Sequence record: PP400781
Source: Escherichia phage FL20
Length of the DNA: 64,000 nt
Direction: 5' to 3' (one strand)
Part shown: positions 1-64,000 of the stretch, piece after piece
Numbering within the stretch: position 1 is the stretch's first letter
How the letters are laid out: each line of letters starts with the position of its first letter
Position numbers and translations under genes: made by a program
Notes under the pieces: model-generated
What the model was told of the DNA's origin: nothing
The model's input: only the letters and a program-made list of their open reading frames with translations
Database searches by the model: none

Positions 1-411
1 TTCGAGTTCCATCATGATGGTACTTTCTATTCTCCGGGTAATGGTAACTTTAACGATGTTTATATTCGTTCTGATGACCGTCTTAAGATTAATAAAGAAG
101 AGTTAGAAAACGGAGCACTTGAAAAAGTATGCCGTCTGAAAGTTTATACTTACGATAAAGTTAAGTCTATTAAAGATCGTAGTGTGATTAAACGTGAAGC
201 TGGTATTATTGCTCAGGATCTTGAAAAAGAATTGCCGGAAGCTGTATCGAAAGTTGAAGTTGATGGATCTGACGTACTGACAATTTCTAACTCGGCAGTG
301 AATGCTCTTTTAATTAAGGCTATTCAGGAAATGAGTGAAGAAATTAAAGAATTGAAAACTCCTTTCTTTACTAAAATTGCTCGCAAAATTAGTAAATATT
401 TTAAATTCTAA
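1..411 (+). CDS. 37: Long tail fibre distal subunit gp37, C-terminal fragment (5' end outside window)
   Basis: Frame 1 is open from nt 1 to TAA at 409-411. Translation (FEFHHDGTFYSPGNG...SDDRLKINKEELENGALEKV...GIIAQDLEKELPEAV) resembles the C-terminal intramolecular chaperone domain of T-even fibre proteins; lies directly upstream of gp38. Confidence 0.75.
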   Translation, partial: FEFHHDGTFYSPGNGNFNDVYIRSDDRLKINKEELENGALEKVCRLKVYTYDKVKSIKDRSVIKREAGIIAQDLEKELPEAVSKVEVDGSDVLTISNSAVNALLIKAIQEMSEEIKELKTPFFTKIARKISKYFKF

Positions 412-448
412 CAACAAGGGGGCAACGCCCCCCTTTGGAGTATAAATT

Positions 449-1228
449 ATGGCAGTAGTTGGTGTTCCTGGTTGGATTGGAAGTTCAGCCGCAAATGAAA
501 CAGGGCAACGATGGATGAGTCAAGCGGCTGGTCAATTAAGATTGGGTGTTCCTTGCTGGATGAGTCAATTTGCAGGTCGCTCGCGAGAAATTATTCATAC
601 ACTTGGTGCAGACCATAACTTCAATGGTCAGTGGTTCCGTGATAGATGCTTTGAAGCAGGTAGTACACCTATAGTGTTTAATATCACTGGAGATTTAGTA
701 TCATATTCTAAAGATGTTCCTTTATTCTTTATGTACGGAGATACACCGAATGAATATGTTCAGTTGAATATACACGGCGTAACGATGTATGGACGTGGCG
801 GTAATGGCGGTAGCAATGGTCCTGGATCAGCCGGGGGGCATTGTATTCAAAATGATATTGGTGGGAGACTAAGAATTAATAATGGAGGTGCTATCGCTGG
901 CGGCGGTGGCGGTGGCGGTGGCGGTAACAGGGGTCGACTAGTATTTGGTGGTGGCGGTGGTCGCCCATTCGGTGCTGGTGGGTCTTCCTCGAATATGGGT
1001 TCTGGTGCAACCGCTGGCACTATTTACGCTCCGGGTCAAGGATCTGTTGGTTCGGGGTCTCTTAGTGCATATACAGGCGGTGCGGGCGGTAACGTTGGTG
1101 CTGCTGGAGGAAGATGTAATACTCACGGTAACGGTACAGAATATAACGGCGGAGCTGCTGGTTATGCTGTTATAGGGTCTGCTCCAACGTGGCAAAATCG
1201 CGGAGCTATTTACGGACCGGCTGTTTAG
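449..1228 (+). CDS. 38: Tail fibre adhesin gp38, T2/T6 type with glycine-rich motifs
   Basis: 259 aa; conserved N-terminus ([13 protein letters not shown]...[53 protein letters not shown]) then poly-Gly blocks separating short variable segments, as in T2-type gp38; position after gp37. Confidence 0.85.
895..930 (+). repeat. GGC/GGT codon microsatellite encoding a poly-glycine run in gp38
   Basis: Sequence gctggcggcggtggcggtggcggtggcggtaac read directly; encodes GGGGGGGGG. Confidence 0.7.
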
Positions 1229-1291
1229 ACGCAATTATAAAAAGAATTAAGGAAACTCCCACGGAAGGGAACTACTAAGGAGAAAACGGCT

Positions 1292-1531
1292 ATGGTCTAT
1301 AATATCGTCATTGGTGCTTTGTCTAATTTCGGAATGAAACTATTGTCAAAGTTAATTAGTGAAAAGATGCTCACTAAAATTTTCTTCTATTGCGCTCGTC
1401 GTCTTGCGGCTTATACCAACACGCCAATTGATGATCGTTTTGTGGAAGAACTTTATAAGGAGTTTAATAAAGATCAGTCAGAAGATAGCAACGAGCAAAA
1501 TAAAAATAGTGATAGTCAAGTACCTAAATAA
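1292..1531 (+). CDS. Hypothetical small protein between 38 and t
   Basis: 79-aa ORF with AAGGAG RBS 7 nt upstream of ATG; acidic C-terminus; no recognised homolog. Confidence 0.4.
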   Translation: MVYNIVIGALSNFGMKLLSKLISEKMLTKIFFYCARRLAAYTNTPIDDRFVEELYKEFNKDQSEDSNEQNKNSDSQVPK

Positions 1532-1564
1532 GAGTACACTGTCATAGTTATCTTAGGGCATTAT

Positions 1565-2221
1565 ATGCAAGTTTCTGAAAAAGGGAAAGACTTTTCTATC
1601 TCAAATGTCCTGCGCGCTATTTTCACAACTAAAAGCACGGAGTTGCTCGTACTTCGTGTTTTTGCTGCCGTCGTGTTGTCCATATTAGCATTTGTCGTTT
1701 ATAGTAAAAACGAGTTATTTGCCTTGTATAAAGAGACTCGTTATGAGACTTATGCTCACGTTCTCCAGGTAGAGAAAGACCGCAATTTTGATAATGCAGC
1801 ACAGGAGCAGTTACAGATAGTTCATGTGTCGGCTGATGCCGATTTTTCTGCTGTTTTTAGTTTTCGTCCGAAAAACCTAAACTATTTTGTTGATTTGGTG
1901 GCATATGAAGGAAAGCTACCGCATACAATCGATGAAAAAAATTTAGGCGGATTCCCTATCAATAAAACGAGTGAAGAATATCGTAGGCATCTTTTAGGTA
2001 AATCCTATTTTACCGATAAAGATTTCCAGTATATTCCATCAAGAGAAAAGAAATTAGAGAGTATCGATATAGGGTTTATGTATTCTTGTCCTATATTCAA
2101 TCTCGATAATGTCTATTCTGGTAGTATCTCCATTGCATGGAAGAATAAACCGGATATTGACATTGAGAATTTAGATACTCTTTGCAATCAATCTGCCAGA
2201 ATCCTCGGAAGGATTAGATAA
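1565..2221 (+). CDS. t: Holin t (lysis inhibition-sensitive holin)
   Basis: 218 aa, same length as T4 T; conserved blocks (YKETRYETY, LEQLQIVHVSADADFSAVFSFRPKNLNYFVDLVAYEGKLP, MYSCPIFNLDNVYSG, ARILGR); single N-terminal TM segment. Confidence 0.9.
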   Translation: MQVSEKGKDFSISNVLRAIFTTKSTELLVLRVFAAVVLSILAFVVYSKNELFALYKETRYETYAHVLQVEKDRNFDNAAQEQLQIVHVSADADFSAVFSFRPKNLNYFVDLVAYEGKLPHTIDEKNLGGFPINKTSEEYRRHLLGKSYFTDKDFQYIPSREKKLESIDIGFMYSCPIFNLDNVYSGSISIAWKNKPDIDIENLDTLCNQSARILGRIR

Positions 2222-2225
2222 CTTA

Positions 2226-2262
2226 AAGGGGAAGCCTTTCGGCCTCCCCCTTCTTTTTATTG
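2226..2262 (+). terminator. Rho-independent terminator after t
   Basis: GC-rich hairpin ggggaagcc-tttc-ggcctcccc (one mismatch) followed by cttcttttta T-run. Confidence 0.6.
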
Positions 2263-2505
2263 GCGCATAGAAGCCCCTGAATCACATTTTGACGCTGTAT
2301 GATGAAAACATGTAGCGTACCAGTCATCGGCTTGTTTGTCTTCGTCAGAAAACGCGTAATTTCGTTGTATGCCGTTTTCTACTTTGACCAGTGCAATAGC
2401 TGTTTCTGGAAGATCAATCAATCGGACAAAATCACCATCTTCCCACTCTACACGAGCAATATCATAGCCCATCTCAAAGTATACAATCGCTTGTTCTAAT
2501 TTCAT
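2257..2505 (-). CDS. Hypothetical protein (position of asiA in T4 but no recognisable similarity)
   Basis: 82-aa ORF, first minus-strand gene after t; does not resemble the remembered AsiA sequence. Confidence 0.4.
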   Translation of the reverse strand: MKLEQAIVYFEMGYDIARVEWEDGDFVRLIDLPETAIALVKVENGIQRNYAFSDEDKQADDWYATCFHHTASKCDSGASMRQ

Positions 2506-2831
2506 TCTGGAAACTTCCCGTAAACATTCTCTGCCAGCTTACGTGCATCTTTTACAATATCTTTCATGTAATGACTATAATTTTTAGCTAGATCAATGAT
2601 ACAATCAACAAAGAAGTAATAGCGTCGCAGTGCTACCAGCTCAACATCTTCAAGATGACCATTTTCTCCAATCGCTGAAATATGTTTAAATTCCTTTCGG
2701 ATCGCGTCCATCGCTACATTAACTTCTTTTATAATATCTTTCGTATTATATGCACCTCGACTAATCAAAATTTTGGTTAGGTCTTCTGCTTTTTCGTGAA
2801 AGTTGTCAATTTCAAACTCGATCATAATCAC
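2502..2831 (-). CDS. Hypothetical protein, paralog of 2940..3272
   Basis: 109 aa; C-terminal ...KLAENVYGKFPE matches ...RIMTENIFGKF of the neighbouring ORF. Confidence 0.5.
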   Translation of the reverse strand: MIMIEFEIDNFHEKAEDLTKILISRGAYNTKDIIKEVNVAMDAIRKEFKHISAIGENGHLEDVELVALRRYYFFVDCIIDLAKNYSHYMKDIVKDARKLAENVYGKFPE

Positions 2832-2939
2832 CTCTCATAGTTTCACGCTGTTGTTTCAACATTTTTTCGTGGTTTGCTAATTCTATACCTTGTAATAGCA
2901 TAACCAGTGCAATTTTCAATGATTCATCATCTTTCATAA

Positions 2940-3272
2940 TCAAAATTTACCGAAAATATTCTCTGTCATAATTCTTGCTTCGTCGATTATTTTCGTCATG
3001 TTCATGGTGTAGTTATGATCATTTAGTGCCTTAATGACAACGAGCAAGGAATCTAAAAACACTCGATACCGTGTATATTCTACGCTATTTGTGAATACCG
3101 ATGTTTTCTCTACTTTATCGATCAGATAGCCTAAAGCCGATAGCGCCTCGTTTACTTCCCTTGTTACTTTATCGGCGCTAAACAACACCGGATAAAGACG
3201 CGGTGTGATTAACCGCGCTGCCTCTTTCAATTCGGTCGCTTTCCATGATTCATATTTGTCATAATTAAACAT
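2940..3272 (-). CDS. Hypothetical protein, paralog of 2502..2831
   Basis: 110 aa; shared C-terminal motif with the adjacent ORF. Confidence 0.5.
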   Translation of the reverse strand: MFNYDKYESWKATELKEAARLITPRLYPVLFSADKVTREVNEALSALGYLIDKVEKTSVFTNSVEYTRYRVFLDSLLVVIKALNDHNYTMNMTKIIDEARIMTENIFGKF

Positions 3273-3284
3273 TGTATAATGTCC

Positions 3285-3617
3285 TTACAGATGAAAACCT
3301 GTTACAATCACCGCATCGATCATACCGCTAGGAATAAACGGTTCACCCTCTTTTATTTCAACTTTGAATTGATGCCATTTCGCTAATACTTCTTCCGGTA
3401 CACCCAGCGATTCGGCGTCTGCTTTGGTGTCATCTGTCACCCATTCCGGCTTCATGAGAGCATAGTTTACATAGTCCATTTCTGGTGTCATGTCATCAAT
3501 GTTAATATATTTGCAGTTGACGCGTTTCAGAATTTCAAATTCTTTATTATCAACCTGTACCATGTATAATTCAGTAGTTTCTGGAATCAGTTCCCACACA
3601 ATCAGTACATTTTTCAT
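3285..3617 (-). CDS. Hypothetical protein
   Basis: 110-aa ORF tightly packed in the minus-strand array. Confidence 0.45.
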   Translation of the reverse strand: MKNVLIVWELIPETTELYMVQVDNKEFEILKRVNCKYINIDDMTPEMDYVNYALMKPEWVTDDTKADAESLGVPEEVLAKWHQFKVEIKEGEPFIPSGMIDAVIVTGFHL

Positions 3618-3625
3618 AGTTCACC

Positions 3626-3994
3626 TCACTTAACAAAGATTTTCTTTAATGCTTTCAGGATCGTTGCTTCCGGCGCTTCTTCCGGTGGAGGAAGCAATTC
3701 TACCACTTCCTCTTCCAACTCGATATAGTCTACCAGATATTCTACATAGAATGCAAGTGCTTCCATGAAATTAGATGCTACATCCGATTCACCACACGCG
3801 CCTACATGCATTGTATAAACATCACTGCGATCAAGTTTGTGAATACTCCCCAGATAGTTCCGGTTATACCAGACTTCCCACACTTTCAGCTTTCCGGTTT
3901 TGGTTGATGTTTTATAATCGGTTTCGTAATGATGCAATTGACGTTGCAAATCATTGATAATAACACATTTTTCGTAATTGTTTTGAATTTCCAT
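3626..3994 (-). CDS. Hypothetical protein
   Basis: 122-aa ORF; acidic C-terminal tail (EEEVVELLPPPEEAPE). Confidence 0.45.
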   Translation of the reverse strand: MEIQNNYEKCVIINDLQRQLHHYETDYKTSTKTGKLKVWEVWYNRNYLGSIHKLDRSDVYTMHVGACGESDVASNFMEALAFYVEYLVDYIELEEEVVELLPPPEEAPEATILKALKKIFVK

Positions 3995-4004
3995 GATGTA
4001 ATCC

Positions 4005-4196
4005 TCACTTATCGTTAAGAAGTTCTAAAACTTTCTGTCGTACTTTGTCAATATTAGTTGATTCAAAAACTGTACGGTATCCCCAGCTTTGACCGTATGA
4101 TCGCGAGCAATCCCCATATCCCCATTGTTCAACCTGATAGTATTCAAGGAATGGGTGCTGCCGAACTATGATACCATCGCGATTAAAAATTACCAT
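4005..4196 (-). CDS. Hypothetical small protein
   Basis: 63-aa ORF in array. Confidence 0.35.
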   Translation of the reverse strand: MVIFNRDGIIVRQHPFLEYYQVEQWGYGDCSRSYGQSWGYRTVFESTNIDKVRQKVLELLNDK

Positions 4197-4219
4197 AATA
4201 TAATCCTCACGTCAACAAC

Positions 4220-4507
4220 TTATTTTCTGTTGTGGTCACGATATGTTTTAAAATATCCCTCGTACCACGGTAAAACATCTGGATTTTTACCACTATACAG
4301 ACCTTTAACCATCATGTCAATAAGGCCATCTGGTGTTTGATAGTTTCCAGCTTTTATAAGCTCTCTGATTAAAATCTCTCTGTATATGTCTTTAGGATCT
4401 TCGTAATCAACTTGTATTGTGGTTGTGGTCTCATTCAATTTGGTTTCTGGAGTATCTCGCATCGCCTTCCACCAATCTTTTGTAATCTTCATGTTATTGA
4501 ATTGCAT
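4220..4507 (-). CDS. Hypothetical protein
   Basis: 95-aa ORF in array. Confidence 0.4.
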   Translation of the reverse strand: MQFNNMKITKDWWKAMRDTPETKLNETTTTIQVDYEDPKDIYREILIRELIKAGNYQTPDGLIDMMVKGLYSGKNPDVLPWYEGYFKTYRDHNRK

Positions 4508-4518
4508 AATTTAACCTC

Positions 4519-5277
4519 TTACTTGCAAACGTATTGATCTACATCAATTGCGCCACCGAATGTAGGATGACGTTTTTCAAATCGAATAGTTCCGTCGTTT
4601 GGTTCGAAAACGGAGTATTCATATAGATCTTTCTTGCCAACATTCTTATAAAACCCGCCTTTCGTCATAACGGTTTCTTGTACGTTTGCTTTGTGTACGT
4701 TGTATTCGTCAATGTATACAAAATCAACCATCTTCCCATTTTTAATGGTTACTTTAAGATCTCCTGGTTGATTTCCATATTTGGCATACAGTGGCGCTTC
4801 TTTAATTTTTGTGGAAATTCCATCTTTCATACTCCACTCATAACGAACGGTGCATTGATAGGTAAAAGTTTCGACCTTCGGTTCTTCCACCACTTTTTCT
4901 TCCTGTTTCGGTTGTTCTTCTTCAACCTTCACAGAAGTCTCTGAATCGCTTTCTGACGCGGTTTCTTCTTTAGGTAATACATTCATCAAATTTTGGATTT
5001 GAGCGTTGTATACAGCCTCCAGTGGCTGGATCTGCCCGATATTGATCATTGTATCACGAACAGTTTTATTCCAGTTGAGTTGCTCTTGTTTAAGAGACGG
5101 ATCAATCTTAACAGCCTTAACATATACTTCATGAAGTTTCGAATCCAGTGCGGAGATTGACTCATTAGCACAAATAAACTTCTCTGATTTGGTAGTGGCT
5201 TTAGCGCAATCAAAGGACGCAGCATTAGCACCGAAAGCAGTAGCGGAAAGAACGATAGCAGCGATAATGTTTTTCAT
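4519..5277 (-). CDS. Secreted protein with LprI/DUF1311-like N-terminal domain (lysozyme-inhibitor-like)
   Basis: 252 aa; signal peptide MKNIIAAIVLSATAFGANA; then C-x10-C ... LDSKLHEVY ... QLNWNK pattern typical of DUF1311; Glu/Lys-rich linker; own promoter at about 5312-5340. Confidence 0.55.
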   Translation of the reverse strand: MKNIIAAIVLSATAFGANAASFDCAKATTKSEKFICANESISALDSKLHEVYVKAVKIDPSLKQEQLNWNKTVRDTMINIGQIQPLEAVYNAQIQNLMNVLPKEETASESDSETSVKVEEEQPKQEEKVVEEPKVETFTYQCTVRYEWSMKDGISTKIKEAPLYAKYGNQPGDLKVTIKNGKMVDFVYIDEYNVHKANVQETVMTKGGFYKNVGKKDLYEYSVFEPNDGTIRFEKRHPTFGGAIDVDQYVCK

Positions 5278-5311
5278 AATATATTCCTCAATGTTTTGTC
5301 TTGATGGGAGT

Positions 5312-5340
5312 ATCTTACTACTCCCTTAATCCGGTGTCAA
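5312..5340 (-). promoter_or_regulatory. Sigma70-type early promoter with dyad spacer
   Basis: Minus strand reads TTGACA-ccggattaagggagtag-TAAGAT; inverted repeat gggagta/tactccc spans the spacer and -10. Confidence 0.55.
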
Positions 5341-5346
5341 CTATTT

Positions 5347-5502
5347 TTAAATTTCTTCTACAGTAAAGTCTTCAATGTTATTGTGCTCGGAGAACGTTGC
5401 CAGACCAGCATTCCATGCATCATCCTCAGAGAAGAATACACCGTAACGTTCATATCCTTTAGCGCCTTCAAATTTAACCATTAATTTGTGAGTATGTTTC
5501 AT
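5347..5502 (-). CDS. Hypothetical small protein (51 aa)
   Basis: ATG at 5500-5502 preceded by AAGGAGAATCAAA leader; the longer track ORF 5347..5565 would run through its own promoter. Confidence 0.4.
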   Translation of the reverse strand: MKHTHKLMVKFEGAKGYERYGVFFSEDDAWNAGLATFSEHNNIEDFTVEEI

Positions 5503-5533
5503 TTTGATTCTCCTTCGTTGTCTTGATGAGTTC

Positions 5534-5562
5534 ATTGTAGGGGATCGGCGATCCCCTGTCAA
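5534..5562 (-). promoter_or_regulatory. Sigma70-type early promoter with GATC-containing palindromic spacer
   Basis: TTGACA-ggggatcgccgatcccc-TACAAT on minus strand. Confidence 0.55.
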
Positions 5563-5572
5563 CAACTATTTT

Positions 5573-5785
5573 TTAATTTTTACCCGCTCGTGCATTAATA
5601 AGCATTTTCTGAATAGCCATGATCTGGCTTACTGCTTCTTCTTTACGTTCTTGCGTGATAACGTGACCAGATTCCGCAAACTCTCCAGCAACTTCTTCTA
5701 CGATCTCGCGAACTTGAGAACGTCCAAAGATGCGGTTTCCTTCGTAGCTCATAAATTCTGTTACTACTTGCTCGATAGATTTCAT
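5573..5785 (-). CDS. Hypothetical small protein (70 aa)
   Basis: ATG at 5783-5785 with AGGAGAATCAC RBS; track ORF extends upstream through the promoter. Confidence 0.45.
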   Translation of the reverse strand: MKSIEQVVTEFMSYEGNRIFGRSQVREIVEEVAGEFAESGHVITQERKEEAVSQIMAIQKMLINARAGKN

Positions 5786-5814
5786 GTGATTCTCCTTTCG
5801 TTTGGTATGGGAGT

Positions 5815-5843
5815 ATAATACTACTCCCATGCCTTTACGTCAA
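5815..5843 (-). promoter_or_regulatory. Sigma70-type early promoter with dyad spacer
   Basis: TTGACG-17-TATTAT; gggagta/tactccc inverted repeat over the -10. Confidence 0.5.
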
Positions 5844-5846
5844 CAA

Positions 5847-6008
5847 CTATTTTAAATTATTTTCGACCTTCACCCATTCCGCGTATTCTTGCGCGGCTAC
5901 TTTCGGATTTAGTCCGTCTTCGTACATTGCATCAAGTAATTCTTTGTCGGTGGGCTTATACCCTAGATAAGCCTCCACCTGATTTTTCCAAATTTTATAC
6001 CAGTTCAT
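5847..6008 (-). CDS. Hypothetical small protein (53 aa)
   Basis: Internal ATG at 6006-6008 just after the stop of the upstream ORF. Confidence 0.35.
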   Translation of the reverse strand: MNWYKIWKNQVEAYLGYKPTDKELLDAMYEDGLNPKVAAQEYAEWVKVENNLK

Positions 6009-6012
6009 ATTA

Positions 6013-6216
6013 TCACCAGTCAAGAGCGCGTGTCTCTGCGTCTTCCCATGCTTGGTCCATAACAGCCTTGAAAACATATTCTAAAGTATCATCTTTAGAG
6101 AATCCGAAGACCTTAGACGGGATATCTTCAATTGCTACTCCAGCAACTTCTGCATTACGCGCTTGGCAATAATGCAACTCTAAGTTATCGAGATAGCGAC
6201 CGCCTAATTTCTCCAT
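6013..6216 (-). CDS. Hypothetical small protein
   Basis: 67-aa ORF; promoter TTGACT-17-CATAAT at about 6318-6344 upstream. Confidence 0.4.
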   Translation of the reverse strand: MEKLGGRYLDNLELHYCQARNAEVAGVAIEDIPSKVFGFSKDDTLEYVFKAVMDQAWEDAETRALDW

Positions 6217-6356
6217 ATCATCCCAGCATTCCAGTAACCTACTTTATTTGCAATTGCTAACACTTTGCTGTTTTCGTTGCACATCTTTGATTCTCCTTTT
6301 GTTTGGTGTGTGTGTATTATGCAATGTTGGATTCTGTAAGTCAACAACTTTTTAAA

Positions 6357-6384
6357 ATAAAAAAGCCGACCACACGGATCGGCT
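6357..6384 (-). terminator. Rho-independent terminator
   Basis: Minus strand: agccgatccgtgtggtcggct hairpin followed by tttttatttt. Confidence 0.6.
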
Positions 6385-6394
6385 TAATAATCAG

Positions 6395-6790
6395 TTACTT
6401 ACTAAATTTCTTTTTGGCTTCGTCTACCGCATGAGATGCCAGTACCGCAGCCGCATGTGCACTTTTATCTGTGTTGCAGAGAACGCCCAGATAAACATCA
6501 CGCCAAAGTTTAATCATCTCGTAGATCATATCAATATCATTTTCTTGTTTGTTGGCGATGCTATTCGTCGTTATCTGGTAAGGTAACGGCTTGATCTGTA
6601 CTGGTTCCGCCATCGGGCTAATCGGTTTCGGATCAGTCATAATAGGTGCTGTTGTGGGTGGTGTTTTCCATACACCATTATTCCACGGTTTAATCGTTGT
6701 GTCGTAAAGTTTATAAGGATTTTTGTCTGGGTCAACCATCCATGCATGATGAGTACCCAAACCATTTGAAGTGATGCGTCGTTCAGTCAT
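6395..6790 (-). CDS. Hypothetical protein
   Basis: 131-aa ORF; Pro/Thr-rich middle. Confidence 0.45.
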   Translation of the reverse strand: MTERRITSNGLGTHHAWMVDPDKNPYKLYDTTIKPWNNGVWKTPPTTAPIMTDPKPISPMAEPVQIKPLPYQITTNSIANKQENDIDMIYEMIKLWRDVYLGVLCNTDKSAHAAAVLASHAVDEAKKKFSK

Positions 6791-6793
6791 AAT

Positions 6794-6997
6794 TTATTTC
6801 CTCTCTGAAAATTCTTTCATCAAGCTGTCGATCTTTGCTCTGTGTTCTGGTGTGTTTGTCATCTCTGCTAATTTGCTCAGAGATTCACTGGTGATCCGGT
6901 TGGATTCTTCCAGTGTTTCAACGACAATTGGCACAATCTTTTTATTGTTGTACAGAAATGCAATATAACCGCCTTCTGGATATTCTTTCATAATCAA
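6794..6997 (-). CDS. Hypothetical small protein
   Basis: 67-aa ORF; start overlaps the gp52 stop. Confidence 0.4.
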   Translation of the reverse strand: MIMKEYPEGGYIAFLYNNKKIVPIVVETLEESNRITSESLSKLAEMTNTPEHRAKIDSLMKEFSERK

Positions 6998-8340
6998 CCC
7001 TTCTTAAGTTCTTTAAGATCTTTCTTATATTCCTTCATTGCGGTCGTCTTTGTCCAATACTCATATTCACTATGATGTTTATCGGCATCTTTGACCAGTC
7101 GATCATACTCTTCTTGAGTAACGCTATACAATGGCATAGAAACTAGCTTATCGGCGTATGGACGCAGTTTTTCATGTCCATTGATGGATTGCATTACCTC
7201 GGCCTTTTTCTTTCCCTGTAGCTCGATTTCGCCCTTAATTACGCGATCGATAAATTCGGCTTTAGCCATTGCATAATTGTATGCTTCCAGCGTTTCCGCT
7301 TGCATCAATTCAATGCGTTTATCGACATACACTAATCGGATTTCGACGAATCGACGGATCAGATCGCTCGCTTTCTCGAATACTTCTACTAAACCACGTT
7401 CATTAACCACTACGATATTCTGGGCTACTAACTGCGTTAGTTTAAAATCCTTCATGATTTGCTCATGTCGAGCGGATTCATCTTCGCTTTTGAAATAATC
7501 GCGTTTCAGTGTTACTTCAAATCTGAATCCATCCTTAGAGCAACGGTCATTATATGAGACAATCAGATCTTTTTCTTCCAGTGCATCCAGTACCGCTACA
7601 TATTCTTCACGGTCGAACTTATAAGGAACTTCTGATATTGTCAGTTTAGTCTTGCCGTTTAGTTCATATGTACCCTCAAGAATCACACCATCGCGATCAT
7701 CTCGCGGGATAACTTTACCCGTGAATTTCGGGAATTGAACATTAGGTTCTTTATCCAGTTTTCCGGCAAGTGCTAGCTCTGTGCATTCAATGAGGCTTTC
7801 CAGTGAATGCGGTAAAATGTCAGTTTTATACCCTGAAGCAATACCACTAATACCATTAGCCAATACCATTGGCACAACTGGCAAGTAGAACGCTGGCGGG
7901 ATGTGTTCCAGATCTTCGTGCTTAGGTGCGCAATTCATATCTTTATAGATTTTAAAGAAGTTTTCATGCACACGAGCAAAGATATAACGTGCCGCTCCTG
8001 CTTTCTGGACTAAACGAGATCCGAAGTTACCTTGACCGTCAAGCAGTGGAGTATTATTGCTCCATGTATTCGCCATGAGTGATCCGGCTTCTACGGCATT
8101 AGTTTCGCCGTGGTGATACCCCAATTCAGCAACACCAGATCCAATATCTGCCATCTTACGGAATTTCTTACGGTCGCCTTTACTCTTTTGCAAAGCACAT
8201 TCCATAACAAAGCGTTGCACTGGTTTAAGCCCATCCACTAATTGAGGAATCCCGCGTTCCTCGGCAGAATAGATCGCATATTCCTTAGCTTCATTATGTA
8301 CAATGCTTTCAAGGCTGCGGTAAGTAACTGATTTATTCAT
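6994..8340 (-). CDS. 52: DNA topoisomerase II medium subunit gp52 (GyrA-like)
   Basis: GLKPVQRF, DGQGNFGS, ARYIFAR, YLPVVP motifs collinear with T4 gp52; ATG at 8338-8340 with GAGGTGA RBS (track start 8355 is GTG). Confidence 0.9.
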   Translation of the reverse strand: MNKSVTYRSLESIVHNEAKEYAIYSAEERGIPQLVDGLKPVQRFVMECALQKSKGDRKKFRKMADIGSGVAELGYHHGETNAVEAGSLMANTWSNNTPLLDGQGNFGSRLVQKAGAARYIFARVHENFFKIYKDMNCAPKHEDLEHIPPAFYLPVVPMVLANGISGIASGYKTDILPHSLESLIECTELALAGKLDKEPNVQFPKFTGKVIPRDDRDGVILEGTYELNGKTKLTISEVPYKFDREEYVAVLDALEEKDLIVSYNDRCSKDGFRFEVTLKRDYFKSEDESARHEQIMKDFKLTQLVAQNIVVVNERGLVEVFEKASDLIRRFVEIRLVYVDKRIELMQAETLEAYNYAMAKAEFIDRVIKGEIELQGKKKAEVMQSINGHEKLRPYADKLVSMPLYSVTQEEYDRLVKDADKHHSEYEYWTKTTAMKEYKKDLKELKKG

Positions 8341-8347
8341 CTTCACC

Positions 8348-8710
8348 TCATACACGCTTACAAATCACATTCTTTACTTTATCAGATTTATCAGCCCAAT
8401 CCAATAGCCATTTTAACGGAAGGATTGACACAATAAACGGGGCAGCAATCAAAGCAAACATGATACACCTGATAATCAGGAAAACGCAAGTGACAAAACT
8501 AGCGATAGTGATCCCGACAAAACAAAATACCATAGAAAACAGAGTAATGATATAGAAAGGCCAGAATACCCACTCCCGCATCTTAACGCCTTTGTATTCT
8601 CTGAATTGCTTAAAATCTACAAACAACTCTCGGATAGACGCGTACAGGACCGAAAAATCATCTTTCATTGCTCTGAATGAGCAATCTTCTATTTTAGAAT
8701 GACCTAGCAT
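8348..8710 (-). CDS. Hypothetical membrane protein
   Basis: 120-aa ORF with two or three hydrophobic helices (WVFWPFYIITLFSMVFCFVGITIASFV...). Confidence 0.45.
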   Translation of the reverse strand: MLGHSKIEDCSFRAMKDDFSVLYASIRELFVDFKQFREYKGVKMREWVFWPFYIITLFSMVFCFVGITIASFVTCVFLIIRCIMFALIAAPFIVSILPLKWLLDWADKSDKVKNVICKRV

Positions 8711-8712
8711 TA

Positions 8713-9006
8713 TTAACCGCCTTTAACCATTGATACAGGAATTGTTTTCTGATTTGTGTATAAGTGGCCTACTTCAATTTTTTCTTGAATCACCACGACG
8801 TTACAATATCCACTGTCTTTAAGTTTTCTGATAATGACTCGCTTTTGTTCGTCGGTGATAGGATTGACTGTTCTCACCAATTCACCGCAAATAATAGCAC
8901 CATCTTTACAATTACCAGTAACTTTCATGCTACGACCGTGAACAACAACCACGTCACCGTAAATCACATTTTCGTCGTCGTATTTGGTAATAACCGTGAC
9001 CGTCAT
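8713..9006 (-). CDS. Hypothetical protein
   Basis: 97-aa ORF. Confidence 0.4.
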   Translation of the reverse strand: MTVTVITKYDDENVIYGDVVVVHGRSMKVTGNCKDGAIICGELVRTVNPITDEQKRVIIRKLKDSGYCNVVVIQEKIEVGHLYTNQKTIPVSMVKGG

Positions 9007-9051
9007 AATGTATTCCCTCTAAGAAAGGCCGCGCAAAGCGGCCTATGTTGA

Positions 9052-9384
9052 TTATTGTTCTACAGTATAACCGTTGTTTTCAAGCCATGCAATAACAATC
9101 TTTTCGCCAATTTCATCGAGCATTTCATCAGCGCCATATTCTTTAATGAAAGTCGATGGATCATTATTGCTTACTACGTGCTGGATCACAACATGTTCAG
9201 GAATTGCGTCTAGTAGTTCGCTATGATCATACTCATTAACGATATCTTCAACACTAACATTATTAACCAAATCAACATCATCCATAGTCACAGTAACGCG
9301 ACCGGACGGACGCAATGAATATTGGCTACTTTCAACTTCAACATGTGCACTTTCGCAAGTAACTTTCATATCAACCATAATCAA
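9052..9384 (-). CDS. Hypothetical acidic protein
   Basis: 110 aa, strongly Asp/Glu-rich. Confidence 0.45.
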   Translation of the reverse strand: MIMVDMKVTCESAHVEVESSQYSLRPSGRVTVTMDDVDLVNNVSVEDIVNEYDHSELLDAIPEHVVIQHVVSNNDPSTFIKEYGADEMLDEIGEKIVIAWLENNGYTVEQ

Positions 9385-9392
9385 TTCCTCTG

Positions 9393-10385
9393 TTAGTAAT
9401 GGCTAAAACCTTCGGTCACATCTTCAACCACATAGTAACGATGACAGCGCATTTTGGCATTTGCATAATCTTTCGGGATACTTACAACGTGACGCGGATC
9501 AACTTTGCATTTAATGATTCGGCCTCGTCCACCGCCATAGTGCGGAATATAGTGTTTCGCTGCAACGTGGAGGCCATTAGAGCAAGTGCGATCATCATCT
9601 GGGTCCACGTCTTTACGCTTCATTTTAACCGTGCGACCTGGGCTATTATCAAACGTATGCGTAAAGAAATCTTTATAATCAACATCAACACGTTTCCATG
9701 CATAGAAACAACCATCTTCCACGATCTCAATGTCGTTGTGCTCTAAGAAGTCAAATAGACGATCTACGGCCTTACGGCTAGGGTTTTTCTTGCACTTCTC
9801 AAAGAAGTTAAGATAGTGCGTATATGGCTTATTCTCTTTAATCGACTCCACAACTCGACGAGTCAGATTATTATCAAGAACAATATTATGATAATACACA
9901 ATACCATTTTCGATACGGAAAGCGCCGTGATAATATACTTCAACCGCTTTCTTAATGTCAATCAGCGTAATAGCTTTGATGAAATCATTATGTTTAATCG
10001 CTTCCAGTGCTTCCTTAAAGTTAACATGTGATGGATCAGCAGTATAAACAATGTCACCACATGTAATAGTAATAAACTTAGTTGAGGCTATGGCTACGAT
10101 TTTTGAGGAAGTAGTTACGGGCTTTTTTGCGCGTTCACCGCCTTTTCCTTTACTGGTTTTACGGCGTGCTTTACGTTTTTCTAGTGCCTTGCGACCTTCC
10201 GCTACTGCGTCTTTCTGAATCAGTAATACACGGGAGGCAGTGCGACGAGATACACCAAATGCTGCCGCAAGTGCTTCGCGGGTAGTAAACTTACCTTCGC
10301 CCCACTGTTTAGCCAGTTTGATTTGTTTCGCAGAATCCAGACATTGAACGTTACGGTCAGAGACGGTGATTTTTGCTTTAGTCAT
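9393..10385 (-). CDS. rIIB: rIIB membrane-associated lysis-inhibition protein
   Basis: Collinear with T4 rIIB (SRLFDFL, DGYFYAWK, TFDNSPG, CSRGLHV, VKVHPRDVVSIP, YEVVEDVTE equivalents); ATG at 10383-10385 preferred because the first ATG abuts the RBS. Confidence 0.85.
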   Translation of the reverse strand: MTKAKITVSDRNVQCLDSAKQIKLAKQWGEGKFTTREALAAAFGVSRRTASRVLLIQKDAVAEGRKALEKRKARRKTSKGKGGERAKKPVTTSSKIVAIASTKFITITCGDIVYTADPSHVNFKEALEAIKHNDFIKAITLIDIKKAVEVYYHGAFRIENGIVYYHNIVLDNNLTRRVVESIKENKPYTHYLNFFEKCKKNPSRKAVDRLFDFLEHNDIEIVEDGCFYAWKRVDVDYKDFFTHTFDNSPGRTVKMKRKDVDPDDDRTCSNGLHVAAKHYIPHYGGGRGRIIKCKVDPRHVVSIPKDYANAKMRCHRYYVVEDVTEGFSHY

Positions 10386-10447
10386 AGTATTCATTCCTCT
10401 ATTAGTTGGGCGACTATTGCCGCCCGATTCACATCATTATACCAGAA

Positions 10448-10579
10448 TTATTTTGCTTCGACAACCTTGCGGATTGTGCGGTCTGATACATTATAGATTC
10501 GTGCCAGTTCGCCTTTAGTCAAACCGCGAGCGTATTGTTTACGGATGGTTTCTTTCTGGATGGCGGTCAGTTTAGTCAT
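10448..10579 (-). CDS. Small HTH peptide (43 aa) between rIIA and rIIB
   Basis: Not in the ORF track (under 60 aa). GAGGTGA RBS; translation MTKLTAIQKETIRKQYARGLTKGELARIYNVSDRTIRKVVEAK is a helix-turn-helix resembling the N-terminus of rIIB. Confidence 0.5.
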   Translation of the reverse strand: MTKLTAIQKETIRKQYARGLTKGELARIYNVSDRTIRKVVEAK

Positions 10580-10590
10580 AATATCACCTC

Positions 10591-12705
10591 TTAAAATTTA
10601 ACATTCTTAACCAGTTTCATAAAGTCTTGTGCGCGTTTGTCATTATGCAGAATACGATACCAGTTATCGACAATATCATACAGTAACGGGCTATTCTCTT
10701 TAAACTTCGCACAAACTGCTTTAATTCGTTCGTTTGCTACCGTGAATTTTTCATCACTAATCTTTTTAGTTTCTTCGTCCATAATCCAACGAGTACGAAG
10801 GAGTAACTTGGAAACCTCTTTATTATAATGACGACCGTACAGTCTGTCAATAAATTCTGGAACACAGCGTTCTAGTTCATCGTCATGAAACAACATAGTG
10901 ATCACACCCAGATATTCGCCATACCCCAGATGATTGGTCTTAACCTTCTTAGCCAGACCAGCCAGCTTACCGCGAACAAATTCTAGCGCACATTCCAATT
11001 GTTCGTCAACGAGATATTTTTGTGTCTCGTTTCGAGTAATAATATACTTTGTTACCCCGAAGTAGTCAAGCGCCGTGTGTAATGTATTTTCACTATGGAT
11101 CGATTTACGACTACGGCTTTCGAATGCATCACCTACGCGGAACATGTGCAAGCCTGATAACTCGCGAATCTCTGCCGCTTTCATGTGATGGCTGGTTTTA
11201 TGCCAACTGTCACCAATCTTTTCCATGATATACACGTTAGGCAGCTTAGGAGTCGCTTCACGTTGTGTACGTGTACGCTCGGTCTTCTCCGGTTTAACTG
11301 CTTTAGCACGCAGATCATCGGCCTCAGAAACTTTAATCACGGTCATTTCAGAATCATCATAATACTGTTTGATGTACTCGAAAGTTTCCATATGTTTTTC
11401 GTTGCGCTGACGGAACACCAGTACCTTTTTATTGATGCCGTATTCCTGGACCATACCGTTAAGAGTCAGTGCGCGTAGTTTCGGTTTATCGGTATCATCA
11501 ATAAGACACATAATATCTTCTTTATGCATCCATACAAAATGCGTAATGTTGTATTGACTGCTAACGAAAGCAGGGCGCAATTTACTGATTGTGTGACGAG
11601 TACGATACAGAGTATACACCTGACCTTCTACGTCATTAGGCGAATCTTTACCCGCATTCACAAACTTATTATAGATTGCTACCGGATCATCCCACTGCCC
11701 GGTCTTACCCATCTTGCTAATAATATTGCGTTGAGTCGATGAATACTCGCTCATAAATTGCGCAAGTTTACGCTCTGTTTTAATGTTGGCGATCTTCTCT
11801 TTGACCTTTTCCAACATCATTTCATTGATTTCTGCAATGCGTTTTTCGATGTTCGCTTTAGTCTCAATTGACAAGTGAACTTCTTCACGCGATGGCATCA
11901 GGTCCAGATCACCCAACTCAAAATTAATGTAAATGGTCTGGTGCTGGCGGTTTACAGCTTCTAACCATGTTCCGCGAACATATTCATACGGGATCGGATA
12001 CTGGATCTTACCCATGATTGCATATACTACATAGGAATCGTTATCACGCCCATTACAAACATAATAATTATCAAAGCTAGGGAAATAATTAATTTCGATT
12101 GCATTGATATTAGGTTTGTGTTCCCCAAAATGACGCAGTACAAATTGCGCTTCTCGATGCCATGTCTGAATATCTTTTTCTTTCACCGGAATAGTGATTT
12201 TCAGACCATTGTCTTCATAGGTCGGTTCGTCGAAAATCTGCACCATTTTCGGCATAGAGTTTTGCACAAATGCCGTAAAGCCATAAGCGCGACCATTGTA
12301 ATAGTTTACGATTGTAAAGGTGTCAGTGTAGCTATAAGCAGATTTCGCACCTAAACCAAAAGACCCGATATAGTCATTAGTCTGGTCTTTTGTTGATTCA
12401 AAGTAAACCGTAAACAGTTGTTCTAATTCTTTCTTAGACGGAATACCAGTACCATAATCACGCACAGAAAAATACGGTTCGATTGCAGTCGGTAAATGAA
12501 TATCAAACGGACGATCTAAGGTTCCGGCTTCTTTGTGAGTGTCGGTAGCATTGCACGAATACTCACGGACGCAAGCACGCTCACAATATTGATAAGTGTT
12601 CTTAGAAAGCACCATAAAAGCCTTGCTACTTGCTTTCAGTGAAAAATCAACCGCACCGCTCAGGTCACTGCCAAATACTTCTTCATTATCAATATGCATT
12701 TTCAT
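10591..12705 (-). CDS. rIIA: rIIA protein (GHKL-ATPase-like)
   Basis: 704 aa; N-terminal ATPase-like motifs (GSFGLGAKSAYSY); size and position as T4 rIIA; ATG with GAGGA RBS. Confidence 0.9.
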   Translation of the reverse strand: MKMHIDNEEVFGSDLSGAVDFSLKASSKAFMVLSKNTYQYCERACVREYSCNATDTHKEAGTLDRPFDIHLPTAIEPYFSVRDYGTGIPSKKELEQLFTVYFESTKDQTNDYIGSFGLGAKSAYSYTDTFTIVNYYNGRAYGFTAFVQNSMPKMVQIFDEPTYEDNGLKITIPVKEKDIQTWHREAQFVLRHFGEHKPNINAIEINYFPSFDNYYVCNGRDNDSYVVYAIMGKIQYPIPYEYVRGTWLEAVNRQHQTIYINFELGDLDLMPSREEVHLSIETKANIEKRIAEINEMMLEKVKEKIANIKTERKLAQFMSEYSSTQRNIISKMGKTGQWDDPVAIYNKFVNAGKDSPNDVEGQVYTLYRTRHTISKLRPAFVSSQYNITHFVWMHKEDIMCLIDDTDKPKLRALTLNGMVQEYGINKKVLVFRQRNEKHMETFEYIKQYYDDSEMTVIKVSEADDLRAKAVKPEKTERTRTQREATPKLPNVYIMEKIGDSWHKTSHHMKAAEIRELSGLHMFRVGDAFESRSRKSIHSENTLHTALDYFGVTKYIITRNETQKYLVDEQLECALEFVRGKLAGLAKKVKTNHLGYGEYLGVITMLFHDDELERCVPEFIDRLYGRHYNKEVSKLLLRTRWIMDEETKKISDEKFTVANERIKAVCAKFKENSPLLYDIVDNWYRILHNDKRAQDFMKLVKNVKF

Positions 12706-12719
12706 AATATAATCCTCAC

Positions 12720-12977
12720 TTAATTAAAATCTTCTTTGTCCATCTCTGCGTAGATTACATCCCACGCCCATAAATCAATAAACGCATTATATGTCACGGT
12801 GCAATCGTTGTCAATCACTTCTTTCGCATATTTCTTGATGTTTTCGTAGGAAACTTGCGGGTCAATTTTGTGTTTACGAAGGTGCGCATATTCATATCTC
12901 AGACATTTCATAAACAGGTCCATCGATTTCTTTTCTCGATGACACTTGGCGATCATAAAATCAAAACTTCGACTCAT
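12720..12977 (-). CDS. Hypothetical protein (rIIA.1 position)
   Basis: 85-aa ORF immediately upstream of rIIA. Confidence 0.45.
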   Translation of the reverse strand: MSRSFDFMIAKCHREKKSMDLFMKCLRYEYAHLRKHKIDPQVSYENIKKYAKEVIDNDCTVTYNAFIDLWAWDVIYAEMDKEDFN

Positions 12978-12988
12978 TTTTCTACTCC

Positions 12989-13183
12989 TTATACATTTTC
13001 AATTACCCATTGCAGATGGGCTTCTGCGTCAACCAGTTCAGCGCGGCTTTTCTCTAAGCACTTGCTGTATTCTTTACGTTCCCACTCGGCAATTTCGTTT
13101 TTCAGGACTTCTTCATAGTAAGCAATTACGCCTTTCAGGTCTGAAACTTTACGGCTTGCCAATTCGATGTAATGGTTACGCAT
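12989..13183 (-). CDS. Hypothetical small protein
   Basis: 64-aa ORF. Confidence 0.4.
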   Translation of the reverse strand: MRNHYIELASRKVSDLKGVIAYYEEVLKNEIAEWERKEYSKCLEKSRAELVDAEAHLQWVIENV

Positions 13184-13379
13184 TTTGATTCTCCTTTGTT
13201 ACTAGATAACGAATTTGGTCTTGCATTGCGATCAGTTCCCAGCGTGCTACTTTCATCATGGAAACTGACTCTTTGAACATAATATTAGCTTTTTCCTTCT
13301 CCCCTGTCAAGTAGATTTCTGCAATTTTTTCACAAAATTTTTGAGTTTCTTCATTCTTAAACGGTTTCATATAAGTCAA
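13176..13379 (-). CDS. Hypothetical small protein
   Basis: 67-aa ORF with promoter TTGACA-17-CATAAT upstream (about 13401-13429). Confidence 0.4.
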   Translation of the reverse strand: MTYMKPFKNEETQKFCEKIAEIYLTGEKEKANIMFKESVSMMKVARWELIAMQDQIRYLVTKENQNA

Positions 13380-13436
13380 CCTTTTGTTTTCGATGGGGAC
13401 ATTATGATATATCCCCGATCCAGTGTCAACAGATTT

Positions 13437-13736
13437 TTAATCTTTTTTCAATGCATCCATTACTCGCTCTGCGATCAGTTCTCGTAAGCACTGATAACCA
13501 TGATATTTGATGGCAATGTCACGCAGATCATTAACCAGTTCCCGTACTTCATGGTCTTTCAGATCGTCTCTGTATTTCGATTTAACCGTGTCTTTAGGTG
13601 GATTGTGGATAACCTGAAAACCTTGTTCTGCAATCACTGCGGCTTCTCGCTGGCGTTCATGTTGTACTGTATTTTTGATCAGGTCTACTTCCATGAACTT
13701 TGTCATACTCATCATCATGTTATTCTTTTTGCTCAT
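13437..13736 (-). CDS. Hypothetical protein (99 aa)
   Basis: ATG at 13734-13736 with GAGGA RBS; the track N-terminal extension overlaps the promoter at 13771-13798 and the gp39 3' end. Confidence 0.45.
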   Translation of the reverse strand: MSKKNNMMMSMTKFMEVDLIKNTVQHERQREAAVIAEQGFQVIHNPPKDTVKSKYRDDLKDHEVRELVNDLRDIAIKYHGYQCLRELIAERVMDALKKD

Positions 13737-13770
13737 TATTAAATCCTCATAAACGAAAAGGGAGACTCCC

Positions 13771-13798
13771 ATTATAGAGAATCTCCCTTGTATGTCAA
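13771..13798 (-). promoter_or_regulatory. Sigma70-type early promoter
   Basis: TTGACA-16-TATAAT followed by palindrome gggagtctccc. Confidence 0.5.
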
Positions 13799-13801
13799 GT
13801 G

Positions 13802-15625
13802 TTATGATTGCATCCAAATTTTGCGGCGGTCTGAATCTTCGCTATAGAGCAAATCGAATAGCTCTTTATAGTTTTCCGGTAACGTGATGATTTCCATTAC
13901 AGGATCGTTGATCACGCGATGATAATCTGATTCTGTAAGAGATGCTAACCCTTTGATATATCGAATGCTATAACCTTTGATATTATCTCGGTCGTTCTCG
14001 AAATCTTCTAGGTCATAATACCATCGAACATCATCACCTTTCTTTGGTTCCGCAATGATAATAGGTGTTTTGATAAACCGGATTCGTCCATCTTCGAACA
14101 ATTCAGGCCAACGTGCAAAGAAAGAGATCAGACTAGGTTTAATAGACCCGATCCCGTCAGTATCAGCGTCTGTCATAATCGCAATATTTTTGTATTGCAT
14201 AACTTCCAATGCATCAACACCAAATTGCAAACCAGTGATCGCCATGATGTTAAAAATTTCGGCGTTCTTAACGATCTTTGCCTCCGGTTGTTCCCACGTT
14301 GTAAGAGTTTTGCCTCGCAACGGGAAACCTCCATGTAAATCTGGATCACGTACAGAGACCAGATAGTTGATCGCGGAATCACCTTCCGTCAAAAACAGGG
14401 TAGTTTCTGCGTCAGTTCCAATAAGGTTAGCTTTAACGTGTTTTGCTACCTTAGCCCGTTTCGCTGCTTTGGCTGCCTTAGTCGCTGCCGCTTTATCTGC
14501 TGCCTCTTTGCGTGCCAGGACTACAGCAATAATAGGCATGATAATGTTTTCTTTCTTCGCAATGACTTTAGCCAGCTTTTTAAAATCAAGATCAATATGA
14601 CGCTTGATATCACCAGTTGGATTAGTCAATCGTTCTTTTGTCTGTGAATCAAAACGAAGGTTAGGCAATTCACGAACAATAAGAATACAGGTCAATCCAG
14701 ACTTAACCGCAGCTTTAGTAACATCAACCTTATGTTCTTTCTTGATTCGTTTTACAATCTCTTCACAAAGATCATCTGTCACGTAGTCTACGTGTGTTCC
14801 CCCGTTTTTGGTAAACAGACCATTAGCAAAGGATACTGATTTAAAACCTTCTCCCTCGACCGCAGGAACTAGGGCAAGTGAAAAGTTTTTATCTTCAATG
14901 ACAAACGGATCATCATTGTATAGTTTAGCATAATCCTTGAACTTACTAACAATACGTTTACCATTAAACTTAAACGTGATCTTAGGAAAGATTACGCTCA
15001 ATGATTGCAGACGATCATGAACAATATCTAAAACAGAGTTGTCCATCATATAACCTTCGAAGTGGTCGAAGTCTGGACAAAATGTAACCTTCGTTCCCTT
15101 CAATTTTGATGGTTTTGATGACCATGTGATATTTTCAGCCCCGTTTGTGCATTGAACGGTCATTTCTGTTTCACCGTCACAGGTCACACCAGTAAACCAA
15201 TCGCTAAAGAAATTTGACAACGACGACCCCACACCGTTCATCCCTTGCGTTAATCGATTGGTATCATCAAAGTTAGACCCTGCTTTTGTTCGTGTCCATG
15301 CGGCTACAGGTTGCGGAATCTGCGTACCCTCTGGGGTAGTAACCATATGTTGAGGAATACCGCGACCATTGTCTGTTACCGTAACAATATTGTTTTGGAT
15401 ATCGACGCTAATCACATTGGCAAATTCAAAATTAGTGCGAATCGCCTCGTCTACAGAGTTGTCGATGATCTCATCAATGATTTTAACCAGTCCTGGAACA
15501 TATGAAATTTTTGTCCATTTACCGAACAGGAAACGTTGGTGTTCTTCGTAAGTTGTTGATCCTATATACATTCCTGCACGCTTAAGGACATGTTCACGAT
15601 CAGATAAAATGCGAAACTCACTCAT
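13802..15625 (-). CDS. 39: DNA topoisomerase II large subunit gp39 (GyrB-like), uninterrupted 39+60 fusion
   Basis: 607 aa; GHKL ATPase N-terminus (DNGRGIP) and TOPRIM region (EGDSA) in one ORF; T4 splits this into gp39 and gp60. Confidence 0.9.
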   Translation of the reverse strand: MSEFRILSDREHVLKRAGMYIGSTTYEEHQRFLFGKWTKISYVPGLVKIIDEIIDNSVDEAIRTNFEFANVISVDIQNNIVTVTDNGRGIPQHMVTTPEGTQIPQPVAAWTRTKAGSNFDDTNRLTQGMNGVGSSLSNFFSDWFTGVTCDGETEMTVQCTNGAENITWSSKPSKLKGTKVTFCPDFDHFEGYMMDNSVLDIVHDRLQSLSVIFPKITFKFNGKRIVSKFKDYAKLYNDDPFVIEDKNFSLALVPAVEGEGFKSVSFANGLFTKNGGTHVDYVTDDLCEEIVKRIKKEHKVDVTKAAVKSGLTCILIVRELPNLRFDSQTKERLTNPTGDIKRHIDLDFKKLAKVIAKKENIIMPIIAVVLARKEAADKAAATKAAKAAKRAKVAKHVKANLIGTDAETTLFLTEGDSAINYLVSVRDPDLHGGFPLRGKTLTTWEQPEAKIVKNAEIFNIMAITGLQFGVDALEVMQYKNIAIMTDADTDGIGSIKPSLISFFARWPELFEDGRIRFIKTPIIIAEPKKGDDVRWYYDLEDFENDRDNIKGYSIRYIKGLASLTESDYHRVINDPVMEIITLPENYKELFDLLYSEDSDRRKIWMQS

Positions 15626-15724
15626 TATTAAACCTCTTCATAACATAACCATAACTTACTGCAACCGCCACAAAGACGGCTGCAACAATCATATTAAAAA
15701 TTGAGTGATTGTCAAGTATATGAC

Positions 15725-15898
15725 TCATGACACGCGCACATTTTTATCGTAATACCCGCCATTAATACCGCGCGGGGCAGTTAATCCCTGTTTGCATTCT
15801 TTACCACATTCAGGGCATTCTGCCTTTTCACGTTCGGAAATTTTGCGGATTTTCTGAAATTGACCGTGTTCTTCACAAGAATAATCGTATAATGGCAT
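15725..15898 (-). CDS. Zinc-ribbon protein (FmdB-like CxxC...CPxCG)
   Basis: Internal ATG at 15896-15898; MPLYDYSCEEHGQFQ...CPECGKECKQG. Confidence 0.45.
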   Translation of the reverse strand: MPLYDYSCEEHGQFQKIRKISEREKAECPECGKECKQGLTAPRGINGGYYDKNVRVS

Positions 15899-15899
15899 A

Positions 15900-16568
15900 T
15901 TATCCCCTTTGTTTCTTAACTGAATTTGGATCTGGATTTTCTGGTAGGTCTTCCAGACCCATAGCATAACGTTGTGCATAGATTAGCATAAGAATATCGC
16001 GAGCGCAATCATGAATTGCGTCATGCGCGATAAATCCGTCTAGCGTACCCATTGGTAACGGGCATTCACACATCCCGCGATGCATCAATGTACGCTCAAT
16101 GGCGGTGCGAACATCTCGGATATTCCAGAATCGCACAGGTTCAAGGCTGAACGTCTCTCGTGTATAGTGTGCACGGCGGATCATATCAACTAGTAACGGA
16201 ATATCAAACGCATTACCGCGTGACCACATTACGGATTTAACCGGATCTACTCCTACGGCTTCACAGAATGCGTTAAAACGCGCTAAACCTTCTTTAGTTG
16301 ATACTTCCGTACCATTTGTGATTAATTGCTTTCTCATGCCTTCTGAGGCGGTATTCTTCCACCATTCAACCACACCATGATCAAACACCCTTACACCTTT
16401 CTGGGAAGGAATATCAAATTTTACCAGAAAGGAATTGTCAACCAGTTCTTTAAATGTAGGTGGATTGTGCGGATCTTCTTTAAATCCGATTGCCGCCATA
16501 TTGATAACCGCCCCATCAGGCGGATAACCTAAACTTTCAAAGTCAATCATTAAATCCACTGGAAGCAT
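15900..16568 (-). CDS. dexA: Exonuclease A (DexA)
   Basis: 222 aa from ATG 16566-16568 (GGAGG RBS); blocks IDFE, EWWKN, FDIPLL, FWNIRDVRT, CPLPMGTLDGFIAHDAIHDCARDILM, YAMGLED match T4 DexA. Confidence 0.85.
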   Translation of the reverse strand: MLPVDLMIDFESLGYPPDGAVINMAAIGFKEDPHNPPTFKELVDNSFLVKFDIPSQKGVRVFDHGVVEWWKNTASEGMRKQLITNGTEVSTKEGLARFNAFCEAVGVDPVKSVMWSRGNAFDIPLLVDMIRRAHYTRETFSLEPVRFWNIRDVRTAIERTLMHRGMCECPLPMGTLDGFIAHDAIHDCARDILMLIYAQRYAMGLEDLPENPDPNSVKKQRG

Positions 16569-16569
16569 T

Positions 16570-16794
16570 TTAAATATCCTCCGCGATATGCCGGAACAAC
16601 TCCAGATCGTTTTTATCCAGAATGAAACCGCTACAATCAATAATCCCGTTACCGTAATTATCGGTTAACAGTCGTTCCGTTGCCATGTATGCGCGTACTT
16701 TGTTGTTAAAATTCATTACATGTTGTGTATAGTCACAATGAATCTTTTGACGGTTCCACGCGACAATTGATTGTAGATGTATTACATTAGCCAT
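16570..16794 (-). CDS. Hypothetical small protein
   Basis: 74-aa ORF from internal ATG. Confidence 0.35.
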   Translation of the reverse strand: MANVIHLQSIVAWNRQKIHCDYTQHVMNFNNKVRAYMATERLLTDNYGNGIIDCSGFILDKNDLELFRHIAEDI

Positions 16795-16991
16795 ATTATT
16801 AATAACAACCATATCAAAACCCTCGCTTAGTGAAATATTCGATCATTTTATTGATACATTCAGCTTCACTGTCGCCGGATACGTTCCATCCATAATGACC
16901 CCAACTAAAACACATGGTAACAGTTCCATTGTGACGGCGTACCGTCACATCGTCAAATTCTGGGATACTTCGCATAATCATAATAATTTCC

Positions 16992-18383
16992 TCAAATATA
17001 GTCTACTCGATACCGCGCACGGGTAACACCAACATATAATAACTGCATTGCCAATTCAAAGTCAACATTGTCTGTACACATGCAAGGAGTATACAGGAAC
17101 ACGCGGTCTACGCTGATCCCTTGTGACTTATGAATGGTGCAAGCTGGTAATGCTTTTACATTCAAGAACATACGCTTCATCGTCCAGAAGGAATCCCAAT
17201 CTGGTTTAAATTTTGGATTCTCTTTCTTCATTTCGCGATATTGTCCGGCGACCGTATTCAGATAGATAGAGAAAATGTTCTTCTGACGTTGTTCTGTCAG
17301 AATGTTGATTTCTACTAAATCTGGTTTATCTGTAGTGATTCCGACTGCATCTAAACCGACTTTCTGATTTAGGATTTCTTTGTCTTCGTCATCATCGACG
17401 CTTTCCACTTTCAGAGTATAGCCTAAAACTGGTTGCGGATCTACCCCCGTGCAACGTAATGTAAATTCGCGCGGGATGACCTCTTTAACTCGGATCATCT
17501 CACCATTGTTAAAAATAACATTGGGGATCTTCTTCCCGCGTTCATCTCGCAGATATTCGATCAATGGTTCCTGAGTAACCAGAATTTCATCTACAATCAC
17601 TGGTTCATCGGTGTTATAAACGCGCTTACGTACAATTTCATTGAGTTTTTCGACGCTCTTGTTAGTGTAAGCCAGAATACGGTTTTCTAGAAGGTCTTCC
17701 GGCGTTTTAACGGTTTCGAAATAATGCTTCATAAACTCCGGCAGAGTTGAGCTATGGAATACACCCTCGTTACCGCACTGCTTTTCGAATACCCATTTAC
17801 CATTACGGACAGCGGTCGCCACATCAATTATTGGCGCATTAGATCGTTTAATCTCTGTAAGTTCTACATTCTGAAACCTTTCATCGGTGAAGAAAGGAGA
17901 GATCGACGTTGCGCCGCTCGGATCAACTGGTCGTAACTGGTACAGATCACCCACGGCAATAATAACAATTCGACCGTTGATACTCTTCATGAGAATATCA
18001 AATAGTTTCTTATCGACCATACTCGCTTCATCAACAATGATGATCTGAACATCATCTAGCTTAGGAGTATCTTTTTGCTCAAATACTTGAGTATCTTCAT
18101 AGTTGGTCGGGTTTAGTCGCAGTAGTGCATGTAAAGTAAATGCTTGACGACCTACCGCTTTACTCAAAACTTTTTTAGCCTGGTGGGTAGGCGTTGCCAA
18201 AACCACACCAGTTACACCACGGCGGACCATTTCCTGAACAATGAATTTCATCATTGCGGTTTTACCAGTACCCGCCGCACCACGGACAGTTGTATGCTTC
18301 TTTTGTTCAATGCGTTTCATTAGAACATCAAAAGCATGTTTTTGCCCGTCTGTTAACATATCGAAAGTTAATACTCTGCTCAT
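16992..18383 (-). CDS. dda: Dda DNA helicase (SF1B)
   Basis: 463 aa; GAAGTGKT Walker A; SPFFT, ELTEIKRSNAPIIDVATAVRNGKW, ALPACTIHKSQG, LYVGVTRAR collinear with T4 Dda. Confidence 0.9.
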   Translation of the reverse strand: MSRVLTFDMLTDGQKHAFDVLMKRIEQKKHTTVRGAAGTGKTAMMKFIVQEMVRRGVTGVVLATPTHQAKKVLSKAVGRQAFTLHALLRLNPTNYEDTQVFEQKDTPKLDDVQIIIVDEASMVDKKLFDILMKSINGRIVIIAVGDLYQLRPVDPSGATSISPFFTDERFQNVELTEIKRSNAPIIDVATAVRNGKWVFEKQCGNEGVFHSSTLPEFMKHYFETVKTPEDLLENRILAYTNKSVEKLNEIVRKRVYNTDEPVIVDEILVTQEPLIEYLRDERGKKIPNVIFNNGEMIRVKEVIPREFTLRCTGVDPQPVLGYTLKVESVDDDEDKEILNQKVGLDAVGITTDKPDLVEINILTEQRQKNIFSIYLNTVAGQYREMKKENPKFKPDWDSFWTMKRMFLNVKALPACTIHKSQGISVDRVFLYTPCMCTDNVDFELAMQLLYVGVTRARYRVDYI

Positions 18384-18697
18384 TATCCTAAAATCCTCAC
18401 CTTGCGAACACAGATAGTATTGAGTTCTCGCCGTACCCGTTCTTTTTCATATTCAGGAATTTTATATTCGATACCATCCCGAACAATTTCAGAAGACCGG
18501 ATTATGCCAAATTTTCGTTTAGGTACAACCTTGTATTTCGGTTCACCCGCCAATAGACTCTCACAATAATCTATCTGATCACACATTGACGCTAACGCAG
18601 CATCATGTGTTTCGCAAGTTAGGACGCGACCTTTCGCGTCCACTGAGTATTGAAAGAATCCGTCTTTATCACGATAACATACAGCAAATACATGCAT
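18383..18697 (-). CDS. Hypothetical protein
   Basis: 104-aa ORF with start/stop overlaps to both neighbours. Confidence 0.45.
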   Translation of the reverse strand: MHVFAVCYRDKDGFFQYSVDAKGRVLTCETHDAALASMCDQIDYCESLLAGEPKYKVVPKRKFGIIRSSEIVRDGIEYKIPEYEKERVRRELNTICVRKVRILG

Positions 18698-19452
18698 TAT
18701 AAACCTACCTTCGCTTTCATCAATTCAATCCACGACGCATCAATCGGAAGCCCGTATTTCACGCGTTCTTTTTGTGCTGGCGTTAAGTTCTCATACTTAG
18801 AAAGAGATTCAATCAAAACGCTGGTATATTTTAGCACGATTTCGGTATTGTTTGCAATAGCCTTAAGTTTTTCTTCTTTCTTGTTGATTTCGCTAAGGGC
18901 TTGCTTGAGATCTGCAATTTTCTGATAACGTTCTTCCATACGGAAGAGAGTATTTTTAATCGCTCGCTCGGCTGCCTCTGCTTTCTCCGGTTCGTTGTGC
19001 TTTTTGTGGCGCTCGATTGCTAATTTCTTTTCTTCGATTGCCATTTCCTGATTTTTGATGCGATTCTCGTTAAGTTCGATCCACTCGATGTACTTCGCAC
19101 GTAGGGCAATTTCATCATCAGAAAGTTTACCGTTAGTTCCTAGTTCCTGGATCTCTTTAAGAGATTCGATAGTGTGATTGCCACGGAAAGAATTGTATTT
19201 CAGTTTAACCGGAATTACATTGCCATCAACATATCCCAGATTGCAATCAATGCGCTCTAAGGAGAGTCCGTCATCACCTTCACCGAAAGCCTCACCTGAA
19301 TAGGCACAATGAGTCTGGCGGTAAATGTTACGAACAGTGACTAAGCTCATAGAGAAGTCTTTGTTGCGACGTGAAGCACCAGCCATGATAGAGTTCAGCC
19401 GGAAAACAACCAACGCCAATTCTTCGTTAGATTTAAAAGCAAACAGTTTCAT
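18697..19452 (-). CDS. Hypothetical protein with coiled-coil C-terminal half
   Basis: 251 aa; N-terminal region with CAYSGEAFGEGDDGLSLERIDCNLGY; size and position between dda and 56 would fit T4 srd but sequence identity not verified. Confidence 0.4.
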   Translation of the reverse strand: MKLFAFKSNEELALVVFRLNSIMAGASRRNKDFSMSLVTVRNIYRQTHCAYSGEAFGEGDDGLSLERIDCNLGYVDGNVIPVKLKYNSFRGNHTIESLKEIQELGTNGKLSDDEIALRAKYIEWIELNENRIKNQEMAIEEKKLAIERHKKHNEPEKAEAAERAIKNTLFRMEERYQKIADLKQALSEINKKEEKLKAIANNTEIVLKYTSVLIESLSKYENLTPAQKERVKYGLPIDASWIELMKAKVGL

Positions 19453-19481
19453 AATTGATTCTCCTTAGTTGGCATGTGTGT

Positions 19482-19510
19482 ATTATTGTCTATCTGGTTT
19501 GTGCTGTCAA
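19482..19510 (-). promoter_or_regulatory. Sigma70-type early promoter
   Basis: TTGACA followed at about 17-19 nt by TAATAC/AATAAT, upstream of the AGGAGAATCAA leader. Confidence 0.45.
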
Positions 19511-19513
19511 CAC

Positions 19514-20017
19514 TTAAATTAAAGAAAATTTGTAAATCTCTATCAGATCGCCGTTACACGCGTAAACTTCCTCGATCTCATCAAGGATCATGGTCGTCCC
19601 TGTCTTGTATATACACTCGCGCTCATCTGCCAACATAGCATACAAAGACAGTCGAGTAGTCGGATTGTCATACTCTTTAGACACCACTCGGTCAATAGCA
19701 TGTTCGTAATAATTCATGCAAGGTTTGGTAGGTTTTATTGCAATAATCTTTCCTGTTGCATAAACATCGGTTGCAAAGTCCTCTGCTGTTGATTGCAGTG
19801 GCGTAAAGCTCATAGGACGCTCTACAACGAAAGAATCACCTACAATTAAGGTATCCAGCTTACGGCCTTCTCTTTTGCTCACACCGCGATACAAGGCTTC
19901 ATGATGCACTAACCGTTCAGTCTTTTCAATCAATCCATTAAGGATCGACATATCGATATTTTCTTTAGAGTTCATCACTTCATCAATGATGTTAAGTTCT
20001 TCTGGTGTAAATTGCAT
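19514..20017 (-). CDS. Hypothetical protein (167 aa)
   Basis: ATG at 20015-20017 with GGAGG RBS; the track's earlier ATG lies inside a TTGACA-17-TATTAT promoter. Confidence 0.45.
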   Translation of the reverse strand: MQFTPEELNIIDEVMNSKENIDMSILNGLIEKTERLVHHEALYRGVSKREGRKLDTLIVGDSFVVERPMSFTPLQSTAEDFATDVYATGKIIAIKPTKPCMNYYEHAIDRVVSKEYDNPTTRLSLYAMLADERECIYKTGTTMILDEIEEVYACNGDLIEIYKFSLI

Positions 20018-20085
20018 AATAAAAAGCCTCCAATCTTTCGACGGGAGGCATAATAAAACCATGATAGAGTATTGTCAACTAATTT

Positions 20086-20604
20086 TTAGTAGCCGCGTTC
20101 TTGACGGGCGAAGTTTTCAGCATTTTTCAGATAGTACAGAATAAAGAGTTCTTTAGCGTCAATACCCAGCGGGATCATCTTTGACAGAATGAAGTGGATA
20201 GCGTCCACAAATTCAAATTTCACTTCAAGCTGATCTTCCGGTGACAGTTCAGAGAATTTACGCGCTCGCGCTTCCCCGTGGTTCTTTTTCCACATTTTCC
20301 AGATTGCACTTGCATCTTTACCGTTGGACATTCCACCCAGCGATGTGTAAAGCTCTCGTGTTTCGTCTGCGATAGCGTCATCCATCCGTTGCATCCAATC
20401 CAGCATTTCACCGCAAGTCTCTAGCTTCGTTGGATTTGGGACCCAATCAAATTTTTCGGATAGTGCAACCTGCAAACCAGTTTGCATTTCGAGCATCACC
20501 TGAAACGGATCTTTACCTTCTGCAATCGCGTGATGATATGCGGCGATAGCCGCGTTAATATCTTTTTCGTTAACCAGACCAGCACAAGAATTAAATTCTG
20601 ACAT
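20086..20604 (-). CDS. 56: dCTP pyrophosphatase gp56
   Basis: 172 aa; blocks DPFQVMLEMQ, KLETCGE, SPEDQLEVKFEFVDAIHFIL, FILYYLKNAENFARQERGY match T4 gp56; GAGGTGA RBS. Confidence 0.85.
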   Translation of the reverse strand: MSEFNSCAGLVNEKDINAAIAAYHHAIAEGKDPFQVMLEMQTGLQVALSEKFDWVPNPTKLETCGEMLDWMQRMDDAIADETRELYTSLGGMSNGKDASAIWKMWKKNHGEARARKFSELSPEDQLEVKFEFVDAIHFILSKMIPLGIDAKELFILYYLKNAENFARQERGY

Positions 20605-20618
20605 ATTCACCTCATTAA

Positions 20619-21647
20619 TTAAAATTTACAATATTTCATAAACCGCATTTTAGCCATCAGACCTTGTACGGTGTTCTCTTTGATATATTCCATGATCTGG
20701 TCGCGTGTAGCGCCCTCGTCCTGAATCATGGCGTTAACGTCTTTAGAATGCCACGGGCAACGGTCCCACAAAACAATCTTTTCCCCTGCATTGATAAACT
20801 TTTCCAGTCGGTGCATTGTATCGGCAGACCGTGGTTCCGCATCAAGTACAAACACTCGCTGATCAGGGAAAGGAATTTCATCTAATCCCAAAGTACCGCC
20901 AGTAATTGCACACCCGTTATCAATAAACAATGAATCGATCGGACCTTCTAAGAAATACACTGGTTTACTCGGATCGGCGCGTTCAAGACCATAGACCTTA
21001 CTCGCTAACTCATGAGTTTTAATCGTCATATATTTGGTCTTTCCGTAATCCTTTCTCAATGCTCGCCCCTGAATGGATTCTATCTTGTTCTCGCGGTTAA
21101 AGATAGGAATCACTAAACGCGGTTCAGGTTGTGGATTCTTGAAAGTATCAGCCTTAATGTGATTTGCTACCTTTTGCCATTCTCTCGTGAAATACAGAAG
21201 ATCCCATTTATCGTGAGGAATACAGCGATCACTGACATACTTTATTATAGGATGATTAGCCGGAAGAGTATCTAATCTCTCGCAGAAAGGCAATGTTTGC
21301 ACTTTCTTAATCTCCGGCTTTTCTACCTTTTTCAGTGGCTTGAACGTGGTGTTCTTGTGGTCGCCTTGTTCCTTCCGTCGTTCCATAAGCCATTCCCTGA
21401 ATAGGTCCGGCTTATACTGTTTGAGAAATTCACCTAACGGCTGATTGTAGTTACAGTTGAAACACGATGCGCGTAACGAGTCTTTATAAGTGTAGATTCT
21501 GAAACGCGCCATTGTGCTATTCTTTTTGGAATCTCCGCAGATCGGACATGAGCATACCAATGTAAATGATTGAGTGTGTAGGCGTTTAAAGTTTCTCTCA
21601 CCATATATCGCCTTCTCTGCAATCTCACAATCTGCGTAGTATATCAT
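20619..21647 (-). CDS. 61: DNA primase gp61
   Basis: 342 aa (same as T4); zinc ribbon CPICGDSKK...CFNCNY; TOPRIM region EPRLVIPIFN, LEGPIDSLFIDNGCAITGG, SKDVNAMI, IMEYIKENTVQGLMAKMR. Confidence 0.9.
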   Translation of the reverse strand: MIYYADCEIAEKAIYGERNFKRLHTQSFTLVCSCPICGDSKKNSTMARFRIYTYKDSLRASCFNCNYNQPLGEFLKQYKPDLFREWLMERRKEQGDHKNTTFKPLKKVEKPEIKKVQTLPFCERLDTLPANHPIIKYVSDRCIPHDKWDLLYFTREWQKVANHIKADTFKNPQPEPRLVIPIFNRENKIESIQGRALRKDYGKTKYMTIKTHELASKVYGLERADPSKPVYFLEGPIDSLFIDNGCAITGGTLGLDEIPFPDQRVFVLDAEPRSADTMHRLEKFINAGEKIVLWDRCPWHSKDVNAMIQDEGATRDQIMEYIKENTVQGLMAKMRFMKYCKF

Positions 21648-21651
21648 AATA

Positions 21652-22206
21652 TCACCTCTCTTTATATCGTGATGTTCTGGTCTGACTCTTCCATATTCTT
21701 CTTATGGTTATCGTGTGCACTCCGTATATTATAGCAAGTTCTTTTACAGACGCAACACCCTGTTTAGACCTGATCTCTTCTACTTGATGGTCAGTTAACT
21801 TTGCGTTTCCGTGTGTTTCTCCATAGTTTTTGTTCAATCCTTCTTCTTTAGCGTGTATAAGATTTTCTCTTTGTGTTGTCCACTCAAGGCCATACAGATC
21901 AAAATCCTTTTTATCACCAAATTTGTGATTTACTACAGGGTAGTTGTTTGGATTTGGTATAAATGCTTCTGCTAATGCCCTATGAATATAAACGCCGACG
22001 GTCTTTGGCTTGCCCGACTTTGTTCTGTTGGCGTAATCTCTTATATTACAAGAGACATAACCTTTTGTTATTTTAGTTGATCTGACCTTGCCAGTGGCTT
22101 TATTTCTTAGTTTACCATAAGAACTAATTTCATATTCTGGATACGATACGCCCATATAAACAAGGTCTTTCCATTCTTCTGGATGTTCATCACAATACCG
22201 TTTCAT
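21652..22206 (-). mobile_element. HNH homing endonuclease gene (free-standing)
   Basis: 184 aa; EISSYGKLRN (N-terminal homing-endonuclease-type motif), HNH core VNHKFGDKKDFDLYGLEWTTQRENL, C-terminal HTH; inserted between 61 and the 61.x-type small genes. Confidence 0.7.
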
Positions 22207-22221
22207 GATGTTATTAACCTC

Positions 22222-22425
22222 TTATAGCTCAAATTTCATGAAAGTTCCTACACTTTCATTTTCATTCTCTCCGTTTTCATCTAAGCCAAATTTATAGACA
22301 CTACCATCTGGCGATGTGTAAGAGAATACACGAAAACGGCCTACCGGGTCAAGTTCCATGAACTCATATTCTTTTCCTGCTTCAAACAGTGCATATGTGC
22401 TTTTAAGACATTTCATCGTAATCAT
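22222..22425 (-). CDS. Hypothetical small protein
   Basis: 67-aa ORF. Confidence 0.4.
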   Translation of the reverse strand: MITMKCLKSTYALFEAGKEYEFMELDPVGRFRVFSYTSPDGSVYKFGLDENGENENESVGTFMKFEL

Positions 22426-22745
22426 TTAAGCGCCACCGACAACAGAATGAGAACTACACCAACATACATTGTGATCTCGGATAACTTTTCTGTTTTTGTT
22501 TTGTGTCCAGATAATCCGAAAACAACAACACCGATAATAGCGGACAGCAAGCCAACGATAAACATGATGATACTAAGCACCGTCTTTCTCCTTTTTGCGT
22601 TTTTCTTTACCCGCTACACTAGGTCCACGATTGGTAATAGATCCGCTCGTTTCCCCTGCTGCGATCTTCTCAGGATTGCCGCCAGCATCGCCAGCGGTCA
22701 TATCTTCTTTGAGTTTATTTTCTTCAACAAACTGTTTAAATCCAA

Positions 22746-23123
22746 TCATAGAATAATCTCTTTCAGTAAGTCAACAATCTGGTCTTTCGTCAGTTTATCC
22801 TGATTCTCTACAATCTTGATAACACAAGCATTAACATCTTTTCGAGTCACGCGGGAGATCGTTTTAATACGATGAAACGGTTCGTAGAAATATACTGCTT
22901 CATTATAGAGCGCAGCAATTTTTCGACGCATTTGATCTTTATCTGACAAGAAAACAAGTGCTGTTTTATGACCTTCGACACCCGCCACGTTATATAGTTC
23001 AGCAACACCCCAGCGACCTTCCGGTTCAATCATTCCGGCGTGTTTACCGTCGATAAAAATAAGAATATCTCCGTTGAATGCGGTTTTGAATGCTACATCT
23101 TCCGGCGTAATCATATTTTTCAT
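22746..23123 (-). CDS. Hypothetical protein
   Basis: 125-aa ORF. Confidence 0.45.
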   Translation of the reverse strand: MKNMITPEDVAFKTAFNGDILIFIDGKHAGMIEPEGRWGVAELYNVAGVEGHKTALVFLSDKDQMRRKIAALYNEAVYFYEPFHRIKTISRVTRKDVNACVIKIVENQDKLTKDQIVDLLKEIIL

Positions 23124-23153
23124 AATATAGTCTCCTTAGAGTTTCATTATAGA

Positions 23154-23789
23154 TCAAGCGAACGTAGAAAGCAAATGTTTTGTTTCTTTCAGTTGTCGTT
23201 CAAGATCTTTGCGTTTCTCTTTAAGTTGCATTTTAGCATTATTTCGCTCTCTTGTAACCTCTTTATCAATGCTCTTATTCCAATTATCAATATCAGAATA
23301 AGTTGGCATACCCAATTCTAAACCTAATGCGGTTGGATACAGGGTAACAGTCCATAAACCGCCAATCTTCTTAAACAGGTCTGGGTGTAATGTACTACCT
23401 ACATCTTCCGGTGTCAACTCTTTTTCTTCTTTCAGTGGTGGGGTCTCGTCATATGGTTCCAGTGCATTTACTTTAATATCAGATACCTCATCAAAGAATC
23501 CGCGTACATCCGCAGGAAATACGCAAGCAATTTCCCAACCGTGATCACGCAGAGAAGTAATATTTTTCACCCCCCCACCATGTGTGATGATTGATGTGAC
23601 ATTGCCATCAAGGTCCACCGAATTTACGAGAAATGGCTTATCGTCTGTCAGATCATTATAAAACTGTGCTTCGGCTGTAGTCATCTCCAGAAACAGATCT
23701 CGGATCGGACGACCATCAGGTGCGTTACCTTCCTTGAGAGTATAAAAACGACTTACGATCCATTTTGGCGGTAAAGCATTAGCAATCAT
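23154..23789 (-). CDS. Hypothetical protein (61.x region)
   Basis: 211-aa ORF immediately upstream of 41; Lys/Glu-rich C-terminal coiled coil. Confidence 0.45.
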   Translation of the reverse strand: MIANALPPKWIVSRFYTLKEGNAPDGRPIRDLFLEMTTAEAQFYNDLTDDKPFLVNSVDLDGNVTSIITHGGGVKNITSLRDHGWEIACVFPADVRGFFDEVSDIKVNALEPYDETPPLKEEKELTPEDVGSTLHPDLFKKIGGLWTVTLYPTALGLELGMPTYSDIDNWNKSIDKEVTRERNNAKMQLKEKRKDLERQLKETKHLLSTFA

Positions 23790-23839
23790 GTTATATCTCC
23801 TATCAAATCATTCACCAGCGCCCCGCAGGGCGCATTTTA

Positions 23840-25252
23840 TTAGAAAGTCATGTTATTTGCTAGCTCGTCGAGTTTTTCTCGTTTCTCGGCTTGCTGTGCG
23901 CTTTGTGGTTTAACTTGTGCATTCTCCTGATCTGCGATCTGGTTTGGTACTTCATACCAACGCTGATTTCCTTTTTTCACACCAACGTTAAACCGTGAAT
24001 AGTAGTTCTTATCACCGTAACGAGATTTAATCTGCTTCATGAGTTGGACGCCCATTTTAGCCAGGTCTTCGGTTTCGATAACACCCAACATAAAATCTGC
24101 TGTAGCCGGAAGACCTGCTGATTCAGCGGTATCACTCATGTTAAGGTCGGAAGCATCCCAACCCGCGCGGGTAGTCTGTGCTGCAGTCCAACCAACAACA
24201 TCCCACTTAACAAAAAATCCTCGCAGTTCTTCCGCAATCGCCTTAACTAGTGTGTAACTATTTTCAGAGTATACACGCAAGCGAGACGATGCGCAAATCC
24301 CCAGATAGTCAACAATCACAACATCAGGTTTAAACTGTTTCTTGAGTCGCAATTCATTCATTAACGCTTCAAAGTGATTGGAGTTTGCGCCACCAGTCGG
24401 ATACTGCTTGATCATCAATTTTCCAACCGGACGATCTCCGATCTTCTTATTCTTAACACGCTTCATGCGTGCGGAATATTCCGCAAAAGAAACATTACCA
24501 TTATCCAATTCATCTAATGTAATGTCAAGCAAGTTTGCGTCGATACGTTTGGCTACGACATGCTCTGCCATCTCCATTGAGATATACAATACATCATAAC
24601 CACATTCCATATAATCCGCAGCAAGAGAACATAATCCAAGCGATTTACCAACATTTACACCAGCCAACAACACATTTAGCGTTTTTCTTTCCGCACCTCC
24701 TTTCGTGATTTTATTCAACATCGGCAGCTTAAACGGGATCTTATTCGCCTTAGTCTGATATAGCAAGAATCGTTTTTCAAAGTCATTAAACCAGTCATGA
24801 CCTACATCAGAATCAAACGTAATGGATAGTGCTTCCTGCATGATCTCAGGAATAGCACCCTCACTCGGCAATTTCTTATTCTGTTTCTCTTTTGGTAGTT
24901 GTGCGTTCGCCTGAATCTCTAGCGCCCGTGACATTGCATTATACATGGCACGGTCACGAATAAATTTTTCGGTTTCCTTCATTAACCAATCAAGGTCTTC
25001 CGGTGTATTCTCCAGCGAATCGAGAAGAGTTTTAGCCCCTTCATATGTTGTCTGATTGCCTCTCTCCTTGTCTAAAGCAATCTGTAATGCAGTTGGCGTA
25101 GGAATATTGGAATATTCGTCTACGTGCTTTTTAATCAGCTTATAAATCAGTTTTTCTTCGTCTTCGGTGAAGTAGTCCGCTTTAAGGTGAGGCCATACAT
25201 TCGTAAAGAATGCGCCATTGTAAATCAACTGTGAAAAGATGGTTTTAATCAT
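23840..25252 (-). CDS. 41: Replicative DNA helicase gp41 (DnaB-like)
   Basis: 470 aa; Walker A LLAGVNVGKSLGLCSLAADY; blocks YISMEMAE, KQYPTGGA, VIVDYLGIC, ESAGLPATADFMLGVIETE, IKSRYGDKN collinear with T4 gp41. Confidence 0.9.
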   Translation of the reverse strand: MIKTIFSQLIYNGAFFTNVWPHLKADYFTEDEEKLIYKLIKKHVDEYSNIPTPTALQIALDKERGNQTTYEGAKTLLDSLENTPEDLDWLMKETEKFIRDRAMYNAMSRALEIQANAQLPKEKQNKKLPSEGAIPEIMQEALSITFDSDVGHDWFNDFEKRFLLYQTKANKIPFKLPMLNKITKGGAERKTLNVLLAGVNVGKSLGLCSLAADYMECGYDVLYISMEMAEHVVAKRIDANLLDITLDELDNGNVSFAEYSARMKRVKNKKIGDRPVGKLMIKQYPTGGANSNHFEALMNELRLKKQFKPDVVIVDYLGICASSRLRVYSENSYTLVKAIAEELRGFFVKWDVVGWTAAQTTRAGWDASDLNMSDTAESAGLPATADFMLGVIETEDLAKMGVQLMKQIKSRYGDKNYYSRFNVGVKKGNQRWYEVPNQIADQENAQVKPQSAQQAEKREKLDELANNMTF

Positions 25253-25566
25253 ACATAGCCCCCAACTACACGCATAACAAAGGTCTTGAGTTTATACCAG
25301 AAAGTTTCTTTTTTCAACTTTTCTTCTGCTTCTTTGATCTGCGCGGTTAACGCCTTAATGACGTGTGGATATACCACATCACGATCTGACGGCGTGGAGT
25401 AGTCGACCACAATACCTTTAGTGTCTGGATCGTATTCAACATTATGAATATAGACAATATGATGTTCTCCCTCTTCATCAACAATTATCAGTTCCTGGAT
25501 AACTGTCTTCATTGCTTCTTGAATCAAGCTGTGTGCTTCTTCTAAACTTGTTGGTTTCTTATCCAT
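25249..25566 (-). CDS. Hypothetical protein at gene 40 position
   Basis: 105 aa; between 41 and uvsX as T4 gene 40; hydrophobic C-terminus; identity to gp40 not verified. Confidence 0.35.
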   Translation of the reverse strand: MDKKPTSLEEAHSLIQEAMKTVIQELIIVDEEGEHHIVYIHNVEYDPDTKGIVVDYSTPSDRDVVYPHVIKALTAQIKEAEEKLKKETFWYKLKTFVMRVVGGYV

Positions 25567-25621
25567 AATATAATCCTCTCTAGATATGAAAAAGGGGCAC
25601 GTAGCCCCTTTACTACCATTG

Positions 25622-26692
25622 TTATGCTAACATATCTTCGATTTCTTTGTCAACTGCTTCGTCGCTGATCACTTGCCCCAGCTTATAATGATCGTTGATT
25701 GCTTCGTTAAACTTATCGTTTGTCAGAAGCGGTTTCCAGAACTCAATGCTATTGGTTTCTTTAGCACGGAACTTGCGTTCTTCGGTTTCCATCTCTCCGG
25801 TCTCAGTATTCAGGATTGAACGAGAATACCAGCCGTTTGACGGTTTCACTACCCAACCTAACTCTACAGCCAACTCCAGCAAACCGGAATAAGGATCGAT
25901 GCCACCGCTAAATGTTACGCTAATCGGGAACTTAGATTTTTCTTTAACGGTTCGTGATTTTTCCGCATTCAGGATAAAATCATAACCAGTAATTTCGGTT
26001 CCTTCTTTCTGCTGACGACGACCAATAATGAAAACTTCATTGGCTGAATACATCGCGCCCGTACCGCCGGACATAACGGTCTTACTAAACATTTCTTGTG
26101 TTTCGTAAGTGTGGTTAATAGCGATGCACGGGATATCATTCATAGTCAGATATGGCGTCACCATACGGAACAAGCCTTTAAGTGCTTTAGCTCGCGTCAT
26201 ATCCTGTGCAGATTTCTCATTAATCGCGTCTTCAACTTCTTTTTTACTTGCTAAGTTACCGATTGAGTCAATAAAGATGATCACTTTATCTTCACGGGTA
26301 ATTTGCTCAAGCTGGTTCATGATTTCAAATTTAAGTTCTTCGATGTTCTTGATTGGAACATGCACCACGCGATCAGGGTCTACACCCATAGACTCCAGAT
26401 ATGCGGAAGTAATACCAAACTCAGAATCAAAGAACAAGCACGCCGCATCAGGATTCTGTTTCATGTATGCACTAACGCAAGTTAATCCCATGTTTGATTT
26501 AAAGTGCTTAGACGGACCAGCAAAGAAAATCAGACCAGATTGAAAGCCTTTTTTAAGATCACCTGAAAACGCAATATTCAGCATCGGGATCTTAGTGCGA
26601 GTATTTGTTTTTTCGTTAAAGAAGCTGGATTTAGACAGTACCGCAGTAGTTTTCAGGGTAGAGTTCTTTTTCAGTTTTTCCAGTACAGACAT
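25622..26692 (-). CDS. uvsX: UvsX recombinase (RecA-like)
   Basis: 356 aa; Walker A GPSKHFKSN; blocks CLFFDSEFGIT, DSIGNLASKKEVEDAINEK, DMTRAKALKGLFRMVTPY, IPCIAINHTYETQEMFSKTVMSGGTG, GGIDPYSGLLELAVELG match T4 UvsX (C-terminal tail shorter). Confidence 0.9.
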   Translation of the reverse strand: MSVLEKLKKNSTLKTTAVLSKSSFFNEKTNTRTKIPMLNIAFSGDLKKGFQSGLIFFAGPSKHFKSNMGLTCVSAYMKQNPDAACLFFDSEFGITSAYLESMGVDPDRVVHVPIKNIEELKFEIMNQLEQITREDKVIIFIDSIGNLASKKEVEDAINEKSAQDMTRAKALKGLFRMVTPYLTMNDIPCIAINHTYETQEMFSKTVMSGGTGAMYSANEVFIIGRRQQKEGTEITGYDFILNAEKSRTVKEKSKFPISVTFSGGIDPYSGLLELAVELGWVVKPSNGWYSRSILNTETGEMETEERKFRAKETNSIEFWKPLLTNDKFNEAINDHYKLGQVISDEAVDKEIEDMLA

Positions 26693-26703
26693 TATTAATA
26701 CCT

Positions 26704-26931
26704 CTATTCAGTTAATCCGTAATACTTTAATTGCTTCATTGTTATTCGATCTTTGTAGTGCTCTTGAATTAACTTTTTCATCGCATCAACATCGATCGTC
26801 ACAAATACTTCGTTGCTGTGATTTCCGTGAACTTTCTTGAAATGCTCTATGCCTTCCTCACGTCCACGTTTAATCTTTTCAATGTCTCTCATAATATATT
26901 TCTCACATTGGCGGGTATCGTCACCCAACAC
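26704..26931 (-). CDS. Hypothetical small soluble protein (not imm-like)
   Basis: 75 aa, charged, no TM segments; the only ORF between uvsX and 43. Confidence 0.4.
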   Translation of the reverse strand: MLGDDTRQCEKYIMRDIEKIKRGREEGIEHFKKVHGNHSNEVFVTIDVDAMKKLIQEHYKDRITMKQLKYYGLTE

Positions 26932-26953
26932 CCGCCATTATACACACTTTATC

Positions 26954-29632
26954 TTAAATGTCAAACAGGTCAGTCAGAGAAGCAACTTTTTCATATTGCA
27001 GCTTTGCAGCCGTGGTAATGTTCTCCAGTGGTTTGACGAAAGTCTTATTAAACAACAAAGGCCAGTCTAACCACTTTAACACCTCTGATTCAATTTCTGG
27101 AGGAATACGAGTACCGGACAACCAACCAAAACAGATTTCTCCAAACGGATTTCGGTCTTTCAGCGGTACAATCATAACCTTCTCGCCCTCACGAATCGGA
27201 TCTAGTCCGAATTTTCGAGCATTACGATTATAACACAATACACTCTTAACCGCATACGGACAACCCTTAATCGGATACCCGTTTGAATCGCTGTATTTCT
27301 GTAGGTTGTTTGCAGATGATACCGCAGCAACATCAAGATAGTCAAGTTTTCTAAATTCTTGCTCAAAAATACCGTAGTATTCCTGCAATGACTCTTCACC
27401 TTCCTGCAACATACGGCGAATACATTCTTTCAGTGATTTCTGACATGCTTTAGGGGTGGAGCTACGTTGCGTTTCCAAGCCCATGATTTTTAGCTTAGGT
27501 TCAGCAAAGCGCGTTCCTTCCATATCCCAAACATTAAGAGCATAACGCTTTTTACCAGTCCAGAATCCACCGATACCAGCAGATTTCAACGGGGGACCAG
27601 CAATTGCCTCACGGTCCATAAACATCAAGTGCTCATAGTTGTTCATGTACTCGCATAACTCGCGATATCCCTTGTCGATAATAGGTTCCATTCGATGTTT
27701 ACCGAAATTATCAAGGAAGTCAACAAGTTTTTCGGTATCGTCGAAACGATCTTCCCCGCCAACCTTATCAACAACATTGTTAACCAGCACATAAACGGAG
27801 TCAGTATCACAATAACGAACATATGCAAAATCGGTTGTTCCGCAAAGCTCGTTTAAGTATTCGTTAATCTTACGCTCAATCCATTGAATTGCAAGCTGAC
27901 CGAACAGTGTGATCGCACTAGCGTTACGGAGATCATAAAAACGGAATTTAGGATTCCCCAACGCACCATAAAGGGAGTTGATCAAAACTTTTCGAGAAAG
28001 CTGGTTTGTATTGCACAAGATCGACTCGTCTTTACATTCTTCCAGCAATTTCTCTAAGGCATCTTTACTTAATTCAGAAAGCATCGATTTAAACGCTTCA
28101 TCAAAGTCGTGACGCACTTCAACGCTATAGCTAATGGTTCCCCCATAAACATGATTTTCATCGTGTAGAATCGCTTTACAGAGTTCAGCATTGCGATCAC
28201 ATGCCAACATCATATTTTTGTACTGCTTGCGCTGATCAAATACCTTTTTAATCTCAATCGGTACGATACCGTGAATATCTTTTCTATACATCCATCCGTT
28301 AGGCGAGCAAGAATACTCATCACTCGGACGTGGTGCAGTTTTATTGATATACTCGTGCATCGGTGCAGCATCAAAAGACCCAGCGATTGTTTCAGGCGAA
28401 ATATTAACCTGTCGAATAATAGATGGATACAGACTTGTTAAGTCAAAGCTCATCATCCAACGGTAAGCATTTGGCACAGGTTCTTTTACGAATGCGCCCG
28501 GATAAGTCTGCTTAGGCTGTATCTTATTTTCCGGTACTACTTTACCCTCAGCTTTCAGAGATCCGAAGATAATAGCATCCCATACTTTCATCGGGTTATA
28601 AACATGGTTAAATTTAATCTTTGCATAGAAACATAGGCTATACACCAGATCAATAAAGCCACGCTTTTTATCAATCGCCAGCACACGGTCAACGTCGCCG
28701 ATGTTATAATCGATGTAAAGTTGATGATTGTCATCACGCAATTTCTTTAACGGACCATCATAATCAACCTTACCGATTCCTGTCTCATATTCAGCAACAT
28801 AATCTAACGCATATGTTGGTTGAGTCGTAAAGCTAAATTTCTTGTACAGGTCAATATAATCAAGGCTTTCGATCCCCATGATCGTAAATGCTTCACGCTC
28901 GTTGCCAAAATCATCCTGTGAGATTCTGGATTTAATCTTACCGCACGGGCTTAGACGGTTAGCGGTTCTACTTCCGAACTTATTACTGATACGTTTAATG
29001 ATATATGGAATATCGAATGTTTCTGTGTTCCAGCCAGTGAAACCAACGGGTCGGTTTTCCTCAAAGAATCGGATGTATTCTAACAGCAATTCATCTTCTG
29101 TGTCATAGACGTTATAAACAACGCGCTCTACAATATCAGGTCGAAGAATAGACTTGCTTGCTTCCCAGATTTCACCGTTTTTTCCTTTCAAGTCAAATAC
29201 AAAGAAACGATCATGTACGGAATCATAATGCGTAATTGCATCGATAGGATATTTCGCTTCTTCTGGTTTAGGAAATTCCGGTGCAGTGACCTCGATATCA
29301 ACCCATGCTACACGGATTTTATTTCGGTCATATCGAATCTCGCCTTTATACGTATCAGACAGATAGGAGATGATAAAATCATCCATCCCTAGTGCCTCTT
29401 GCCCCATTTCTCCCATCTTTTTACGCCATTTGTTGGCCTCGTTCATAGATGGGAATTTTTTAGCAATGCAAGGCTTGCCGTAGATATCTTTATAATTCGT
29501 AACCATACCAGGCGCGGCATGATGAAATAAAGTTGGTGTATATTCAACGTAACGCTCTTGTTCTTGTCCAGCATCATCAATATAACGCTCGTAGATCTTA
29601 TCACCTACTCGCTCACATGACAGAAAATACAT
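26954..29632 (-). CDS. 43: DNA polymerase gp43 (family B)
   Basis: 892 aa from ATG 29630-29632 (GGAG RBS); exo motifs (DIE, YNIGDVD), pol motifs SFDLTSLYPSIIRQ, KVLINSLYGALG, YCDTDSVY, KKRYALNVWDMEG collinear with T4 gp43. Confidence 0.95.
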   Translation of the reverse strand: MYFLSCERVGDKIYERYIDDAGQEQERYVEYTPTLFHHAAPGMVTNYKDIYGKPCIAKKFPSMNEANKWRKKMGEMGQEALGMDDFIISYLSDTYKGEIRYDRNKIRVAWVDIEVTAPEFPKPEEAKYPIDAITHYDSVHDRFFVFDLKGKNGEIWEASKSILRPDIVERVVYNVYDTEDELLLEYIRFFEENRPVGFTGWNTETFDIPYIIKRISNKFGSRTANRLSPCGKIKSRISQDDFGNEREAFTIMGIESLDYIDLYKKFSFTTQPTYALDYVAEYETGIGKVDYDGPLKKLRDDNHQLYIDYNIGDVDRVLAIDKKRGFIDLVYSLCFYAKIKFNHVYNPMKVWDAIIFGSLKAEGKVVPENKIQPKQTYPGAFVKEPVPNAYRWMMSFDLTSLYPSIIRQVNISPETIAGSFDAAPMHEYINKTAPRPSDEYSCSPNGWMYRKDIHGIVPIEIKKVFDQRKQYKNMMLACDRNAELCKAILHDENHVYGGTISYSVEVRHDFDEAFKSMLSELSKDALEKLLEECKDESILCNTNQLSRKVLINSLYGALGNPKFRFYDLRNASAITLFGQLAIQWIERKINEYLNELCGTTDFAYVRYCDTDSVYVLVNNVVDKVGGEDRFDDTEKLVDFLDNFGKHRMEPIIDKGYRELCEYMNNYEHLMFMDREAIAGPPLKSAGIGGFWTGKKRYALNVWDMEGTRFAEPKLKIMGLETQRSSTPKACQKSLKECIRRMLQEGEESLQEYYGIFEQEFRKLDYLDVAAVSSANNLQKYSDSNGYPIKGCPYAVKSVLCYNRNARKFGLDPIREGEKVMIVPLKDRNPFGEICFGWLSGTRIPPEIESEVLKWLDWPLLFNKTFVKPLENITTAAKLQYEKVASLTDLFDI

Positions 29633-29664
29633 AATATAAACTCCTTCACTTACGAAAGACACTC

Positions 29665-29693
29665 ATTATAGGGGAATCGACTTAGTTTGTCAA
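29665..29693 (-). promoter_or_regulatory. Sigma70-type promoter upstream of gene 43
   Basis: TTGACA-aactaagtcgattcccc-TATAAT about 30 nt upstream of the 43 start. Confidence 0.5.
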
Positions 29694-29714
29694 TACCCCT
29701 ATCCCATCAGTATC

Positions 29715-30077
29715 TTATCGCCCGATCTGATATTTCTCGATCAGCGTCCACTCTTCTTTCTGTTTGAAAGACAGTACACGGAAATTATTAACTTCGGTAG
29801 TTTCAAAATCACTATCAATCAGGGTACACAGATTCCACTGCGCCAGAAGTTTTGCAATGTTATTACGGCGTAATTCATCTTCCCACGTCATTTTAACACT
29901 ACGACCATCTAATTTCAACAACTCCTTGAAATGAACGATGTAATAGCGCCCTTTCTTCTGGAGAATATGACAAGACTGATACAGCGTCTTGTCTCGATTG
30001 TTGGCAATGCCGCAGCGGGTTAAAGTTTCCTTAATTTTAAGGAAGTTTTCAGGACTAATCAAATTAATTTCAATCAT
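29715..30077 (-). CDS. regA: Translational repressor RegA
   Basis: 120 aa; near-identical blocks LTRCGIANNRDKTLYQSCHILQKKGRYYIVHFKE and NFRVLSFKQK as in T4 RegA. Confidence 0.9.
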   Translation of the reverse strand: MIEINLISPENFLKIKETLTRCGIANNRDKTLYQSCHILQKKGRYYIVHFKELLKLDGRSVKMTWEDELRRNNIAKLLAQWNLCTLIDSDFETTEVNNFRVLSFKQKEEWTLIEKYQIGR

Positions 30078-30078
30078 T

Positions 30079-30657
30079 TTACCACCTTTCTATAATCTTT
30101 TTAAGTCGTTTCCTTTCTGTCTGATTCTTAGTAACACCCGCCAAAAGTTCATCGGTCGCATACGGTTTAATGTGCTTCAATAACTTGTCCATATATCCCT
30201 TTTCATTAGCCAAATCGAGATAAAACCGGGCGTCATCCATATTTACACAATATGCTTTCGCCACTGCCATTAAAACCAATTTTTGGTCCAATTCTTCTGT
30301 TAGTTTAGCCCATTTACCGTATCGTTTCCCCTTAGAAATACTCTGTAAGAGATAATCAAAATGCATTTGATCTGGGAGGCCATGACCGATTAAATTCATC
30401 ACATACGCGCTATATAGGCAATCTGCGTGCTGGGAAAGAGCGGTGTTAATCCATCTCTGGTTATATGCAGAATTGTTTCCCACATTAACGCGCTGTTTAT
30501 CTAAGGTGATATGATCCATCAGAGCAAATAATGCATTGTCGGTTTTCTCGGTGAATGTATCCGCTAATTCAGACACCTTTTCCCAATCACGAGATCGCCA
30601 TGCAATTTCATGCTCGTTTAATTGTGTATCATCTTCACCGAAAAATTGACCTAACAT
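30079..30657 (-). CDS. 62: Clamp-loader subunit gp62
   Basis: 192 aa; QLNEHEIAW, YAMNLIGHGL, HFDYLLQ, KRYGKWAKL match T4 gp62; start overlaps gp44 stop. Confidence 0.85.
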   Translation of the reverse strand: MLGQFFGEDDTQLNEHEIAWRSRDWEKVSELADTFTEKTDNALFALMDHITLDKQRVNVGNNSAYNQRWINTALSQHADCLYSAYVMNLIGHGLPDQMHFDYLLQSISKGKRYGKWAKLTEELDQKLVLMAVAKAYCVNMDDARFYLDLANEKGYMDKLLKHIKPYATDELLAGVTKNQTERKRLKKIIERW

Positions 30658-31631
30658 TATACGAACTCCAATTCAACCATTAATTGCATTAACAAAAAGA
30701 CAATGTGAATCTCTTTATCAGCCGCGTGTGCAAACATCTGATTATTTTCACCGATAATCTCGGTCAGACGGATAATCGACGCTGGCTTAACTTGAGTATA
30801 CAACTCATTATAAAGTTTCTTGACAAATTGAGCGTATGTATTGGTATATCGCGGTGCAAGTTTACGCACATTAGCAAACTGTTTAGTTTTAAGTGCTTCC
30901 ACCACATCGGTTACTTCGGTATTGCTACTTTCGATAACCATGCTCAATACGCCAGCATCAATTTTACCATGTTTAGCGTAGCGGTCCAAAAGTTTCATTA
31001 CGCGTCGGAAGTCTGGGAAGTTCTGCTTAACCAGTTCCGCTAATACGCGCATTTCTTCTACTGGCACACCTTCTTTATCAAGAATTGCTTTACACCGGAC
31101 GATCATTTCTTTCATCATGCGAAGCTGATCATCTTTAGTCGGAGATCCAAACGTGATGGGATCAAATCGAGATCGTAACGCTGGTATAATACCTTCTAGA
31201 TCGTTTGCTGTGATAATGAATGTCACATTGTTTGAGTATGCCTCAGAGAAACTACGCAAGTGTCTTTGAGCATCAGCTAACCCCGCTCGGTCATACTCAT
31301 CGATAATAACAACTTTGCCTTTTTCTCGTTTTTCTTCATCGAGTGATACACTCTGCGCAAAGCGTGTAATCTCATCACGAATAAAATCAATCTTACAATC
31401 TGCACCGTTAACAAACAGATAATCAACACCAACATCTTCGCAAAGCGCCTTAGCAACGGTTGTTTTACCAGTACCCGGCGATGGGCTATGCAGAATCATT
31501 GAAGGGATTCGGCCTTGCTTAACAATCTGCGCGAAGATCTTTTTATCTGCTTCCGGCAGAATACATTCAGAAATTGATTTCGGACGGTATTTCTGTTCCC
31601 ACTGAAACTCATTTTCATTAACACTCAGCAT
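30657..31631 (-). CDS. 44: Clamp-loader ATPase gp44 (AAA+)
   Basis: 324 aa from ATG 31629-31631 (GAGGTGA RBS); EQKYRP, HSPSPGTGKTTVAKAL, VIIDEYDR, QRHLRSF, NFPDFRR match T4 gp44. Confidence 0.9.
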   Translation of the reverse strand: MLSVNENEFQWEQKYRPKSISECILPEADKKIFAQIVKQGRIPSMILHSPSPGTGKTTVAKALCEDVGVDYLFVNGADCKIDFIRDEITRFAQSVSLDEEKREKGKVVIIDEYDRAGLADAQRHLRSFSEAYSNNVTFIITANDLEGIIPALRSRFDPITFGSPTKDDQLRMMKEMIVRCKAILDKEGVPVEEMRVLAELVKQNFPDFRRVMKLLDRYAKHGKIDAGVLSMVIESSNTEVTDVVEALKTKQFANVRKLAPRYTNTYAQFVKKLYNELYTQVKPASIIRLTEIIGENNQMFAHAADKEIHIVFLLMQLMVELEFV

Positions 31632-31696
31632 ATAATCACCTCTCACAAATTACATCATTAAAACGGGGAGTATTTACACTCCCCACAAACATTATA

Positions 31697-32383
31697 TTAG
31701 TCGGTGTAGCTGGAGTCAAGGTCACACGCGATCATGTAAGATACGGTTTCACTTGCCAGCCATACAGCCTTACGGCGAGTGAAGCTCAGTTTGTAATCGC
31801 CGAAGTCGGTAGCAACCAGTTTCATGTTATCTTTACGAATAAAGAAATGGAAGTCTGCGGTTCCGGCATATTCGCCCATGTCAAGACAAAACATCTCATT
31901 CGGATTATTTTTGTCAATCTCTTCCCAACCTTTGATCATCAGACGACCATCAATCGGTAGAAATTCAAGGCGATCCACTTTAAGCTGATTGCTCATTTTC
32001 ATAAGCTGTTTCAGATCGTCGTTGCTCAGTTCGTAATCTACATCGCTTGCGGGTGGAGTAACTCGGCCTTTCGGTGATACGATAGCAGCAGCACTAGCAC
32101 CAGGATAATTAATTTTCAGACGATCATTAGACACACGAATGTTTCCGGTGCGGTCATCAACCGTAATATCTGCTTCATCGCCTACCAGATTCAGAATACC
32201 CAGGAAAGAGTTAAGATCATAGATCCCGATTTCGTGTTCCAGTTCTTGATTCAGAGTCGCTTCACCATATACAACGTTTGTCATGTTTTTGGTGATTAGG
32301 ACGTTTCCTTTTTTCAGGATGATACCTGGGTTAATAGCGGAAAAGTTTTTCAGGGTAGCAATGGTTTCTTTAGTCAGTTTCAT
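31697..32383 (-). CDS. 45: Sliding clamp gp45
   Basis: 228 aa from ATG 32381-32383 (same length as T4 gp45); N-terminus MKLTKETIATLKNFSAINPGI matches T4. Confidence 0.9.
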   Translation of the reverse strand: MKLTKETIATLKNFSAINPGIILKKGNVLITKNMTNVVYGEATLNQELEHEIGIYDLNSFLGILNLVGDEADITVDDRTGNIRVSNDRLKINYPGASAAAIVSPKGRVTPPASDVDYELSNDDLKQLMKMSNQLKVDRLEFLPIDGRLMIKGWEEIDKNNPNEMFCLDMGEYAGTADFHFFIRKDNMKLVATDFGDYKLSFTRRKAVWLASETVSYMIACDLDSSYTD

Positions 32384-32413
32384 CAAATCACCTTTATCAT
32401 GTTAATCAATTAA

Positions 32414-32812
32414 TTACGGGTTTACTTCGTGCTCATTTTGAATCTTTAGCATTCTTTCGATAAATTTTTTCTCGGCTTCCTTGTCGGATGAGTGAGTATA
32501 CTTCAATCCAATGTAAGCTGTCAAGTATTGTTGCAGAGCATAGACAGTAACAGGATTCTTTGCGGTCTTTTTGCCGTCGAGATATACCAGATCACCACGA
32601 ACATCAAACGCAAGTTTACGACGAATCACATCATCAACAAATTTATCTAGAACAAAATACCACTCAATACACTCTATCCCGTGACGGTAGTTCATTACAT
32701 CATTATCTTTGATATAGTCAAACGGAATATGACATAATTTACTATTTTGTAGGATGAATAGCATTTGTTCTTTTAAGCTCATACGTTTCATTCTATCACT
32801 TCCCATCAGCAA
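32414..32812 (-). CDS. Hypothetical protein (between 46 and 45)
   Basis: 132-aa ORF; one of two ORFs at the rpbA/45.2 position. Confidence 0.4.
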   Translation of the reverse strand: MLMGSDRMKRMSLKEQMLFILQNSKLCHIPFDYIKDNDVMNYRHGIECIEWYFVLDKFVDDVIRRKLAFDVRGDLVYLDGKKTAKNPVTVYALQQYLTAYIGLKYTHSSDKEAEKKFIERMLKIQNEHEVNP

Positions 32813-33188
32813 TTGCGATTAGACGAGTTACTACTACGCTAGCGGCTTCAATCAGCAGTTCATCAGTATCAATCTGATAACCCTTTTCGAGAATATCTTT
32901 ACCTCGAATAGTTTTAGCGCCTTTAGCAATTGAATCATCGTAATACTTGCGCATTGCCGCGATCCATTCTTTTTGCACCATATCATCAATATGCGCGTAC
33001 AGTTCAAAGCGTGCTTGCTGCGGGATAACCTTCATTTTAGCTTTCTCGCTTTCCGGCATTTGTAGTACCCACGCTTTACGGATCTTGTTCATTGCTCGGT
33101 CAAATTCGAGACTGGTTTTCTTGTTCTGAATGTCTGCTACAGTAATTTTAGCCAGGTTTGCGGAAGTAGTCATAATATTAATCTCCAA
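32796..33188 (-). CDS. Hypothetical protein, possible RpbA by synteny
   Basis: 130 aa, similar in size to T4 RpbA (about 129 aa) and in the expected position; sequence identity not verified. Confidence 0.4.
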   Translation of the reverse strand: MEINIMTTSANLAKITVADIQNKKTSLEFDRAMNKIRKAWVLQMPESEKAKMKVIPQQARFELYAHIDDMVQKEWIAAMRKYYDDSIAKGAKTIRGKDILEKGYQIDTDELLIEAASVVVTRLIAIADGK

Positions 33189-33203
33189 AATAAAATCAGT
33201 ATA

Positions 33204-33434
33204 TCACGTTCTAAAGTTTGTTGCAACCCCAGCATCAGGGTAATCAAGTTTATCAAAGTTTGGGACCAGCATAAACTCATGATGACGACAAGACAACATT
33301 TTTGTTATGTCTTCATCGCTGTATATGCTGTTTTTCATATCCCCCATACTAACTACATATTCTTCACCGGAATATAGATTGATTAAGGTATACAATTCTA
33401 ACTCCGGCTGCGTTACTCTGTCAAATGTTAACAT
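33204..33434 (-). CDS. Hypothetical small protein
   Basis: 76-aa ORF directly downstream of 46. Confidence 0.4.
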   Translation of the reverse strand: MLTFDRVTQPELELYTLINLYSGEEYVVSMGDMKNSIYSDEDITKMLSCRHHEFMLVPNFDKLDYPDAGVATNFRT

Positions 33435-35103
33435 TCATTTCAGTGAATCGCCCACGTTTAACCATCTTGAGATGACGGCTAAAATCATCAGGGTTATGGT
33501 CACGATGGCTGATAATATACACGTTATCATCTAACTTGTCAATGATGGAATCAAGTGCTTTTACGCCTTGAACGTCCGTAGCCCCATCATAAATTTCGTC
33601 GAGTACCAACAAAGAAATGTTAGTACCAGATACTTTACCAGCAACATCACGCCATGTAAAGAGCATCGCAAGGTCAATACGTGCTTTTTCGCCTTGACTG
33701 AACGATGTATACGAAAACGATTCACGCCCCCGTGATTTGATTGTTTCGTTAAACTCTTCATCTAGCGTAAAGATATAATCCGCTTCCATGATATCAAGAT
33801 AATACGCAATCCGATCATTGAAATATGGAATATATTTCTTGACGATAGACGCCTTAACACCGGAATCCTTCAACATTTCTGTTACAAATCCACGGTGATA
33901 TTTTTCAAGAACTAGCTTTGATTTTTCATTAGTAATCTCTACCAGTTCGTGTTCCAGTTTAGCAAGTTCTTCGGAATTGTCAACCCTTTCTTTTTGTAAT
34001 TCCTGAATTGCTTTCTGGATCTGTTTAGCCCGACCTACAGATGCCGTTAAATTCGCTCTCTGTGACTCTATAGCGCGTTTAATTTCCAAGACCTTAGTTT
34101 GTGCTGTCTGGAAAGAATTGGCTTTCTCTGCGTATTCTACGCGTTTCTCGTCAATAAGAGACAGTTTATGTTCGGCTTGTGCTTTTTGTTCGCGTACAGC
34201 CTGATCATTACCCTGAATGATCGGTTGTGTGCACGTAGGACAGATCCCGCCTTTCTCGTGCATATGGATAACACGGTCAAAGTTCTGGATCTGCGCACCA
34301 ATCTGTGCGATAGCAGTATTAATTTTAGCCAATGCTGCGCTAGGATCTTCCGGCATAACAACAGACAATAGCTCATCGGTCAAGCGCGTTTCTTCGGCTT
34401 TAAACGCTTTAGCTGATTCTACTTCTTTCTCGTACATATTCTGCAAACGCTGTAGATTCTCGGCACTCGCCTTGCTAGCGTCTTCTATGTACTTTTTATG
34501 AGTGTTGATTTGTTGCTGAACGTGATTAGCTTTCATTTCCTGCATTTGGATATTCTGGGTAATCTCGCGCACATACGCTTTATTCAGTTTATCCATTTCG
34601 CCTAGCGTAGCAATATCAAGCAAATCCTCGACCAGTTTACGGCGACCCGCTGCCGGAAGACTCATAAACGGAACATAACCAGCAGTTCCTAAAACAACGA
34701 TCTGTTTAAAGCTGGCTAGGTTCATGCCTATGATACCTTCAAAATATTCCTGAAAGTCTTTGGTGCTTGCGCTCTCGTCGATCTTTTGTCCGTCGCGATG
34801 CACTTCGAATACTTCCGGCTTTTGTCCACGTTTAATATAAAATTCTTTCCCGTCCAGTTCAAACCAGACTTCGACTAACAGTTTCTTTTTGTTGACGCTG
34901 TTAATCAATTGGCCTTTCTTGATACTACGAAACGGTTTACCGAACAACACAAAGCAAAGCGCCTCGATCATTGTTGATTTACCAGCACCGTTAACACCAG
35001 TGATTAGTGTCTTTTTGAATCCGTCTAGCTGAATCTCTACAGGTTCAGCACCCACGCTCATTATATTTTGATAGCGCAAGGTTTTAAAATTTAACTTTGC
35101 CAT
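33421..35103 (-). CDS. 46: Recombination endonuclease subunit gp46 (Rad50/SbcC-like)
   Basis: 560 aa from ATG 35101-35103 (same as T4 gp46); Walker A GVNGAGKST, long coiled-coil with CPTC zinc hook, signature FSQGEKARIDLA, Walker B LLVLDEIYDG. Confidence 0.9.
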   Translation of the reverse strand: MAKLNFKTLRYQNIMSVGAEPVEIQLDGFKKTLITGVNGAGKSTMIEALCFVLFGKPFRSIKKGQLINSVNKKKLLVEVWFELDGKEFYIKRGQKPEVFEVHRDGQKIDESASTKDFQEYFEGIIGMNLASFKQIVVLGTAGYVPFMSLPAAGRRKLVEDLLDIATLGEMDKLNKAYVREITQNIQMQEMKANHVQQQINTHKKYIEDASKASAENLQRLQNMYEKEVESAKAFKAEETRLTDELLSVVMPEDPSAALAKINTAIAQIGAQIQNFDRVIHMHEKGGICPTCTQPIIQGNDQAVREQKAQAEHKLSLIDEKRVEYAEKANSFQTAQTKVLEIKRAIESQRANLTASVGRAKQIQKAIQELQKERVDNSEELAKLEHELVEITNEKSKLVLEKYHRGFVTEMLKDSGVKASIVKKYIPYFNDRIAYYLDIMEADYIFTLDEEFNETIKSRGRESFSYTSFSQGEKARIDLAMLFTWRDVAGKVSGTNISLLVLDEIYDGATDVQGVKALDSIIDKLDDNVYIISHRDHNPDDFSRHLKMVKRGRFTEMNVNI

Positions 35104-35347
35104 TAATCCACTCCGCAATCACACATTCCATAATATTAAATGCTAACACATCTTCATCAATGTTGTAAACACTTGCCGCCTTCACTTTAACTAATGTGTC
35201 TCTGCGATCTGGCAACATGATCACATAATCCAGTGTCGCAGGATCATATGTCATAAAGGGATCAACATAAATCCCTTTATTCAATGCCAGATATTCGCGA
35301 AGACCTTCTATAACCCTGTGTCTAAGGTAGGTCATCGATAGAATCAT
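35084..35347 (-). CDS. Hypothetical protein
   Basis: 87-aa ORF. Confidence 0.4.
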   Translation of the reverse strand: MILSMTYLRHRVIEGLREYLALNKGIYVDPFMTYDPATLDYVIMLPDRRDTLVKVKAASVYNIDEDVLAFNIMECVIAEWINGKVKF

Positions 35348-35940
35348 TTTAGTTTATGTTCCTCTAAAAATTCTTCAATTTCACCTTGCAGGTCTTCCGC
35401 TTGCTGTTCCAGAATATCGCGAAATTCACCTACAGTCAAGCGGTAATCACATTTCACCAGTCGATGCGGGAGAATATACCCTTTATACATTGTCTCTGAC
35501 GCTTCCAGGAATACCCCACTATGCATGACAGAGATCCAACCTGTTAACGTCAATGGAGTATTCGGAAAATAATACTTGCTGGATTGTTTCCACTGTACGA
35601 AAGCACCATATACAATCGGATTATATTCACCAACCACACTCTTAATAATGGATTCTACTTTGTCTTTTACAAAGTCGCCAATGTCCATAGTTACCATCAA
35701 ATCCTGTGGATGAATCACTTTAAGGTAACGACGATAACCGTCATCATACCACATCTTAACCACTGGCTGACCCCACATTTTAGCAATACTCGCTTTCAGA
35801 TAGCCATAGATCGGATTCTTGCAATGTGATTGTTTTAGTGTGTATGTGTGCACCAATTTAATAAAATGTTCCATTACCAACAAATCAGAATCAGCCGCGA
35901 CCATAGTCGTATTCATAATATGTTCCTCGTTCAATCTCAT
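35344..35940 (-). CDS. Hypothetical protein
   Basis: 198-aa ORF between 47 and 46. Confidence 0.45.
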   Translation of the reverse strand: MRLNEEHIMNTTMVAADSDLLVMEHFIKLVHTYTLKQSHCKNPIYGYLKASIAKMWGQPVVKMWYDDGYRRYLKVIHPQDLMVTMDIGDFVKDKVESIIKSVVGEYNPIVYGAFVQWKQSSKYYFPNTPLTLTGWISVMHSGVFLEASETMYKGYILPHRLVKCDYRLTVGEFRDILEQQAEDLQGEIEEFLEEHKLK

Positions 35941-36208
35941 ATTGTTTCAGGTCTTCTAAAAGTTCATCCACTGCTTGTTTCAGTACATGACGCAGCGTAA
36001 AGTAATAGCTTTCATCAAATTCTATTTCCGCGCGAGGAATAGAGCGAAACTTACACTTAACGGTAGTATCAGTGAGTCGCTTTTCGACCATCATCCGAAC
36101 TTCTTCATGCTCTTTGGAATACCATACATCAACGGAGATCCCCTTACGTCGAGCAAACATAGGCAATGCCTCATTAAATTCCATTACCTTTTGTGCAAGT
36201 GTTTTCAT
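35891..36208 (-). CDS. Hypothetical protein
   Basis: 105-aa ORF. Confidence 0.4.
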   Translation of the reverse strand: MKTLAQKVMEFNEALPMFARRKGISVDVWYSKEHEEVRMMVEKRLTDTTVKCKFRSIPRAEIEFDESYYFTLRHVLKQAVDELLEDLKQYEIERGTYYEYDYGRG

Positions 36209-36456
36209 CGTACAGACCCCATAGATCCACGCGCAATAACATTCTGGGTAATATCAGCAACCTTACGGGATACGATGTTTGTTAGCCCCTCTTTGGTGAT
36301 ATTTTCACGATCAAATGGGATTTCGTCATGAGTCCACAAACCATAGTTAGATCGAAATGATAGCATATACTGACCATCTCGCACAACCTCAAATACATGG
36401 ATCTTAGTGAATTTCGATAAACCTTCGTTGATTTCTTTCAATGCATTAGTAATCAT
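36205..36456 (-). CDS. Hypothetical small protein (83 aa)
   Basis: ATG at 36454-36456 with GGAGG RBS (track start is TTG). Confidence 0.4.
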   Translation of the reverse strand: MITNALKEINEGLSKFTKIHVFEVVRDGQYMLSFRSNYGLWTHDEIPFDRENITKEGLTNIVSRKVADITQNVIARGSMGSVR

Positions 36457-36482
36457 AACAACCTCCAATCAATTTTTAGAGA

Positions 36483-36510
36483 GTATAACGGGGATTTCTC
36501 CCCGCGTCAA
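36483..36510 (-). promoter_or_regulatory. Sigma70-type early promoter with dyad spacer
   Basis: TTGACG-cggggagaaatccccg-TTATAC. Confidence 0.5.
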
Positions 36511-37536
36511 CTAACTTTTTGCGCTATTTACCTCGGCTAAAAGTTCATCAGAAATACGCTTGACCGCCGCAAGTTCTTCCGGTTCTAGGTTTTGTTCTTC
36601 CAGATATTCATATACCATCTGAATAGTGCTTTTAACTTCAATAACACCTGTTTCCTGTGATGCGCTACTCTCCAGTTTATGGACCACTTTTAGCTTGTGT
36701 ACAACGGCCTCTAACGCGCTTTCTAACTTAGTTAACCCATTATCAGCAACCGTTGCAATAAGACGCACACTAAGCCCCTTAAAGCGTTCTACATCGATTT
36801 TATCATCTGACGGGTAAGTGATACGCACATGATAAGTTTTGTCATTCTGGATAAACTCTTTTTTGTGTGTATCGGTATCGAATACCCAAAACCCACGCGG
36901 ATCGTTTTCGTCACCCGCCGTTAGTGTGTATGGTGTACCGATATACGTTACATTACCGCCATCGCTGATAGTATGAAAATGACCGGAAAACACTTCACGG
37001 TATTTCTTGAGGAAGTCCGCGCTATAACCTTCGGATTTTAGCCCTTTATAGAAATAGTAACCGGACAATTCCCAATGGCCTACACAATATTCGCTGAATG
37101 AGTTTTGAATAAACTCTAAAATCTCTGATTTATTGTCATCACAAAACCACGGGAACAGATCAAATGATACACCATCAAAGGTAACTGTTTCCGGTTTATC
37201 GATAACCTTAATGCAATCATACTGGCTTAACACTTCACGCGGTGCGTTAGGCTGGATCTTGTTTCGTTTAAACATATCATGGTTCCCGACCGTGATATAA
37301 CAAGTAATTCCAGCCTCTTCCAGTAATGGGATGACCTTAGTACGGTTAAATTTCATGGTTTCATGGGTAATTGCTTTTCGGCAATCAAACCAATCCCCTG
37401 TTTGAATCCATGTCTTAATATTATGCTCTTTGGAGTATTCAACCGCCTTCTTGATGGTATCAAGAATATACTCATGCACCCACGGATCATCGCCACCGAT
37501 ACCAGTATGCAGATCACCTAAAAGCAAAATTTTCAT
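36511..37536 (-). CDS. 47: Recombination endonuclease subunit gp47 (Mre11/SbcD-like)
   Basis: 341 aa; phosphoesterase motifs GDLH, GDWFD, GNHD, GHWE, GHFH; collinear with T4 gp47. Confidence 0.9.
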   Translation of the reverse strand: MKILLLGDLHTGIGGDDPWVHEYILDTIKKAVEYSKEHNIKTWIQTGDWFDCRKAITHETMKFNRTKVIPLLEEAGITCYITVGNHDMFKRNKIQPNAPREVLSQYDCIKVIDKPETVTFDGVSFDLFPWFCDDNKSEILEFIQNSFSEYCVGHWELSGYYFYKGLKSEGYSADFLKKYREVFSGHFHTISDGGNVTYIGTPYTLTAGDENDPRGFWVFDTDTHKKEFIQNDKTYHVRITYPSDDKIDVERFKGLSVRLIATVADNGLTKLESALEAVVHKLKVVHKLESSASQETGVIEVKSTIQMVYEYLEEQNLEPEELAAVKRISDELLAEVNSAKS

Positions 37537-37626
37537 AGTCTCTTCCTCTCTTCGTTTTCGATGCTCTCACTATATCACAGAAAAATAAAAAGGGAAACCC
37601 CTTTCAGAGTCTCCCTTATAAAGCCA

Positions 37627-37914
37627 TTACAGCATACTTAATACCGTTTGCCGTGTACTAATCCACATAGCAGAAAGCAGTTCTGGCGTGTGTGGCTGTT
37701 TGTAGATATCACGTAACTTTCCGATAGCGTAGATATACGCATCACGGTTATCATCGATGATAGCTTGTTCAGCCCACCGCTTAAGGCGTGCAATCTCTCG
37801 CGAGTTCTTACGCAAGATCTTTTCCGCTTTCTTAGCGGCTTTAGCCTCTAGTTCTGCTTGTACTTTGTCTACTTCATTCACTGCAATCTGGTCATGCTGT
37901 TCATTGCAAGTCAT
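37627..37914 (-). CDS. Hypothetical protein
   Basis: 95-aa ORF between 55 and 47. Confidence 0.4.
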   Translation of the reverse strand: MTCNEQHDQIAVNEVDKVQAELEAKAAKKAEKILRKNSREIARLKRWAEQAIIDDNRDAYIYAIGKLRDIYKQPHTPELLSAMWISTRQTVLSML

Positions 37915-37915
37915 A

Positions 37916-38149
37916 TTATTTTACCTCTGGGATATAATCAATTATTAAAGAAAATTCATCTTCTGATACATTATAGCTATGTGAGATTGTACCCGTAAAG
38001 ACCTCAAGATCCGGTGATTTGATATTGCACGGATCGATAATCACCGGAACGCCGCAATCTCTCAAAAATAATTTGGCGAAATACGGCACAAGGTCAGTTT
38101 CAAACTCTGCTTCTTCCAGCAAACGGGAAATGTTAATTTTCAATCTCAT
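37916..38149 (-). CDS. Hypothetical small protein
   Basis: 77-aa ORF overlapping the 3' end of 55. Confidence 0.4.
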
Positions 38150-38666
38150 AAAATTGGTCCAAGCTAGGCAATTCCTCGGTCAATACATCTTCAACCTTTG
38201 GCGCTTTCGGTTTATTGACCGATTCCTCGTAGTTGTTGATTTTATCGTAAATGTCCTGTATGAATGCCTCATCAGCAATCTGGCACATATCAGCGTCGCG
38301 TTCGTCATATACATGATGCACAAAATATTTGTATTTTGCGGCTGTCGCTGTTCTCTCTTTTTTAATGCGCTGTACAAAAGCATTAAAGCACGCTTGCGTG
38401 ATGTAAGCATGAGGATTTTTATACTTTGTCTCGTCAAAATTAATCAAACCCTTGACCGCCGCTTCGATTCCGTCGTCGATCATTTCTTCGCGCCATGTTT
38501 GACTATAACCAGAAAAGTTAAAACGACGTGATAGATTTTTAGAGATTTGCATAATTGCTAGGCCGATTTGATCGCTCATTGGAACTTGCCGACCTTCTGC
38601 TGCAATTTGTTGTTTCCAACGGCAAATTTCTTCGTAAAGCTCTTTATTGTTTACATAATCAGACAC
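38133..38666 (-). CDS. 55: Late-transcription sigma factor gp55
   Basis: 177 aa; [23 protein letters not shown], near-identical block [37 protein letters not shown] as in T4 gp55; start appears to be GTG. Confidence 0.85.
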
Positions 38667-38706
38667 TTCGCACCCTCGCTATTATTTAGGAAATAACCCT
38701 TTCGGG

Positions 38707-40176
38707 CTATTCCCCATTGCCATTATACTTTCTTTGCTTAGTTATCCACACTCTAACCATCTCTACAGATTCGCCGTCAGACGGATCAAGAGTTTTTCCT
38801 TTTTTCTTCATGCGGTACTTAAATCCGTTAAATCTTGCATTCTCTTGCTCGTTAAAGTCGAACATCTTTTTAAATGATTTTCGCCCTTTACGCTCACCAC
38901 ATTCTAGCGGAATCATTCGGTCTGTTATTACATTGGCATTAGGTAGAAACGTTTTTAGATAATCCACCAACGCCCAATCAGGAACATATAGATTAACATT
39001 CTCCTTGCTCTCGTTGTCTCTCAGGTTACAACGCAAACATAATTGAAATGCTGGTTCCAGATAATCAGACACATGACGCGCTTTCAAAAACTCGTTTGTC
39101 GGGAGATCACAACTATTAGCAAGACCTTTTAAAATATCAATCTCCCATCGTTGAGGGTTAAAGCTGAACATCACAGCAACATTTTTATGATGAATGTAAG
39201 AGTTAAGACCATAAGATCCGTAAGGTATCCGCTCACCAATACCATTTGTACACGCTTCTCGGTCCCGATTCACGGTATAAATGAAGTCATCGCCACATTC
39301 ATTTTTAACCATATCAACAAGACGTTCAAAGGTATTGTTTGTTTCTGACTGGTGACGCGACCATCGTTCAGAGTCCGTCATAAGGATGATATTAACTCTA
39401 TCTGTATTTTTATACTCTTTGAAATATAGTCTGGATTCTAGCGCACTCGGAACAAAATCGCAATTTGCATAGTATCGTAGATACTTCCCACTATATGTAT
39501 CAAAGAGATTTGCACATGCTATCGTAACCTTTTTAAAGTCTCCCCACGTACCGTGTTTGTTATCGTTCAAGAAAACAATTTTCGACCCATTCTTCCGGTG
39601 TCCTTCGTTATGTTTTACCATAACGTTGATTTTCTTCTCTAATAACGCCTCATAAAGCCCTCTAAGAGAAGAATCGATCATATCAGTACCATCCTTCGCA
39701 CTTTCTATCTTTTCTTTGATAGCGGCCTTCTCAGAGTCTTTTAGAACTAAGTTCTGTAGGCATTCCGATTCGTCGGCGATTGGTTCGCAATGCTTCGTGA
39801 TAAGTTCAAGATTAGACTTAAACGGATACTCATTAAATTCAACCAGTTGAGGAACTTCATCAATGTAAAGAGCATAATCACCAAACATTTTTGAACGTTC
39901 CATATTAGATAACGCTGTATGTGTAATGAATATCACATCAGCACCGTCTTTAACTGATTGCATTATCGACGCTTGCACTGTCTTAAGGCTTCTTAGTCTT
40001 GTGCTATCAATCAAGACAGCACGACCGCCCATTCTTTTAAACTTATTGTAAGATTGTTCACTTAAAACACGAGATGGCGAAGCAATAACCGCTTTTTCTT
40101 TTGTCTCTAGGACGTGGGAAAGTATAGCATCAGTTTTCCCCGCCGCTGGCAATGCGATTAATGTTTCAATCTTCAT
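38707..40176 (-). CDS. SF2-helicase-like P-loop NTPase of unknown function (not in T4 core set)
   Basis: 489 aa; Walker A ALPAAGKT at residues 9-16, motif Ia-like IASPSRVLSEQ, Ib-like VIFITHTAL, Walker B/DExx-like LYIDEVPQL; C-terminal 350 aa without recognised motifs; start overlaps stop of upstream ORF (TAATG). Confidence 0.55.
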   Translation of the reverse strand: MKIETLIALPAAGKTDAILSHVLETKEKAVIASPSRVLSEQSYNKFKRMGGRAVLIDSTRLRSLKTVQASIMQSVKDGADVIFITHTALSNMERSKMFGDYALYIDEVPQLVEFNEYPFKSNLELITKHCEPIADESECLQNLVLKDSEKAAIKEKIESAKDGTDMIDSSLRGLYEALLEKKINVMVKHNEGHRKNGSKIVFLNDNKHGTWGDFKKVTIACANLFDTYSGKYLRYYANCDFVPSALESRLYFKEYKNTDRVNIILMTDSERWSRHQSETNNTFERLVDMVKNECGDDFIYTVNRDREACTNGIGERIPYGSYGLNSYIHHKNVAVMFSFNPQRWEIDILKGLANSCDLPTNEFLKARHVSDYLEPAFQLCLRCNLRDNESKENVNLYVPDWALVDYLKTFLPNANVITDRMIPLECGERKGRKSFKKMFDFNEQENARFNGFKYRMKKKGKTLDPSDGESVEMVRVWITKQRKYNGNGE

Positions 40177-40463
40177 TAGAAACCCTTACGTCGTGCTTTC
40201 TGGCATTTCTTGATCATTTTATCAGAAATTTCGCGCTTAGGTGCAATCTCTTTCACACCGAAAGCACTAATGCCAAATTCAGAGAGAATATATTCAACCA
40301 ACAATTCACGCACACGCGCTTTACCGATATTCACGCCGTTATTTTTCAGATATGTCTGGCCTTCGACTTGCATCAGATCTAAATCCGCGTCGGTAATATT
40401 GATTTCTTCCATGCGCCCAAATCGAGAATAAACCATGTGTGCGATTGCATTGTGTACTAACAT
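40176..40463 (-). CDS. Hypothetical protein coupled to the P-loop gene
   Basis: About 95 aa from ATG at roughly 40461-40463 with GAGGAA RBS; stop overlaps downstream start. Confidence 0.4.
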   Translation of the reverse strand: MLVHNAIAHMVYSRFGRMEEINITDADLDLMQVEGQTYLKNNGVNIGKARVRELLVEYILSEFGISAFGVKEIAPKREISDKMIKKCQKARRKGF

Positions 40464-40486
40464 AATATATTCCTCACTCAAGAATT

Positions 40487-40643
40487 ACTTAATGATACTT
40501 ACTTTACCAGATCCGTGACAATGAGCGCAACACCCATCACCACGCAATCCTGTTCCGTTACAGTGTTTACACTTCTTCAACGGTAAAGCCATTATAGCAA
40601 ATAAAGCAATAATGAACACCGAAACTAAATTCTCAATAATCAT
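40487..40643 (-). CDS. Micro-protein with TM helix and DnaJ-type double CxxCxGxG zinc finger (52 aa)
   Basis: Not in the ORF track. Translation MIIENLVSVFIIALFAIMALPLKKCKHCNGTGLRGDGCCAHCHGSGKVSIIK read from the minus strand. Confidence 0.4.
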
Positions 40644-40902
40644 AAATCGCCCTCAGTTCTTTATAGCCTCCAATGTGCTCGTTGTCAATGAATATCTGGG
40701 GGTATACAAACCGGAGGCTCTTTGAGTTTAGCCTCCCCGCCAGTTCTTCAATCATATCACGGTCGGGAATAATGTCAACCCCGACCTGCTTGAATACTGG
40801 TTTAAGTGTATACGGAATACCCAGATCATCCAGTAGCTTCATTGCACTAATACAACCATAACAATGATAAGCCTCTTTCGGTATACCGTATATCTCGATC
40901 AT
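40633..40902 (-). CDS. nrdH: Glutaredoxin-like protein (NrdH-like)
   Basis: 89 aa; CYGC redox motif near N-terminus and YPQIFIDNEHIGGYKEL glutaredoxin signature; located next to nrdG as T4 nrdH. Confidence 0.55.
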   Translation of the reverse strand: MIEIYGIPKEAYHCYGCISAMKLLDDLGIPYTLKPVFKQVGVDIIPDRDMIEELAGRLNSKSLRFVYPQIFIDNEHIGGYKELRAIYDY

Positions 40903-41399
40903 TTCTCAGCCTTTAATCTTTCTAGTTCTTCTTCCAGTTCCTTGATCCGTTGGTCACGTTCAAAGTCACGCTGTAACTTAGTGGCGAATACTCGTTTAAA
41001 CTGATTGTAATCATCGATTTTAAACACTTCTTCTTCGCCATAGCGACGCACAGAAACTTCGTAGTTATTGAAGAATTGTTGCATCATTGCTTCGGATGAT
41101 AGCTCTGCTGATACCACTTTAAAATATTGATCTTCTGTAGGCGAAAACCAATTACAAGCATAAAGATAAACCTTTTCATTGTCTGGACACTGGTAAGCCT
41201 TACCATCGATTTCAATCACAGAAACATACTCAGGTATACTAGATGAATCAATAGCTAAGACTTTAAACGCACGGTCCCCGATAAACTCGGAGATCACACG
41301 ATTCGCATCACTGGTTGCAAATGCTTTACGCGCTTGTTCGTTTTTCCACTGATAGGTCATACCAACAACAAACATATTACCAACCTCGCTCTTTACCAA
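40899..41399 (-). CDS. WEVGK-module family protein (1 module plus coiled-coil tail)
   Basis: 166 aa; GMTYQWKNEQARKAF ... FKVLAIDS ... IEIDGKAY module and C-terminal RIKELEEELERLKAEK; paralog of seven neighbouring genes. Confidence 0.5.
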   Translation of the reverse strand: MVKSEVGNMFVVGMTYQWKNEQARKAFATSDANRVISEFIGDRAFKVLAIDSSSIPEYVSVIEIDGKAYQCPDNEKVYLYACNWFSPTEDQYFKVVSAELSSEAMMQQFFNNYEVSVRRYGEEEVFKIDDYNQFKRVFATKLQRDFERDQRIKELEEELERLKAEK

Positions 41400-42201
41400 T
41401 CAAAAATTCAACTTCACGACGTTTAATGTCTTCTTGAAGGTCTTTAATCTTCTGGCGATCTTGCATGATTTCATCCATCTTGTCAAGTGCCGCAATGAAA
41501 TCATCGAAACGTTCAAAGGTTTTACCTTCATTTGCTTCGCCAAATTTAACCATTGTCAGGCCGTAACGACTACTAAACAGACGTTTCAACTGTCCAACGA
41601 TCTTAGAATCAGTGGTTATAACTTCCAATTCTTCTACTTCACGAAAGAATTTTCTATCAGAATCAATAAACCAGCTAGTTCCTTTATGGTCTCTATCTTC
41701 GGTTGCGCTCATTAGAGTATGGTCTTTACCATCAATTTCAATTACATCAATTTGCCCACATGGACGAACATTTTTAACAGTAAAAGGTCTATAATTTATT
41801 GCTCGTGCAATAACATAATTAAGGTTAGATACGTTTTCAGCATAATGGCAGAAGTCGGTCATAGCATTCACATCTTTCCAAGTATAAGTTTTACCAACTT
41901 CCCATTTCTGGGGAACTTCTTCAACTTCACGAAAGAATTTTCTATCAAATGGACTAAAGAAATATGTTGCAGTCCAAATGTCTTTTCCTGTAGCAGTTTT
42001 CGCCGTATGATAAACACCGTCTAGCTCTATTGCATTAATCCAACCGTTACCCTCGATCTCGATGATGGTAAATGGCTTGTCACCAATAGCTGCACTAATA
42101 TCGCTGTTAAGTGGAGAAAGAACACCTTCTCCGTTAGTAATAAACTCAGTTTTAGCGTTTTCATCTTTCCAGGTGTAAGTTTTACCAATTTCCCATTTCA
42201 T
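41377..42201 (-). CDS. WEVGK-module family protein (2 tandem modules plus tail)
   Basis: 274 aa; module 1 starts MKWEIGKTYTWKDENAKTEF, module 2 starts QKWEVGKTYTWKDVNAMTDF; each ends with DRKFFREVEE. Confidence 0.55.
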   Translation of the reverse strand: MKWEIGKTYTWKDENAKTEFITNGEGVLSPLNSDISAAIGDKPFTIIEIEGNGWINAIELDGVYHTAKTATGKDIWTATYFFSPFDRKFFREVEEVPQKWEVGKTYTWKDVNAMTDFCHYAENVSNLNYVIARAINYRPFTVKNVRPCGQIDVIEIDGKDHTLMSATEDRDHKGTSWFIDSDRKFFREVEELEVITTDSKIVGQLKRLFSSRYGLTMVKFGEANEGKTFERFDDFIAALDKMDEIMQDRQKIKDLQEDIKRREVEFLIGKERGW

Positions 42202-42213
42202 AATATATTCCCC

Positions 42214-42714
42214 TTAACCGATTTTATCAAGTTCGTTTAATGCTTTCTCTGCTTCCTGTATAGCTTGCACTCTTTCCGGCATTTTGTCAAGAAAATCTTT
42301 CAACTCTTCAAAACTGGAGATATGACGCAAGGCATTAGCACCGATAGCCGCATGTGATTTGCATTCAAAGCGAATTTTATAATTATCCATCGCCAATTTG
42401 AGAAGGTCTATTAGATCATATTCATGACCAGGCAATAAAACTTCTTTGAAGCACGCTCGGTCGCCATCGGAAAACCATATATTATCACCAACATCGATAG
42501 AACTAATATAATCCCCTTCGTGATTATAGATTGAACGTACATTACCCCAACGGTCTACCGTAGCGACAGTAAATGGTTTATCTAGATATGTAAACACACC
42601 ATCAATATTAGGTTTTTGTTCGTAACGCCAACAATCACGCAAAATGCGCTTTTCGTCCTCACCAACCAACTTATATGTCTTCCCTTCTTCCCATTTCATA
42701 ATATCATCTCTCAT
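42214..42714 (-). CDS. WEVGK-module family protein (1 module plus tail)
   Basis: 166 aa; MKWEEGKTYKL ... DGDRACFKEV; helical tail. Confidence 0.5.
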   Translation of the reverse strand: MRDDIMKWEEGKTYKLVGEDEKRILRDCWRYEQKPNIDGVFTYLDKPFTVATVDRWGNVRSIYNHEGDYISSIDVGDNIWFSDGDRACFKEVLLPGHEYDLIDLLKLAMDNYKIRFECKSHAAIGANALRHISSFEELKDFLDKMPERVQAIQEAEKALNELDKIG

Positions 42715-43240
42715 TTTTGATACGTGATTCTAATTGGATCATACGGTCGCGCGTTTGCTTGTATTCGCGGATAGCACCGATCCGGCTAGGCATACCATCC
42801 AGTACGCTCTTAATACCTTCTATGGTAGTAATTTTGGCAATGCTATTATGTAACCCCATCTTATCGATCAACTGAATGTCGTAGGCTTCCATAAGCAGAC
42901 CCAGACGTTCTAAAGTTAGGTCTTCTTCTTTTTCTTCCGATTCTGGAATCTTAGGTTCAATAGTAACTTCGGTAAAGAAACGACGCTCACCCGACCAAAA
43001 CCACACACCGGAACAGCCAATAGGGGATTCTTTTAACGTCATAGAGTCGAAATTACTACCAATAATAGTAATTTCTCTAACATCACCATCATCGTCAAGG
43101 TCTTCTACCCTAAACGGGCGACCAGCCAACAAGTCAACAATACATCTGTTAATAGACGACGAAAATTTAGTCAGTTCGGCTTTCGACGCTTCGCATTCAA
43201 TCTTGTAAGTTTTACCAACTTCCCATTCCATAATAATCAC
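42704..43240 (-). CDS. WEVGK-module family protein (1 module plus tail)
   Basis: 178 aa; MEWEVGKTYKI ... SGERRFFTEV; helical tail. Confidence 0.5.
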   Translation of the reverse strand: MIIMEWEVGKTYKIECEASKAELTKFSSSINRCIVDLLAGRPFRVEDLDDDGDVREITIIGSNFDSMTLKESPIGCSGVWFWSGERRFFTEVTIEPKIPESEEKEEDLTLERLGLLMEAYDIQLIDKMGLHNSIAKITTIEGIKSVLDGMPSRIGAIREYKQTRDRMIQLESRIKNER

Positions 43241-43241
43241 C

Positions 43242-43745
43242 TCAAATAATTTTCACTGGAATACTATTAACAATCTTGTATTGTACTTGATTGTCAGACC
43301 CCCGCCACGGCTTCTTCGTTGGCATATCTTTAATATAACGCCCATCGATGAACATGTCAACTGATTCTACAATTTTTCTTTGCTCATCATTCAATTGGTC
43401 AAGGGTATAACCAGACCATAGCCAAATATCTTTATTTGGCATCCATGATTTTACTTCATCGATGATCCGCTGTACACCCTTTAAATTGCGTTTATACAAT
43501 GGATCGCCACCTAAGAATGTTAGCCCCTGAATAAAATCAGGTCTAAGCAGATCCAGAATCAATCCCATTGTATCATCGGTGAATGGTTCCCCGTTCTTAG
43601 GATTGAGTAGGCTAGCATTAAAGCAACCATCACATGCGTGTGAACATCCGGTAACGTAAAGGGAGACTCTCACTCCCTCACCGTTCACCATATCACAATC
43701 TTTAATATCGGCATAGCGTAGCTTGCCGTATGTATCAGAACTCAT
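43242..43745 (-). CDS. nrdG: Anaerobic ribonucleotide reductase activating protein NrdG (radical SAM)
   Basis: 167 aa from ATG 43743-43745; DCDMVNGEGVRVSLYVTGCSHACDGCFN matches the NrdG CxxxCxxC-type cluster region; GGDP motif. Confidence 0.85.
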   Translation of the reverse strand: MSSDTYGKLRYADIKDCDMVNGEGVRVSLYVTGCSHACDGCFNASLLNPKNGEPFTDDTMGLILDLLRPDFIQGLTFLGGDPLYKRNLKGVQRIIDEVKSWMPNKDIWLWSGYTLDQLNDEQRKIVESVDMFIDGRYIKDMPTKKPWRGSDNQVQYKIVNSIPVKII

Positions 43746-43887
43746 ATTCAATTACCCCGAACTCGTTTACAATCTGCGCTTTATAGTAACCACCGCGAGA
43801 TGCTAATAGATAAGCTGGGCTTAGGTATTCGTATTCACGGATTTCTACTTGTGCGTTTTCAGTTTCCCAAATCAGTAAAGTCCACAT
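43735..43887 (-). CDS. Hypothetical micro-protein (50 aa)
   Basis: ATG at 43885-43887 with AGGAGAATCAAAT leader; the track extension runs through the promoter. Confidence 0.35.
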   Translation of the reverse strand: MWTLLIWETENAQVEIREYEYLSPAYLLASRGGYYKAQIVNEFGVIEYEF

Positions 43888-43930
43888 ATTTGATTCTCCT
43901 GTAAAGTTGTATCTCGTCTTGATGAATATA

Positions 43931-43958
43931 GTATAGGGGATCGCGAGATCCCCGTCAA
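43931..43958 (-). promoter_or_regulatory. Sigma70-type early promoter with GATC palindromic spacer
   Basis: TTGAC(G)-gggatctcgcgatcccc-TATACT. Confidence 0.5.
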
Positions 43959-43962
43959 GCAT

Positions 43963-44511
43963 TTATTTTAAATTTTTTCGAATGTATTCAGACCATTCCT
44001 TCCCTGTCATTTCGGACCCATTCTGGAAACTGAAATATTCATACGGCATCGAGTCAAGATAAAACAGGATCATACATCGCGCCATATAATACCAATCACG
44101 ATTAAAGTAAACTACGTTATCGCCAGTACCATCAGCACCTTTATCATAACCATCGCGGGTACGGGCGACCCATTGAATAGTATCATTTTTCTCACGGATC
44201 GTAACAGGTTCCCAATATCCAGCACATCCAGCATGACCACACGAACAAGTCAGGAAATATTGACCTTTTGCTTTGTTGTCATCCCATTCACGATGGATTG
44301 GTTCGATCTCGTGAAACAGTGCTAAGCAATCATGATTATGCAACACTGGCTTACCATCAATCAATGCATGGAATGTATACAAACGACCAGTAGACAAATA
44401 GATATCCTCACGCTCAACCAGTTCAATAGCAATCTTTTTAGCTCGTTCTTTGTGTCGTTGTGCTTTACGCTTACGGTTTAATGATTTCATATTCACCTCA
44501 CACATTATCAA
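43963..44511 (-). CDS. Hypothetical protein (Cys/His-containing)
   Basis: 182-aa ORF between nrdD and nrdG; contains CSCGHAGCAGYW. Confidence 0.45.
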   Translation of the reverse strand: MIMCEVNMKSLNRKRKAQRHKERAKKIAIELVEREDIYLSTGRLYTFHALIDGKPVLHNHDCLALFHEIEPIHREWDDNKAKGQYFLTCSCGHAGCAGYWEPVTIREKNDTIQWVARTRDGYDKGADGTGDNVVYFNRDWYYMARCMILFYLDSMPYEYFSFQNGSEMTGKEWSEYIRKNLK

Positions 44512-45053
44512 AGGTCGCGATATAGTACATTATGAAAATGAGAACTTGCATTACCAATATTGTAGATAATAAATTCTTCATCCGGCGCTTGCGCTACAAA
44601 TTGAGTATGAGCAACCGCCACAACCTTAAAAATACGATCCGTGATCTTGTGTTTAATTTCGGCTCCTACTTCCATAGGAACATATTCATGTGTTTCTGTT
44701 TCAGTCGCAAAACAGCCATCTTCTTCATAAGCACGAACAAATCGATCGCAATCAGTACGCTTAACAAATTCAAGAGTATACAATTCTCGTGAATTGTCGG
44801 TATAGACTAATACAGAATTATTCTGATAGCGAATCACATACAGGTTATTATCATCGTCAATTACGCAAAAGCTACGGATTTGTGTTCCTTCGCCTTTACT
44901 CCAGCAGATATTAACCACAGTTCCTCTAATAAAAAAACTTTCCTTTAAATTAAAACTAGCCAATGTGCTAGCGTGCATTTTAACAACAACACCATCGCCA
45001 ATTTCCAGTTTACGAAGTTTAACTTCTTTGTTCAGTACACAAAACATCATCAT
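44508..45053 (-). CDS. Hypothetical protein
   Basis: 181-aa ORF; promoter TTGACA-16-TATAAT at about 45084-45110. Confidence 0.45.
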   Translation of the reverse strand: MMMFCVLNKEVKLRKLEIGDGVVVKMHASTLASFNLKESFFIRGTVVNICWSKGEGTQIRSFCVIDDDNNLYVIRYQNNSVLVYTDNSRELYTLEFVKRTDCDRFVRAYEEDGCFATETETHEYVPMEVGAEIKHKITDRIFKVVAVAHTQFVAQAPDEEFIIYNIGNASSHFHNVLYRDL

Positions 45054-45121
45054 GTTGTCCTCTCGTTGTTTTCGATGTGAGCATTATACATTAGCTAATC
45101 ATGTTGTCAACACCCCAAAAC

Positions 45122-45148
45122 GAAAAAGCCGACCCTTTCGGATCGGCT
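45122..45148 (-). terminator. Rho-independent terminator downstream of nrdD
   Basis: Minus strand: agccgatccgaaagggtcggct hairpin then tttttcg; same hairpin module as at 57735-57762. Confidence 0.55.
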
Positions 45149-45153
45149 GAAAT

Positions 45154-47016
45154 TTACATGTGCTTAACGCGGTTTACCATCTCGGAGTGTTTCCCGTGGT
45201 TAAATGGACGCAGATCAACAGATCCAAGATATCCACTAACGCGACGGATAACATTCATCTTTTCCAGATTGTCATTGCCGCAATCAGGACAAACAAAACC
45301 AGACTCGGTTGCTCTCATTTCCTTAGTAGATCCGCATACATGACATACATCAGAAGGAGTATTAACACCGAAGTAGTGCAATTTATCCATTGCATAGTCT
45401 ACTACAGTTTCAAGACCTTTCAGGTTGTTTTTCATGTCTGGGAACTCAACATAAGAGATCATGCCACCGGACGCCAGCCAGTGATAATCTTTCTCAAAGT
45501 CGATTTTCTCAAATGGAGTGACTTTACGGTCTACGTCAAGGTGGAATGAGTTGGTGTACCAGTCTTTATCGGTAGCACCCTTAACAATACCAAATTTCTC
45601 TCTGTCCAGTCGATTAAATCGATAGCAAAGACTCTCGGCTGGCGTACCGTAAAGACTAAACCCAAGTCCGGTTTCGTCCTTCCATTTTTCAGTATAATGA
45701 CGCAAGATCTTAAGAATATGTTTACCGTATCGCTGCGCATCTTCCGAATCAAACGGATGAACACCAAACAGGACGCTCAATACCTCATGTAAACCAATAT
45801 ATCCAAGAGAGATACTAGCGCGACCATCTTTCAACACTTCCAAAATTTCATCGTTTTGATGAATACGGAAAAACGCACCTTCGGTATACAGCACCGGGGC
45901 AACATTGGCTTTAGCCCCTTTTAAAGCGTCTACGCGACTCATGAGCGCATCAAAGCAAATAGGCATACGATTAGCTAGCTCTTGTTCGAATAGCTCAATT
46001 CTGCGCATTACAGACGCTTTACCAGCACGACGAGCGGCAATAAGGGCAATACGCGGAAGATTCAGAGTCACAACACCTAAGTTATTACGTCCGTCTAATA
46101 CTTCTTCGCCTTTCTCATTATGCCACACACCCAGGAAGCTACGACAACCCATCGGGCTAACCGGAACACTAGATCCAGTGATACTACGGTTATTCTTCGC
46201 AGAGATATAATCAGGGTAAAGACGCTTACTAGAACATTCCAATGCAAGTTGCTTAATGTCGTAGTTCGGATCTTCCGGTTTAAGGTTTAATCCTTCTTCT
46301 AAGAACATCACCAGCTTAGGAAACACCGGAGTGATACCATCTTTACCTAAACCTTTAGTTCGAACGTTCAGGATCGCTTTCTGAATCAGTTTTTCTTCCC
46401 AGCTAGTACCCATACCAAAGGTTAAAGTCACAAAAGGAGTTTGACCGTTGGTGGAGAACAAAGTGTTGATTTCATATTCCAACGCTTGATACCCGTCTAA
46501 CGTTTCTTTTTCTGTCTTCTCTTGTGCATAGAGAGTATCAGCTTTGATTCCGTAGGTTTCGGCATCAGCAAGGTGTTTATGATATGTTTTCTTAACATAC
46601 GGTGCTAACACCTGATCGATGTTTGCAATTGTGGTCCCGCCATATTGATGACTTGCCACCTGTGCGATAATTTGAGCGGTTACAGCACAAGCAACGCCGA
46701 TTGATTTCGGACTTTCGATTTGTGCGCTACCCAATTTAAAACCATTCTCTAGCATGTCTTTAAGATTAACAAGACAGCAGTTAGTAAACGGCATAGCGGG
46801 TGCATAATCCATATCATGATAATGAATATCACCGTCTACATGCGCTTTATAGATGTGCTCAGGTAACACGGTTTTAGCAATCTGTTTAGACACAGCACCA
46901 GCAATCAGATCTCGACGTGTCGGGAATGTTCGCGCGTCTTTGTTCGCGTTCTCTTTGCTTACTTCGTTTTCTTTACCCGTTGCGATCTCTGTAATGTCTT
47001 TGATTAGTTTTTCCAT
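45154..47016 (-). CDS. nrdD: Anaerobic ribonucleoside-triphosphate reductase NrdD (class III, glycyl radical), intron-free
   Basis: 620 aa; long identical blocks with T4 NrdD (FTNCCLV, SHQYGGTT, NGQTPFVT, GSSVPVSPMGCRSFL, GVVTLNLPRIAL, TPAE, LCYRF, glycyl radical motif RRVSGYLG); single continuous ORF. Confidence 0.95.
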   Translation of the reverse strand: MEKLIKDITEIATGKENEVSKENANKDARTFPTRRDLIAGAVSKQIAKTVLPEHIYKAHVDGDIHYHDMDYAPAMPFTNCCLVNLKDMLENGFKLGSAQIESPKSIGVACAVTAQIIAQVASHQYGGTTIANIDQVLAPYVKKTYHKHLADAETYGIKADTLYAQEKTEKETLDGYQALEYEINTLFSTNGQTPFVTLTFGMGTSWEEKLIQKAILNVRTKGLGKDGITPVFPKLVMFLEEGLNLKPEDPNYDIKQLALECSSKRLYPDYISAKNNRSITGSSVPVSPMGCRSFLGVWHNEKGEEVLDGRNNLGVVTLNLPRIALIAARRAGKASVMRRIELFEQELANRMPICFDALMSRVDALKGAKANVAPVLYTEGAFFRIHQNDEILEVLKDGRASISLGYIGLHEVLSVLFGVHPFDSEDAQRYGKHILKILRHYTEKWKDETGLGFSLYGTPAESLCYRFNRLDREKFGIVKGATDKDWYTNSFHLDVDRKVTPFEKIDFEKDYHWLASGGMISYVEFPDMKNNLKGLETVVDYAMDKLHYFGVNTPSDVCHVCGSTKEMRATESGFVCPDCGNDNLEKMNVIRRVSGYLGSVDLRPFNHGKHSEMVNRVKHM

Positions 47017-47032
47017 TGTATCACCTATGAAA

Positions 47033-47052
47033 AAGCGGGATTTCTCCCGCTC
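47033..47052 (-). terminator. Hairpin terminator immediately upstream of the nrdD RBS
   Basis: Minus strand: gcgggagaaatcccgc followed by tttttcat, then AGGTGA RBS. Confidence 0.5.
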
Positions 47053-47060
47053 GTTGATAG

Positions 47061-47555
47061 TTATTTTACCAGTTCTGCTAATTCTTTTTCCGCCGCTTCC
47101 AGTTCAGCTTTCAGTTGTTTGATCTCTTGTCGCTTCTTATTAGCGGCTTCCTGCTTACTATTTCGGATAACCTGATCTAGATACAACTCCCAATCCTGAA
47201 TATTTTTGATAATGTAGCCGTCAACGTTCAGAGCTTTAATATTAAGAACTTCTTCCAGCTTACTTAAAGAACGTTGTGTTTCGGGGAAGAAATAGTCATA
47301 TTCACCTCGGTCAAACCAGTATCTTATGCCAGCTTTATCTAAACGACGATGCAATTCATAAAAATCTTTACCATCTTCGACGATGAGTTTGTCTACATCG
47401 CCATTACAGTTAACAGAGACTTTGAATCTAATATTATCAACCCCACCAAAAACATCAATAAGGATAGTTCCGATCGTGTTATCCGCGCTTCCAGTATCCA
47501 TAAAAGATTCTAGTTTTTCTTGATTAGTAACGTACCAAACATCTTGTTTCCACAT
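47061..47555 (-). CDS. WEVGK-module family protein (divergent module plus coiled-coil tail)
   Basis: 164 aa; C-terminal heptad tail KRQEIKQLKAELEAAEKELAELVK. Confidence 0.45.
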   Translation of the reverse strand: MWKQDVWYVTNQEKLESFMDTGSADNTIGTILIDVFGGVDNIRFKVSVNCNGDVDKLIVEDGKDFYELHRRLDKAGIRYWFDRGEYDYFFPETQRSLSKLEEVLNIKALNVDGYIIKNIQDWELYLDQVIRNSKQEAANKKRQEIKQLKAELEAAEKELAELVK

Positions 47556-47584
47556 AATATAATCCTCTCGTTGTTAAGTGGGAG

Positions 47585-47613
47585 TATTATAGCATACTCC
47601 CTTCGCATGTCAA
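47585..47613 (-). promoter_or_regulatory. Sigma70-type early promoter with dyad spacer
   Basis: TTGACA-tgcgaagggagtatgc-TATAAT; arms gggagtat/atactccc. Confidence 0.55.
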
Positions 47614-48788
47614 GCACTAACTTTTTTCTTTACTGCTTTCACCTTCTGGCGAATTGCTCGAATCTCTTCGATCTCTTTTTCAGTCTCTTTAACAATTTCT
47701 TTGCGATTCTGAATATCTGTATCTAGATTCTCATCGAGTTTAGGCAGCATGTCGATCAAGAACTTTTTAAGATCTTTCAGGTTTCGGATAACAGCACCTT
47801 CACCCATTACCGCCACGCCTACACCATCCGGCAGACCACCAAACAGTTTAACCAGTTCAGACAGATGATCATGATCTTCTAGTGCTTCTTCCGGTTCAGA
47901 TGGCAGTTCAACAAAGTAATAACGTTCATCATTGCTGATCAGGTGATACCAGCAAAGCCCGAAAGATTTCGGTGTATATTCTACACCATCAATTTCAACC
48001 GCGTCAACACTTCCATAATCATCTACTTTAGTTACCTTAAATCCTTGTCCCAGCTTTTGAACAATTTCAACAACATGACTTGATACAGTTTCAGCGGTAA
48101 ACCAATATGGCAAATTATGCTGATTTGGCTTGTAGCGTTCACCTACTTTAAATCTCTGACCAGCCGCTTGCATAGCATGAAATTGTTGTTTCGTGATTTC
48201 CGCGAAGTATTCAAATTCGCCACCATCAAACACACAAGCCCATTGATCACAAAAACGATCTGCCTTAACAGTTTCACCTTTCGCGGTGATCATGGTAGCT
48301 GATCCATGCAATTCTTCTTCAACTAAAAAGCCATATTCGACAAAATCAACAAGTTTCATGGCTTCTTTGTGCTCTGGATCATGCTCTCCCCAGAATCGCT
48401 TAAATTCTTGCAAACCTTCTGGGGTAAACGAATAACATTTACCTTTTTCAAAGTAAGTCGGCATTGCATCCTCTTTCTTGTTCATCGCTTCGTATGCCTC
48501 TTTTGAGATACGTTTAAAGAATTTACGCTCATCGTGCATAATCATAGTAGCCCAATAATAAACGATATCCTCAGCGGAATAAACTACATCTCCAGCTTCA
48601 ATAGTAATAACATGACCGTGGTCATCTTTTTCTAATACTTTAAAGCCCTTTTCTACGATTTCAGCAACCCGAATATGACCACGGCGCGAAGCATCGGTCA
48701 GAATAATTGAATAGCGAGAAAAGTCTAGAAACTCATCTTTACCGCCTTCACGGAATGCATAGTAATGACCTTCAAAGAATTTAGCCAT
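47610..48788 (-). CDS. WEVGK-module family protein (3 tandem modules plus tail)
   Basis: 392 aa; three repeats each with a G(E/K)xY core, an IEAGD/VEIDG box and an ERKFF/ERYYF box; Lys/Glu coiled-coil tail. Confidence 0.5.
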   Translation of the reverse strand: MAKFFEGHYYAFREGGKDEFLDFSRYSIILTDASRRGHIRVAEIVEKGFKVLEKDDHGHVITIEAGDVVYSAEDIVYYWATMIMHDERKFFKRISKEAYEAMNKKEDAMPTYFEKGKCYSFTPEGLQEFKRFWGEHDPEHKEAMKLVDFVEYGFLVEEELHGSATMITAKGETVKADRFCDQWACVFDGGEFEYFAEITKQQFHAMQAAGQRFKVGERYKPNQHNLPYWFTAETVSSHVVEIVQKLGQGFKVTKVDDYGSVDAVEIDGVEYTPKSFGLCWYHLISNDERYYFVELPSEPEEALEDHDHLSELVKLFGGLPDGVGVAVMGEGAVIRNLKDLKKFLIDMLPKLDENLDTDIQNRKEIVKETEKEIEEIRAIRQKVKAVKKKVSA

Positions 48789-48819
48789 AATATAATCCTC
48801 TCGTTGTTTAGACGGGAGT

Positions 48820-48848
48820 ATCTTACTACTCCCGTTTCATCATGTCAA
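48820..48848 (-). promoter_or_regulatory. Sigma70-type early promoter with dyad spacer
   Basis: TTGACA-17-TAAGAT; gggagta/tactccc inverted repeat. Confidence 0.55.
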
Positions 48849-49429
48849 GCGTTAAATGACTTTTGGATCTCTTTCAGTTCAGCTACTTTATCGGCGCTGA
48901 ATTTAGCGTAGGCATCATGTCGAATAATTTCACTTTCAAGAAAGGTTTCCAGCCGAGATCTATTTTCAATAAGGAACTCTTTCAGGTCTTCCGCGTTCTT
49001 GATAAAGATTTTATTGTCGGTAATGTCATCTTCAATCGCAAAGGAGATAGAGCGAACTTTACCAAACAAGTTAATCAGATCTTCCAGAGATTCTTCTTTC
49101 TTAACTGGTTTCATTTCTTCAAACTGCTTTTTAGTGATGCGTTTAAAGTATTTGCGCTCGCTTGCATCAATCATGATTGACGCACCCTCATAATCATGAG
49201 TTTCTACCAAATACACTTTACCCATAACATTAACCGTAAGAACTTTAAAGCCCCTGTGAAGCACACCATACAGGAACTTGTTATGTTGTGGGTAGCGTTT
49301 AACAAATTCCTCTGCGGACTCAGCATTACGGAAAGTGTAATAACGACCTCGTTCAAAAACAGCATCATTTGAAGACTTAGACGGATACAATTTATACGTT
49401 TTCTGTACCATAATATAATCCTCTATCAT
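48845..49429 (-). CDS. WEVGK-module family protein (1 module plus tail)
   Basis: 194 aa (true start possibly the internal ATG about 18 nt in); QKTYKL ... SERKYFKRI ... Confidence 0.45.
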   Translation of the reverse strand: MIEDYIMVQKTYKLYPSKSSNDAVFERGRYYTFRNAESAEEFVKRYPQHNKFLYGVLHRGFKVLTVNVMGKVYLVETHDYEGASIMIDASERKYFKRITKKQFEEMKPVKKEESLEDLINLFGKVRSISFAIEDDITDNKIFIKNAEDLKEFLIENRSRLETFLESEIIRHDAYAKFSADKVAELKEIQKSFNA

Positions 49430-49698
49430 TTCACTAATTGAACAGCACGGAACAGAATGCGCTCACACGGAAGCAGCATAAATTCCCAACGCGGATCAAA
49501 GTCTTTAGCGGTGTATGTTTTCCCATCAACCGAGATTTCACTTACATAACCAACAGGTGACACTTTAAGAACAGTAAACCCATTCTTGATGACTTCGTAG
49601 GTATCTTTCACCCCTTCGTATTCATCATCTAAGAAGTCTTTATGTGCTTGCTCAGATTTAAAAACATAGGCCACACCGGATTTAAACATCTTACGCAT
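49426..49698 (-). CDS. WEVGK-module family protein, short (90 aa)
   Basis: ATG at 49696-49698 with AGGAGAATCAACA leader; KSGVAYVFKSEQAHKDF ... ISVDGKTYTAKDFD. Confidence 0.45.
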   Translation of the reverse strand: MRKMFKSGVAYVFKSEQAHKDFLDDEYEGVKDTYEVIKNGFTVLKVSPVGYVSEISVDGKTYTAKDFDPRWEFMLLPCERILFRAVQLVK

Positions 49699-49730
49699 TG
49701 TTGATTCTCCTTCTTGATTAGATGGGAGTA

Positions 49731-49758
49731 TTTTACTACTCCCATTTCTTATTGTCAA
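49731..49758 (-). promoter_or_regulatory. Sigma70-type early promoter with dyad spacer
   Basis: TTGACA-17-TAAAAT; gggagta/tactccc. Confidence 0.5.
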
Positions 49759-49761
49759 CTA

Positions 49762-50235
49762 CTATCTTAATCTTTGTATAAATTGTTTCTTATACTTCTT
49801 CGTGATCTCTTCTCTTGTATCCGCGTCACAGTAATCGAAACCTTCTGCGTCCATAATAGCAACCATCTCCGCGCGTGTCAAGCGTGAAAATCGTTTTACT
49901 TTATCAACAGCATATTGAGGATGTAAATGATTGTTGGTGTAGTCTCCTTTGATGTAATTAACATAGTTTGTAGCCCAAACAACGAAATCAGCACCTAAAG
50001 CACCAACACCAAACCGTTTAAAGTCTCCGGTCAACGATCCTTCTAGGCGGTTGCAACACGAATGAAGCAATCCCCTTACGCGGCCTTGCCCTTTCCCATC
50101 TAGATCGTGATCGTGGTCAAGATGGTTTTTGCTCATATCCTCAAAAAGTGGCAATTGACAAAGGGGGCAAATGCCCCCCTGTTTTTCGAATAGTTCTTGT
50201 TTGTACTCTTTAGCACTCTTAGCAGTCAGTAACAT
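49762..50235 (-). CDS. 49: Endonuclease VII gp49 (Holliday-junction resolvase)
   Basis: 157 aa from ATG 50233-50235 (same length as T4); CPLCQ zinc motif, HLDHDHDL, RGLLHSCCN, FSRL match T4 EndoVII. Confidence 0.9.
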   Translation of the reverse strand: MLLTAKSAKEYKQELFEKQGGICPLCQLPLFEDMSKNHLDHDHDLDGKGQGRVRGLLHSCCNRLEGSLTGDFKRFGVGALGADFVVWATNYVNYIKGDYTNNHLHPQYAVDKVKRFSRLTRAEMVAIMDAEGFDYCDADTREEITKKYKKQFIQRLR

Positions 50236-50259
50236 AAATTCACCCTCCAAAGAAGGTAT

Positions 50260-50541
50260 TTAACCATTAATCTTGTTTTTGACTACAAAGGATCGGAACT
50301 CATCAAAGCCACCGATATAATCACCATTATAGAAAATCTGCGGCAGGGTGGCAATAACTTCTACCCCTGCGCGATCCTGAATATCGGCAATGATAGAATC
50401 AATCTTTACCGGACGACCGTTTTCGTCCACACCATCATTAACCGGAATGTAGATGTAAGGGATCTTACGCGCTTCACAAAGGCGCTTTGCATTCTGGCAA
50501 TACTTACAGTTGTAACCTTCAAAACCAAAAATTTCTACCAT
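50260..50541 (-). CDS. nrdC: Glutaredoxin/thioredoxin NrdC
   Basis: 93 aa from ATG 50539-50541; CKYCQNAKRL active site as in T4 NrdC; GGFDEF glutaredoxin motif. Confidence 0.8.
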   Translation of the reverse strand: MVEIFGFEGYNCKYCQNAKRLCEARKIPYIYIPVNDGVDENGRPVKIDSIIADIQDRAGVEVIATLPQIFYNGDYIGGFDEFRSFVVKNKING

Positions 50542-50549
50542 ATTATACC

Positions 50550-51362
50550 TCAATCTACGTTAGTTACATAAACTTCTTGCGTATCAGAAGACTTACCACC
50601 TGAACGATCTAGGCAATAGGTCTTATTCAACAGGACGCAGTTTAAATCATTCCGCTTGATAAAGTCAAGGAGATGATCATTTACCTTTCCCTTATGATGT
50701 GTGACATTACTGATACCAAACTGAAAACCACGCGCCATAATCGATTCTACCCACTGATAGAATTTAATCTCTTCCTCGTCACTCCAGAACTTATTGTATT
50801 CCGCAGAAGTGATAAGGTACGGCGGGTCCAAATAAACGAAATCACCTGGCAAGATCTCGATCTCGTCATAACGACCAGACGTAAAACTGATTCGACCGTC
50901 TTTGTTTTCTTCCTTAAAATTCAGGACGCGCTCTACCGCGTTTTCGTTAAAAGTCCGTCGGCCAAAATTAGCATTAAATTCTCCCTTCCTGTTATGGCGG
51001 TTAATGTTGCTAAAACTGTGCTGAATCAGAACAAACAGAGATAGCGGATCTGGATTCTCATTATACTTCTTACGGAATGTCATGTAAGCGTCTTTATCAT
51101 CACGAGACAAACCATTTTCGGCAATAATACGCTTGATCGTAGAAACCGGATCAGGACACTCGTCAATCGCTTTGTACGCGTCAATTAAGCGGTGATCATA
51201 GTCATTAGCCAGCACATCCCCTTCGACGTACAGAGACACGCTCAAGCCGCCACAGAAGGCATCAACAAAGCGGTTATAGTGCTTAGGGAAATACTTACTA
51301 ACACCCGGCAATAACTTTTCCTTATTGCCAGTATAGGGAATTAAACCTAATGCTTTCTTCAT
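50550..51362 (-). CDS. dam: DNA adenine methyltransferase Dam (N6-A, GATC)
   Basis: 270 aa; YTGNK, NRFVDAFCGGLSVSL (SAM binding), DPPYLIT catalytic motif, ADYNKFWS-like block; collinear with T4 Dam. Confidence 0.85.
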   Translation of the reverse strand: MKKALGLIPYTGNKEKLLPGVSKYFPKHYNRFVDAFCGGLSVSLYVEGDVLANDYDHRLIDAYKAIDECPDPVSTIKRIIAENGLSRDDKDAYMTFRKKYNENPDPLSLFVLIQHSFSNINRHNRKGEFNANFGRRTFNENAVERVLNFKEENKDGRISFTSGRYDEIEILPGDFVYLDPPYLITSAEYNKFWSDEEEIKFYQWVESIMARGFQFGISNVTHHKGKVNDHLLDFIKRNDLNCVLLNKTYCLDRSGGKSSDTQEVYVTNVD

Positions 51363-51793
51363 TATCCCTTCCTCAAATAAGTTCGCTCAATCTCTACCAG
51401 TTCGAAAAATTCATCCCAATCACACGGAAAGTTGCAGTTTCCAAAATGGTCCTCTTTGTAAAGTTCTTTACCGGATGGCAGCTTAATATCTGTTACGCTG
51501 TAGTATCCGCAACAATCGCAATCACCCTCTGTATATTCTGTTTTAGTAGGAATATCCATCATTGCCAGATACAAAGGTACATCGTCTTGCTCAAAGTTCA
51601 TGTAACCTTCATGGTCGAATGAAACAAAGTTATCATCGCCACCGAAAGGGATATAATGGTCATAATCGGTTACAGGTTGACCGTGTAATTCCCATTCTAC
51701 ATTTTTAACATTACCACTAAACTTTATACCCATAATTTCAACAAGAAAATGAGTATCGTCAATGTAAATCTTACTAGGGGTTGGATAAACCAT
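51362..51793 (-). CDS. Hypothetical protein (Cys-rich)
   Basis: 143-aa ORF; CDCCG...C...C cluster. Confidence 0.4.
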   Translation of the reverse strand: MVYPTPSKIYIDDTHFLVEIMGIKFSGNVKNVEWELHGQPVTDYDHYIPFGGDDNFVSFDHEGYMNFEQDDVPLYLAMMDIPTKTEYTEGDCDCCGYYSVTDIKLPSGKELYKEDHFGNCNFPCDWDEFFELVEIERTYLRKG

Positions 51794-51803
51794 TATATAA
51801 TCC

Positions 51804-52100
51804 TCATATCTCAGAGAATAGAATCTCTGTTAGCTTCACTGACTGCTCTCTGAATGTTAGCGTATACTCGAAAGGAAAGTCAACACCTAATTTCAGAAGA
51901 GAATAGCCTACCGCCTCTTTATGCTTATCGGTTAGGGCGATCCTAACCAATTCCCGTTGAATCTCTTTAGGAGGTGAATGGATAGTAACACGGGTATCAT
52001 GCAATGTCCAGTCACCATTTCGAATTAAGATTAACGGTTTATCATCATTGAAGATCACCGACCCCTTTCCGGTCGGTGAATGTTTTATATTAATCATCAA
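51804..52100 (-). CDS. Hypothetical protein
   Basis: 98-aa ORF. Confidence 0.4.
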   Translation of the reverse strand: MMINIKHSPTGKGSVIFNDDKPLILIRNGDWTLHDTRVTIHSPPKEIQRELVRIALTDKHKEAVGYSLLKLGVDFPFEYTLTFREQSVKLTEILFSEI

Positions 52101-52311
52101 ATTCTAAGAAATATTCTGGAACGATATAACCGTTAAAGTCATTGCACTTATAAAAATGTGGTGCATTTAATGCTGGATGAGCATTAGTAAAGAGTTTACC
52201 CTCTAGAAACAGAATGTAATTAATCGGTCTAATACCGACAGAATCAGGGTCTAAACCTTTTTCTTTCAGTTCAGCCAGCGTTAAAACTCGTCCAGATCTT
52301 AACTTAGCCAT
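52090..52311 (-). CDS. Hypothetical small protein
   Basis: 73-aa ORF. Confidence 0.35.
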   Translation of the reverse strand: MAKLRSGRVLTLAELKEKGLDPDSVGIRPINYILFLEGKLFTNAHPALNAPHFYKCNDFNGYIVPEYFLEFDD

Positions 52312-52597
52312 GATTTACCCCCAATTCATCAAGATTATGTCGCAGCATTTCAGAGTATTTTTCTACTTCCTTAATCTTAGTGTGGATCTCCAAGATCTCA
52401 TCTTCACTATCAGATAGTTTAATGGCAATCGCGAGCGTGCTTTTACCAGCTTTCATAGTCTCTTTCCGTTCAACCAATAGATCCGCGTGTTTCAATAGCA
52501 ATTCTTCACGTCGAACATAAGCGACGGTCAAAGCCTCATCAGCGATTTCTAAAGCATTTTCAGCGACACCAACAACCATTTTACGAGTAGACAGCAT
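52304..52597 (-). CDS. Hypothetical protein
   Basis: 97-aa ORF. Confidence 0.4.
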   Translation of the reverse strand: MLSTRKMVVGVAENALEIADEALTVAYVRREELLLKHADLLVERKETMKAGKSTLAIAIKLSDSEDEILEIHTKIKEVEKYSEMLRHNLDELGVNHG

Positions 52598-52611
52598 AAA
52601 TTCACCTCACA

Positions 52612-52920
52612 TTATTTCACGTTAACGCCGTCATCAATCCAGCCGACGCTATTTGGTTTAACAGTTTTACCATAGGATGCATACTTAATCAAGCATGGTT
52701 TAACATCATTATCAAATCTTCCTAAACGTACTCCCAAATCAGGAATATCCATGTATGCGGCTTTATATCCCCATGTGCCATATTCAGAATCAATCTCAAC
52801 CGGACGGCCTTTAAAAGCATACACTACACCGTGACGGTCAACGATAACATAGCAATAGCAAGCCGGAAGATACACAGTTTCGCCGTAAACTTTAACTGGA
52901 GTAGCAGAAGAGATAAACAT
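52612..52920 (-). CDS. Hypothetical protein (102 aa)
   Basis: ATG at 52918-52920 with GAGGA RBS; promoter TTGACA-17-TATAAT at about 52955-52984. Confidence 0.4.
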   Translation of the reverse strand: MFISSATPVKVYGETVYLPACYCYVIVDRHGVVYAFKGRPVEIDSEYGTWGYKAAYMDIPDLGVRLGRFDNDVKPCLIKYASYGKTVKPNSVGWIDDGVNVK

Positions 52921-52989
52921 AATATAATCCTCACATCGTTCATTTGATGCGGTCATTATATGATAACCGCATTTTCATGTCAACAGTTT

Positions 52990-53412
52990 TTAAAAATCTT
53001 CTTCCGGTTTATATCGACCGTCATCGACTGGTTTTGGACTGAATCCTTTATGCGTGCGCGGCTTCGCTTCCGGTTTACCAGCAATCATCAAACCAAAACA
53101 TTTCATTCCCTTATAACACATAACAATATCAACCACGGTCCACGTTATAGGCCATACGATTGCAGCAATACAAAATGCTCCTGTATCGACCTCTTTGGTG
53201 TCCTTGTCGAATCTGGCGTACAAGCAGAATACTAGATACGAGATCATTGCACCAGTAGTCCAGATATAAAGCACATTAACAATATCTTGTGTTGTCACAT
53301 TATCCTCCTTACATGTCTTGCAGTGCATAAAAGCATTTTTCTTCATAGTCATAGAAAATGTCAAAGTATGCTTTTTCCACATACTCGCCATTAATCCAAG
53401 CGGCAGTAACAA
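52990..53412 (-). CDS. Hypothetical membrane protein
   Basis: 140-aa ORF with three or four predicted TM helices. Confidence 0.45.
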   Translation of the reverse strand: MLLPLGLMASMWKKHTLTFSMTMKKNAFMHCKTCKEDNVTTQDIVNVLYIWTTGAMISYLVFCLYARFDKDTKEVDTGAFCIAAIVWPITWTVVDIVMCYKGMKCFGLMIAGKPEAKPRTHKGFSPKPVDDGRYKPEEDF

Positions 53413-53587
53413 TCAGAGTGGTCCAGTTAGATCCGCTCTCAACGGTAAAGGTTTTAATACCCAGCTTCGCTGCCAAGTCGAACGCAAACCGGACGCAACC
53501 ACGGCAGGAAGTGATATTGGAAGTTTTGATTTTAAAGCCACCGCGAGTTTTAGAAATTTCTACTTTAGCGAAAGACAGGTTGCTCAT
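53309..53587 (-). CDS. Hypothetical protein
   Basis: 92-aa ORF with AGGAGAATCAAAATG leader; partly overlaps the previous ORF in another frame, so one of the two starts is uncertain. Confidence 0.4.
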   Translation of the reverse strand: MSNLSFAKVEISKTRGGFKIKTSNITSCRGCVRFAFDLAAKLGIKTFTVESGSNWTTLIVTAAWINGEYVEKAYFDIFYDYEEKCFYALQDM

Positions 53588-53629
53588 TTTGATTCTCCTT
53601 AAGAAAGTGTGTTTCGTTTTGATGTGTGT

Positions 53630-53658
53630 AGTATAGGGGATACGTGATCCCCTGTCAA
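53630..53658 (-). promoter_or_regulatory. Sigma70-type early promoter with dyad spacer
   Basis: TTGACA-ggggatcacgtatcccc-CTATAC. Confidence 0.5.
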
Positions 53659-53666
53659 CAACTTTT

Positions 53667-53996
53667 TTATGATTTTAGTGAATTAACCACTACATCAAAA
53701 TGATGTACAGAGTACACCTTATTAAACACATATTCATCGTGTTTAGGAATAGCCCCTAATCGCTCTATTTCGCTCGCTGACACGATAAACCGTTTATCAG
53801 GTGCATTTACCTTATATGCTTCAACAACGCACGGAAAACGCGTTTTAGAGAGTTCGGGATAGTTTTCTGACTCCATCAGGACAATGAATACCCTATTACA
53901 TTGATTGTAGAATCCGGTTTTTGATTTCATCAAGTTTTCTTCTCTGTGAAATTCGTGCAATCTTCCTTTCATGATTTCGTTGGTTCTTGTCTTCAC
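53667..53996 (-). CDS. Hypothetical protein
   Basis: ORF of up to 109 aa; true start probably internal. Confidence 0.35.
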   Translation of the reverse strand: MKTRTNEIMKGRLHEFHREENLMKSKTGFYNQCNRVFIVLMESENYPELSKTRFPCVVEAYKVNAPDKRFIVSASEIERLGAIPKHDEYVFNKVYSVHHFDVVVNSLKS

Positions 53997-54237
53997 AGTT
54001 TACCCACTCAACAAGGTCTTTACCTAACTCGAAAGCCCATTCTCGGTCCTGCTTTACGTTTTGTAGGTATGGACTTTCCGACACTCGACGAAGTGATGTT
54101 GTCGCAACAAGAATGATCCCAGGAATGTTCGGATGTTCCTTTCCATATACAATAGGACGCGAGTCACTATCAATACCTTGTAAGAAGGTGTATCCTGAAT
54201 CACTTAGGATCATATACATTTTCATTTCATCCATCAC
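53896..54237 (-). CDS. Hypothetical protein
   Basis: 113-aa ORF. Confidence 0.35.
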   Translation of the reverse strand: MMDEMKMYMILSDSGYTFLQGIDSDSRPIVYGKEHPNIPGIILVATTSLRRVSESPYLQNVKQDREWAFELGKDLVEWVNCEDKNQRNHERKIARISQRRKLDEIKNRILQSM

Positions 54238-54491
54238 AGTTTCCTCAACCAGTTATTAAAGCGAGTAAACAATGATGATTTTCGTGCTTCTTTTACTTTA
54301 TGTGCACGTAAACCACTGAAACACCATTCATAATCATCACTGAAACATGATTCAACAGGAACACCCGCATTTCGTAGTTCTCTGGTCTTTATCATGAATC
54401 CTTGACATAAGGGGCGACCTTCAACAATGATAGGAAGTTTAACTTTTTCCATGAAAGTATACCCAGCACGGTCAATAATTTCAATCTTCAT
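54234..54491 (-). CDS. Small paralog family member A
   Basis: 85 aa; MKIEIIDRAGYTFMEKVKLPIIVEGRP ... resembles 54510..54713 and 56188..56463. Confidence 0.45.
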   Translation of the reverse strand: MKIEIIDRAGYTFMEKVKLPIIVEGRPLCQGFMIKTRELRNAGVPVESCFSDDYEWCFSGLRAHKVKEARKSSLFTRFNNWLRKL

Positions 54492-54509
54492 AATATAATC
54501 CTCAATTGA

Positions 54510-54713
54510 TTACACTTCCCAGGCTTCTTTGCTAAGAAAACACCATTTATACTCAGGAGAATAACCTTTAATCGGTACTCCCGCTTTTTGTAATTCCTGC
54601 GTTTCAACAACATAATCATGCCCATATGGTCGGCCTTCCACGATGATAGGAAGTTTAACACCTTTCATGAAAGAATATCCACCATCGTCAAAAATTTCAA
54701 TTTTAATTTTCAT
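54510..54713 (-). CDS. Small paralog family member B
   Basis: 67 aa; MKIKIEIFDDGGYSFMKGVKLPIIVEGRP ... Confidence 0.45.
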   Translation of the reverse strand: MKIKIEIFDDGGYSFMKGVKLPIIVEGRPYGHDYVVETQELQKAGVPIKGYSPEYKWCFLSKEAWEV

Positions 54714-54736
54714 TTTACATTATCTCCATAGTTCTT

Positions 54737-54958
54737 TCAATCAATATCAATTTCACCAGCACGAACATCTAGGATAAGATGCGGTAGGTGTATGCAATTT
54801 TCCCAACCAATGCGCTTCATTTCTTCTACGGTAACGTAAGCCCACCCGTTCGCTGTAATAAAGTCTACTTCAACCTTGAGAGGAAAGCAAGACTTTTCTA
54901 TGTCTTCGAATCCGATAATGTGTTTTGTCGTTGAATATGGAATATATCCGGTGATCAT
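54737..54958 (-). CDS. Hypothetical small protein
   Basis: 73-aa ORF. Confidence 0.4.
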   Translation of the reverse strand: MITGYIPYSTTKHIIGFEDIEKSCFPLKVEVDFITANGWAYVTVEEMKRIGWENCIHLPHLILDVRAGEIDID

Positions 54959-55389
54959 TTTGTGATCTCCTTATACTCAACACACCATAAGCGGGTAGCC
55001 CATGATAAACGCTCATAACGCTGGCAGAAATCGGACCATAGATATTGTGTACCGTCTTGCATGGTTGAAATATGCGTTTTCTCACCTACTTTCACGAAAG
55101 AAGTATTCGATTTTGTGATCTCGACCGGAGTATATCCGAAAGCTGGTTCCAAGTCAACATCTGAACTAAATGCTAATTTAACAGAATTTGTTTTTCTGAC
55201 CGCTGTCCGGTTTCCTTCTGGGTATAGCACAGCAGGGTTAGCGCCTAAGCGGATAAACTCAGTGTTTTTAATAAACAGAATATCATGATAACCGTCATAT
55301 TCCGACACTTCCATAGTAACAGGAAAATCGACATGTGCTAAACCTGGTAGATCTCGCATATCATGAAAGGTCGCCATCAACTTTTTCAT
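54955..55389 (-). CDS. Hypothetical protein
   Basis: 144-aa ORF; its C-terminal third is duplicated in 55453..55644. Confidence 0.4.
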   Translation of the reverse strand: MKKLMATFHDMRDLPGLAHVDFPVTMEVSEYDGYHDILFIKNTEFIRLGANPAVLYPEGNRTAVRKTNSVKLAFSSDVDLEPAFGYTPVEITKSNTSFVKVGEKTHISTMQDGTQYLWSDFCQRYERLSWATRLWCVEYKEITK

Positions 55390-55452
55390 TCTATATTCCT
55401 CACTCTTCTGTAATTACTTCATATTCAATTTTCCATACATCAATCGCCCAGC

Positions 55453-55644
55453 TTAAAAGCTCATACGATTTACAGAAAGATGACCAAATATACTGTTTCC
55501 GTGCATCGTTGTTATGTGTGTATGCTCACCAACTTCAACGAAAGACATATTTGACTTTGTGATAACTATAGGAATGCGACCGAAAGGTGGCGGTATTACT
55601 GATTCGTTGGTCTTCATTCTATATTCCTCACTCTTCTGTTTCAT
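55453..55644 (-). CDS. Hypothetical small protein, partial duplicate of the 54955..55389 C-terminus
   Basis: 63 aa; VITKSNMSFVEVGEHTHITTM versus VEITKSNTSFVKVGEKTHISTM. Confidence 0.35.
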   Translation of the reverse strand: MKQKSEEYRMKTNESVIPPPFGRIPIVITKSNMSFVEVGEHTHITTMHGNSIFGHLSVNRMSF

Positions 55645-55864
55645 TTCTTTTATATGGTACTATAACAGGATTAATACAGCAAGCACCAATTACGTTATGA
55701 GCACCACAATTTAAGCATTTATAATCATGGAACTTATTAAGGAATCGCCCGAACTCATAACCGACTAACGCCGCGTGTACTTGAGTCTCGATCTCATCCA
55801 TATCAGCCAATGTTTTAACCTTCATAATATAATCCTCAAATACTGGTTTTGCGAAGATGGTCAT
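55628..55864 (-). CDS. Hypothetical small protein (Cys-containing)
   Basis: 78-aa ORF. Confidence 0.35.
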   Translation of the reverse strand: MTIFAKPVFEDYIMKVKTLADMDEIETQVHAALVGYEFGRFLNKFHDYKCLNCGAHNVIGACCINPVIVPYKRNETEE

Positions 55865-56126
55865 TACATGCTTTTAATGCATCAGTCGAGGTGTCATAGC
55901 GAGTATTATCATAGCACCAGTAACCATCTGTCAACTGATAAATTAATCCATCCTTTTTAGCTTCGATGAAAGACAATTCTTTGAAAGTTTCTACTTTCTT
56001 TGCTGATACTCCACGGTCACGGCGTTTATAGAGTTTAGCTAAAACGCGTTCAGCTTGTTCCTCTTTATCGCCAGACAGATCCCAGATGACGTTTCTGATA
56101 TGCTTGATTAATTGTTCAGTGGTCAT
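55836..56126 (-). CDS. Hypothetical protein
   Basis: 96-aa ORF with AGGAGAATCAAAT leader. Confidence 0.4.
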   Translation of the reverse strand: MTTEQLIKHIRNVIWDLSGDKEEQAERVLAKLYKRRDRGVSAKKVETFKELSFIEAKKDGLIYQLTDGYWCYDNTRYDTSTDALKACNDHLRKTSI

Positions 56127-56156
56127 ATTTGATTCTCCTTAGTTGGTATGGTTATC

Positions 56157-56184
56157 ATTATACGGGGATTTCTCCCCGTGTCAA
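56157..56184 (-). promoter_or_regulatory. Sigma70-type early promoter with dyad spacer
   Basis: TTGACA-cggggagaaatccccg-TATAAT. Confidence 0.55.
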
Positions 56185-56187
56185 CAA

Positions 56188-56463
56188 TTAAATGATCTCT
56201 GCTTCACCGTTAAGGAAGAAAGACCATGTTTTGTTAGGATAACGAAGCGCCCATGATTCAGCAGTTTTAACACCAGCTTCGAACAATTGACGGCTGGTTA
56301 CTTTAGCCATACCATCTTCGATGGCAACGTTTTCAATAATCATCGGGTACTTAGCGCCACGCATGAAACCGAAGCCAGCGGAAGATTTGATGATTTTAAC
56401 AGTTGCCATTTTTGATTCTCCTAGAAAGTGTCGTGTTTCGATGGGTGTATTATGCAATAACAC
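56188..56463 (-). CDS. Small paralog family member C
   Basis: Internal start MATVKIIKSSAGFGFMRGAKYPMIIEN...; AGGAGAATCAAAA leader. Confidence 0.4.
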   Translation of the reverse strand: MLLHNTPIETRHFLGESKMATVKIIKSSAGFGFMRGAKYPMIIENVAIEDGMAKVTSRQLFEAGVKTAESWALRYPNKTWSFFLNGEAEII

Positions 56464-56495
56464 CGGATCGCTGTCAACACTTTCTAAGAAAAATT

Positions 56496-56780
56496 TTAAA
56501 TTAATCGAATATAACCAAGAATTTCAGCGCCTTTAGCCAGTCCTAAAACTTCCCATTCAAGGTCGCCGTAGTCATAATTTGCAACCATCAACTGACCATT
56601 TTTCATGCAGCAATCATGAGAGAAAATTTGCCCCGCATAAACTACGATAGTAATAAACTTTCCTGATTCTGGCGGTGTGGAAGACAAAGCGACCATATGA
56701 CCATTCAGCTTAGTAACCAGTGATGGAACAATAAAATTCGGGCTTACCTTAATACCGTTAAATTCGTTTGTGTCTTTCAT
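56496..56780 (-). CDS. Hypothetical protein
   Basis: 94-aa ORF. Confidence 0.4.
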   Translation of the reverse strand: MKDTNEFNGIKVSPNFIVPSLVTKLNGHMVALSSTPPESGKFITIVVYAGQIFSHDCCMKNGQLMVANYDYGDLEWEVLGLAKGAEILGYIRLI

Positions 56781-57127
56781 GCCAGACCTCGCAAAACACT
56801 AATAGCATAATCATGCTGGTTATTCATAATATCAATTGCATTGTGATAACGAGCTAAACCATCAAGGATAAATTCTTGTTTATCCTGTTTCAGTTTGGTA
56901 TCACGCGCAGCCATAAGAGCATCAAGAACAGGTCCAAAGTGATTATCTAATTCATCTTCGGTTGCAATGTTTCCTATTGCCTCGTCGATCCGTGATTCTA
57001 ATGCTTGCTTTTCGTTGATCACTTGCTGGGTATATTCCAACACATCAAGAATATCGCGGGTAACGTCGCCATGATAAGGTATTCCCGCATGAAGATGATC
57101 AATTAATCGCTGAATATCAATGTTCAT
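56777..57127 (-). CDS. Hypothetical protein
   Basis: 116-aa ORF. Confidence 0.4.
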   Translation of the reverse strand: MNIDIQRLIDHLHAGIPYHGDVTRDILDVLEYTQQVINEKQALESRIDEAIGNIATEDELDNHFGPVLDALMAARDTKLKQDKQEFILDGLARYHNAIDIMNNQHDYAISVLRGLA

Positions 57128-57462
57128 TTGTAACCCTCCTCTGAAAGCACATCCCAGATCGTTGAGTCAAGGTGCATTAAATTCCACATAATAGAGTCAT
57201 AACTACCGAAGCCAGAAGTAAAAATTACATCACACTGGCGATAGGTCTTATGAAAATCGGTGGCTGTCTCTGCATCAATCGGCATATCGTCACCTGAAAG
57301 CACCAGACATTTAAGAATCATAACTCTGTTAGCCGTTGGCGCTTGCTTAGTCTTTTCAGCATATTTTTCGATGATCCGTTTTGCCTTTTCTTCTTTGATA
57401 CGTCCAGACCAAATCCGGTTTCGGTATTGATTCATAATAATTTCAATCACATCATTTTGCAT
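57124..57462 (-). CDS. Hypothetical protein
   Basis: 112-aa ORF. Confidence 0.4.
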   Translation of the reverse strand: MQNDVIEIIMNQYRNRIWSGRIKEEKAKRIIEKYAEKTKQAPTANRVMILKCLVLSGDDMPIDAETATDFHKTYRQCDVIFTSGFGSYDSIMWNLMHLDSTIWDVLSEEGYK

Positions 57463-57661
57463 TCTTCACGGTCTCCATAATTGTTTTGTAAGCCAGCTTA
57501 AGATGATCACCGAAAAACTTTGCAGTGTTACCCTTCTGATCGCGGAGCATGGTTTCTACGATCTCATCGGCAGTAACAATTTCTCCTTTCTTTGCTGCAT
57601 GTTCTACCATATACTTCAAAGTTTCTTCGGAAGCAAGTGCTGCGGCTACTGGATTAATCAT
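57452..57661 (-). CDS. Hypothetical small protein
   Basis: 69-aa ORF; promoter TTGACA-17-CATAAT at about 57691-57719 and AGGAGAATCAAA leader. Confidence 0.4.
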   Translation of the reverse strand: MINPVAAALASEETLKYMVEHAAKKGEIVTADEIVETMLRDQKGNTAKFFGDHLKLAYKTIMETVKNAK

Positions 57662-57734
57662 TTTGATTCTCCTTTGTTGTCGATGTGTGCATTATGCTAT
57701 ACCCTATTCCGGTTGTCAACACCTAAAAACGAAA

Positions 57735-57762
57735 AAGCCACCCTTTCGGATGGCTTTTTGAT
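57735..57762. terminator. Bidirectional rho-independent terminator hairpin
   Basis: agccaccctttcggatggct flanked by A-run on the 5' side and T-run on the 3' side, so either strand reads hairpin followed by U-tract. Confidence 0.55.
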
Positions 57763-57989
57763 TATATTTTATTCACGTCCATTTGTATAGTAGTGTTTGA
57801 ATCGACCTTTGCTAAACTAGTTAAACATAGTAACCAATTCACCATCCCTTTCCAATGATAACACTTCCTCGTCTTAGACGGGTCTTCTGATTCGGCAGTA
57901 ATTGAACACGCGAAAGTATGAGGAAGCCAAATAGTTGTGTTGATGCTAGTATTCTTTTACTTCTGGTATGTATCCAAATGTGACTAACA

Positions 57990-58388
57990 TTAAGCCAATC
58001 GAGTGAGTTTATAAATTGTTTTAAAGCATAGAGCTTTGATATCGTCTAAAACGCTCTGTAACGAGCTATCAACATCATTATAAATCTCACTAGCCATTTG
58101 CGTTAACTCTTGCAAATAGGCAATTTCGCTCATCTCCTTGCGGACGACCAACGTTGGCTGATAACGACCAGTGATCCCAATATTGGTTTCAGTGAAATCA
58201 TCAACCAATTCTTGCATTTCAAGATAGAACTCTTCTAGAGCCTTATGTTTTGCATAAGATCCAGGACCAGTTACTCCAAAATGCGCAGAATGCATATAAG
58301 TAACACTCATCAGACATTCACCGATAAAGCGGTCAACTTTATTAGCTTTCCCCTCTTCGGACGTCTTTCGAAAATCACTGAATTTCAT
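57990..58388 (-). CDS. Hypothetical protein (132 aa)
   Basis: ATG at 58386-58388 with GGAGAAT RBS; followed by about 230 nt with no ORF. Confidence 0.4.
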   Translation of the reverse strand: MKFSDFRKTSEEGKANKVDRFIGECLMSVTYMHSAHFGVTGPGSYAKHKALEEFYLEMQELVDDFTETNIGITGRYQPTLVVRKEMSEIAYLQELTQMASEIYNDVDSSLQSVLDDIKALCFKTIYKLTRLA

Positions 58389-58677
58389 GTTCTCTATTCT
58401 CCATATTATGCAACATAACAAACTGTTGTGCGGCATATTCCCCCATAATAAAACACTGCTTAGAATCCATACATTTACTACGAGCATACATCTTCATAAT
58501 ATGGGCATGAAATTTCTGGCTGGTTTCAATGGAAGGAGATATTTTGTTTACATATACTATCATTGCACCGTCGAAATAATCAGTAAAGTCACCAGTTGGA
58601 TCATATTGATCAGCACTGACACTTCCGACCGCAGTCAAGCATATTGCCGCTGTTAGAGTTTTACGAATAAATGACAT
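58375..58677 (-). CDS. Secreted/periplasmic small protein
   Basis: 100 aa; signal peptide MSFIRKTLTAAICLTAVGSVSA. Confidence 0.45.
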   Translation of the reverse strand: MSFIRKTLTAAICLTAVGSVSADQYDPTGDFTDYFDGAMIVYVNKISPSIETSQKFHAHIMKMYARSKCMDSKQCFIMGEYAAQQFVMLHNMENREHEIQ

Positions 58678-58745
58678 AAGTCATTCCCCCAGATTAAAAA
58701 TATTCAGTTATATTTATAATCTGGGGCTTTATTTATGATTAACTC

Positions 58746-59342
58746 TTATTTGGTAGTACCGTCAATAAAATGTTTACGACACACAGAGACATATTTATCC
58801 TCTGCACCAACTTCTATTTGAGCACCATCGCGAATAACATTACCCTCTTTATCTACACGAAGGACCATTGTTGCTTTCTTGCCACAATGACAAATACCCT
58901 TCATTTCGACCAGTTTATCAGCAAATGCCATTAATGCCGCAGATCCTTCAAATAGATTGCCCTGAAAGTCGGTGCGAAGGCCATAGCACAGTACAGGGAT
59001 ATTTGCATCATCAACAAGCGCACACAAGCCTAAAACATGCTCTTTAGTCATAAATTGGGCTTCATCTACAAATACAGCATCAGGACGCCATCGATCCGGT
59101 CTACGCTTACCTAATGATTCACGATAAACCAAGTCGAAAAGGTCATCCGATTTAGTGAAGGTGATCGCTGGAGCACTTAGGCCAATTCGGGAAACAACTT
59201 CACTTTCTGAATCTCGATTATCAATCGCTGGCTTAAGAATTAATGCTCGCATATCACGTTCGGTATAGTTATAAGCACTTTGTAACAGAGAAGTTGATTT
59301 GCCAGCGTTCATAGATGCATAGTAGAAATATAGTTGCGCCAT
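58746..59342 (-). CDS. tk: Thymidine kinase
   Basis: 198 aa; P-loop ASMNAGKST, VFVDEAQF, C-terminal zinc ribbon CHCGKKAT...VCRKHF; collinear with T4 Tk. Confidence 0.9.
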   Translation of the reverse strand: MAQLYFYYASMNAGKSTSLLQSAYNYTERDMRALILKPAIDNRDSESEVVSRIGLSAPAITFTKSDDLFDLVYRESLGKRRPDRWRPDAVFVDEAQFMTKEHVLGLCALVDDANIPVLCYGLRTDFQGNLFEGSAALMAFADKLVEMKGICHCGKKATMVLRVDKEGNVIRDGAQIEVGAEDKYVSVCRKHFIDGTTK

Positions 59343-59635
59343 TAATTAATCTCCAAAAATCCAGCAAGACCTAAACCGATATAAGTCCAGATACAAAGGA
59401 AAAAGAAACAAACACCCATAGCAAAGATAAATCCGCGTAGTGTCTTTGGATAACCTACCCAATATTCCCGACCATCTTCTAACCGGATCAGCTTATTTCC
59501 TTGAGAGTCTATATCAATTACAACATGTTTATTTCTGGATTGTAACAGATATTGCTTGACAATCTCAATACCCGCCATAATAACAATAACGAAATTGAAA
59601 GTCCACATAACAAGGTTAATGGTAGTCTCAAGCAT
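59342..59635 (-). CDS. Hypothetical membrane protein
   Basis: 97 aa with two or three TM helices. Confidence 0.4.
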   Translation of the reverse strand: MLETTINLVMWTFNFVIVIMAGIEIVKQYLLQSRNKHVVIDIDSQGNKLIRLEDGREYWVGYPKTLRGFIFAMGVCFFFLCIWTYIGLGLAGFLEIN

Positions 59636-59870
59636 TTTCTATCACCTCCACCCAATCAGGTGTTTCCTGAAAGACTCCTTCGCCTTCATGATGGTCGCAA
59701 CCTTTATTGCTGCAATACATCCACCAATCCCACATTCCCCACGGTAAACGCTGCATATCGTCGTTACAGCAAGTGAAGATGATAGGCCAACCACATCTAA
59801 AACATCGGCAGTTTTCTTTCATGTGAGCGGTATTAGGCTTCTTCATAGATGACTCCAATATAATCGACAT
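59628..59870 (-). CDS. Cys/His-rich small protein (putative zinc-binding)
   Basis: 80 aa; CRCFRC...CC...C...C...H. Confidence 0.4.
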   Translation of the reverse strand: MSIILESSMKKPNTAHMKENCRCFRCGWPIIFTCCNDDMQRLPWGMWDWWMYCSNKGCDHHEGEGVFQETPDWVEVIENA

Positions 59871-60073
59871 TTACATTTAGGGCAATGCGGTTCTTTAATA
59901 TAATACCCGTCTGTCTTTGGAACACTAACAGGAGCGGTTTTTATATTGTATTCGGTGAAACAACGAAAACAAGTTACGTTTTCTACAGACTGACGTTTCA
60001 CCCAATCACCGGAATATAGATCATTTTTATTTGTCATATTCAACCACCACAATGTTAATGTCTGGAGTAGCAA
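59843..60073 (-). CDS. Cys-rich small protein (putative zinc ribbon)
   Basis: 76 aa; CFRCF...CPKCKC. Confidence 0.4.
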   Translation of the reverse strand: MLLQTLTLWWLNMTNKNDLYSGDWVKRQSVENVTCFRCFTEYNIKTAPVSVPKTDGYYIKEPHCPKCKCRLYWSHL

Positions 60074-60482
60074 TATTAATGATCTCTTCTACACATTCCC
60101 ACTCAAGGCCACCGATACCGCAACCGATTTTAGGAATATAGAAAGGCTGTGTAGCACCTTCAAAAACATCATTGAGAGTCTCAAATCCTTTCAGGATAGC
60201 ACCATATTCAGCATTTGGACCCGGTCGGAATTGGGTATAGAGATTCACCCCGCACCAGTTATAACCATTAACTTGATGCGTCCAGACACTAAACCCACCC
60301 AGCTTTTCGACCTTACCGCGAGAAGTTTGCTTGTCAATCTCTAACGCTTGCGGGAACTCTTTCGCGATCTTTGCAGCAATACCAGCGCCCATAGTATGAA
60401 AACAATTACAACCATGAATTAAATGACCGTTTCCTTGTTTAAACAGGGCGATGAGATCGCCCTTTACAGTATCAATAATCAT
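60027..60482 (-). CDS. Macro-domain-like protein (ADP-ribose binding/processing fold)
   Basis: 151 aa; N-terminal HGCNCFHTMGAGIAAKI (position of the macro-domain NAAN-GGGV loop) and C-terminal IPKIGCGIGG (position of the phosphate-binding glycine loop). Confidence 0.45.
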   Translation of the reverse strand: MIIDTVKGDLIALFKQGNGHLIHGCNCFHTMGAGIAAKIAKEFPQALEIDKQTSRGKVEKLGGFSVWTHQVNGYNWCGVNLYTQFRPGPNAEYGAILKGFETLNDVFEGATQPFYIPKIGCGIGGLEWECVEEIINIATPDINIVVVEYDK

Positions 60483-60497
60483 AATATAAACCTCTCA

Positions 60498-60857
60498 TTA
60501 GTCACGGGAAGACAACCCAGCCATAAAACGGCTTAACAGTGTGTCGCGATAAGCAAAGCATAATTGCTTATCAGGGGCAGTATCACACAGGTTACGTTTT
60601 GTTTTAGCAAAGCTGGCAATACTCAGATCCCACGCTCGATTTTTTCGTTTTTCGTCTCGACCTTGTTTGTATGCTTCATCAAGTTCGAGCGCGATAAAAT
60701 CACTACACATGTTATCATCATCACAGAAAGTTTTAATGATCTTTTTGTTGATCTCAAATCCTTTGTATTCGAACTTTGGATAAGGGCGCTCATTACTAGC
60801 AAGCGCACCAGCAGAGAACATCATAGCAATCATAGCAATTATTGTCAACTTTTTCAT
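60498..60857 (-). CDS. Secreted/periplasmic protein with 4 Cys
   Basis: 119 aa; signal peptide MKKLTIIAMIAMMFSAGALA. Confidence 0.45.
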   Translation of the reverse strand: MKKLTIIAMIAMMFSAGALASNERPYPKFEYKGFEINKKIIKTFCDDDNMCSDFIALELDEAYKQGRDEKRKNRAWDLSIASFAKTKRNLCDTAPDKQLCFAYRDTLLSRFMAGLSSRD

Positions 60858-60864
60858 ATATTCC

Positions 60865-61455
60865 TCAATAGCGTTTAGTCTTAAGAATGCCTTTACTCTT
60901 TAGATGGTTAGCCTTTTTTAGTACGTCATCAGCATAACCTAATCCGGCTTTATAGTTCCATCCAGCATTGTAAGAAGCTAGCGCGAGTCGGATATTACCG
61001 TTTCGAACATCCAGCCAGTATGCTAACTCATCCATCGCGTAGAATGCAGAAACCTCGCGATTCATGATAAAGTTGATAGTCTGGCGATCACTCATTTTAA
61101 CACCGCGCTTTGCATTTTTCGCTTTCACCGTTTTAAGGTAATTTTGAAATAATCCATAAGCATGATGATTTTTCTTTGGTGCTAAGTTTGCACCCGCGCT
61201 TGATTCTTGCCATGCGATACCCGCCAGGATGTGACCTAAACCCTTTCCGTTATAGCGAATATTCGGATGGTACTTTTTCAACTTACCGCTTTTCTCGAAT
61301 TGCTCGCCGTATTGATAGGCGAAATGTAAATTATCTAGTTGGTGTGCTGTAAAGTTGTCTATCGGCGCTTTTTTGATCGGTGCGCTAGTCGATGCGTGTG
61401 TAGCACCAACGGCTAGTGACAGACTCAATACTATCGCTTTTAGAACTTTTAACAT
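60865..61455 (-). CDS. Secreted lytic-transglycosylase-like (SLT domain) protein
   Basis: ATG at 61453-61455 with AGGAG RBS; signal peptide; catalytic-type E-S motif (WQESSAG), GLFQ and AYNAG signature motifs. Confidence 0.5.
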   Translation of the reverse strand: MLKVLKAIVLSLSLAVGATHASTSAPIKKAPIDNFTAHQLDNLHFAYQYGEQFEKSGKLKKYHPNIRYNGKGLGHILAGIAWQESSAGANLAPKKNHHAYGLFQNYLKTVKAKNAKRGVKMSDRQTINFIMNREVSAFYAMDELAYWLDVRNGNIRLALASYNAGWNYKAGLGYADDVLKKANHLKSKGILKTKRY

Positions 61456-61540
61456 TAATTTCTCCTGTTTGGCTTGACTTTCTGATTCCATAATATAGCC
61501 CTATCACCAGAAAGTCAAGCATTAATTTAACCAATTTCCA

Positions 61541-61963
61541 TTATTGGTCTACCTTCAAAACAACCGCCGACATTTTACCCGCCAGTCGTTTTGGATTCTC
61601 TATAATCATTCGGCAGCATAGACCGTGATATGGCTTACCCTCTTCGATTAGATCTACTGTCATCCCGATCCACATGTTACCGTCAGTAATTTCTAATCGA
61701 TTAGGTCGGTCTTCCATTTTCAGGAAGTCGAAGATCTCCGGCAAACGAGTTTCTATCTTATTGAATAGTTCCATTGTCTTATGTTCATCGATATGACGAT
61801 CGGTTAGACGGTCGATCATATGCGGACTAAAGCGAATGAAAATATACTCACCGTAACCATCATTCAAGCACTTTTCTTTGATCTGCGCATTGGTTTTGCG
61901 CATTTCGGTTTCGAAGAATCTACGCAGCTTACTACGGCGAACATGTACGTTAATTGTTTCCAT
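61541..61963 (-). CDS. regB: Endoribonuclease RegB
   Basis: 140 aa from ATG 61961-61963; RRSKLRRFFETE, RLEITDGNMW, CRMIIENPKRLAGK match T4 RegB. Confidence 0.85.
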   Translation of the reverse strand: METINVHVRRSKLRRFFETEMRKTNAQIKEKCLNDGYGEYIFIRFSPHMIDRLTDRHIDEHKTMELFNKIETRLPEIFDFLKMEDRPNRLEITDGNMWIGMTVDLIEEGKPYHGLCCRMIIENPKRLAGKMSAVVLKVDQ

Positions 61964-61967
61964 TTTA

Positions 61968-62303
61968 TTATCCTTTCTTAAACAAATTGCGAAGCCAGTA
62001 TACAAACGGGATTTCTTTAAACTTGAACTTGTCAATAGTTAATTCTTTAGTAGCAAGATGAATACCATAAGCATCATGTGTAACTATATGCCATTTTCTA
62101 TAGTCCAAATGTGAACAACCGTCTGGATCTAGGTTAATAAGAGTTTCTCGCTCACTAGGATTATTTTTCCACAATTTTGTAATAGGATCGCACATAATTC
62201 GACCTAGCGTACCATGAATAATCTCACAACGGTAAAGTTTTCCAGCAGTGAGATAGGCGCACCCGTCATAGTCGGTATAAACAAACACTTCTTTAACACT
62301 CAT
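61968..62303 (-). CDS. Hypothetical protein (111 aa)
   Basis: ATG at 62301-62303 with AAAGGAG RBS. Confidence 0.4.
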   Translation of the reverse strand: MSVKEVFVYTDYDGCAYLTAGKLYRCEIIHGTLGRIMCDPITKLWKNNPSERETLINLDPDGCSHLDYRKWHIVTHDAYGIHLATKELTIDKFKFKEIPFVYWLRNLFKKG

Positions 62304-62334
62304 TTTAATACTCCTTTGTTGTTTCGATGGGGGT

Positions 62335-62363
62335 ATATTACTACCCCCGATCATGTGTGTCAA
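62335..62363 (-). promoter_or_regulatory. Sigma70-type early promoter with dyad spacer
   Basis: TTGACA-cacatgatcgggggtag-TAATAT; arms gggggta/taccccc. Confidence 0.5.
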
Positions 62364-62624
62364 CTACTTTTTCAAGATTTTTTTGATTGCATTCCAAAGA
62401 CCTTTATTTCCAGGTTGTTTTGGTTCTTCGATCAGTGTCCATGTTCGACCGTCTAAGTGTGCACAATTTTTAAGGCAAATAAAAATCTGATGTCCATTAT
62501 CAGCACGGATATAACCACTATTCGCAAATCTTTCATGTGGTGTATATTCATACAGTGTATTAGGTGTAATATACTTGCGGTTACTATAAGGTGTCATCAC
62601 ATACATCATGGTACTAACTCCCAA
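62364..62624 (-). CDS. Hypothetical small protein, paralog of 62606..62800
   Basis: 86 aa; shared core GYI..D.G..I.I.L..CAHLDGRTW.LIEEP. Confidence 0.4.
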   Translation of the reverse strand: MGVSTMMYVMTPYSNRKYITPNTLYEYTPHERFANSGYIRADNGHQIFICLKNCAHLDGRTWTLIEEPKQPGNKGLWNAIKKILKK

Positions 62625-62800
62625 CGGTCACCGCGAAGATGAGCACATCCACCATCAAGAAGGATCGTAATACGAACACCCGCATCATCTTCAATATACC
62701 CGATAGTCGGTGGATGTTCGTCGTCTCGTGTCGGGTTAAAATCATACATCTTTCCAGGCGTAATATCTTGTCCTTTATTGCTATTGGTATAAACTTGCAT
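62606..62800 (-). CDS. Hypothetical small protein, paralog of 62364..62624
   Basis: 64 aa; GYIEDDAGVRITILLDGGCAHLRGDRWELV. Confidence 0.4.
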   Translation of the reverse strand: MQVYTNSNKGQDITPGKMYDFNPTRDDEHPPTIGYIEDDAGVRITILLDGGCAHLRGDRWELVP

Positions 62801-62821
62801 TTTCTTAATCTCCTATATTAA

Positions 62822-63520
62822 CTAACCACGGGTATAGTGTTCCAGAACAACTGTCAGATGAATATATTCTAATAGATCTTTCCAAAAGTCAACATCTGGT
62901 TCTTCCGGCATACCGTTTTTCTTTGCCTCTTCACGCGCGAGTTTAACACGCTCGTAGAGATCTTTCAATTCTTCCCGCACATTATCAAAGGTTCTTTCTC
63001 CTAACTTACACGCTAAAATAGAAGAACGTCGCGCGAGCGGGAATTGTAGATCACCTGTCTGATAGATTTCAAGTAGCTGATAACCAACACGCAGAGCATG
63101 AGAAAGATCTTTCCAGTTACTGAAATACTTTTCAGATTTGGCTACCTGCTTTTTGAGATAGCCAGACAAACCCCACATACCAACATGATAGAATTTATCT
63201 CGATGTGTTCGGATGTATTCCCATTCTCTGGAGGATTCAATCAACATGTTACTAGGAGCGTGCACCATGTCAATAGCGCCGATATCGCCTTTACATGCCA
63301 GATTGATAAACCGTTTTAGACTGAACATATTAACGTCAATATCGTCTTTGGTGTTCTTGATACCTTGACCGCTAGTGCTTTGGTCATAGTGTTCTTTCAT
63401 CGATCCTAAGATAATTTCTTTCGCAGTCGGAACAAAGATACCACGATAATCTTTATCTGAATTTTCAGTATCAAGGCCGTACAAGTGAGATCCGAAGACC
63501 ATTTTAACCATTGTATGCAT
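62822..63520 (-). CDS. Predicted nucleotidyltransferase-fold protein
   Basis: 232 aa; N-terminal MVFGSHLYGLDTENSDKDYRGIFVP fits the minimal NTase signature hG[GS]...[DE]h[DE]h. Confidence 0.45.
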   Translation of the reverse strand: MHTMVKMVFGSHLYGLDTENSDKDYRGIFVPTAKEIILGSMKEHYDQSTSGQGIKNTKDDIDVNMFSLKRFINLACKGDIGAIDMVHAPSNMLIESSREWEYIRTHRDKFYHVGMWGLSGYLKKQVAKSEKYFSNWKDLSHALRVGYQLLEIYQTGDLQFPLARRSSILACKLGERTFDNVREELKDLYERVKLAREEAKKNGMPEEPDVDFWKDLLEYIHLTVVLEHYTRG

Positions 63521-63538
63521 AATTAAACCCTCAGTTGA

Positions 63539-64000
63539 TTAAACGTATTCAGCAACAACATTATGTTTAAAATTACCGCTCCTTTTTGGATTTGGATTTT
63601 TCAATCGACTATGTATTAAATTTTTGTTGTATCCGGTTGCTTTAGACGCTTCGCCAATACTTTGATAAACAACACCATTAACACGAATCGGACGAGACTT
63701 ATTAAACAGTTGATTCAATCCGGCATCATATGCATGGTTTTGGTTTTCTTGCCTCGTTGCGATCTCAAGATTCCAAACACAATTACAAGATTTTACCCCA
63801 CTTTTATGATTAATTTCAAGACCTTCACAATCACCTATAAAGTGTTCAGCAACTAGTCTATGAATATAGCGATATTTCTTACTTTCCCCATCATGCAAGC
63901 ATACATTATAATAACCATCACCAGCGCGTTTAGGTCGGAGTAGTTTACCTTTAACACGTTTTATAGTAGGGAACTCACCAAATTGATTTCTCTGGATAAA
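63539..64000 (-). mobile_element. HNH homing endonuclease gene, 5' end beyond window
   Basis: The frame stays open upstream of the track ATG to the window edge (...RPKRAGDGYYNVCLHDGESKKYRYIHRLVAEHFIG...EINHKSGVKSCNCVWNLEIATRQENQNH); HNH core plus C-terminal NUMOD-like HTH. Confidence 0.65.

Follow-up and report, generated by a model that had tools for sequence, protein, structure and literature searches.

Genes for three predicted exported proteins lie close together in the DNA of a T4-type phage, which raises the question of whether they constitute a single early cluster directed at the host envelope. A preliminary description of this DNA had treated the products as anonymous exported proteins, one of them SLT-like, of one early region, and had proposed that an early periplasmic lytic transglycosylase could remodel the cell wall or act against superinfecting phage. 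The window, by which we mean the whole 64-kb stretch of DNA analysed, is that of an RB49-like Krischvirus, with 98-99% DNA identity to RB49-type phages. The three open reading frames (ORFs) are present as described, on the minus strand like the other features of this region given below, and each corresponds to a gene annotated in RB49 and ECD7. On sequence evidence they are the orthologues of T4 rI (58375-58677), vs (60498-60857) and vs.1 (60865-61455). The export-type N-termini and the SLT-likeness seen earlier thus stand; what had gone unrecognized is that these are already-known genes of the T4 family. The cluster is mostly ordinary, and because it consists of three annotated T4-family genes, its description changes little.

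The interest of the locus lies in vs.1 and vs, which form one conserved, co-translated module of predicted exported proteins with a measurable effect on T4 fitness, and neither of which has an established envelope function. The label of vs, now 50 years old, conflicts with the predicted topology of its whole protein family and is being passed on in Pfam, PHROGs and PGAP annotations. Here, we describe a computational analysis of the three genes. The best explanation of the locus, and in our judgement a probable one, is that orthologues of rI, vs and vs.1 carry export signals, that rI encodes a late antiholin, and that a coupled early gene pair encodes the transglycosylase Vs.1 and the envelope protein Vs.

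Export signals and independence of the gene units

N-termini were scored by a heuristic that requires a positively charged N-terminal end, a hydrophobic core of 8-14 residues with a mean Kyte-Doolittle value of at least 2, and a small-x-small cleavage site. RI (MSFIRKTLTAAICLTAVGSVSA, cleavage before DQ), Vs (MKKLTIIAMIAMMFSAGALA, before SN) and Vs.1 (MLKVLKAIVLSLSLAVGATHA, before ST) all pass, as do their T4 orthologues, against a background pass rate of about 3% (5/145) for ORFs of the non-coding strand. With out-of-frame overlaps excluded, the only further coding-strand ORFs to pass are 4519-5277 and 31277-31456. Relatives keep the signal, as counted in two sets of distinct sequences: Vs in 33/33 and 6/6, Vs.1 in 50/53 and 6/7. 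The earlier proposal of three exported proteins is therefore borne out at the level of the heuristic, and all three are predicted to be exported and may be cleaved.

The proximity of rI to the other two genes carries no compelling statistical weight: vs and vs.1, being coupled, count as a single unit, and only two independent units, about 2 kb apart, are left. rI and vs.1/vs are two separate functional units, not one.

rI is probably expressed late

The rI product, of 100 amino acids, is a predicted antiholin and lysis-inhibition regulator. It matches Pfam Antiholin (PF24205; 82.8 bits, curated threshold 27, E 1.6e-23) and phrog_1246, lysis inhibition (3.7e-26), in agreement with the RB49/ECD7 annotation, and gives a weak match to the T4 RI structures 6PSK and 6PSH. 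Its N-terminal signal or signal-anchor-release (SAR) segment comprises residues 1-22 (58612-58677), of which residues 7-20 are hydrophobic and rich in Ala, Thr, Gly and Ser, a sequence that fits a cleavable signal or a SAR domain. Cys69 (58471-58473) and Cys75 (58453-58455) are invariant, T4 included, and the gene order rI.-1, rI, tk is as in RB49 and T4. The likeness to T4 RI extends to HMM family, length, export-type N-terminal segment, cysteine pair, gene position and a late promoter on the 5' side, whereas the two proteins are only 26% identical and rI.1 is missing here between rI and tk.

The T4 late-promoter consensus TATAAATA (58711-58718) lies 34 nt 5' of the rI ATG and is the sole copy in the window, against 5.7 expected by chance; the same motif is found between tk and rI.1/rI in T4. 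Folding places the promoter within an RNA hairpin (58687-58726) of -27.2 kcal/mol (z = -5.65), a stability that 0/200 shuffles equalled. The 3' arm of this hairpin, AAUCUGGGGG, covers the G-run of the rI Shine-Dalgarno sequence, and an RNA started after TATAAATA is without the 5' arm. In early read-through RNA the hairpin would pair with the rI ribosome-binding site and mask it; late transcripts, initiated within the hairpin sequence, would have the site unpaired. RI, the periplasmic antiholin of lysis inhibition, would in this way be produced when holin is present. Since its late promoter lies inside a hairpin that is predicted to mask the ribosome-binding site, rI is probably made late, and we infer that its translation is confined to late transcripts. 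The T4 omics data class T4 rI as middle RNA and late protein.

The translation of T4 e (lysozyme), soc and I-TevI is controlled by a hairpin that is bypassed via a late promoter. The rI arrangement has the same elements: the late promoter lies in a stem-loop, and the 3' arm of this structure is predicted to base-pair with the ribosome-binding site. It differs in that the putative control, deduced from folding, would act on rI. The enclosure of the rI late promoter in such a hairpin also distinguishes this locus from T4, in whose rI region, read by eye and unfolded, no comparable strong hairpin was found.

Vs.1 resembles family-1 lytic transglycosylases

The vs.1 gene encodes a 196-aa protein, a predicted exported GH23/SLT-like lytic transglycosylase with 52% identity to T4 Vs.1. 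Its start at 61455 (MLKVLK..., preceded by an AGGAGA ribosome site) is the one chosen in the preliminary description; a longer ORF beginning at 61491 was rejected, as that start falls within the -10 element of the promoter-like site described below. Residues 1-21 (61393-61455) form the signal peptide. The protein matches Pfam SLT (PF01464) with 25.8 bits (gathering score 21.3, E 8.1e-6), as do 22 of 23 relatives at E <= 0.01, the best at 1.3e-7. The catalytic Glu84 (61204-61206) lies in WQE84-S-S86 and is followed by HHAYGLFQN (61141-61167; YGLFQ at 100-104) and SYNAG (60961-60975; 161-165). Both alignments show no variation at E84, S86, G101, F103, Q104, S161, Y162 and G165; in the 23-sequence alignment A164 does not vary either and N163 hardly does, and the family alignments show the HHAYGxFQN motif to be invariant across relatives. 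The ES motif, the GLMQ-like GLFQ and the AYNAG-like SYNAG are shared with T4 Vs.1 (phrog_600) and the family-1 transglycosylases.

The AlphaFold model (pLDDT 83.4) has a lysozyme-like, all-helical fold, and its best 18 Foldseek matches in the PDB are all GH23 (probability 0.92-1.0), including a chitinase (3w6f), MltD (8rhi), a goose-type lysozyme (3wyh) and Slt (5ohu), these four types at probability 0.98-1.0, but with E of only ~1e-2 and TM-scores of 0.4-0.57. A profile search of PDB sequences gave no match, the sequence being too divergent for profiles to reach any solved structure. Its predicted fold and its putative periplasmic signal peptide are further features in common with T4 Vs.1 and the family-1 enzymes, such as Slt70, MltD and goose-type lysozyme; unlike bacterial GH23 enzymes, it is one small domain of ~175 residues, without superhelical, LysM or lipoprotein modules. 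The earlier designation of this protein as SLT-like is upheld by the Pfam match above cut-off, the motifs and the GH23-only top Foldseek matches. We propose that Vs.1 is exported to the periplasm where, with its predicted catalytic Glu intact, it would act as a family-1 (GH23, Slt-like) lytic transglycosylase that cuts murein glycan strands. The SLT similarity of vs.1 was published in 2006 by Nolan et al. (PMC1524935), and no report of Vs.1 activity was found in the literature searched.

vs.1 and vs are a coupled early gene pair

At the vs.1/vs junction (60862-60867), the TGA that ends vs.1 (60865-60867) runs into the Shine-Dalgarno sequence of vs, GAGGA (60862-60866), and the vs ATG follows at 60855-60857. 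Wherever vs is present, the spacing of the two genes is between -7 and +8 nt. vs comes directly 3' of vs.1 at 38/38 of the loci seeded with Vs.1 and possessing Vs, at 7/7 of those seeded with Vs, and on two distant metagenome contigs, and the order vs.1, vs, tk.4 is common to the window, RB49 and T4. vs.1 and vs are a translationally coupled, strictly conserved early gene pair. Vs is missing beside the Vs.1 homologues of Aeromonas phages and more distant ones, so Vs.1 is not strictly dependent on Vs.

A sigma-70-type promoter-like site, TTGACT-17-TATTAT (61490-61518; 10/12 matches), lies in the 85-nt gap between regB and vs.1; in total, such sites are no more numerous here than shuffled sequence would lead one to expect, and this one is to be read as a consensus match. 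In the T4 omics data, vs and vs.1 are both of the early RNA/middle protein class, and both proteins were detected by mass spectrometry. The single early region of the preliminary description thus holds for vs.1/vs, by the promoter-like site and the T4 classes, and fails for rI, which is late-type by its late promoter, its hairpin and its T4 class.

Transposon mutants of T4 vs and vs.1 are viable, and the genes are non-essential but fitness-relevant. Insertion reads in both are ~5-30x below those of flanking non-essential genes; in LB the means are 22.6 for vs.1, 26.6 for vs and 180-770 for the neighbours. In minimal medium the log2FC is -2.19 for vs insertions (adjusted p ~0) and -0.87 for vs.1 insertions (p 0.0055, adjusted 0.155), and vs.1 mutants are depleted on the wild E. 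coli host CFE299 (log2FC -1.20, adjusted p 0.015). Because vs.1 insertions may be polar on vs, the shared phenotype could arise from polarity by itself. Since a structural search with Vs yielded no informative structural relative, synteny and the shared phenotype are what point to Vs as a partner of Vs.1, and an interaction of the two proteins is suggested on that basis.

The location and role of Vs

Vs, of 119 amino acids, is a predicted exported four-helix protein annotated as 'valyl-tRNA synthetase modifier' (phrog_1256, 1.8e-33). BLASTP aligns it with T4 Vs over the full length (27% identity, E 4e-8) with all four cysteines in register, the gene likewise lies between vs.1 and tk.4, and close relatives carry PF26829 (ValRS_modifier). 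Residues 1-20 (60798-60857) form the signal peptide. Cys45 (60723-60725), Cys51 (60705-60707), Cys91 (60585-60587) and Cys100 (60558-60560) are invariant and, in the family alignment and the AlphaFold model (pLDDT 81), are arranged as two helix-stapling pairs; one relative has a lipobox, LSGC. These features indicate the envelope, whereas ValRS is cytoplasmic. Judged by sequence prediction only, Vs would not be a cytoplasmic protein; the conservation of its signal peptide, the invariance of its four cysteines and the existence of a lipoprotein variant sit awkwardly with binding of ValRS in the cytoplasm. The mismatch concerns the function that the name implies, not the homology to T4 Vs.

Vs would be exported together with Vs.1 as a four-helix protein of ~100 residues held by two disulfides, and would most likely work in the envelope, in the Vs.1 pathway, as a partner or modulator. 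More specifically, and as a tentative proposal, Vs in vivo may be the periplasmic, disulfide-stapled partner of Vs.1 in a two-gene envelope module of T4-type phages, rather than a cytoplasmic ValRS modifier. The association of the 10-kDa 'tau' factor with ValRS would then be a post-breakage artefact, the work of a small unexported fraction or a historical ORF mis-assignment, and the defect that T4 vs mutants show in minimal medium would be an envelope phenotype. If Vs works in the periplasm, a textbook assignment would be corrected and a handle gained on early cell-wall modification by T4-type phages, especially in nutrient-poor hosts.

It is also possible, though doubtful, that Vs is a cytoplasmic factor that binds and modifies host ValRS, its N-terminus being unused or export being partial, and that its adjacency to vs.1 is functionally meaningless. 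Classical work on Vs reportedly saw in-vivo effects on temperature-sensitive valS hosts. T4 vs deletion impairs growth specifically in minimal medium, where growth is limited by amino-acid supply, which fits a role connected with amino acids or tRNA charging. The ValRS-modifier label stands in every record, in PHROGs and in Pfam, and the literature, citing Muller and Marchin 1975/1977, views Vs as a ValRS-binding factor. Against this, the signal peptide is kept in every one of the distinct relatives counted above despite mature parts that are only 26-40% identical; one relative has the lipoprotein form; paired cysteines of this kind are typical for periplasmic proteins; and the gene is strictly coupled to that of a predicted exported enzyme. 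Moreover, full-length His-tagged T4 Vs is insoluble when produced in the cytoplasm, and T4 Vs lacks an internal Met close to the end of the signal peptide from which a signal-less form could start.

An unlikely alternative concerns the enzyme, which might be an accessory or relict lysis factor, a secreted or signal-anchored endolysin that aids host lysis rather than serving an early envelope function. Lysis is not known to occur with T4 e mutants, so that Vs.1 would be unable to replace the endolysin. In T4-type phages vs.1 lies in the early block beside regB, distant from the lysis genes, and its T4 expression class and non-essentiality also argue against a lysis role, as do signals that are short (16-21 residues, AxA-type sites) and fit cleavable signal peptides better than SAR tethers. 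Such a role is nevertheless what two distant lineages (L045, L046), in which a phrog_600 gene is directly followed by an Rz-like i-spanin, would suggest, together with the Vs.1 homologue of Felixounavirus 'dune', annotated 'putative lysin' and followed by the spanins 1.2 kb downstream; Nolan et al. 2006 (PMC1524935) suggested 'some role in cell lysis'.

The partnership proposed for Vs and Vs.1 could take the form of restraint, with Vs a periplasmic inhibitor in an enzyme-antidote pair by analogy with Spackle and gp5. T4 Spackle is a periplasmic inhibitor of gp5 lysozyme; like it, Vs is small, helical, signal-peptide-bearing and early, and is here associated with a predicted muralytic enzyme. 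In favour of this, Vs is small and predicted to be exported and disulfide-bonded, it evolves fast (it is 27% identical to its T4 counterpart, Vs.1 52%), its gene is translationally coupled 3' of the enzyme gene, and in minimal medium losing vs does more harm than losing vs.1. We nevertheless hold this to be quite improbable: vs.1 insertions are not neutral and cost about as much in LB as those in vs, the fold of Vs resembles none of the known inhibitors of lysozymes or transglycosylases, and several lineages have Vs.1 without Vs.

It is very unlikely that superinfecting phages are the target of the exported proteins and fail because Vs.1 alters or degrades the wall: early periplasmic expression matches the T4 exclusion-protein pattern, RI itself responds to superinfection and T4 vs.1 mutants are significantly depleted on CFE299, but neither sequence nor context contains a pointer to exclusion, and the transposon fitness costs are not specific to superinfection because the pools were grown at mixed multiplicity. 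Wall remodelling and superinfection roles may apply, the evidence neither supporting nor excluding them.

Other genes of the stretch

The context genes are tk, encoding thymidine kinase (58746-59342; Pfam TK, 3.5e-51), the regB endoribonuclease gene (61541-61963; Pfam REGB_T4, 2e-48, and RB49 annotation) and the tk.4 orthologue, encoding a macro-domain protein (60027-60482; Pfam Macro, 3.3e-6) with 43% identity to T4 Tk.4; T4 tk.4 has been given the name AdfM, anti-DarTG2 factor, in a 2025 preprint. Another envelope protein encoded here, absent from the earlier list, is a Krischvirus-specific 97-aa protein (59342-59635; phrog_16027), in which residues 5-23 and 64-82 form two TM-like segments.

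Gene content of the rI-regB region

Across 57900-62100, where every gene lies on the minus strand, the sequence shows 98-99% identity to RB49-type phages (Krischvirus, Straboviridae), MIZ6, ECD7 and RB49 among them. The three ORFs for which the preliminary description proposed exported products exist as described, an ORF scan agreeing with the RB49 and ECD7 records, where they are annotated as rI (58375-58677, minus strand), vs (60498-60857, minus strand) and vs.1 (60865-61455, minus strand). They are known genes, near-identical to their RB49 copies. The start chosen there for vs.1, at 61455, is also the right one, as it possesses an AGGAGA ribosome site; the other ATG, at 61491, falls inside the -10 element of a promoter-like site (TTGACT-17-TATTAT). 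The gene order, rI.-1, rI, tk, three small ORFs, tk.4, vs, vs.1 and regB, matches that of T4, which differs by an additional rI.1 and other small tk.x ORFs.

Several of the intervening ORFs merit comment. The ORF that separates tk from the zinc-binding ORFs (59342-59635, minus strand) encodes 97 aa with two transmembrane-like segments; it is Krischvirus-specific, belongs to phrog_16027 (function unknown) and is a further envelope protein missing from the earlier list. The two small neighbouring ORFs (59628-60073, minus strand) match the Pfam families Phage_zn_bind (1.6e-33) and Phage_zn_bind_2 (1.8e-23) and occupy the place where T4 has tk.1-tk.3. Adjoining vs is the tk.4 orthologue (60027-60482, minus strand), a macro-domain protein 43% identical to T4 Tk.4. 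Since T4 Tk.4 has been named AdfM, an anti-DarTG2 factor (2025 preprint), this orthologue is probably an anti-defence ADP-ribose hydrolase and not a 'phosphatase'.

A late-promoter consensus within a predicted hairpin precedes rI

The product of rI matches Pfam Antiholin (E 1.6e-23) and the phrog category 'lysis inhibition', and matches the solved T4 RI chains weakly. The T4 late-promoter consensus, TATAAATA, occurs once in the 64-kb window (5.7 copies expected by chance), at 58711-58718 on the minus strand, 34 nt upstream of the rI start; in T4 it is likewise present between tk and rI.1/rI. This copy is enclosed by a hairpin (58687-58726, minus strand; -27.2 kcal/mol, z = -5.65) whose 3' arm spans the ribosome-site G-run of rI, and an RNA begun just past TATAAATA lacks the 5' arm. 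The T4 genes e, soc and I-TevI have a late promoter within a hairpin that masks the ribosome site, the same arrangement as that of rI in the window. Because TATAAATA lies inside a hairpin that pairs with the ribosome site, RI synthesis is predicted from late RNA: early read-through RNA from tk would be translated poorly at rI, and RI would be made from the late transcript. The arrangement suggests that rI, in the manner of e and soc, is translated solely from the late RNA. In T4, rI is classed as 'middle RNA, late protein' (time-resolved omics, PMC9697503 supplements), and vs and vs.1, both of whose proteins were detected, as 'early RNA, middle protein'. Expression of rI is probably regulated separately from that of vs.1 and vs.

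Predicted export signals in RI, Vs and Vs.1

The proposal that all three proteins carry export-type N-termini held up: RI, Vs and Vs.1, as well as their T4 orthologues, pass a simple heuristic (not SignalP) that asks for a net positive N-end, a hydrophobic core and then a small-x-small site. In the rest of the 64-kb window just two further coding-strand ORFs pass, out-of-frame overlaps being left out, and about 3% of non-coding-strand ORFs do so. Relatives from viral contigs conserve the feature, with 33/33 and 6/6 distinct sequences passing for Vs and 50/53 and 6/7 for Vs.1; the Vs.1 sequences that fail comprise a truncated ORF, an ORF that has its first start codon within the signal, and hydrophobic N-termini that do not satisfy the charge rule. 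Of the arguments for export signals, this conservation is the stronger. The predicted mature N-termini of the T4 proteins are DTSYTEIR... for Vs, whose signal peptide ends at ASA before D, and SEHTFSNVQLDNMR for Vs.1. The clustering of three signal-peptide genes, noted in the preliminary description, is statistically unconvincing once vs.1 and vs are taken as a single unit.

Vs.1 is a distant member of the GH23 family

The SLT-likeness claimed for 60865-61455 was correct. Its product matches Pfam SLT above the curated cut-off and is also assigned to phrog_600, a family of unknown function; SLT is matched by 22 of 23 family members at E <= 0.01. In two alignments (13 and 23 sequences, identity down to 39%) E84 and S86 (WQESS) are invariant, and H97, A99-G101 and F103-N105 (HHAYGLFQN) and S161, Y162 and G165 (SYNAG) are kept; they are the counterparts of the ES, GLMQ and AYNAG motifs in family-1 lytic transglycosylases. 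AlphaFold modelling from the alignment of 23 sequences (pLDDT 83.4) gave top Foldseek PDB matches that are all GH23, namely a Ralstonia chitinase, Pseudomonas MltD and Slt, and ostrich goose-type lysozyme, with probabilities of 0.92-1.0 but E-values of no better than about 1e-2 and TM-scores of 0.4-0.57. Because sequence and profile searches of the PDB returned no significant match, the Vs.1 family is placed as a distant GH23 branch.

This similarity is already published: Nolan et al. 2006 (PMC1524935) judged the SLT similarity of T4-type vs.1 to be conserved, though marginal, and proposed 'some role in cell lysis'. The literature searched yielded no functional study of vs.1. By tblastn, relatives are found in 2085 phage records, including Ackermannviridae and Felixounavirus, in which they are occasionally annotated 'putative lysin'. 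Two loci from distant large-phage lineages (L045, 2842-3905; L046, 2929-3865) hold a signal-peptide phrog_600 gene followed directly by an Rz-like i-spanin gene (phrog_739) in place of vs; there a Vs.1-family member lies within a lysis cassette, which ties the family to such cassettes elsewhere.

vs.1 and vs form one unit

In the window the vs.1 stop codon is overlapped by the Shine-Dalgarno sequence of vs (GAGGA). Vs is detectable in 38 of 70 loci retrieved with Vs.1, and in all 38 vs follows vs.1 directly on the same strand, the spacing between them being -7 to +8 nt; conversely, loci retrieved with a subset of the Vs alignment have Vs.1 directly upstream in 7/7. Two metagenome contigs with very divergent Vs (26-37% identity) keep the same overlapping layout, with regB, tk or rI nearby. 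We conclude that the two genes are a single unit. No Vs accompanies Vs.1 in Aeromonas phages or any of the distant homologues. Four Aeromonas-phage loci (L040-L042 and L047) keep regB and vs.1 and have no vs, and the pair is therefore not universal. A T4-like locus (L007, 3541-3798) encodes a shortened Vs of 85 aa, without the first Cys pair.

Vs is a small protein with two cysteine pairs and a predicted N-terminal signal

The vs product belongs to phrog_1256, 'valyl tRNA synthetase modifier', and an exhaustive representative search of 1.8 billion proteins found only 16 relatives at E <= 1e-3. Fourteen of the 16 have an N-terminal signal, the exceptions being an N-terminally truncated fragment and a repetitive 395-aa protein; one relative, P0034, bears a lipobox (LSGC). 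Four cysteines (C45, C51, C91 and C100) are invariant in the family and are shared by T4 Vs, whose alignment with the window protein runs over the full length (27% identity, E 4e-8). An AlphaFold model (pLDDT 81) has four helices, with each Cys pair flanking a helix-to-helix connection; sequence and profile searches of the PDB gave no significant match.

Three other readings of Vs were rejected. The C-terminal C-x8-C-xx-Y motif in particular recalls CP12, a redox-switch protein with two Cys pairs, and the resemblance, which concerns the mature part of Vs (60558-60725), is sub-threshold (PDB profile E 0.93; Pfam CP12 in 2/17 members at E 0.065) and probably reflects convergence or chance. Paralogy of Vs with RI, likewise small, exported and bearing C-x5-C, received a probability of 3.5% over 9 columns when the family alignments were compared with hhalign. 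Finally, a promoter-like site within vs (60820-60848, 11/12 matches) that could give signal-less Vs was attributed to chance, because such sites are as frequent in the region as in shuffled sequence, a start at the next in-frame Met (M50) would lose Cys45, and a corresponding Met is absent from T4 Vs.

Discussion

The gene identities and predicted topology of RI, Vs and Vs.1 are well supported, and as a finding the three genes were already known. Vs.1 is most likely a periplasmic lytic transglycosylase that works on the murein of the host from the early or middle stage of infection. What is added here is that the predicted topology of Vs conflicts with its annotation, and that vs.1-vs is recognisable, from sequence, as a putative conserved exported pair; both ideas are directly testable.

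Fitness data from T4 bear on this pair. In HIDEN-SEQ, a 2025 transposon-sequencing preprint, neither vs nor vs.1 is essential, insertions being present at 30/32 and 46/52 TA sites; in liquid LB competition, however, both had far lower insertion reads, 26.6 and 22.6, against 179-767 for the non-essential neighbours regB, tk.3, tk.4, vs.3 and vs.4. On M9-glucose no T4 gene was depleted more strongly than vs (log2FC -2.19, adjusted p about 0), and a clean vs deletion plaqued poorly; vs.1 fell as well (-0.87, p 0.0055, adjusted 0.155). With the wild host CFE299 the depletion was significant for vs.1 (-1.20, adjusted p 0.015) and of similar size, though not significant, for vs (-1.04). The CRISPRi-ART paper mentions none of these genes. 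We think that Vs is exported alongside Vs.1 and serves the same pathway. Their shared timing, strict coupling and similar fitness costs fit such a view, with the caution that a transposon insertion in vs.1 could have polar effects on vs.

A role of Vs on valyl-tRNA synthetase (ValRS) still has to be reckoned with, given the classical biochemistry, and the minimal-medium phenotype of vs is compatible with it as well. The HIDEN-SEQ authors read vs through this label and say nothing of export; in a structural-genomics paper of 2021 Vs is likewise treated as a ValRS binder, the full-length His-tagged protein is reported as insoluble and the signal peptide goes unmentioned. A cytoplasmic site is, however, hard to square with a signal peptide that the family conserves, with its lipoprotein variant and with its invariant Cys pairs. 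A simple enzyme-inhibitor model, in which Vs checks Vs.1, fits less well, as vs.1 insertions carry a cost and some lineages have Vs.1 without Vs. The action against superinfecting phage raised in the preliminary description would be a hypothetical further role.

Elsewhere in the window, a 252-aa ORF (4519-5277, minus strand; phrog_14799, function unknown) has a classical signal peptide (MKNIIAAIVLSATAFGANA, cleaved before A) and lies just below threshold for the Pfam LprI lysozyme-inhibitor domain (E 3.9e-4, 21.2 bits, cut-off 22); it may be another exported cell-wall-related protein.

What the first reader, a model, noticed from the sequence alone, without database searches (positions are those of the whole stretch)
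60027..60482. Macro-domain-like protein flanked by Cys-rich micro-proteins
The 151-aa ORF has residue patterns at the positions of the macro-domain ADP-ribose-binding loops (HGCNCFHTMGAGIA and IGCGIGG). Phage macrodomains could reverse host ADP-ribosylation (for example DarT-type DNA ADP-ribosylation) or regulate phage ADP-ribosyltransferase targets. Two adjacent Cys-rich small ORFs (59628..60073) may be zinc-binding partners.
Basis: inference. Interest (0 to 1): 0.6.

Follow-up and report, generated by a model that had tools for sequence, protein, structure and literature searches.

The report
Phage Tk.4/AdfM macrodomain, anti-DarT2 factor

Summary
The 151-aa ORF at 60027..60482 (minus strand) is real and carries both quoted motifs. 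It passes Pfam's Macro threshold. Its AlphaFold2 model (pLDDT 97) matches TARG1, DarG, Poa1p, BT1257 and SCO6735. The window is an RB49-like Krischvirus, and the gene sits in the conserved order tk, small ORFs, tk.4, vs, vs.1, regB. It is 98.7% identical to RB49 Tk.4 and 43% identical over its full length to T4 Tk.4. A 2025 preprint renamed T4 Tk.4 AdfM because deleting it sensitises T4 to DarTG2.

One refinement: the DarG/TARG1 catalytic lysine position holds Gln84 (76 of 77 family members). SCO6735, a proven thymidine-ADP-ribose DNA hydrolase, has an essential Gln at the same position. The protein also lacks DarG's DarT-binding C-terminal domain.

The two Cys-rich ORFs (true lengths 64 and 72 aa) belong to Pfam "phage zinc binding" families. 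T4 lacks both. About half of their homologues have no macrodomain nearby, and the adjacencies that do occur are confined to related lineages. I rate the finding already known and of low interest.

The parts
60027..60482 (-). tk.4/adfM orthologue: a 151-aa stand-alone macrodomain of the ALC1-like class (TARG1/DarG/SCO6735). It is the Gln-type, short-loop variant.
   Evidence: ORF; Pfam Macro above threshold; PHROG 335; 43% identity to T4 Tk.4, E 2e-44; AF2 pLDDT 97; Foldseek best hits TARG1, DarG and Poa1p, TM 0.72-0.78; matches the macro half of DarG models in PADLOC and NCBIfam.
60375..60416 (-). Residues 23-36, HGCNCFHTMGAGIA: ADP-ribose-binding loop 1. Asn26 is invariant. It aligns with SCO6735 N27, and I read it as the counterpart of PhiKZ AdfM N23. 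His23 aligns with SCO6735 H24.
   Evidence: Column conservation in the 77-sequence alignment A1: N26 77/77, G24 77/77, G34 77/77, H23 75/77. Alignment to 5e3b. SCO6735 mutants H24Y and N27S were studied in PMC9411070. N23A reduces PhiKZ AdfM activity.
60231..60245 (-). Residues 80-84, NLYTQ. Gln84 occupies the position of catalytic Lys84 of TARG1, Lys80 of DarG and Gln85 of SCO6735.
   Evidence: HMMER alignments to TARG1, DarG, BT1257 and SCO6735. Q84 is present in 76/77 family members and T83 in 76/77. PMC9411070 states that SCO6735 Gln85 is equivalent to the catalytic lysine and that Q85A/E abolish activity.
60108..60128 (-). Residues 119-125, IGCGIGG: diphosphate-binding loop 2. Gly124 sits where TARG1 has Asp125, so the Lys/Asp dyad is absent, as in DarG.
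   Evidence: G120 and G122 are 77/77 and G125 is 75/77. Alignment with TARG1 'IGCGLDRLQW' and DarG 'LGVGNGGLDW'.
59843..60037 (-). 64-aa Cys-rich protein with a CxxC...CxxC zinc-ribbon pattern (PF23903, Phage_zn_bind_2). Its start overlaps the tk.4 stop by 11 nt. It is a neighbour, not a demonstrated partner.
   Evidence: Pfam E 1.8e-23; PHROG 4864; RB49p090 annotation; invariant C23, C26, C52, C55 and C57; distribution.
59628..59846 (-). 72-aa Cys/His-rich protein (PF23895, Phage_zn_bind) with an ATGA overlap onto the upstream gene. It is a neighbour, not a demonstrated partner.
   Evidence: Pfam E 1.6e-33; RB49p089; invariant C15, C18, C26, C27, C45, C50 and H53; AF2 pLDDT 78; no significant PDB fold match.
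59342..59635 (-). 97-aa predicted membrane protein of unknown function lying between the Zn proteins and tk. It has hydrophobic N- and C-terminal segments.
   Evidence: ORF; PHROG 16027, E 4.5e-61, function unknown; no homologue in the T4 tk region.
58746..59342 (-). Thymidine kinase (tk), the downstream synteny anchor.
   Evidence: Pfam TK, E 3.5e-51.
60498..60857 (-). vs (valyl-tRNA synthetase modifier), the upstream synteny anchor. It is followed by vs.1 (60865..61491, SLT-like) and regB (61541..62035).
   Evidence: PHROG 1256, PHROG 600 plus Pfam SLT, and Pfam REGB_T4. The same order is seen in RB49 and T4.
19514..20062 (-). Mod-like ADP-ribosyltransferase encoded elsewhere in the window. 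It is relevant only to the rival 'self-regulation' hypothesis.
   Evidence: PHROG 832 'RNA polymerase ADP-ribosylase', E 5.2e-21; MIZ6 annotation; no Pfam hit.

Best explanation
The ORF is the Krischvirus (RB49-type) orthologue of T4 Tk.4, recently named AdfM. It is a stand-alone, single-domain macrodomain and is probably made early in infection along with its neighbours. It most likely acts as an orphan antitoxin-like enzyme. When a DarTG2 defence system releases DarT2, the toxin ADP-ribosylates thymidines in single-stranded phage DNA and blocks replication. The macrodomain would bind the ADP-ribose in its conserved cleft (Asn26, the GAG loop and the GCGIGG loop) and hydrolyse the thymidine-ribose bond, restoring replicable DNA. 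Shown here: identity, fold, orthology, synteny and active-site composition. Inferred: the substrate (thymidine-ADP-ribose on DNA) and the biological role (DarTG2 evasion). These come from T4 genetics and from biochemistry on related enzymes. Chemically it should work like SCO6735 and not like DarG, because it has an essentially invariant Gln where DarG and TARG1 have the catalytic Lys, and it has no Asp partner. It lacks DarG's C-terminal DarT-binding domain, so DarG-style occlusion of DarT by that domain is not available to it. The two downstream Cys-rich mini-proteins are separate small genes of the variable tk-tk.4 interval and are not required subunits.
For: The gene is real and has a macro fold. 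Pfam Macro is above threshold. The AF2 model has pLDDT 97 and pTM 0.91. Foldseek's top hits are TARG1, Poa1p, DarG (three structures), BT1257 and SCO6735, all with probability 1.00 and TM 0.72-0.78.

The gene is orthologous to T4 tk.4. The window is 98-99% identical in DNA to RB49 and MIZ6. The protein is 98.7% identical to RB49 Tk.4 and 43% identical over its full length to T4 Tk.4, E 2e-44. The order tk, small ORFs, tk.4, vs, vs.1, regB is the same in RB49, T4, VR20, T2 and phiE142.

The function of the orthologue is known from genetics. T4 tk.4 was the single significant hit in a transposon screen on DarTG2, and a clean knock-out is sensitised.

Related enzymes have the proposed chemistry. 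PhiKZ AdfM removes DarT2 thymidine-ADP-ribose from an oligonucleotide and rescues DarT2 toxicity. SCO6735, which has Gln85 at the lysine position, hydrolyses thymidine-ADP-ribose DNA faster than DarG and needs that Gln. Gln84 is present in 76/77 family members, and N26, G34, G120 and G122 in 77/77.

The only defence-library hit is DarG, restricted to its macro half (PADLOC E 1.2e-13, NCBIfam positions 2-141 of 338).
Against: There is no assay of this protein or of any Krischvirus orthologue. The T4 evidence is genetic only, comes from a preprint, and rests on 43% identity. The family lacks two SCO6735 lysines whose mutation reduced activity (K34 aligns with Ala33, and K89 lies in a mobile-loop insertion that Tk.4 does not have), so DNA recognition may differ. 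Macrodomains of this class also act on protein-linked ADP-ribose and on small ADP-ribose derivatives, and the phage encodes its own Mod-like ADP-ribosyltransferase. Additional or different substrates are therefore not excluded. About 41% of myoviruses carry macrodomains (PMC9503650), which may point to a broader role than countering one defence system.
Confidence: 0.7

Rival explanations
1. The macrodomain tunes or reverses modifications made by the phage's own ADP-ribosyltransferases (Alt- or Mod-type, including RNAylation of host proteins), not a host defence mark.
For: A Mod-like ADP-ribosyltransferase is encoded in the same window at 19514..20062. ALC1-class macrodomains such as TARG1 and SCO6735 also remove protein-linked ADP-ribose.
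Against: T4 tk.4 was non-essential on plain K-12 and became a hit only with DarTG2. The gene is about 40 kb from the transferase gene and is not linked to it. By established knowledge, not tested here, Alt and Mod modify arginine, and macrodomains are not known to cleave arginine-ADP-ribose.
Confidence: 0.1
2. It is a small-molecule enzyme, as the database label 'phosphatase' implies. It would be an ADP-ribose-1''-phosphate phosphatase or O-acetyl-ADP-ribose deacetylase, or it would degrade NAD-derived immune signalling molecules.
For: The label derives from the A1pp motif. The yeast ADP-ribose-1''-phosphate phosphatase Poa1p is among the best structural matches. Some metagenome sources name homologues 'O-acetyl-ADP-ribose deacetylase'. 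A survey of viral NAD/ADP-ribose systems suggested soluble substrates for many phage macrodomains.
Against: The only phenotype reported for the T4 orthologue is specific to DarTG2. The closest characterised Gln-type enzyme acts on DNA. The 'phosphatase' name is an inherited annotation, not a test.
Confidence: 0.1
3. The macrodomain works as a complex with one or both downstream Cys-rich proteins, which supply target recognition or DarT binding.
For: The genes overlap or abut and look translationally coupled. Whenever a macro gene is near a homologue of either small protein, it lies immediately upstream on the same strand (14 of 32 viral loci). The macro/64-aa pair also occurs in unrelated rV5-like phages.
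Against: T4 has a protective Tk.4 but neither small protein in the region. The macro occurs in 2,734 phage records, against 233 and 785 for the small proteins. In jumbo phages the 64-aa homologue sits between Acb1-like and Sir2 genes. The 72-aa homologue occurs next to GNAT, RHS-repeat or unknown genes. Its macro adjacency is confined to Straboviridae.
Confidence: 0.05

Closest known systems
T4 Tk.4 = AdfM (anti-DarT factor Macrodomain), bioRxiv 10.1101/2025.11.20.689424
   Same: Full-length homologue with 43% identity, E 2e-44. Same size and same genomic slot between tk and vs. Same NLYTQ(F)xPGPN segment with Gln at the lysine position, and the same binding loops.
   Different: A different genus (Krischvirus versus Tequatrovirus) with 57% of residues differing. 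The downstream small genes differ: T4 has tk.1-tk.3 (DUF7438, DUF7202), whereas this phage has PF23903, PF23895 and a membrane protein. The DarTG2 phenotype was shown only for T4.
Streptomyces coelicolor SCO6735 (PDB 5E3B) and Bacteroides BT1257 (2FG1)
   Same: Stand-alone ALC1-class macrodomains with Gln at the catalytic-lysine position and no Asp partner. His and Asn of loop 1 are conserved (H23/N26 versus H24/N27). SCO6735 hydrolyses thymidine-linked ADP-ribose on DNA and rescues DarT toxicity.
   Different: Only 25-27% identity. Tk.4 lacks their 5-6-residue longer 'mobile loop', which contains K89, and has Ala where SCO6735 has K34. They are bacterial, not phage, proteins.
DarG antitoxin of DarTG2 (PDB 5M31, 5M3E, 5M3I; NCBIfam NF048014)
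   Same: Same macro fold and class. Best single-sequence PDB hit (E 2.5e-7), TM 0.77-0.78, and the only PADLOC hit. The presumed substrate is the same.
   Different: No C-terminal DarT-binding domain. Gln instead of Lys80. No adjacent darT. Scores 48.7 bits against a 250-bit family cut-off.
PhiKZ gp104 AdfM (PMC13309987)
   Same: A phage-encoded stand-alone macrodomain that counters DarTG2. The loop-1 Asn appears to be conserved (its N23; Asn26 here).
   Different: Only 24% identity, E 1.7e-5. It is Lys-type ('FPTKDNW'), it is imported into a phage nucleus, and it has been validated biochemically, whereas the T4 type has not.
T4 AdfN (gene 30.3, NADAR; PMC11825919) and ICP1 AdfB (PMC10760071)
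   Same: The same strategy: phage-borne orphan antitoxin-like factors that neutralise DarT toxins.
   Different: AdfN is a NADAR-fold enzyme acting on guanine-ADP-ribose from DarT1. AdfB mimics DarG's DarT-binding domain and is thought to act by direct binding. Neither is a macrodomain.

Membership tests
Macro domain (Pfam PF01661) | Profile match above the curated gathering score | tested here: met
   27.5 bits versus a cut-off of 22, covering profile positions 1-118 of 118.
Macro domain (Pfam PF01661) | Mixed alpha/beta macro fold | tested here: met
   AF2 pLDDT 97, pTM 0.91. Of the 50 Foldseek PDB matches listed, 39 are natural macrodomains and 11 are designed OSH55 hydrolases; 181 matches reach E<=0.001.
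Macro domain (Pfam PF01661) | Conserved ADP-ribose-binding loops (Asn plus GxG loop 1; G-x-G-x-G-G loop 2) | tested here: met
   N26, G34, G120 and G122 are invariant in 77 homologues, and G32 and G125 are >=93% conserved. They align to the same loops in TARG1, DarG and SCO6735.
T4 Tk.4 / AdfM family | Full-length sequence homology to T4 Tk.4 | tested here: met
   43% identity over 150 of 151 residues, E 2e-44. Both belong to PHROG 335 and hit Pfam Macro with near-identical scores.
T4 Tk.4 / AdfM family | Conserved position between tk and vs in the tk-regB block | tested here: met
   for the window; for RB49, T4, VR20, T2 and phiE142.
T4 Tk.4 / AdfM family | Protects the phage against DarTG2 | not testable with these tools
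   Shown only for T4 by knock-out. Needs plating of a deletion mutant.
DarG antitoxin (NCBIfam NF048014, PADLOC DarG) | N-terminal macrodomain plus C-terminal DarT-binding domain (about 330-340 aa) | tested here: not met
   The protein is 151 aa. The matches cover model positions 2-141 of 338 and 3-141 of 329 only, and score 48.7 bits against a 250-bit cut-off.
DarG antitoxin (NCBIfam NF048014, PADLOC DarG) | Catalytic lysine (Lys80) | tested here: not met
   Gln84 aligns to that position. It is Gln in 76/77 family members.
DarG antitoxin (NCBIfam NF048014, PADLOC DarG) | Encoded next to a darT toxin gene | tested here: not met
   The neighbours are vs and small Zn-binding ORFs. A bacterial homologue is also stand-alone.
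SCO6735/BT1257-type Gln macrodomains | Gln at the position of the DarG/TARG1 catalytic Lys | tested here: met
   The equivalence of Gln85 with the lysine is stated in PMC9411070.
SCO6735/BT1257-type Gln macrodomains | Extended 'mobile loop' about five residues longer than in DarG/TARG1 | tested here: not met
   The profile alignment shows a 6-residue gap in Tk.4 relative to BT1257, and the pairwise alignment a 5-residue gap relative to SCO6735.
SCO6735/BT1257-type Gln macrodomains | Hydrolysis of thymidine-linked ADP-ribose on DNA | not testable with these tools
   A biochemical assay is required.
TARG1-type glycohydrolases | Lys84/Asp125 catalytic dyad | tested here: not met
   Gln84 and Gly124 occupy those positions.
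Pfam PF23903 and PF23895 (phage zinc binding domains) for the two small ORFs | Profile match above the gathering score, with conserved Cys/His | tested here: met
   82.6 and 115 bits against a cut-off of 27. Invariant CxxC pairs and Cys/His residues. Metal binding itself was not tested.

The most novel reading that the evidence does not exclude
The Cys-rich mini-proteins that so often sit directly downstream of Tk.4-type macrodomains could be small counter-defence proteins in their own right. In the boldest version they would bind and block DarT2, supplying in trans the inhibitor function that DarG's missing C-terminal domain provides. The cassette would then be a split antitoxin. Their location next to an Acb1-like anti-CBASS gene and a Sir2 gene in jumbo phages would fit a counter-defence role.
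Probability: 0.07. Interest if true: 0.5.

Novelty: already known. Interest (0 to 1): 0.2.

Why it matters
The result confirms that a sequence-only reader inferred both the fold and the likely biological role of a phage gene correctly. It also corrects the common database label "phosphatase". For phage biology the practical points are modest. RB49-type phages probably carry built-in resistance to DarTG2. The T4-type AdfM family uses a Gln-type active site like SCO6735, not the DarG lysine. That predicts which point mutants (Q84A, N26A) should inactivate it, and it marks the family as a subgroup distinct from the biochemically characterised PhiKZ AdfM.

Tried and rejected
1. I tested whether the window's small ORFs are homologues of T4 tk.1, tk.2 or tk.3. 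BLASTP and TBLASTN found nothing, and the Pfam families differ.

2. Searching the 5.8-billion-protein database with the two small ORFs gave only 1 and 8 hits. Two of them (P0121, P0129) look like frameshifted gene calls and were dropped.

3. I asked whether GAP32_118, upstream of the jumbo-phage 64-aa homologue, is a macrodomain. It is Acb1-like instead.

4. I looked for a common neighbour of the small proteins in macro-less loci. None was found; the neighbours are GNAT, RHS-repeat, InsA-like or unknown genes.

5. The promoter and terminator scan of 58500-62400 found 14 promoter-like sites against 11.0 +/- 3.8 expected, and 3 terminator-like sites against 2.3 +/- 1.4. This is uninformative.

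6. The fold search with the 72-aa model found no match at E <= 0.001.

7. My own MAFFT alignment of reference macrodomains misplaced the 'NMIGQH' segment of SCO6735 and BT1257. For residue equivalences I relied on the HMMER alignments and the published structure-based statement.

8. Pfam gave nothing for the Mod-like ORF; only PHROGs recognised it.

9. A complex prediction of the macrodomain with the small proteins could not be run, because the structure tool takes one chain at a time.

Full report
**Observation.** The window carries an ATG-started 151-aa ORF at 60027..60482 on the minus strand. Its translation contains HGCNCFHTMGAGIA at residues 23-36 and IGCGIGG at residues 119-125, and I read the corresponding DNA directly. 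Two Cys-rich ORFs lie immediately downstream on the same strand. Their longest-ORF coordinates are 59843..60073 and 59628..59870. Three lines of evidence favour shorter genes of 64 aa (59843..60037) and 72 aa (59628..59846). Family matches begin at residue 13 of each long form. RB49's annotation gives 64-aa and 72-aa genes. Shine-Dalgarno-like sequences sit upstream of the internal ATGs, and the second gene starts in an ATGA stop/start overlap. The gene run tk.4, 64-aa, 72-aa, 97-aa membrane protein, tk is packed with overlapping or abutting stops and starts.

**Is it a macrodomain?** Yes.
- Pfam Macro (PF01661) matches across the whole model at 27.5 bits, above the 22-bit gathering score. PHROG 335 matches at E 5.8e-63.
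- The single sequence hits solved macrodomains by sequence alone. These are M. tuberculosis DarG 5M3I at 2.5e-7, followed by BT1257, SCO6735 and TARG1.
- A profile of 77 homologues raises these hits to 7e-16 to 7e-13.
- An AlphaFold2 model built on that alignment has mean pLDDT 97.0 and pTM 0.91.
- Foldseek against the PDB returns TARG1, Poa1p, three DarG structures, a DarTG complex, BT1257 and SCO6735, all at probability 1.00 with TM 0.72-0.78. Viral and histone macrodomains follow.

**Which gene is it?**
- The surrounding 3.4 kb is 98-99% identical to RB49-like Krischvirus genomes such as MIZ6, RB49, JSE and Phi1.
- The protein is 100% identical to MIZ2, MIZ3 and MIZ6 and 98.7% identical to RB49 Tk.4. 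RB49's record already notes that the protein "contains A1pp phosphatase motif".
- The neighbours are thymidine kinase, the valyl-tRNA synthetase modifier Vs, an SLT-like Vs.1 and the endoribonuclease RegB. This is the same order as in T4.
- T4 Tk.4 aligns over the full length at 43% identity, E 2e-44.
- Homologues occur in 2,734 of 50,697 phage records and are variously labelled "phosphatase", "macro domain protein" or "hypothetical".
- A published survey reports macrodomains in 41% of myoviruses (PMC9503650).

**What does it do?**
- A 2025 preprint (bioRxiv 10.1101/2025.11.20.689424) ran a T4 transposon library on a DarTG2-expressing host. It found tk.4 as the single significant hit, showed that a clean knock-out is sensitised to DarTG2, and named the gene adfM.
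- Independently, a 2026 paper showed that a macrodomain of phage PhiKZ, also called AdfM, removes DarT2-installed ADP-ribose from a DNA oligonucleotide. It also rescues DarT2 toxicity and is needed on DarTG2 hosts (PMC13309987).
- In the defence-system libraries the window protein hits only DarG, and only its N-terminal macro half. PADLOC gives E 1.2e-13 for positions 3-141 of 329. NCBIfam antitoxin_DarG gives 48.7 bits against a 250-bit cut-off for positions 2-141 of 338.
- The best-supported reading is therefore an orphan antitoxin-like enzyme that erases DarT2's thymidine-ADP-ribose marks from phage DNA. This parallels the NADAR protein AdfN, which does the same for DarT1's guanine marks (PMC11825919).
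- This part is inference by orthology. Nothing has been measured for this protein or for this phage genus.

**A refinement on mechanism.**
- In every HMMER alignment the segment N80-L-Y-T-Q84 lines up with TARG1 "L-I-T-K84" and DarG "F-P-T-K". Gln84 therefore replaces the catalytic lysine. TARG1's Asp125 position is Gly124.
- Gln84 is present in 76 of 77 family members, Thr83 in 76, and Asn26, Gly34, Gly120 and Gly122 in all 77. T4 Tk.4 has the same NLYTQF motif.
- SCO6735 and BT1257 also carry Gln at this position. For SCO6735 the literature reports three things. Gln85 is structurally equivalent to the DarG/TARG1 lysine. Q85A and Q85E abolish activity. The enzyme removes thymidine-linked ADP-ribose from DNA faster than DarG, apparently through an activated water (PMC9411070).
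- The Tk.4 family therefore most likely shares SCO6735's chemistry. It is not simply an SCO6735 orthologue, however. It lacks the 5-6-residue longer mobile loop of SCO6735 and BT1257, including K89, and it has Ala33 at the K34 position.
- PhiKZ AdfM, in contrast, is a Lys-type macrodomain ("FPTKDNW") and is only 24% identical to the window protein. The name AdfM thus currently covers two distinct subgroups, and only the Lys-type one has been validated biochemically.
- A chromosomal bacterial homologue (Pelagimonas, 44% identity) is a stand-alone gene with no DarT nearby.

**The Cys-rich neighbours.**
- They belong to Pfam PF23903 (64 aa, CxxC...CxxC) and PF23895 (72 aa), both named "Phage zinc binding domain". 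The conserved Cys/His residues are consistent with metal binding.
- The 72-aa model is moderately confident (pLDDT 78) and has no significant PDB fold match.
- The evidence argues against dedicated partnership with the macrodomain. T4, whose Tk.4 is protective, has unrelated genes tk.1-tk.3 in that interval and no homologue of either small protein in the region.
- The small proteins occur in 233 and 785 phage records, against 2,734 for the macrodomain.
- I scanned 32 IMG/VR loci with HMMs. A Tk.4-type macro lay immediately upstream on the same strand in 3 of 11 loci for the 64-aa family and 11 of 21 for the 72-aa family. It was absent within 6 kb in the rest.
- The 72-aa adjacencies I could assign to a lineage are all Straboviridae sharing the tk-regB synteny. 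I take them to reflect common descent.
- The 64-aa/macro pair is shared only between Krischvirus and rV5-like Vequintavirus, at 78% and 68% identity respectively, which suggests a block transfer.
- In jumbo phages the 64-aa homologue sits between an Acb1-like anti-CBASS phosphodiesterase and a Sir2 / Nudix-cREC pair. The macro-less 72-aa loci have heterogeneous neighbours.
- The most economical reading is that these are independent small genes of a variable, probably counter-defence-rich, early region. A functional link is not excluded, but I rate it unlikely.

**Rivals.**
- The phage encodes a Mod-like ADP-ribosyltransferase at 19514..20062, so self-regulation of phage-made modifications is conceivable. 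The T4 phenotype, however, was specific to DarTG2.
- The "phosphatase" label, together with structural similarity to Poa1p, keeps a small-molecule role possible. That label is an inherited annotation and not a test.
- The promoter and terminator scan around the cluster was at chance level.

**Verdict.** The macrodomain interpretation is correct, and the DarT-reversal idea matches what has since been shown for the T4 orthologue. The gene has been annotated as Tk.4 with an A1pp/macro motif in RB49's GenBank record, and its role has been reported for T4, so I rate it as already known. The residual points of interest are the Gln-type active site shared with SCO6735 and the unexplained Cys-rich neighbours.

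Noticed in passing
L006:2515-4909 (Cronobacter phage GAP32); also L010-L014, L016, L017: In roughly 355-371 kb jumbo phages the 64-aa PF23903 homologue is sandwiched between an Acb1-like anti-CBASS phosphodiesterase (PF23474) and a Sir2 gene. A Nudix-cREC fusion follows, and NAMPT lies a few genes upstream. This looks like an NAD/nucleotide-signal counter-defence cluster.
   Followed up: partly
window 19514..20062 (-): A Mod-like ADP-ribosyltransferase (PHROG 832 'RNA polymerase ADP-ribosylase', E 5e-21). No Pfam model detects it.
   Followed up: partly
window 61968..62800 (-): Three consecutive small ORFs share a C(A/S)HL..(R/K)W motif. The 86-aa and 64-aa ones are clear paralogues (38% identity, E 2e-10), and the 131-aa one is a weaker relative (E about 0.003). 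None has a Pfam match. They sit where T4 has vs.3 and vs.4.
   Followed up: partly
L003:2291-3195 (phage FV3, Vequintavirus) versus window 59843..60482: rV5-like phages, which are unrelated to T4-like phages, carry a macro gene 68-70% identical and a 64-aa gene 78% identical to the window's, on the same strand and in the same order but separated by a 56-aa ORF. This suggests horizontal transfer of a macro/Zn-protein block between Krischvirus and Vequintavirus.
   Followed up: partly
window 59342..59635 (-): A 97-aa ORF with hydrophobic N- and C-terminal segments (PHROG 16027, function unknown) occupies the slot next to tk. It has no counterpart in the T4 tk region.
   Followed up: no
window 63539..63898 (-) and 62822..63520 (-): An HNH_3 homing-endonuclease-like ORF with an I-TevI-type DNA-binding tail lies next to an RlaP-family nucleotidyltransferase (the nrdC.11 homologue). 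The HNH ORF is a probable mobile insertion.
   Followed up: no
P0121 and P0129 (metagenome proteins): Database 'homologues' of the two small ORFs switch to unrelated sequence partway through. The new sequence matches other reading frames of the same DNA. They are probably frameshifted assemblies or miscalled genes, not real variants.
   Followed up: partly
window 57990..58677 (-): The rI antiholin ORF (PF24205) and the rI.-1 ORF (DUF5856) overlap by about 110 nt if the longest ORFs are taken. RB49's annotation uses a later start for rI.-1, leaving a 14-nt overlap.
   Followed up: no
Alignment A1, column of Gln84: One of the 77 Tk.4-family homologues has Lys instead of Gln at the catalytic position. 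This may be an intermediate between the Lys-type and Gln-type active sites.
   Followed up: no

Follow-up and report, generated by a model that had tools for sequence, protein, structure and literature searches.

A short-form RlaP-family nucleotidyltransferase gene and three paralogous small barrel-protein genes in the vs-regB region of a Krischvirus

Gene content and order of the vs-regB region

The window analyzed here, the whole 64,000-nt stretch of DNA from Escherichia phage FL20 (PP400781), includes the early-gene "vs-regB" accessory part of an RB49/JSE-like T4-type coliphage (Krischvirus). The nucleotide sequence of this region is 97–98% identical to 58 Krischvirus records. In phage JSE, the annotated order is vs.8, a small ORF, vs.6, a homing endonuclease, nrdC.11, three hypothetical genes, regB, vs.1, vs, and tk.4. 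Our analysis concerns one nucleotidyltransferase (NTase) gene and three small ORFs (sORF1, sORF2, and sORF3), all four of which are real genes on the minus strand.

The HNH homing endonuclease gene (63539..64000, minus strand; Pfam HNH_3, E = 6.7e-11; phrog_59) has its 5' end beyond the window edge and is a mobile insertion placed between vs.6 and the NTase gene. This endonuclease is annotated in JK32 and G37-3 (594 nt), a different homing endonuclease occupies the site in JSE, and no endonuclease is present between vs.6 and the NTase gene in UPWr_E1, SSG23, and Brandy. The NTase gene (62822..63520, minus strand; 232 aa; PF10127, phrog_388) is separated by 21 nt from sORF1 (62606..62800, minus strand; phrog_6261), which encodes an acidic protein of 64 aa (pI 4.6) made up of a bare SH3-like barrel domain. 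The next gene, sORF2 (62364..62609, minus strand; 81 aa; phrog_15978 and phrog_6261), encodes the barrel domain with a basic C-terminal tail, KGLWNAIKKILKK, and its start codon and the stop codon of sORF1 share the sequence ATGA. These three genes are probably co-transcribed in Krischvirus. In the product of sORF3 (61968..62303, minus strand; 111 aa; phrog_6261), the barrel domain contains an insertion of 10 residues and is followed by a C-terminal extension of 37 residues that ends in YWLRNLFKKG. Only 4 nt lie between the sORF3 stop and the start of its downstream neighbor, the endoribonuclease gene regB (61541..61963, minus strand; PF10715, E = 1.1e-48), and the GGAU Shine-Dalgarno sequence of regB, also reported for RB49 (PMC3014915), falls inside the final codons of sORF3.

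A sigma-70-type, early-promoter-like site (62335..62363, minus strand; TTGACA, 17 nt, TAATAT) matches the consensus at 10 of 12 positions in a consensus scan. The -35 hexamer and the block containing the -10 element and a hairpin are identical across eight Krischviruses, while the spacer sequence is variable. The site would be expected to act as a promoter. The GC-rich conserved hairpin, GGGGGUA-GUAAUA-UACCCCC (62325..62353, minus strand), has a predicted folding energy of -16.8 kcal/mol (z = -2.56) and overlaps the -10 element. In record MK327941 it is listed as a putative terminator. It lacks a T-run after it and has no match in Rfam. A wider Rfam search of 61400–64000 likewise matched no RNA element.

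A short-form RlaP nucleotidyltransferase

The N-terminus of the NTase, MHTMVKMVFGSHLYGLDTENSDKDYRG, contains G10-S11, ten intervening residues, and D22-K-D24, in agreement with the Pol-beta signature G-[GS]-x9-13-D-x-[DE]. Two further acidic residues, D60 and D62, are located at the start of a strand spanning residues 62–67 and supply the third carboxylate expected on a later strand, and all six of these residues (G10, S11, D22, D24, D60, and D62) are invariant in an alignment of 39 sequences. Residues 7–191 match the Pfam RlaP family PF10127 (E = 3.4e-14, 53.6 bits, against a curated cut-off of 23 bits), the protein matches phrog_388 "nucleotidyltransferase" (E = 2e-79), and the gene is annotated as nrdC.11 in JSE and Phi1. 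A preliminary description of this locus had read a GS-x9-13-DxD signature in this gene and expected an NTase fold, and both expectations hold. It had called this the signature of minimal nucleotidyltransferases; the protein is a 232-aa enzyme of the RlaP type with a helical C-terminal domain and not a minimal NTase.

Structure prediction agrees with this family assignment. The AlphaFold model (pLDDT 91.8) has a beta/alpha core (residues 2–96) followed by helices (residues 98–230), and its best PDB matches by Foldseek are the Pol-beta NTases kanamycin NTase ANT(4'), Hailong HalB, LinB, and AAD(9) (E = 3e-5 to 1e-3, from a library that lacks the PfRlaP structure). The model thus supports a Pol-beta NTase fold with a helical C-terminal domain. 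Searches by sequence, with either the single sequence or a profile, found no relatives of solved structure. The gene is under very strong purifying selection, with a pN/pS of 0.03 among eight Krischviruses.

The presence of this NTase in T4-type phages has been recognized since 2006 (PMC1524935), and T4 NrdC.11 has been assigned to PF10127 as well (PMC12776372, a preprint). The two proteins share the Pfam family, the GS...DxD...D catalytic residues, and the arrangement of an NTase domain with a helical C-terminal domain, and they are about 45% identical across the aligned parts. The Krischvirus protein is the version of T4 NrdC.11 carried by this lineage. The two differ in length, with 232 aa in Krischvirus and 336 aa in the T4 type, and a central segment of about 96 residues in the T4-type protein, carrying the conserved KYGxKGSR and YGERxxxAxxN motifs, is missing from the Krischvirus NTase. 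The corresponding HMM positions 129–224 are absent from the NTases of the window and JSE and from the homologue P0019, and the Krischvirus NTase, like P0019, is colinear in length with the Pfam model. Because this segment is missing, the substrate of the Krischvirus enzyme could differ. The genes also differ in position, between vs.6 and regB in Krischvirus and after nrdC.10 in T4.

RlaP enzymes add one or two NMPs to RNA 3'-OH ends and prefer mimics of broken tRNA, an activity demonstrated in vitro for PfRlaP and PaRlaP of Pseudomonas (PMC12776372), and phage RlaP proteins are predicted to restore nucleotides ahead of ligation (PMC7824862). By this analogy the Krischvirus NTase would repair RNA 3' ends by restoring bases removed by host anticodon nucleases, after which the phage Pnkp and RNA ligase 1 would reseal the tRNA. 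Family and fold are established here, and the activity and in vivo role of the protein are what we infer from them. JSE encodes both pseT (Pnkp) and rnlA (Rnl1) in the same genome as nrdC.11. These genes lie at 131–134 kb and nrdC.11 at 54.6–55.3 kb, about 80 kb apart, and they are adjacent to nrdC.11 in neither JSE nor T4. The RlaP family takes its name from a neighborhood with RNA ligase or RNA-repair genes, which nrdC.11 lacks in both phages.

A family of small SH3-like barrel proteins

The products of sORF1 and sORF2 are 38% identical by BLASTP (E = 6e-11) and have CAHLRGDRWELV and CAHLDGRTWTLI in common, which bears out their earlier description as paralogues. The same description had treated sORF3, which contains CSHLDYRKWHIV, as a possible weaker relative. 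The relationship stands (E = 8e-4 to sORF1, E = 2e-3 to sORF2, and E = 5e-20 to the family HMM), but the ranking does not, as sORF3 is the strongest of the three matches to phrog_6261 (E = 1.1e-37, compared to 4.4e-27 for sORF1 and 4.4e-5 for sORF2). The best PHROG match for sORF2 is phrog_15978 (E = 2e-59). Judged from their sequences, the resemblance among the three is far beyond chance and they are paralogues.

The gene models are supported by translation signals and by selection. A Shine-Dalgarno sequence lies upstream of each small ORF, including AAGGAG before the sORF3 ATG. The sORF2 gene had been delimited as 62364..62624; the gene itself is real, but the most likely start is the ATG at 62609 rather than the TTG at 62624. 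The ATG has GGGAG eight bases upstream, and a corresponding 246-nt gene is annotated from this start in six of seven other Krischvirus records examined; the counterpart in JSE keeps the start and has a later stop (270 nt). Among eight Krischviruses, pN/pS ranges from 0.15 for sORF3 to 0.28 for sORF2. There are two allelic types of sORF2 within the genus, and most amino-acid changes among its members fall in the barrel's loop region and the GYIxDDxG hairpin.

The domain shared by these proteins is about 60 residues long, with the consensus Y-I-T-A-G-K-x-Y ... D-D-x-G ... C-A-H-L ... W-E-V-V. A profile search returned 173 cluster representatives, among which P0168, P0232, and P0214 are apparently false positives due to repeats or low complexity, and the family HMM confirmed at least 231 members. 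Most copies of the domain are acidic (median net charge -5, median pI 4.7); sORF2 and sORF3 are basic overall (pI 9.5 and 8.3) because of their tails. AlphaFold models the domain very confidently (pLDDT 95.9) as a small barrel of five strands, the last of them preceded by a 3-10 turn, as is characteristic of SH3-like beta-barrels, and the best matches among solved structures are SH3 domains, with integrase and Spt5 KOW domains also among the fold matches. No relatives of solved structure were found by sequence. Some proteins consist of the domain alone, some repeat it internally in tandem (P0143, P0145, and P0154), and others carry it at the N-terminus, ahead of a wide variety of unrelated tails. 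Fusion partners are heterogeneous and include one DUF3850, one sub-threshold Tad2-like match (E = 8e-4), and one domain that hits a PHROG called "RNA-binding protein," the others being unassigned. Tandem expansions have also arisen separately, and the one at locus L005 comprises four copies that are 43–58% identical to one another and at most 39% identical to the other copies compared.

This confidently modeled family has no Pfam entry and no description in the curated libraries. At E <= 1, sORF1 and sORF3 had no match in Pfam-A and sORF2 had only a sub-threshold match to Pro_isomerase (E = 0.12); in NCBIfam, at the same threshold, sORF1 and sORF2 had no match and sORF3 matched only Fos families, far below the cut-off. 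All three small ORFs do match the PHROG families phrog_6261 and phrog_15978, as do 39 and 29, respectively, of 42 longer members of the family, but the PHROGs divide one family in two and give no function, fold, or domain definition. Our literature searches found no mention of phrog_6261 and no Krischvirus transcriptome. A pattern scan of 185,579 bacterial species genomes, with the reach of the pattern used, returned no relatives, and on present sampling the domain appears to be restricted to phages.

Comparisons with other small phage proteins yielded likenesses in size, fold class, or position. Bas11 Gp54 (PDB 9axb), the trigger of CapRel, and the standalone SH3 proteins (DUF7244) of T1-like phages are likewise small, standalone phage proteins of the same barrel fold class. 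The barrel of Gp54, however, is reported to have six strands and a rare topology, and neither the A3 profile nor one family member matched 9axb at E <= 10. A link to DUF7244 was rejected, as the Pfam match is absent and the genomic context differs. In T4, the slot between vs.6 and regB is filled by other small early accessory genes, vs.5, vs.4 (an Acb2-like anti-CBASS sponge), and vs.3, and the vs.3-denV block is removable. The comparison with the T4 vs.x genes that had been proposed for this locus showed a shared slot and no homology. With the family HMM run at full sensitivity (--max) on six-frame ORFs of T4 45–68 kb, relationships to vs.3, vs.4, vs.5, mobD.x, and tk.x were all rejected (best E = 0.51).

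Functional readings of the gene neighborhood

We consider it fairly probable that the NTase and the small proteins are neighbors by inherited gene order and do not form one functional system, the NTase repairing RNA 3' ends and the small proteins acting as independent early binders. The three genes sORF1-3 are old, diverged tandem duplicates of the barrel domain, and under this reading each copy would act on its own, as a small cytoplasmic binder produced early in infection. The variable barrel loops would hold a host or defense protein, and the range of targets would grow through duplication and the exchange of alleles. In favor of independent binders are the varied architectures in which the domain occurs, its separate tandem expansions, the concentration of amino-acid change in the loop region and the GYIxDDxG hairpin, and its mostly acidic character.

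One alternative, suggested by the preliminary description, is that the NTase and small ORFs form a single module, toxin-antitoxin-like or anti-defense. In such a module the barrels could regulate, target, or neutralize the NTase. The tight same-strand packing, with the short gap and ATGA overlap described above, speaks for such a module, as does a relative (L008) that retains the order NTase, sORF1-like, sORF2-like with an NTase only 57% identical to that of the window. But outside the Krischvirus lineage the two part company: an RlaP NTase was found in the flanks (within about 5 kb) of none of 19 domain loci from other phages, and both T4 (23 kb around nrdC.11) and a phage with a long-form homologue (L009) carry the NTase without the small domain nearby. 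The likeness to MNT-HEPN toxin-antitoxin pairs extends to a Pol-beta-fold NTase beside small genes, whereas here the NTase is larger and of another family, a full RlaP enzyme and not a minimal MNT, the small ORFs are beta-barrels, and there is no HEPN partner. A toxin-antitoxin or defense assignment was also rejected by PADLOC, which had no match for the small ORFs and a single marginal one for the NTase (E = 0.032). Further against a module, the conserved promoter-like site divides sORF3 from the first three genes, and the NTase is roughly ten times more conserved in evolution than sORF1 and sORF2. We therefore regard a single module as quite improbable, and the proposed NTase-centered pairing was not upheld. 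A functional link specific to the Krischvirus lineage may nonetheless exist, given the tight packing and the order retained in L008.

It is similarly unlikely, in our estimate, that the barrels are RNA-binding accessory factors of an RNA-directed cluster consisting of the RlaP NTase, the RegB nuclease, and the Vs valyl-tRNA-synthetase modifier, for example guiding RegB or the NTase to substrates in the way that ribosomal protein S1 helps RegB. Many SH3-like, KOW, and Sm-type barrels bind nucleic acids, with the integrase and Spt5 KOW matches, the basic tails of sORF2 and sORF3, the intimate junction of sORF3 with regB, and the fusions to DUF3850 and to the "RNA-binding protein" domain all pointing in this direction. 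Yet most copies of the domain, taken without tails, are strongly acidic, the loci in other phages have no regB, NTase, or recurrent RNA-enzyme neighbor (indeed, no recurrent neighbor gene of any kind was found there), and T4 RegB functions without such a protein, no family member being present in the 23 kb of T4 scanned. A reading of the small ORFs as frames that arose by chance or are decaying can be practically dismissed. They are short, are annotated only as hypothetical, and match no curated family, but this reading is refuted by their conservation, as seen in the low pN/pS, the Shine-Dalgarno sequence at each, the homologues spread over diverse phage contigs, and the very confident structure model.

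Independent early binders could take a more specific form. An anti-defense role of the small proteins by themselves is possible, and tandem expansion and allelic mosaicism of the kind seen here are typical of phage-host conflict genes. More speculatively, and with a rather low probability, the barrel would represent a new family of binders, seemingly limited to phages, that serve counter-defense or host takeover. The family would diversify through tandem duplication, swapping of alleles, and short gene conversions, and in Krischvirus it would fill the hyperplastic slot of T4 Vs.4/Acb2, each paralogue neutralizing a different host factor. The small proteins are less trivial than the NTase, with no evidence for a new mechanism as yet; if a target were found, the catalogue of small phage effectors would gain a new family. 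The NTase is ordinary by comparison, its family now being biochemically described, and the short form could serve as a convenient minimal phage RlaP for work on nucleotide-excising anticodon nucleases.

Gene order and genomic setting

Six consecutive genes, all on the minus strand, fill the final 2.5 kb of the window: an HNH homing endonuclease cut off by the window edge (64000..63539), a nucleotidyltransferase of 232 aa (NTase, 63520..62822), three small ORFs (sORF1, 62800..62606; sORF2, 62609..62364; sORF3, 62303..61968), and regB (61963..61541). The region was matched at 97-98% nucleotide identity by 58 deposited phage genomes, all of Krischvirus type (RB49, JSE, Phi1, GEC-3S, and others). 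JSE is annotated in the order vs.8, a small ORF, vs.6, a homing endonuclease, nrdC.11, three hypothetical proteins, regB, vs.1, vs, and tk.4. This gene order and the level of identity identify the end of the window as early accessory DNA of a T4-type coliphage resembling RB49, and public records already hold every gene discussed here. Some records pass on wrong labels: sORF3 is an "endoribonuclease" in JK32 and Skers, probably as spill-over from regB, and many T4-type records, following the gene name nrdC.11, call the NTase "thioredoxin" or "glutaredoxin".

The interval between vs.6 and regB consists of an optional homing endonuclease, nrdC.11, and sORF1-3 in JSE and the records examined, whereas T4 has vs.5, vs.4, and vs.3 instead. 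The preliminary description had proposed a comparison with the T4 vs.x genes; it revealed a shared slot filled by unrelated sequences, with no kinship between the T4 vs.3, vs.4, and vs.5 proteins and sORF1-3 when the T4 region was scanned with the family HMM (best E=0.51). Acb2, an anti-CBASS sponge, has its T4 relative in Vs.4 (PMC10419184), and the T4 vs.3-denV block can be removed (PMC9825161). This accessory slot is hyperplastic; the comparison with T4 gives it context but does not bear on function. The endonuclease 5' of the NTase (63539..64000) is the same gene in JK32, G37-3, and pEJ01; JSE has another homing endonuclease at this site, and UPWr_E1, SSG23, and Brandy have none. Such variation within the genus agrees with the insertion of a mobile gene between vs.6 and nrdC.11.

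A short form of the RlaP nucleotidyltransferase

The N-terminus of the NTase, MHTMVKMVFGSHLYGLDTENSDKDYRG, carries G10-S11, ten residues, and D22-x-D24, the GS...DxD signature recognized in the preliminary description, and these four residues together with D60 and D62 were invariant in an alignment with 38 homologues. The predicted fold was also confirmed. The protein exceeded the curated threshold of Pfam PF10127 (RlaP) and also matched PHROG 388 ("nucleotidyltransferase"), and its AlphaFold model (pLDDT 91.8, pTM 0.88, 39-sequence alignment) consists of a beta/alpha NTase core and, C-terminal to it, an all-helical part. The best Foldseek matches in the PDB were the kanamycin NTase ANT(4'), Hailong HalB, LinB, and AAD(9) (E=3e-5 to 1e-3), all Pol-beta-fold NTases with a helical second domain; a sequence search of solved structures detected none. 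A pN/pS of 0.03 among eight Krischviruses indicates very strong purifying selection. Family, fold, and selection are shown by this analysis.

Most homologues, including T4 NrdC.11, are 300-340 aa long. The window NTase and a metagenomic homologue (P0019, 234 aa, 57% identity) are missing HMM positions 129-224, a segment that bears conserved KYGxKGSR and YGERxxxAxxN motifs in the long forms. T4 nrdC.11 (L010 10436-11446) differs from the Krischvirus gene by a central segment of ~96 residues, which T4 may have gained or Krischvirus may have lost. The short form is colinear with the Pfam RlaP model (P0019 residues 6-221 correspond to model positions 23-229 of 249), and long forms fit this model only with a ~96-residue insertion. 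The family of the NTase is known, but this short form had gone unremarked.

An NTase domain was recognised in nrdC.11, an ORF conserved among T4-type phages, in 2006 (PMC1524935). A December 2025 preprint, which assigns T4 NrdC.11 to the same family, reports that two Pseudomonas RlaP enzymes put one or two NMPs on the 3'-OH of RNA and not DNA, favour a broken-tRNA mimic, and can make over-damaged tRNA functional again (PMC12776372). A comparative study predicted that phage RlaP replaces nucleotides lost to RloC-type nucleases before ligation (PMC7824862). Laboratory growth of T4 does not require the nrdC.11-mobD.3 block (PMC9825161). In JSE, pseT (Pnkp) and rnlA are present but lie ~80 kb from the NTase. 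We infer an RNA 3'-end activity and a repair role: the NTase would be an RlaP-type enzyme that lengthens RNA 3' ends, plausibly acting with the phage Pnkp and Rnl1 on tRNAs short of one nucleotide.

A phage family of small SH3-like domains

The paralogy first noticed between sORF1 and sORF2 holds (38% identity, BLASTP E=6e-11), and both matched the phrog_6261 profile (E=4.4e-27 and 4.4e-5, respectively); sORF2 also matched phrog_15978 (E=2e-59). sORF3, initially taken as a possible weaker relative, is indeed related (E=8e-4 to sORF1 and 2e-3 to sORF2) but is a strong member (phrog_6261 E=1.1e-37), with an insertion within the barrel and a 37-residue tail. For sORF2, originally delimited as 62364..62624, the gene stands but not its start, which is probably the ATG at 62609. 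This codon overlaps the sORF1 stop (ATGA) and is preceded by GGGAG, and the corresponding 246-nt gene is annotated in six of the seven other records examined, JSE having the same start and a later stop. The sORF2 tail differs in JSE (L001 4925-5194): the usual stop is unused, and the frame continues 24 nt into a promoter-like region, ending in ...KKNLEKVVDTHDRG.

All three small ORFs are genes, since each has a Shine-Dalgarno sequence (AGGAG, GGGAG, and AAGGAG for sORF1, sORF2, and sORF3) and a pN/pS among Krischviruses of 0.27, 0.28, and 0.15, respectively, which refutes their being non-genes. sORF1 and sORF2 evolve faster than the flanking enzymes (regB pN/pS 0.05). Each Shine-Dalgarno sequence contains GGAG, the T4 RegB cleavage motif.

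A word-indexed search found 17 close relatives only. An 11-sequence profile run against 1.84 billion cluster representatives gave 173 proteins at E<=1e-3, and 231 passed the family HMM after pooling with a second indexed search. Members are mostly 58-75 aa; Y19 and W60 (sORF1 numbering) are invariant, and T14, K17, I36, D39, and H54 are kept in at least 90% of sequences. The family has no curated model: Pfam at E<=1 returned nothing for sORF1 and sORF3 and one sub-threshold match for sORF2, NCBIfam gave only far-below-cut-off matches for sORF3, and PADLOC had none for the small ORFs. sORF1 was modelled at pLDDT 95.9 and pTM 0.81 (68-sequence alignment), and Foldseek against viral models matched the domain to uncharacterised phage proteins only. 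Deposited phages with the domain are Krischvirus, ~138-kb Vibrio phages, and two Drexlerviridae; a pattern-limited scan of bacteria, one genome per species, found no relative. The small ORFs belong to an uncharacterised but catalogued phage family, whose extent, fold, and independence from the NTase are new here.

The domain is usually acidic (median pI 4.7, median net charge -5), as in sORF1 (pI 4.6); the tails of sORF2 and sORF3 make these two proteins basic (pI 9.5 and 8.3). The domain can stand by itself, be repeated two or three times within one protein (P0143, P0145, P0154), or lie N-terminal to many unrelated, mostly unannotated tails. Single cases (P0174 and members of alignment A6) include a fusion to DUF3850 (E=5e-16), a match to a PHROG "RNA-binding protein", and a sub-threshold fusion to a Tad2-like (Thoeris anti-defence 2) region (E=8e-4).

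Among the window and six Krischvirus orthologues (L011-L016), sORF2 has two types of allele; one reads HERFANSGYIR...CAHLDGRTW, the other DERMSTYGYIK...CAYLDDRPW. At 0.35, the synonymous divergence of sORF2 is two to three times the value for most neighbouring genes, which suggests that an allele was imported from a more distant lineage. Amino-acid differences concentrate at two places, the loop that follows the GKxY hairpin and the GYIxDDxG hairpin. The alternative sORF1 and sORF2 alleles have in common an identical 19-nt tract, GGTTACATCAAAGATGATA, in the GYIKDD hairpin (L001, L011, L016), and a metagenomic protein (P0005) is a clean chimera of an sORF1 N-terminus and an sORF2 C-terminus, which together suggest that the paralogues have exchanged sequence.

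The stretch from sORF2 to sORF3 contains a promoter-like TTGACA-17-TAATAT (62363..62335), overlapped by a GC-rich hairpin (62353..62325; -16.8 kcal/mol, z=-2.6). Eight Krischviruses share the -35 hexamer and the hairpin/-10 block without change, while the spacer differs among them. The hairpin is labelled a terminator in one GenBank record, with no T-run after it, and no Rfam family matches the region. The sORF3 stop is 4 nt ahead of regB, and the GGAU Shine-Dalgarno reported for RB49 regB (PMC3014915) sits in the final sORF3 codons (61963..61975), before the regB ATG. We infer two putative early transcription units, NTase-sORF1-sORF2 and sORF3-regB.

Linkage between the NTase and the small ORFs, and proposed role

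HMMs made for the small domain and the RlaP NTase were used to scan all fetched loci. The small domain was present with no RlaP NTase in the flanks of six loci reached via family members (L002-L007; up to 5 kb per side, as the contig allowed) and nearby in 13 IMG/VR loci (L018-L030). Conversely, T4 (23 kb from nrdD to e) and L009, which has a long-form NTase, lack the small domain. L008, with an NTase 57% identical to that of the window, carries two small-domain copies downstream in Krischvirus-like order, its contig stopping after the second. The adjacency is therefore synteny inherited within a single lineage and does not recur as an association elsewhere among these loci. The preliminary observation of an NTase followed by small related ORFs was accurate and its interpretation is partly supported, but the proposed association fails at the 19 other loci, T4, and L009. 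A lineage-specific module of NTase and small ORFs, which the order kept in Krischvirus and L008 would fit, is very unlikely given this distribution.

We propose that sORF1-3 would act as separate cytoplasmic binders of SH3-like build, produced early in infection, with variable loop surfaces and, in two of them, a basic amphipathic tail. The domain is acidic and standalone, it has expanded repeatedly in separate lineages, its alleles are mosaic, and the genes sit in an accessory region; on these grounds, our best guess for the target is a host or defence protein. That the small barrels are instead RNA-binding helpers of the RegB/NTase cluster matches their position between these two genes; set against the acidic domain and its occurrence away from RlaP NTases, this seems improbable.

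Tandem arrays of the small domain recur independently. The four copies in L005 (2853-3101 and 5001-5680, three in tandem) have 43-58% mutual identity and at most 39% to any other compared copy; being closest to each other, they reflect an independent expansion. L022 and L026 have two copies apiece. Some copies in unrelated arrays, often the last, end in a basic amphipathic C-terminal tail (W..I.K.LKK-like), such as KGLWNAIKKILKK, YWLRNLFKKG, VWAKIVEKFKKLL, and FDKLKCYLKKLFKVLG (window 61968..62080 and 62364..62420; L005 5423-5680; L008 5489-5752).
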